Origin: Ruditapes philippinarum
Taxonomy: Eukaryota
Length of the DNA stretch: 10,993 bases
Reading direction: 5' to 3'
Assembly: GCF_026571515.1 (NCBI RefSeq)
Contig: NW_026852812.1
Location: forward strand, 254,256 to 265,248
In this document: positions 1-10,993 of the stretch, piece after piece
How the letters are laid out: every line of letters begins with the position of its first letter
Position numbering within the stretch: the stretch's first letter is position 1
Notes under the pieces: model-generated
Told to the model about the DNA's origin: nothing
The model's database searches: none
What the model saw: only the letters and a program-made list of their open reading frames with translations
Position numbers and translations under genes: made by a program

Positions 1-120
1 TTATCTATATTTCAAGTTTTCAATATTTTAAGTACTTCTTGATTCGTGACAGACAGAAGGTAAACCTAAATTCCCCTCCAGTTTGACCAGAAACGGACAA
101 ATGTATGTAATTTCAACATT

Positions 121-150
121 ATTTGTTTTTTTTTTTTGTTTTTTTTTTTG
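121..150. repeat. Interrupted poly-T tract (T13 G T11)
   Basis: Direct reading of the sequence. Confidence 0.9.
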
Positions 151-540
151 TAACATAGATATCCAGTTATAGATATAAATGTAAAGGTAAATAACATCTA
201 TTGTCACTGCCTTCGATGAAAGTATGAATTTGTAACACAGAAAGAAAGTCATTTAACTGTTTGGGCTATGGTGAATATACATCAAAAACAAAATTGTTTT
301 ATTTTTAAATGTTATTTATTTCTCATTTTTTCTTAACCACATAATAGCACATGAGTTATACCGACTTTGATGACGATGATATTTGATGATGGTAAATAAT
401 AATGACGATGACAAAAATAGATAGTAGAAAATATGAAAATGAATAAAGAATGAGGCTGTTTTTAAATGACATATACATCCAAAGTTTTATGCAAATTGAA
501 TAAGAATTAACAAGCTGTTTACATAAATCACTCGCATAGT

Positions 541-1078
541 TTGAAACATATACATTGTATCTTGGAACATACTTGCACATGTATCTCAGAACATACATGT
601 ACCTTGAAACACTAATGTAACCTGGGACATACATGTATCTCAAAACAAACATGTATATTGGTACTTACATGTATCTTGAAACATACATGTACCTCGGAGC
701 ATACATGTACCTTGATACATACAAGTACCTTGATACACTAATTTAACTTGGAACACTGATGTGACTTGGAACATACATGCGACTTGGAACATACATGTGA
801 CTTGGAACATACAGTACATGTATCTTTTGAGATACATACATATATTTTGGGAACAAACATGTATCTTGGAACATACATATATCTTGGAACATAAAATGTA
901 TCTTGAAACACACATATTTTTTGTGAAACATATATATATGTATGTATATCTTGAACCACACATATCATGAAACAGTAATGTATCTATGAACATATACGCA
1001 TCTTGAATCATACATGTATTTTAAAACACTACTGAATCTTGAAAAATACATGTACCTTGAAAATTGGAAAACACTGCA
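541..1078. repeat. 20-bp satellite, about 27 tandem units, consensus ACATACATGTATCTTGGAAC; each unit contains the 10-bp perfect palindrome ATACATGTAT
   Basis: Direct reading shows the degenerate unit (acatacatgtaccttgaaac, acatacatgtgacttggaac, etc.) tiled head-to-tail with period 20-21. The palindromic core makes both strands look alike and produces the spurious overlapping ORFs on both strands in the ORF track. Confidence 0.9.
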
Positions 1079-2267
1079 ATTATAAACATGTACATTTAAC
1101 ATACAGTATAAAAAATTTAACAGATCACCGCTGGAAGCTGTATGACTGTCGCTAAAAGAAACAAAATTTAATATTTTTCAAAAAAACTTATTTCATATAC
1201 CCCCATCAATTCACATTTTTCACTTTAAAACAAATTTAAAATACAATATAGATAGATACTTTAAAAATCATACTCATCTTCCTTTTCAAGAAAAAAACCC
1301 TGTAAGGGTTGCCCTTCAGCCTAATTTCATTATCTGAAGAGTAGCACATGGTTAAAAAAGCATTTGCAAAAAGCCCTTTTGTCACTGACATTTAACAACC
1401 CCTTAGCATAATTTTCCTATTTTTAACAAAATAGAGTCACTTTTTTATTTCATCCTAATACCATATTAAAACAAAATTCAGGACAATAGATTATCTTTGC
1501 ATGTGTATGTAATTGTGCATATTTTTTTTCATCTACTTTAGGAATGTTTTACAACAATATTCATTGGTTTTTGTTTTTCATTATTCATAATTTACATGAA
1601 CAATCTGTGTACAAATTATGCAAAATTGAAATTTAGACATACTGTAAATCTCAATCAATTTTCATAAAGAACATCCTCAAAAGAAAGACTGTGCTAAAAT
1701 GTGCTAAATATACACACAAAAAAACTATGCAAGGGGAAATCCTGCCTCAAAAAATTTAATGTGACAAGCTCCGATAAAAACAATAAGTATTTTTTTAACA
1801 CACTTTCAAAATCAGAAAAATATTGTCATCTGTCTAAAAAAAATTCAGACTCAACTAAAGCAGTCTGACAAACTAAACAATATTGATGTTTATTATAAGA
1901 AGCCAGGGACTTTCTTATATATACATTATGTGCAACTTTATTCTCTTATTACTATTTTTATACATCAGTTTACAATCAGACAGACACTTTGTTTTGAGCC
2001 AACGTCATCCGATGACCAATTTGAAATTTTATCCAAAGTGACACAAGCTCCAATCTGTGCATTATTTCAGGCACAAATGAACTTCAAGTAAAGTCATGGT
2101 CCGTCTGTAAACTAGCTGGATATGTACTGCCTAAGAGGAAAATGGTATTTACAATGAACCCTAATGTTAAATGATGCACGACAACAGATAAAAGGACCAG
2201 TTCAAATAAATTCTCCATTAAACCAGACACATGATGATGGATTATTTCAGAGATCAATTACAAACAA

Positions 2268-2307
2268 TCTGATTGGTTGATAAAGACTCCATTGTAAAAA
2301 TCTTAAC
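2268..2307. promoter_or_regulatory. 11-bp inverted repeat TCTGATTGGTT ... AACCAATCAGA (paired CCAAT/ATTGG boxes, 26-bp spacer)
   Basis: Exact reverse-complement arms. Each arm contains a CCAAT-box (NF-Y type) core. It lies about 650 bp beyond the putative 3' end of the PUF60-like gene. No ORF or exon was recognised on either side, so a regulatory role is speculative. Confidence 0.2.
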
Positions 2308-2957
2308 CAATCAGAAAGTATCTTTTTATGAAGTGTGCCCACAAACAATTTTACTTAGGTTTATGGTTATATTAATCTTTCCACAAAATAGAATGTTTTA
2401 AAAATTGCTTTTATATAAAAAAATTGTAGTAAAAAAACCTAACAATTTTAATGATAATGTTCTACAGGTCAATGCCTTTTAAAACAATCATATAAGTTTA
2501 AACTAAACCTGTCAGATTTAATAACCTTTCTATACTTTTTATTTTTACTGTGTTAAAAATATGTACATTTGTATTACATTAGTTCTGCACTTATCTTAGA
2601 ACTACATGTATTCAATCTTAGTACGAGGAATTTCAACATTAAAACAGGCTGTTGGGACAACTCGGGTAATACACAATTGATTTTGCCACCCTTTAACTAG
2701 TTTCAATACTAAAGTACTGAAAATGCTAAAATCCACAAAAATTTAAAAGACAAAGTAGAGTCATATTTTAACAACTTTTTTCAACCCCAAACATATCTTT
2801 AACATATATCACTTTTATATTCACTGAGTGAAACATATCTCTGGAACATTCTTATAACTTTAATTAATAAATTCTATATTTCATAATTTCACTGAATCAA
2901 AAAAAAAAATTAAATTCATTTATGTTATTTTTTTTTTTCAAAGTTCTATTTGTAAAT

Positions 2958-2963
2958 ATAAAT
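2958..2963 (-). other. Candidate polyadenylation signal AATAAA for the PUF60-like transcript (3' UTR about 160 nt)
   Basis: The minus strand reads AATAAA, seen as tttatt on the plus strand, about 160 nt downstream of the TGA stop. The sequence just beyond is T/A-rich. No transcript data were available to confirm it. Confidence 0.35.
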
Positions 2964-3123
2964 TGTTTTTTATTTACATTATACACAAATCGATATCCCT
3001 GCGTTAGTCATACCATTGTCCTATTGTTATTTCGTAATCATGAAAACAACACATTTGATGTTCTAGGTAGACCTGTCGATGATGAATGATTAAAATGACA
3101 ACACATTGGGTGAAGAGATATTT

Positions 3124-3233
3124 TCAACCCGAGAGATCATTTGCATCAAACAAATCCTGATCGTATTTTTCCGCCTGCACAAGTCGTCCACCGAACCACC
3201 GTCCATTTAATGACTGGCAGCCTTTTTCCACTT
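3124..3233 (-). CDS. PUF60: PUF60-like terminal coding exon (end of UHM, includes TGA stop at 3124-3126)
   Basis: Translation (E)[35 protein letters not shown]. Human has [36 protein letters not shown]. Acceptor tgttacag|AA. Phase is consistent with the previous exon. Cumulative CDS in the window is 1455 nt = 484 codons plus stop. Confidence 0.85.
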
Positions 3234-3317
3234 CTGTAACATAAATTCAAATGACAATTTTAATTCTGCATTATGTTTAATACAGTTATTTTTGTTTTTC
3301 CATTGCCTAGCTTTTAA

Positions 3318-3360
3318 CATGCCACCAAAACATAGAGCCTAGGCAAGCCTGCACATCCCC
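3318..3360 (+). repeat. Copy C (core only) of the dispersed repeat: GCCACCAAAACATAGAGCCTAGGCAAGCCTGCACATCC
   Basis: Core matches copies A and B at about 75-80% identity. It sits immediately upstream of an 11-bp inverted-repeat hairpin. Confidence 0.45.
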
Positions 3361-3361
3361 T

Positions 3362-3407
3362 CAGTGCAGACCATAATATATATGTCAAATGATTTTGGTC
3401 TGCACTG
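3362..3407. repeat. Perfect 11-bp inverted repeat (CAGTGCAGACC ... GGTCTGCACTG) with 24-nt AT-rich loop; hairpin / possible MITE end
   Basis: The reverse complement of 3362-3372 equals 3397-3407 exactly. Confidence 0.7.
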
Positions 3408-3506
3408 GTCTATGGCATTACATTAATCAAAAGACAGTATAACCTTTAAGAAATGTCCCGTTTCAGTACATAAAATTAACTAAAGAAGTGTAGAAATGAC
3501 AGGATT

Positions 3507-3700
3507 TGTTTGTTTGTTTGTTTCATTTTTACGCCTTTTCCCAACAGTATTTCAGTCATATAGGCGGGTAGTTTCCTAACCATCGTTCCTGGAGAGTTAC
3601 ACCAGTACTAGACTACCTTCCTCCGCACAAAACTACCAAAGCATCTCCCTGGGATCGAACCCACACCAGAGAGGTAACTGGATTACAAGTCATAGAAATG
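3507..3700 (-). mobile_element. Putative tRNA-derived SINE-like retroposon fragment with (GTTT)5 / minus-strand (AAAC)n tail
   Basis: The minus strand reads ...GTGTGGGTTCGATCCCAGGG... at about 3651-3662, a canonical tRNA B-box / T-arm motif (GGTTCGAnnCC). About 120 nt of GC-richer body follows, ending in the (GTTT)5 microsatellite at 3507-3527. No clean A box was seen, so the element may be 5'-truncated. GC content is clearly higher than the surrounding intron. Confidence 0.35.
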
Positions 3701-3935
3701 ACAGATTTTTTTAAAGAGCTTGTGTAGGAAACTATACAGCTATTTAAAGCTTATACACCTTTTGGACATATGTGACATTACCACCAACCTCTTCAATACG
3801 TTAACCTCAAATGTGAACCTTTTGCCCTGATAATGATGTTTTAAGCTGTTTTGCCTCAATTGAGGTGTTTTACTATAATTTGGTTGTTTTACCTTATACT
3901 AATTCAGATGTTTTACTCTCTTTCATTCAACTTAC

Positions 3936-4125
3936 CAGCAGAATCGCTGAATTCTACAAATATTTTCACAATAACTTCAGCATCATCTTCTTCTCCCTGT
4001 CTTTCCTGATATATAATTACTCTGTTCACCTGTCCATACTTGCCGCATTCATCCGATACCTCGGCCTGTAACTCATCATCTAAATCCTCCGGACCTACCA
4101 TATTCTTCAATACCATTACTCTACT
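3936..4125 (-). CDS. PUF60: PUF60-like coding exon (C-terminal UHM / RRM3 domain, first part)
   Basis: Translation [63 protein letters not shown]. Human has [63 protein letters not shown]. Acceptor gttttcag|AGT, donor GCTG|gtaag. 190 nt, phase 0 to 1. Confidence 0.9.
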
Positions 4126-4825
4126 CTGAAAACAGAAATATTTATTTACGAAATGCTTTTCTTGTATCATATTTTTCTCTCTCTTTTTTTCCTTTAAGTT
4201 TTAGGTTTCACTGACACTGTTACTTTCTAGCTTGATTGCAATAGTGGGACCACTGATGCACACACTAGTTGGCCTTCAACTCCTTGGATTGTTTTACTAC
4301 TAAAATGTTCGAATTACTAAAATCAAAGGTGGAAAATATAAAATAAATTTCTTAAAAAATTTGGTGACTTTCTAGCATAACTAAAGTACGACTATGGCGC
4401 CATTCATTGCACTATTTCATGCATGCACAGAAACTCAAGTTGAACCAATTACGTACAATGAGCTTACTGAATAAAATTAAAGATATATCATGCTCATCCA
4501 TGCATAAAATATTTTTATCACAGAAATTTATTGAAATCTATGAAATTCTTACCAAAAATGTCAAATTTAAATAAAAGAATCAATAAACTATGTACTGGAA
4601 GTTGCGTTCCCTACTACAGGTCAAGTATAAAGTTAGTCTTTTCTTAATAAAAAAATGCCAACTATAATGTATATATTCATATTGTAACCACCATATAGTG
4701 TGTAGAATTTTAAACATAACATATCTACTTAGTAAGAAGTCAAAAGATGTTTATCTTATATTAAGAGACTGTGTAGCAAATATCAATATTTTTTAACATC
4801 AAATTTGAGTACAGTACATTTTGAA

Positions 4826-5004
4826 GTAATACTCACTTGAGATTGTCTCATTAATTTCTGCAATTAATTAATTAATTAAGCAGTTAAGTAATTTCTGTAA
4901 TACTCACCTGAGATTGTCTCATTAATTTCTGCAATTAATTAATTAATTAAGCAGTTAAGTAATTTCTGTAATATTCACCTGAGATTGTCTCATTAATTTC
5001 TGCA
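4826..5004. repeat. 71-bp tandem repeat, about 2.5 copies, spanning the exon/intron boundary of coding exon 4979-5220 and duplicating its 5' splice site
   Basis: Copies lie at 4826-4896, 4897-4967 and 4968-5004, with unit gtaatactcacctgagattgtctcattaatttctgcaattaattaattaattaagcagttaagtaatttct. The last copy is contiguous with the exon's 3' end. The minus strand reads ...CTCAG|GTGAAT (used donor), CTCAG|GTGAGT (copy 2) and CTCAA|GTGAGT (copy 1). Confidence 0.85.
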
Positions 5005-5220
5005 TCACCATGTGCCGCGCGTTACTACCACTAATCTTCATCGTCTCTTGTTGTTCTAATGTTTGATTTACTTCTTCCTCTGCCATCTTCTTCTCAGCTT
5101 CTTTCTTCTCTCGTTCTTTCTCTTTCTCCTTCTCTCGTCTTTTCTCCGAGTCCGAGTCCACCATTGAAGAGATCGCAGCCTGTAAACTGTTTCCTGTCGT
5201 TGGCGGCATCATAGATGATA
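4979..5220 (-). CDS. PUF60: PUF60-like coding exon (E/K-rich low-complexity region and segment preceding UHM)
   Basis: Translation (V)[80 protein letters not shown]. Human has ...[47 protein letters not shown]. Acceptor attattttag|TA, donor CAG|gtgaat. 242 nt = 2 + 80 codons. Confidence 0.85.
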
Positions 5221-5740
5221 CTAAAATAATAAATATATTTAGTGAGAATATAGGATAATTGTAAACATGTACGTCAAACGAGAGTACTTTACTTTTGCTT
5301 AACTGACAACAAGAATTACAAATTGAGGAATTATTATCATCATCTTAGCCGGGTCAAATGGCAACTTTGTCAGCTTTATTTAAAGCTGGAGACCACAAGT
5401 ACCTCACAGTGCATTATTTCAATTACAAGGAGAGCACCTACATGCAAGAAGAACTGTAGACCTTATGTAAGCAAACTTGATTGCTACCTCACAAGATAGT
5501 GTTCAAAGAGCAATATGGTATTGATATGATTGTAAATGTAAGCAACAAAAGGGCAAACAGGTGAGATTCAAATCGGCAGCAGTAAGAACGATGTGTTTCA
5601 AAGTCAGCAACCAAAGCTACCCAGCAATTAATTTGAGATCAGCATAAGTAACCAAATGAGAGTATGTTATCTGATTCTTAAATGTTTACATGATCAATCT
5701 TTATCTTTATCATACATGATTTCAGTTGGGTTTTTCAGAC

Positions 5741-5850
5741 TATTTAATTTAACTCGTACCCTGCTGGAACCGAAAATGATCAGTCTTTGCCACAAATATA
5801 GAGCCAGGGCAACCTACATCTCTATAGTTTTACCAGTCTTTATACTGTTG
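5741..5850 (+). repeat. Copy A of a short dispersed repeat (core TTTGCCACAAATATAGAGCCAGGGCAACCTACATCTC...ACTGTTGCTGGC), intronic, antisense to host gene
   Basis: Aligns over about 100 bp with 8586-8690 (copy B) and over the core with 3318-3360 (copy C). All three lie on the plus strand inside introns of the minus-strand gene. Confidence 0.6.
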
Positions 5851-5975
5851 CTGGCTTATTCTTTTTGTATTCTGATAATAAATTTCTTCAAACATCAAAA
5901 TGACTTTTTTAACTCCAAGCAGGGCAAAATTGTTACACAAATTCAAAACGTAAAGGATTAGGAAATCTCTGTTAC

Positions 5976-6174
5976 CTTTAGGAAGAGCTTTAGGTCCCGC
6001 CAAGCCTGCAGTGACGACACCTGGTGGTGGTATATTTGCCACAGTGGGCGGAGCTATGCCTAGAGACTGTGGTATAACTACACCAGGGCCTCCAATCATG
6101 TTAAGGTCAGCTTGTAACCCTAATTTTGGGCTACCTGTAACACCCAACTGGGTTGGGTTTACTACGCCTGGAGG
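5976..6174 (-). CDS. PUF60: PUF60-like coding exon (Pro/Gly/Val-rich linker)
   Basis: Translation PPGVVNPTQLGVTGSPKLGLQADLNMIGGPGVVIPQSLGIAPPTVANIPPPGVVTAGLAGPKALPK. Human has [41 protein letters not shown]. Acceptor tttcag|CCT, donor AAAG|gtaac. 199 nt ends in phase 1, matching the next exon's 2-nt start. Confidence 0.8.
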
Positions 6175-6473
6175 CTGAAATTAGAAATATGCATTTTGAA
6201 AAGAAGAAAATGTACTTAAAACAATGTCCAGCTCAAGGTGGCTTCAAAAACTTACATTAAGAATTCACAAAGTATTAATTAATTATTATAATCAATTGAA
6301 AAAGAATGAGACTCATTACAATCCACATGTCTACAAAACCTGTCTGCAAGAAAATTGAAAATTTCTTTTCCCTTCAGTAAAGGTGACCTTTCAATAAATG
6401 TCTTTTCAACATGTCAAATAATCATATATAAAATTAATATATAACATTTGTATTTGTATGTTTCTCCACTTAC

Positions 6474-6605
6474 AATAAGCTGCTGTTGAGCATCCATTGC
6501 TGTTATTTTAGCAGTGACTGCTGCAGCTGCTACTGCTGCTGCTGTTGGCATAGCGCCAAGACCTGGTGTCTGAGGCTGCATCAATACATCTGGTGGAGTT
6601 ATTGC
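6474..6605 (-). CDS. PUF60: PUF60-like coding exon (Ala-rich linker)
   Basis: Translation [44 protein letters not shown]. Human has [38 protein letters not shown]. Acceptor ttacag|GCA, donor ATT|gtaag. 132 nt = 44 codons, phase 0 to 0. Confidence 0.85.
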
Positions 6606-6692
6606 CTGTAATATACCAATTATAATTTATTGTCTATACGCAAGATATATAAACTATAGCAGATTAATCTGAGCTTTATCTATTTTTATACC

Positions 6693-6754
6693 TAGTGATA
6701 AAAGATCTATGTTTATTATTTTTTAGTGATGAAAGATCTATGTTTATTCTTATC
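6693..6754. repeat. 31-bp tandem duplication in intron (tagtgat[a/g]aaagatctatgtttatt x2)
   Basis: Direct reading. Copies lie at 6693-6717 and 6724-6748 with a 6-bp spacer. Confidence 0.8.
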
Positions 6755-7105
6755 ACTATTATTTGTACGTCCACTTCCTAAACAAATTGGCACTGGTTGT
6801 ATAAATGACCCCTGAAGAACTTAAATAATTGATTTATTTCGCAAGATATTTCTTGGGTTATGTATTCATTTTTCTCAAACACAAAGACATCTTTTAAATT
6901 TTTGTTCATTAAGTTCTTAAGTGCAAAGTAGTATCCATTCTTAATTATATTTTAATAATAATTTTATAAATGGCAACCTTAAATCATTGTCTGTATCAAA
7001 GTATATGTACACAATAATTGATAAAACAAAATGTATTTCTTTGACTTGTAGCAATCATTGTAAAACCAGAATAATTATAAATATTCATCACCATTCCAAT
7101 ATACT

Positions 7106-7194
7106 TAATACCAATACAAATATACAAAATAATCATTGAAATATACATAATACCCATACAAATATACAAAACAATCATTTCAATTATTTCACTT
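7106..7194. repeat. About 44-bp tandem duplication in intron (taatacc[a/c]atacaaatatacaaaa[t/c]aatcatt...)
   Basis: Direct reading. Two adjacent diverged copies. Confidence 0.7.
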
Positions 7195-7355
7195 ATTTCA
7201 CATATTAATCATTCAACTACACAAAATGACCATTCTATTTCAAATATGCACCAAAACTATTTAAATATACACAAAAACCATTCAAATTTACTCAAAAATA
7301 ATTGTTACTTTCCTAATTGACAATTGAAATATACATAAAAATATCAAATACTTAC

Positions 7356-7458
7356 TCTTCCTACTCTAAGGTATTGTCCTCCCAGATCAAACAGATTCAT
7401 GGATGCCACAGCATCTGTTGCTGATTGAGAATTTGTGTACTCTATAAAACCATAACCC
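7356..7458 (-). CDS. PUF60: PUF60-like coding exon (RRM2 RNP1 GYGFIEY and C-terminal part)
   Basis: Translation (K)[34 protein letters not shown]. Human has [35 protein letters not shown]. Acceptor ttgttgcag|G, donor AGA|gtaagt. 103 nt = 1 + 34 codons. Confidence 0.9.
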
Positions 7459-7720
7459 CTGCAACAAACATAAAACAATCATTACCATTTTTTTCTCTCT
7501 TTTTGTTCAGGAAATAGATATTGATTTTGAGTGAGTAAAAGTAGAATAATGCACCATTCCACCTCAAATGTGCAATATTTTGGGGAAAAATGTGGAGCAT
7601 TATAGAATATATGATTAACAAAACATTTTTACATGGATCTGATCAGAACTAATTCAATCACTATGGACAGATTATATCTTATGCCTAGTAAGTTAGTTTC
7701 CTGAACTGTTCAAAGACATA

Positions 7721-7900
7721 ACATTTAGTTCCTAGACAAAACATCTAGTTCCTAGACATAACATCTAGTTCCTAGATACAACATTTAGTTCCTAGACGTA
7801 ACATCTAGTTACTAGACATAACATTTAGTTCCTAGACATAACATTTAGTTCTTAGACATAACATTTAGTTCCTAGACATAACATTTAGTTCCTACACATT
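7721..7900. repeat. Intronic 20-bp minisatellite, 9 units, consensus ACATTTAGTTCCTAGACATA
   Basis: The window contains exact 20-bp periodicity: acatttagttcctagacaaa / acatctagttcctagacata / ... for 9 consecutive copies with point substitutions. Confidence 0.9.
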
Positions 7901-8400
7901 GCATTTGAGAGTTTATGCATGCTTCACTACCCATATATTCCTAAAATACCCTCTTATGTAAGCAAACTCCATTTGTCAGTGAATCTAAATAAACAGGATA
8001 TGTTTGCAAACATAAAAGCCATGTCCCAAAAACTGTTGCCTTGCAACAGTGACTGAAATTTTTTACAATGAAATATTTAACCTTAAGGTCAAAGTCATTT
8101 ACAAGCAGCATTTCAATAAATCAAAATGTATTCAATATGTCAAAATACAGTTTCCAGCCCTCCCGCCACCACCCATTATCCACAAAATATGTTGAATCTA
8201 TATATGTTTATCTAACAGAGATGATATGGCCAAAATTTAATGTTGTCCAACCTCAGACAGACCAATACCTGTACATGTGAGACCATTTATCAATACATGG
8301 ACACAAATTTTATAGAAATATCTTTAAACTCATATATACAACAATGCAAAAGATATCAGATACATTGACTTCTGTTCTGACTACCAAGTATGAAACTTAC

Positions 8401-8478
8401 TTATGTCTTAGTCCTCCTTTAGATGTTGGATCTTTAATCAGCATACAGCTTACAATTTTACCAAATGCTTCAAACACA
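8401..8478 (-). CDS. PUF60: PUF60-like coding exon (RRM2 middle)
   Basis: Translation (S)[25 protein letters not shown](K). Human has [24 protein letters not shown]. Acceptor tatttcag|T, donor AA|gtaagt. 78 nt = 1 + 25 codons + 2. Confidence 0.85.
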
Positions 8479-8585
8479 CTGAAATATAAAAATATAATCA
8501 ATTACAGCATTAACTTTGTTGAATTATATATGCTATTAACTGGTAGCATAAAATGTTAGCATTACTGCAGCTGCAAAACATTTAC

Positions 8586-8690
8586 ACTTACCCAGCTGAC
8601 ACCAAAAGTGAAAAGCTTTTGCCACCAGTATAAAGCCAGGCCAACCGTACATCTGAGAGTAGCCTGACCAGGCCCTACACTGTTGGCTGA
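8586..8690 (+). repeat. Copy B of the same dispersed repeat (TTTGCCACCAGTATAAAGCCAGGCCAACCGTACATCTG...ACTGTTGGCTGACC)
   Basis: Shared blocks with copy A: GA.ACC.AAAA.TGA..AG..TTTGCCAC...TATA.AGCCAGG.CAACC..ACATCT....TAG....CCAG.C..TA.ACTGTTG..TGGC. Confidence 0.6.
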
Positions 8691-8817
8691 CCAAATTCAA
8701 CTTTCCCATTTATATCCTCAAAATTCATTATGGACAATTCCAAAAATGAATGTTGGACAAGTTCATTCAAAGAAATCAGCAAATGAAGTGTTAATACATA
8801 CTCCAGTACTGTAAATG

Positions 8818-8820
<3 letters not shown>

Positions 8821-8849
<29 letters not shown>
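8821..8849. repeat. (AC)14 dinucleotide microsatellite, intronic
   Basis: cacacacacacacacacacacacacacac was read directly. It produces the spurious CVCVCVCV ORF on the minus strand. Confidence 0.95.
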
Positions 8850-8853
<4 letters not shown>

Positions 8854-9073
8854 CTTGTCTTATTTTTCCAAAATGTAACAAAGAACATCCTAAAAGAAGG
8901 TTACACTTCTGTAAAAAACATGCTTGTTTCAAAGAAATCTTCATCTTTCAAAAATTAATCTTTAGCGAAATACACCTTTAAAGAGTTACATTAACTTTTT
9001 ATATGCCCCAATTAATGATGAGCAGTGTGTAATATGTAAATATCTTGAGGTTAATTGATATTAGTTAACTCAC

Positions 9074-9201
9074 CTTGAGATATCTTTCTCTGTAAGGTCT
9101 GGATGTATGGAGGCTATATAAATTCTATTGTAGTTTTTAGCTTCTGAAGCAATCTGCTCTATAATAGGCTGTGCTTGCGGCATATTGCTAGGTCGACCAA
9201 C
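9074..9201 (-). CDS. PUF60: PUF60-like coding exon (inter-RRM linker and start of RRM2, RNP2 IYIASI)
   Basis: Translation [42 protein letters not shown]. Human has [42 protein letters not shown]. Acceptor gtttacag|GTT, donor AG|gtgagtta. 128 nt, phase 0 to phase 2. Confidence 0.9.
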
Positions 9202-9763
9202 CTGTAAACAATAACAATAAATTCATGACAATCTATAACCCTTGACTCATTTCTTATTTACTTGTATCTACGGGTTAAGATGTTGTTTAGGATATCTTGG
9301 GTTTTACAAAAGTTTTCATTCTGTATAAACTTCTGTATAAAGTGAGCCTGCGGCAAGATTTATAACATCTCTGAACCAAGATTGAAGAAATGACAACTTA
9401 TATAAGATGTGTTTATCAAAGGATATTATTATTTAGTCAAACAGTTAAATTACAGCAAAATCATTGTGATGACCTATTTTTTTTTTATAAAATGTCAACA
9501 ATTGAATAAACAAATGTTTGATGACCTCATCACTTTTACATTAATTTTGTGAAATATGAAAAAAAAAACAAGTGATGATTATATTGCAAAATAAACGGGT
9601 CATAATTGCCCTAAATTGCTCACCTCTGATCATTGATAAGAAAAGTCATAATATCTTCAAAGCAAGGAGTCAGGTGAGCTAAAAACATATTTTATCCATA
9701 GGAAATAGACGTAACAATCTCCCTTTAGAAATAATCAAGTCTCAATAAATTAGTAAATCTTAC

Positions 9764-9977
9764 CTTTATATTTCTGCCACCAATCATTACACCATTCATC
9801 TGTTCCAGTGACAACTGAGCAGCCTCTGGTATATCATACTCTATGAATGCAAACCCCTTGTGTTTGTTTGTAATGGGATCCCATGACAGGTTCACACTTT
9901 TGATAGGACCAAATGGCAGGAACGCTTGTTTTATAGTGTCTTCTTTTATTTCAAAGTTTATACTTCCAACATATATT
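9764..9977 (-). CDS. PUF60: PUF60-like coding exon encoding RRM1 (RNP2 IYVGSI and RNP1 KGFAFIEY)
   Basis: Translation (R)[71 protein letters not shown]. Human PUF60 has [72 protein letters not shown]. Acceptor ttttcag|A, donor AAG|gtaag. 214 nt = 1 + 71 codons. Confidence 0.9.
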
Positions 9978-10544
9978 CTGAAAATATAATAAAGAAGAAA
10001 GATGGATTATAAAGTGACACATATTCAGTTAGTTTGATTGTTTTGATTGATTTGAAGTTACACTGGCACTGTCATGATCCTATGGCACCTTCCAGCTTTA
10101 CTGATGAATGAAGACCTCAGGTGTCCCTTCCTGCTTTATTTACAGCACAAACAGGCATCTAAGTAGAACCACCAACCTTCCATAACTAGATAGCTTCCTC
10201 ACTTAAAAGAATCCAAAGTCTCTCACAGGAGATTTACAGTATTCAAGACAAGGTACAAAAGTAAATTATGCTTGAAATACTGCAGTCAGAAAATGTTTAG
10301 AAAAGACGTTACTTATTATGATACTTGCAACTTTGAATGAAATATTATAATTTATAAGTCGTATGATAAATTTTATTTCTCCTACCAGAGCTCTGTGCAA
10401 CATAAATAGATCCTGGCCAGCTTGCAAACCAATATTGACAAACCAGCTTCTAGTTGCTAAATATTTTAGTCCTCAAATAGCAAAATCATTAAAACCAACA
10501 ATTGTATGGCAAGTCCATTATAAAAGAAAGGGTGGAAAGTTTAC

Positions 10545-10603
10545 CTGCACATAAGAGCCAAAGCCTGTTGTCTTTGTACTGTGTTCTGGAAATTCTGCAT
10601 TTG
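10545..10603 (-). CDS. PUF60: PUF60-like splicing factor, coding exon (pre-RRM1 segment, ...QMQNFQNTVQRQQALALMCR)
   Basis: Minus-strand translation QMQNFQNTVQRQQALALMC(R) aligns to human PUF60 ...QSMAAQRQRALAIMCR just before RRM1. Acceptor tatttcag|CAA, donor AG|gtaaac. The 59-nt length leaves phase 2, which the next exon completes to AGA = R. Confidence 0.7.
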
Positions 10604-10797
10604 CTGAAATATAAATGTAACAAAGTTATGTTTCATGTAAAATTTGTGACCTATTTTCTATTGTCATTAACACAGACTTACTTCATGTGCCCTTCACTAC
10701 TTTTCATGGTGATTTATATGTGAAACAGGTTTTTGCAACTTACAATGACCAAATTTCAACACTTTCATGTCCACATCCATGTGATAAAAAACTTGTT

Positions 10798-10812
10798 CCC
10801 CCCCCCCCCCCC
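10798..10812. repeat. C15 homopolymer (G15 on the gene strand), intronic
   Basis: ttcccccccccccccccggtg was read directly. It gives the PPPPP runs in the plus-strand ORF track. Confidence 0.95.
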
Positions 10813-10993
10813 GGTGCGCAATCTCACAACTCCACCTTTTTTTGGGATGATCCCATTATTCTGCCATCTTTTTGGTTTTAAACATATTTATTCAAGCTTG
10901 ATTGCGAAACAAGTTCTTGCAACTTATATTATTATATTATTCACTCGAGCTCTCTTCCTGGAACCAACCAGTACTGGTGTCATATGAAGAAAC

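Follow-up and report, generated by a model that had tools for sequence, protein, structure and literature searches.

The final ten exons of PUF60 (half pint), a splicing-factor gene, in the Manila clam or a very close relative, and a tandem triplication at the exon-8 donor

Organization of the exons

The stretch of DNA analyzed here (10,993 nucleotides, hereafter the window) is bivalve nuclear DNA, to which tools built for prokaryotes do not apply. Its minus strand contains ten exons, spanning 10603 to 3124, that were joined in frame into a coding sequence of 1455 nt (59 + 214 + 128 + 78 + 103 + 132 + 199 + 242 + 190 + 110). This sequence comprises 484 codons and a TGA stop codon at 3126–3124, a position common to all orthologues. 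The exons are the last ten of PUF60 in Ruditapes philippinarum, the Manila clam, or a very close relative, and the introns between them are 299–942 bp long. Numbered within the window, and together with a tandem repeat at the end of exon 8, they are as follows:

10545–10603, minus strand: exon 1 (first within the window), 59 nt, encoding QMQNFQNTVQRQQALALMC/R upstream of RRM1; an internal exon of the gene
9764–9977, minus strand: exon 2, 214 nt; RRM1, with RNP2 (IYVGSI) and RNP1 (KGFAFIEY)
9074–9201, minus strand: exon 3, 128 nt; end of RRM1 (VGRPSN), inter-RRM linker helices and start of RRM2 (RNP2, IYIASI)
8401–8478, minus strand: exon 4, 78 nt; middle of RRM2 (VFEAFGKIVSCMLIKDPTSKGGLRHK), with a 3-residue insertion relative to human
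7356–7458, minus strand: exon 5, 103 nt; RRM2 from RNP1 (KGYGFIEY) to LRVGR
6474–6605, minus strand: exon 6, 132 nt; Ala/Pro-rich linker (PTAAAVAAAAVTAKITA); 100% nucleotide identity to transcript contig L003
5976–6174, minus strand: exon 7, 199 nt; Pro/Gly/Val-rich linker; 100% nucleotide identity to transcript contig L003
4979–5220, minus strand: exon 8, 242 nt; E/K-rich stretch and, ahead of the UHM, the conserved ETMKISGSNARHMVMQKLMRQSQ segment
3936–4125, minus strand: exon 9, 190 nt; the initial two-thirds of the UHM, comprising the acidic helix A region and then VNRVIIYQE and VIVKIFVEF
3124–3233, minus strand: exon 10, of which 110 nt are coding (TGA included); carries the last part of the UHM, where the Arg-X-Phe motif (GRWFGGR) lies, and the C-terminal DLSG
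4826–5004, minus strand: 71-bp tandem repeat, 2.5 copies with 98% matches, by which the 3'-terminal 26 nt of exon 8 are present three times, together with the 5' splice site

All acceptors end in AG (nine CAG and one TAG) and all donors begin with GT; the borders of exon 1 are the acceptor tttcag and the donor GTAAAC. This model had been proposed in an earlier note on the same DNA, and every interval and junction of it was reproduced, including the AG/GT borders, the reading frame, the terminal TGA and the length of 1455 nt. The three ORF fragments cited there (3913–4170, 4955–5212, and 5830–6147) were all present in the ORF list. The methodological value of the locus lies in this point: a reader without tools had rebuilt ten eukaryotic exons correctly from raw sequence, to every junction.

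The N-terminal 57–109 residues, the promoter and the 5' UTR lie outside the window, the part missing at the 5' side being 57 aa for the 541-aa isoform or 109 aa for the 593-aa isoform. The N-terminus had been correctly placed off the window, as no match was obtained in 10604–10993, and its length, given earlier as 80–100 aa, had to be corrected to these values. The search in question (tblastn with three clam PUF60 proteins, E ≤ 10) detected nothing before QMQNFQ in that interval. In the Mercenaria gene, about 390 nt separate the exon-1 counterpart from the end of the coding exon before it, so the corresponding clam exon must sit just past the window edge. An apparent extension of exon 1 to 10606 was rejected: it consists only of the acceptor CAG, which by chance reads as Gln.

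The rest of the window was searched for further features. ARAGORN detected no tRNA, and the search for intronic RNA genes in Rfam gave only two chance-level matches (E ≤ 1), far under the gathering scores. The ten longest non-PUF60 ORFs on both strands showed no Pfam match, and PUF60 is the sole gene called at the Mercenaria locus, 3 kb of flanking DNA on either side included. Comparison by blastn with the Mercenaria locus and with transcript contigs of two other clams retrieved the exons plus two non-syntenic interspersed repeats only, and no conserved elements, such as poison exons, in the introns or the 3' UTR.

Identity and domains of the encoded protein

PUF60 is a well-studied splicing factor that is conserved among metazoans. 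We are nearly certain that the gene described here is the ordinary PUF60 (half pint) gene, annotated before, of the Manila clam or a very close relative, and no result contradicted this; the species was assigned by protein identity. The 484-aa translation matches exactly the C-terminal part of two RefSeq PUF60-like proteins of R. philippinarum, XP_060564677.1 (residues 58–541) and XP_060564676.1 (residues 110–593), which differ only at the N-terminus. The product of the window is identical to the annotated proteins at all 484 residues, and the window has no exons for their first 57 or 109. This letter-for-letter identity to two RefSeq proteins, together with the E-value of the best protein match (7e-298), excluded chance. 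With exactly this protein in RefSeq, the clam gene is already known and unremarkable, and the finding has very little importance beyond quality control.

Searches retrieved 2173 homologues. Among the 120 matches listed, 76 were named, as PUF60, as half pint/hfp or generically, and 44 carried no name; none of the 76 named proteins was another splicing factor. Identity was 82–93% to other heterodont clams and 56–59% to PUF60 of fish and half pint of insects. Among the latter, Drosophila half pint (hfp) and its orthologues gave full-length matches, at this identity over 100% of the query, and were more distant than the molluscan PUF60s. In a comparison with PDB sequences, human PUF60 RRM1–2 (3uwt) scored 323 bits (E = 3e-95) and the human PUF60 UHM (3ue2) 171–175 bits (E = 5e-49 to 7e-51), followed by the families of SPF45 (66–70 bits), RBM39 (about 62), U2AF65 (46–49), and HTATSF1 (45). 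By bit scores, PUF60 is thus closer than the paralogous UHM proteins RBM39, U2AF2, SPF45 and HTATSF1.

Some of these weaker matches belong to U2AF-related UHM splicing factors with the same RRM and UHM folds, namely RBM39/CAPER-alpha, U2AF2/U2AF65 and SPF45/RBM17. That the gene encodes one of them and not PUF60 has practically no chance of being true: it is refuted by the score gap (323 and 171–175 bits for PUF60 versus 46–70 bits), by the lack of any other splicing factor among the 76 named proteins of the 120 listed matches, and by the RRM–RRM–linker–UHM architecture, which fits PUF60. It is also contradicted by the N-terminus of the full-length conspecific protein. U2AF65 and RBM39 carry an N-terminal RS domain, unlike PUF60; residues 1–109 of the full-length conspecific proteins contained no Arg-Ser repeats and hence no N-terminal RS domain. 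The identification as PUF60 made in the earlier note was therefore upheld, the best matches being to PUF60 (323 and 171 bits) and not to RBM39 or U2AF2 (about 62 and 49 bits).

The clam protein was compared with the human PUF60/FIR structures 3uwt, 2qfj and 5kw1 (RRM1–2) and 3ue2 and 3dxb (UHM); its sequence identity to solved PUF60 structures is enough to settle the fold. Both proteins have the same architecture, consisting of RRM1, RRM2, an Ala/Pro linker, an acidic/basic stretch and the UHM, and the domain content previously read from the letters (the RNP motifs of RRM1 and RRM2, the Ala/Pro linker, the E/K-rich stretch and the UHM) was located in full in exons 2–10. The two tandem canonical RRMs (IYVGSI/KGFAFIEY and IYIASI/KGYGFIEY) aligned to human PUF60 RRM1–2, and Pfam RRM_1, which had been suggested as a check, matched twice (E = 1e-39), the first time at residues 21–91. 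The UHM region, to which exon 9 contributes, aligned end to end with the human UHM sequence 3ue2 (E = 7e-51); in this sequence comparison, the Arg-X-Phe motif (GRWF) and the acidic helix A segment occupied aligned UHM positions. RNP1, RNP2, the NIKVGRPSN segment and the Arg-Trp-Phe motif of the UHM are kept in human and clam. Identity to human PUF60 was 75% for RRM1, 73% for RRM2, 71% for RRM1–linker–RRM2 and 69% for the UHM region, slightly lower than the 75–85% estimated before. The clam protein differs from the human one by a 3-residue insertion in RRM2 (KGG/L) and by its inter-domain linkers, which are diverged in sequence, as the same note had anticipated, and differ in length.

A further comparison was with the annotated gene of Mercenaria mercenaria (PUF60-like, XP_053407072.1; CM038767.1, 27.43–27.46 Mb), whose protein is 93% identical. 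The ten exons are common to both clams and in identical order; the Mercenaria introns were not alignable to the window and are mostly longer. The protein segment of exon 1 is 100% identical in the PUF60 of Mercenaria, Mactra and Dreissena, and the linker encoded by exon 7 is diverged between species.

PUF60 is composed of two central RRMs and a C-terminal UHM (PMC7703929), a type of domain defined by an Arg-X-Phe loop and an acidic helix A (PMC7648758). Studies of human PUF60 describe poly(U)/polypyrimidine and ULM binding and the use of weak 3' splice sites (PMC7703929; PMC1888729, PMC6093180). By analogy with the human and fly proteins, the two RRMs of the clam protein would recognize the U-rich polypyrimidine tracts that precede 3' splice sites, and its UHM would bind ULM peptides of SF1, U2AF65 and SF3b155 via the Arg-X-Phe loop and the acidic helix A. 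Acting together, RRMs and UHM may help to recruit the U2 snRNP and tune the choice of weak 3' splice sites.

Transcripts and the triplicated exon-8 donor

Two contigs, L003 (from run SRR12737815) and L004 (from run SRR12737795), were taken as spliced transcripts because each carries an uninterrupted 541-aa ORF; that their source runs are RNA-seq was likewise deduced from the intron-less ORF and not from metadata. The exon model presented here is that of these contigs, which encode the R. philippinarum PUF60-like protein. The spliced model aligned to L003 and L004 with no gaps over 1531 and 1469 nt, respectively, and with 98.4–98.6% identity, exon 1 being joined gap-free to exon 2 in both. All nine junctions, for which the earlier note had proposed a comparison with RNA, therefore have transcript support, and the spliced transcripts, two independent contigs, fit the genomic junctions over the 1455-nt CDS. 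Transcript contigs from two further clam species also break at these borders. Contig L003 follows the genome collinearly for another 76 nt of 3' UTR; twelve AATAAA/ATTAAA hexamers lie 150 to 2821 nt past the stop codon, beyond the reach of this contig.

About 1.5% of the coding bases differ between the window and the two contigs. This may reflect another haplotype or, less likely, a sister species. The CDS differences (20 and 23) were all synonymous, which indicated purifying selection on a functional gene. This result bears on whether the locus, the only one examined, could instead be a non-functional or silent PUF60 duplicate that has kept its open frame. We consider a pseudogene extremely unlikely, since the exon–intron structure is intact and its splice sites are canonical, the encoded protein does not differ from the one that is expressed, all 20–23 differences from the transcript contigs are synonymous, and collinearity with the Mercenaria gene shows that it is not a retrocopy.

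The sole oddity of the gene is the 71-bp triplication. Of the three tandem copies of the exon-8 donor, the one in use is the first (CAG/GTGAAT, 4979/4978), whereas the junction is present in a single copy in Mercenaria. Each of copies 2 and 3 contains a pseudo-exon of 21 nt (4928–4908 and 4857–4837) that is in frame, lies between an AG and a GT, and encodes KLMRQSQ. They could give PUF60 an extra isoform, either by inclusion of one or two such micro-exons, placing KLMRQSQ before the UHM, or by use of a downstream donor, yielding a truncated product that would probably be a target of nonsense-mediated decay. Both copies have CAG acceptors and consensus GTGAGT donors, nearer to the consensus than the GTGAAT in use; they measure exactly 21 nt, in frame, and the pyrimidine content of their acceptors (0.55) falls inside the range of the real exons (0.45–0.85). 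However, L003 and L004 skip copies 2 and 3, with position 4979 of exon 8 spliced straight to exon 9. Isoforms longer by 7 or 14 aa were absent in an exact look-up among 15 billion proteins, the two RefSeq products differ at the N-terminus only, and read-through of the first donor leads to a stop after 7 codons. An additional isoform is thus very unlikely. We regard it as similarly improbable, and hardly to be expected, that the lineage-specific triplication at 4826–5004 goes beyond a neutral intronic duplication and supplies alternative 21-nt micro-exons (KLMRQSQ heptads just upstream of the UHM) or decoy donors. If decoy donors were indeed supplied, a splicing-factor gene could regulate its own transcript.

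A PUF60 gene on the minus strand

The earlier note had proposed that ten minus-strand exons between 10603 and 3124 chain in frame to a TGA and encode PUF60 (half pint). Extraction of these intervals confirmed the ten-exon gene: the acceptors were AG throughout (nine CAG, one TAG), all donors were GT, and the exons (59, 214, 128, 78, 103, 132, 199, 242, 190, and 110 nt in gene order) added up to 1455 nt, open in frame 0 over 484 codons up to a TGA at 3126-3124, the remaining two frames being riddled with stops. The three isolated ORF fragments mentioned there were all present in the mechanical ORF list. Given its low GC content (25-39%) and introns of 299-942 bp, the DNA of the window is eukaryotic nuclear. 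The N-terminal part absent from the window amounts to 57 aa (541-aa isoform) or 109 aa (593-aa isoform), and no coding match to the residues before QMQNFQ was found in 10604-10993. Twelve AATAAA/ATTAAA hexamers were located downstream of the PUF60 stop, 150-2821 nt past it. The longest remaining ORFs of the window lacked Pfam matches, and nothing credible in the way of RNA genes was obtained from Rfam or ARAGORN.

The 484-residue translation contained RRM_1 twice (Pfam, E = 1e-39). When all PDB sequences were searched, its best matches were the human PUF60 entries for RRM1-RRM2 (3uwt; 323 bits, E = 3e-95) and for the UHM (3ue2; 171-175 bits). Scores dropped sharply for the families next in line: SPF45 UHM (66-70 bits), RBM39 RRM (62), U2AF65 (46-49), and HTATSF1 (38-45). 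A best match to RBM39 or U2AF2, the outcome that by the earlier note would have refuted PUF60, was not obtained. A homologue search covering 5.8 billion proteins gave 2173 matches at E <= 0.001, of which 120 were listed. Among these, 44 were nameless, and the names of the other 76 were without exception PUF60, half pint/hfp, or generic. Mercenaria mercenaria supplied the top match (93% identity, E = 7e-298), and other heterodont clams among the matches listed were 82-90% identical to the translation. These results supported the interpretation as a PUF60/half pint orthologue. The 90% cluster of the top match includes two Ruditapes philippinarum RefSeq proteins, XP_060564677.1 and XP_060564676.1, of which the translation is an exact substring reaching the C-terminus (residues 58-541 and 110-593, respectively). 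This assigns the window to R. philippinarum or to a source that can hardly be told from it. RefSeq already includes the gene, an ordinary housekeeping gene, with exactly this protein.

The RNP motifs of the two RRMs are as follows:

RRM1: RNP2 IYVGSI, RNP1 KGFAFIEY
RRM2: RNP2 IYIASI, RNP1 KGYGFIEY

Identity to human PUF60 was 75% in RRM1, 73% in RRM2, 71% over RRM1-linker-RRM2, and 69% in the UHM region, slightly below the 75-85% previously estimated for these blocks; the NIKVGRPSN segment after RRM1 is identical in both proteins. The hallmarks of a UHM are an Arg-X-Phe loop and an acidic helix A (PMC7648758), and in sequence the clam UHM shows both: GRWF for the loop and an acidic region for helix A, each at the position aligned to 3ue2. 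Human PUF60, with two RRMs and a UHM, undergoes RNA-induced dimerisation and cooperates with SF1 (PMC7703929); PMC1888729 and PMC6093180 also bear on its role at 3' splice sites. By homology, U-rich tracts at 3' splice sites would be the RNA targets of the clam RRMs, and the UHM would contact ULM-bearing partners such as SF1; acting together, these domains would help to recruit U2 snRNP and to select weak 3' splice sites.

Transcript support and the Mercenaria locus

Two contigs assembled from sequencing runs, L003 (SRR12737815, 1845 nt) and L004 (SRR12737795, 1640 nt), likewise encode the 541-aa protein. Since the ORF is uninterrupted in both, they were taken as derived from spliced RNA. The exon model, lengthened into the 3' UTR, aligned without gaps to L003 (1531 nt, 98.6% identity) and to L004 (1469 nt, 98.4% identity), in agreement with the proposed junctions. 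Placed back on the genome, L003 split into exactly the ten exon blocks, and transcript contigs of two other clam species broke at identical exon borders. Over the 1455 coding bases the window differed from L003 and L004 at 20 and 23 positions, all synonymous and, save two first-position changes, at third positions; between L003 and L004 themselves there were 11 differing sites. This pattern fits allelic variation under purifying selection and indicates high silent-site diversity alongside an invariant PUF60 protein.

The annotated Mercenaria gene has ten exons matching those of the window in identical order; its introns could not be aligned. Residues 1-162 of Mercenaria isoform X1 aligned by tblastn to a contiguous 468 nt of that locus (L001 11727-12194, 72% identity), the alignment running on beyond residue 103. 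Because of this contiguity, the X1-specific N-terminus (MIHLKIIYVF...) seems to represent an alternative first exon of intronic origin that is read directly into the next coding exon.

A tandem repeat at the exon-8 donor

The end of exon 8 and the beginning of intron 8 lie in a tandem repeat:

4826-5004, minus strand: 71-bp tandem repeat, 2.5 copies, 98% matches
4928-4908, minus strand: pseudo-exon of copy 2, 21 nt, in frame
4857-4837, minus strand: pseudo-exon of copy 3, 21 nt, in frame

The unit comprises the final 26 nt of exon 8 together with the 5' splice site and some 45 intronic nt, so that the donor junction is triplicated; Mercenaria mercenaria has a single copy. Both pseudo-exons (AAATTAATGAGACAATCTCA followed by G or A) encode KLMRQSQ and sit between an upstream TTGCAG and a downstream GTGAGT, the latter a donor nearer consensus than the GTGAAT used by exon 8. 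Copies 2 and 3 could in principle serve as micro-exons. L003 and L004 both join 4979 straight to 4125, passing over them, and exact protein look-ups gave no record of +7 or +14 aa isoforms. The most economical explanation is that part of intron 8 was recently duplicated in tandem without functional effect, or possibly that the array is an assembly artefact.

Repeats in the non-coding sequence

The non-coding remainder of the window consisted of micro- and minisatellites and interspersed repeats. About 2.0-2.5 kb past the PUF60 stop codon there is an 18-bp tandem array (577-915; consensus ACATGTATCTTGGAACAT, about 18 copies, 72% matches) with an additional diverged block at 940-1083. Intron 4 carries a 20-bp minisatellite (7714-7899; AGACATAACATTTAGTTCCT, 9.3 copies, 89% matches), and the (CA)14.5 microsatellite of intron 3 (8821-8849), (GT)n in gene orientation, is perfect. 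On the minus strand, about 3505-3700 of intron 9 is a SINE-like element, in which GGTTCGATCCC resembles a tRNA B box and the tail is (AAAC)n; ARAGORN called no tRNA in it, and its 3' part (3558-3505) matched a non-syntenic stretch of the Mercenaria locus (L001 10226-10280) at 82%. The interspersed repeat at 10078-10215 in intron 1 showed 77% identity to a non-syntenic Mercenaria intron position (L001 19179-19321), and is presumably a transposable-element fragment common to venerid clams. Two homopolymers were also observed on the plus strand: C15 at 10798-10812, which lies upstream of the window's first exon and is G15 in gene orientation, and T12 at 126-137, inside a T-rich stretch at 122-149.

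Follow-up and report, generated by a model that had tools for sequence, protein, structure and literature searches.

Minisatellites whose first monomer lies across an exon–intron boundary, with the 5′ splice site (donor) repeated in the intron, constitute a described class (Borensztajn et al., PMC1557585). Its members include repeats in F7 intron 7, IFI6/6-16 intron 2, CBS intron 13, LMNB2, and PDGF (PMC1557585). One of them, the VNTR of F7 intron 7, is built from a 37-bp unit present in 5–9 copies (PMC1557585). The most upstream site is the only one used in F7, LMNB2, and PDGF, and the next two sites are used too in IFI6 and CBS (PMC1557585). When examined in F7 minigenes, pseudo-sites raised to a consensus value of 91 still failed to compete, and CAG/gtgagt pseudo-sites captured ~70–90% of splicing from a weaker upstream site (PMC1557585). 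A splice junction is also duplicated in CBS 844ins68, a benign 68-bp duplication (PMC2630376).

Judged by its sequence, the repeat described here belongs to the F7-type class and is an already known kind of repeat, a point the earlier note on this DNA had missed. It was found in the window, by which we mean the whole 10,993-nt stretch of Ruditapes philippinarum DNA that was analyzed. Its units are arranged head to tail, the first of them consists of an exon end plus the authentic donor, and the donor recurs within the following intron at a 71-nt spacing. Copy number is three in the window versus two in an independent contig (L001), a comparison of two sequences that possibly come from different species. 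What is added to the class is such a minisatellite, variable in copy number, in a mollusc PUF60 gene.

The gene occupies the minus strand of the window (3124..10603) in ten exons and terminates in a TGA stop at 3126–3124. Numbered within the window, exons 1 through 7 lie at 10603–10545, 9977–9764, 9201–9074, 8478–8401, 7458–7356, 6605–6474, and 6174–5976. Exon 8 (5220–4979; 242 nt, phase 0) ends with ATG AGA CAA TCT CAG (MRQSQ), exon 9 (4125–3936) is the first of the C-terminal UHM domain, and exon 10 spans 3233–3124. Intron 8 (4126..4978; 853 nt), which houses most of the repeat, closes with the acceptor tttctgttttcAG/AGT, where the slash marks the splice point as it does throughout and the AG is found at 4127/4126. 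Joined via GT–AG introns of 299–942 nt, the ten exons encode an uninterrupted 484-aa ORF, with ~104 N-terminal residues falling outside the window. The exons were first located by tblastn with a human PUF60 probe, and the model was then re-verified against the Mercenaria mercenaria protein (P0121), which recovers every exon by tblastn.

The 484-aa product scores 619.5 bits against TIGR01645, the NCBIfam model for half-pint poly-U binding splicing factors (cutoff 443.95, E = 7.5e-186). Two Pfam RRM_1 domains are detected, and the C-terminus aligns with the end of the U2AF large-subunit model. Aligned over 100% of the query, the product is 93% identical to the PUF60-like isoform X1 of Mercenaria mercenaria, and identities to the proteins of other clams are 87% (Mactra), 84% (Mya), and 82% (Dreissena). 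On the strength of these matches, the gene is a PUF60/half-pint orthologue, in agreement with the earlier note, which had called it PUF60-like. The identities also point to a heterodont, venerid-like clam. The coding exon proposed there at 4979–5220 proved genuine, as it sits in the continuous ten-exon ORF, and the AG of the proposed acceptor at 4127/4126 is present.

Exon 8 additionally encodes a Glu/Lys-rich stretch, EKRREKEKEKEREKKEAEKK (window 5088–5159), by way of short imperfect 6–15-bp repeats identified with Tandem Repeats Finder (TRF). This stretch also occurs in Mercenaria with small in-frame indel differences, and the low-complexity linker appears to evolve by slippage. Another observation on relatives concerns Mya arenaria (L004, 11844–14491), where the annotation has a convergent gene, ribose-5-phosphate isomerase A, that overlaps the PUF60 gene range at its 3′ end.

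At the boundary of exon 8 and intron 8, TRF reports a tandem array of period 71 at 4826–5004 (gene on the minus strand; 2.5 copies, 98% matches, no indels, score 344). Self-comparison of the window at a lag of 71 yields 106/108 matches, as against a window-wide median of 30 and a 99.9th percentile of 44 outside the repeat. The 71-bp array is real and far above chance, and the earlier description of a 71-bp repeat carrying three donors at 4826–5004 holds. Read along the gene, unit 1 (4934–5004) combines the last 26 nt of exon 8 (5004–4979) with the first 45 nt of intron 8 and contains donor 1, CAG/GTGAAT. Unit 2 (4863–4933) is wholly intronic and contains pseudo-donor 2, CAG/GTGAGT. Unit 3 (4826–4862) is a partial copy of 37 nt, in which 26 exon-like and 11 intron nt carry pseudo-donor 3, CAA/GTGAGT, before unique intron sequence resumes. 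The composition of the unit had previously been put at ~30 nt of exon and ~41 nt of intron; it is actually 26 + 45. Units 1 and 2 differ by a single base at donor position +5 (A at 4974 versus G at 4903), and the single difference between units 2 and 3 over 37 nt is at donor position −1 (G at 4908 versus A at 4837).

A weak 34-bp sub-period was also noted by TRF within the array (4889–5002). The intronic filler was considered as a dispersed element and rejected, given that it is present in the two repeat units alone. Rfam and tRNA scans of the window gave no matches.

The strength of the three donors was gauged by U1 duplex energy and by comparison with the gene's own donors. Duplex energies are −8.5 kcal/mol for donor 1 (GT at 4978/4977), −14.3 kcal/mol for donor 2 (GT at 4907/4906), and −7.7 kcal/mol for donor 3 (GT at 4836/4835), and the eight other donors of the gene range from −5.6 to −10.7 kcal/mol. 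Nowhere in intron 8 is there a better U1 match than donor 2, which is clearly stronger than donor 1; donor 3 is approximately equal to donor 1. The earlier note had described two stronger cryptic donors downstream; this is correct for donor 2 (−14.3 versus −8.5) and has to be withdrawn for donor 3 (−7.7). Donor 1 is not abnormal for its gene, because it falls mid-range among the gene's donors and because the +5 G it lacks is also missing in two other donors of the gene (GTAAAC and GTAACA) and in the orthologous Mactra donor. The predicted RNA ensemble revealed no meaningful accessibility difference among the three donors (P unpaired 0.25–0.30).

When donor 1 is joined to the acceptor at 4127/4126, the junction reads MQKLMRQSQ/SRVMVL, and the eight closest (heterodont) relatives display MQKLMRQSQS(R/K)VMVL or a one-residue variant. 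This conserved junction is obtained from donor 1 alone, which sustains the claim that no other donor keeps the frame into the UHM exon. Protein conservation in this way identifies donor 1 as the productive site and speaks to that point only. Protein searches with the exon 8–9 junction peptide and with the full 484-aa product returned, besides an ORF from a genomic contig (P0011, considered below), a best match to Mercenaria at 93%, and they recovered no transcript product of the clam's own species.

Direct use of donor 2 or 3 breaks the frame, and the 71-nt units (75 nt in L001) contain stops. Whether reached through intron read-through or via donor 2 or 3, an in-frame TAA (4955..4957, minus strand) follows VNITEIT. 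Splicing from donor 2 or 3 would keep 71 or 142 nt of the intron, respectively, and end in a stop after 7 extra codons, with loss of the UHM exons. The ORF at 4955–5212, which ends in QSQVNITEIT and the stop, agrees with the isoform translations; an in-frame stop and the loss of the UHM domain had been foreseen for the downstream donors, and the translations confirm the TAA at 4957–4955. An exact look-up of this window read-through ORF (4955–5212) returned no record. Upon use of donor 2, the TAA would precede the next junction by 47 nt and the last by 237 nt. Messages from donor 2 or 3 would accordingly trigger nonsense-mediated decay (NMD) under the vertebrate exon-junction rule, if that rule also applies in molluscs.

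A second allele was retrieved through the protein searches. L001 is a 1179-bp contig from JGI metagenome 3300049158 and is the source of P0011, an 82-aa ORF that is identical to the exon 8 product but ends in QSQVSIT. Upstream of the repeat, L001 and the window differ at 24/1050 aligned bases (2.3%) and by three small indels, and the four differences within exon 8 are all synonymous. By this degree of similarity, L001 represents either a further haplotype of this clam or one from a sibling species. Its array comprises two units with a period of 75 and an exon-adjacent donor CAG/GTGAGT. The last unit displays CAA/GTGAGT and then unique intron sequence, both as in the window. The filler of L001 is rearranged and reads ATTAC TTAATTGC AGAAATTAC (TTAA)n. 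At L001 1051–1100, the start of the unit recurs once more in truncated form (TTAATTGCAGAAATTAC), and the (TTAA)n run is longer. The repeat region is a nested, fast-changing slippage hotspot. Since an independent contig carries two copies, the junction duplication is real and its copy number is variable; the earlier note had proposed that collapse to one copy in other assemblies or individuals would expose an assembly artefact, and no such collapse is seen in L001.

A narrower form of artefact, in which the third copy and/or the +5 A of donor 1 result from an assembly or consensus error, is improbable. A genuine two-copy allele might have been expanded, for example, or a heterozygous site mis-phased, and several observations are compatible with such errors: units 1 and 2 are one base apart, the sole independent contig has two copies and a G at +5, and no second three-copy sequence emerged from searches of the contig collection or from exact look-up. 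The exact patterns searched in the JGI metagenome contig collection (repeat-plus-donor and exon-end) had 0 matches in a collection that is also without the L001 contig, and both the three-copy state and the +5 A were observed in the window alone. However, the junction duplication is independently confirmed in L001, and, because the fillers differ by indels, adding one unit to L001 would not reproduce the window. Ordinary reads or read pairs should also be able to span an array of 179 bp.

The position of intron 8 (phase 0) is the same in Mercenaria, Mactra, and Mya, each of which has one donor. The orthologous introns begin with CAG/GTTAGT in Mercenaria (3205 nt), ATG/GTAAAT in Mactra (5790 nt; also with A at +5), and CAG/GTATGA in Mya (726 nt). 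A further copy of the exon end was absent from the orthologous intron in all three. Because these clams share the intron position without the repeat, and the Mercenaria protein is 93% identical, the repeat arose after the split from Mercenaria. By these sequence comparisons, it is young and specific to the lineage of the window, and the recent duplication suggested earlier is supported by the repeat-free intron at the same position in three clams. As a separate observation, the orthologous intron 8 of Mactra antiquata (L003, ~42614–43919) harbors a different, unrelated tandem array (period ~145 bp, at least 8 copies), and PUF60 intron 8 seems to be minisatellite-prone in more than one clam.

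Taken as a whole, we consider it probable that the repeat is a young, lineage-specific, copy-variable minisatellite (VNTR), that donor 1 makes the functional mRNA, and that the array is neutral to mildly harmful instead of a regulatory device. The sequences establish the repeat, the gene model, the frames and stops, the lineage-specificity, and the copy-number difference; donor use we infer entirely, and NMD and neutrality along with it. The first duplication would have copied 37 nt of ancestral sequence, made up of 26 exon nt and GTGAGTATTAC, along with slippage-prone filler, the latter presumably an (AATT)n microsatellite plus partial copies of GCAGAAATTA. The −1 G>A of the distal copy is common to both alleles. 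In a later step confined to the window haplotype, the entire 71-bp unit would have been duplicated again, and the +5 G>A in the exon-adjacent donor would represent a derived change. It is the structure of L001 that suggests an old shared first duplication, subsequent copy-number and indel change, and a derived +5 A in the window. The repeat itself would most likely be a by-product of replication slippage or unequal exchange.

With respect to splicing, functional PUF60 mRNA would be produced from the most upstream, exon-adjacent donor, and the downstream copies would be pseudo-donors. Messages spliced from a pseudo-donor would be out of frame, meet a stop early, and probably undergo NMD. Some leakage to donor 2 is plausible because donor 1 of the window bears a derived +5 A and the next donor is a perfect CAG/GTGAGT. 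By analogy with F7, L001 (a strong donor followed by a weaker one) should splice normally, and the three-copy haplotype of the window may leak unproductive transcripts via donor 2. The window haplotype could even be substantially mis-spliced rather than near-neutral, given that the sequence of donor 2 is exactly that of the competing F7 minigene site, although the F7 analogy derives from mammalian cells and a 37-bp spacing and may not carry over to molluscs or to a 71-bp spacing.

An evolved function for the array is unlikely. In such a scenario, the repeated donors would serve as a PUF60 dosage valve, with a switch to donor 2 or 3 generating premature-stop messages that are degraded. Many splicing-factor genes autoregulate by unproductive splicing, and the regulatory poison elements of such genes are typically deeply conserved. 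The sequence would allow this: the best U1 match in the intron (donor 2, −14.3 kcal/mol) is placed behind a weaker authentic donor, and its use sets the TAA ahead of the next and last junctions at the distances given above. F7 minigenes further demonstrate that such a downstream site can take most splicing (PMC1557585). Nevertheless, Mercenaria, Mactra, and Mya lack the element in their orthologous introns, and this absence of the conservation characteristic of a poison element speaks against evolved regulation. The two alleles (window and L001) also differ in copy number and donor strength, and in L001 the authentic donor is the strong one, leaving no built-in switch. No account of PUF60 regulating itself via an alternative 5′ splice site emerged from a literature search.

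RNA structure offers another lead on the behavior of the three-copy haplotype. A first (AATT)n tract with its flanks, CTTAATTAATTAATTAATTGCAG (4929..4951, minus strand; AATT x4.5 at 4933–4950 by TRF), and a second tract (4858..4880, minus strand; AATT x4.5 at 4862–4879 by TRF) flank unit 2, and both are self-complementary. In the predicted ensemble, ~17 base pairs are expected between the two tracts, and the inter-tract duplex is predicted at −20.2 kcal/mol versus −4.1 kcal/mol for a hairpin inside one tract. The overall fold is modestly better than that of shuffles (z = −2.1). Such pairing, if it follows the model, would loop out unit 2 together with donor 2, and we regard it as a lead only. 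Built on these elements, the proposal that the three-copy haplotype is a natural PUF60 allele that is either splicing-compromised (donor 2 use leading to NMD) or self-buffered (by (AAUU)n loop-out) strikes us as a long shot. In the compromised version, the perfect decoy donor 2 would divert many transcripts, and a segregating hypomorph would tune PUF60 dosage. In the self-buffered version, the repeat would bring its own structural suppressor of the decoy that it creates.

Several other repeats are present in the window. An 18-bp tandem repeat (ACATGTATCTTGGAACAT) of ~18 copies, with 72% match and a 37-bp super-period, occupies 577–915, past the PUF60 stop codon, in what is either 3′ UTR or intergenic sequence. 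Intron 4 contains a 20-bp tandem repeat (AGACATAACATTTAGTTCCT; 7714–7899, 9.3 copies, 89% match), and intron 5 a cluster of 21/42-bp and 9-bp tandem repeats (7091–7298). On account of this cluster and the other arrays, the PUF60 introns can be called minisatellite-rich. A (CA)14.5 microsatellite is found in intron 3 (8821–8849), and C15 on the plus strand (10798–10812), a G run on the gene strand, lies upstream of the first window exon.

The intronic units also contain acceptor-like sequences: TTGCAG in unit 2, with its AG at 4930/4929, precedes 21 in-frame nt (4928–4908, KLMRQSQ), and an AG in unit 3 (4859/4858) likewise precedes 21 in-frame nt (4857–4837). By a route that the earlier note had missed, each intronic unit could on paper supply an in-frame micro-exon composed of TTGCAG/, the 21 nt (AAATTAATGAGACAATCTCAG, or the same with a final A; KLMRQSQ, phase 0–0), and a donor. 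Splicing would then run from donor 1 to the internal acceptor and from donor 2 or 3 to exon 9, adding 7 or 14 residues before the UHM with the frame kept, and the product would read CAATCTCAG/AAATTAATGAGACAATCTCA(G/A)/AGTAGAGTA. Both alleles have open and symmetric frames here. The pseudo-acceptors, with a pyrimidine content of 0.55, fall in the lower part of the range of the gene's real acceptors (0.50–0.85), and a branch-point-like TTAAC can be read 25 nt upstream of the AG. An open frame is automatic, however, because exon sequence was copied, and 21-nt micro-exons usually need strong sites or dedicated enhancers. The idea is very hard to credit, as the KLMRQSQ duplication occurs in 0/52 homologues with a readable junction, the mini-introns would measure 50 nt (54 in L001), or 121 nt when donor 1 joins the copy-3 acceptor, against 299–942 nt for the nine real introns, and 0.55 is near the mean pyrimidine content of random intronic AGs (0.49).

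The array is most likely a boundary-spanning, donor-repeating minisatellite without evolved function. If the extra donors are used, the locus provides a natural invertebrate test of the choice among close repeated 5′ splice sites, in which the question at stake is upstream-first scanning versus U1 complementarity. The arrangement suits this question because the strengths run weak/perfect/weak in the window and perfect/weak in the second allele. Use of the extra donors would also mean that a copy-number polymorphism alters the output of an essential splicing factor. If donor 1 alone is used, which is more likely, the locus represents another tolerated boundary-spanning minisatellite. It then carries a warning for annotation, since automated predictors may pick the stronger donor 2 and truncate the protein.

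Comparison with known systems places the clam repeat closest to the F7-type class. As in the F7 VNTR, unit 1 joins an exon end to an intron start, pseudo-donors follow the authentic donor, copy number is variable, and most pseudo-sites would break the frame. The differences lie in scale, sequence, and host. The clam array has 2–3 units, whereas F7 has 5–9 and IFI6 up to 25 pseudo-sites, and the clam unit of 71–75 bp includes 26 exon nt compared with 4 exon nt in F7. The clam donors are moreover non-identical: the authentic site is weakened by its +5 base and the third by its −1 base, and the second matches the consensus perfectly. Unlike the in-frame isoforms of the IFI6 type, the clam unit is not frame-keeping when a downstream donor is used directly; the frame is kept only along the two-step path via an internal acceptor. 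The clam repeat is also found in a mollusc, within a splicing-factor gene.

Two further systems invite comparison. As with the poison elements of alternative splicing coupled to NMD, an alternative splice choice in a splicing-factor gene would place a stop upstream of junctions; those elements are conserved and regulated, whereas the clam element is absent from three related clams. CBS 844ins68, like the clam repeat, duplicates a splice junction in tandem over a comparable length. This polymorphism is common and benign because the machinery consistently picks one duplicated site to give normal mRNA. There, an acceptor junction is present in exactly two copies, whereas in the clam it is a 5′ splice site that is repeated, and the number of copies varies.
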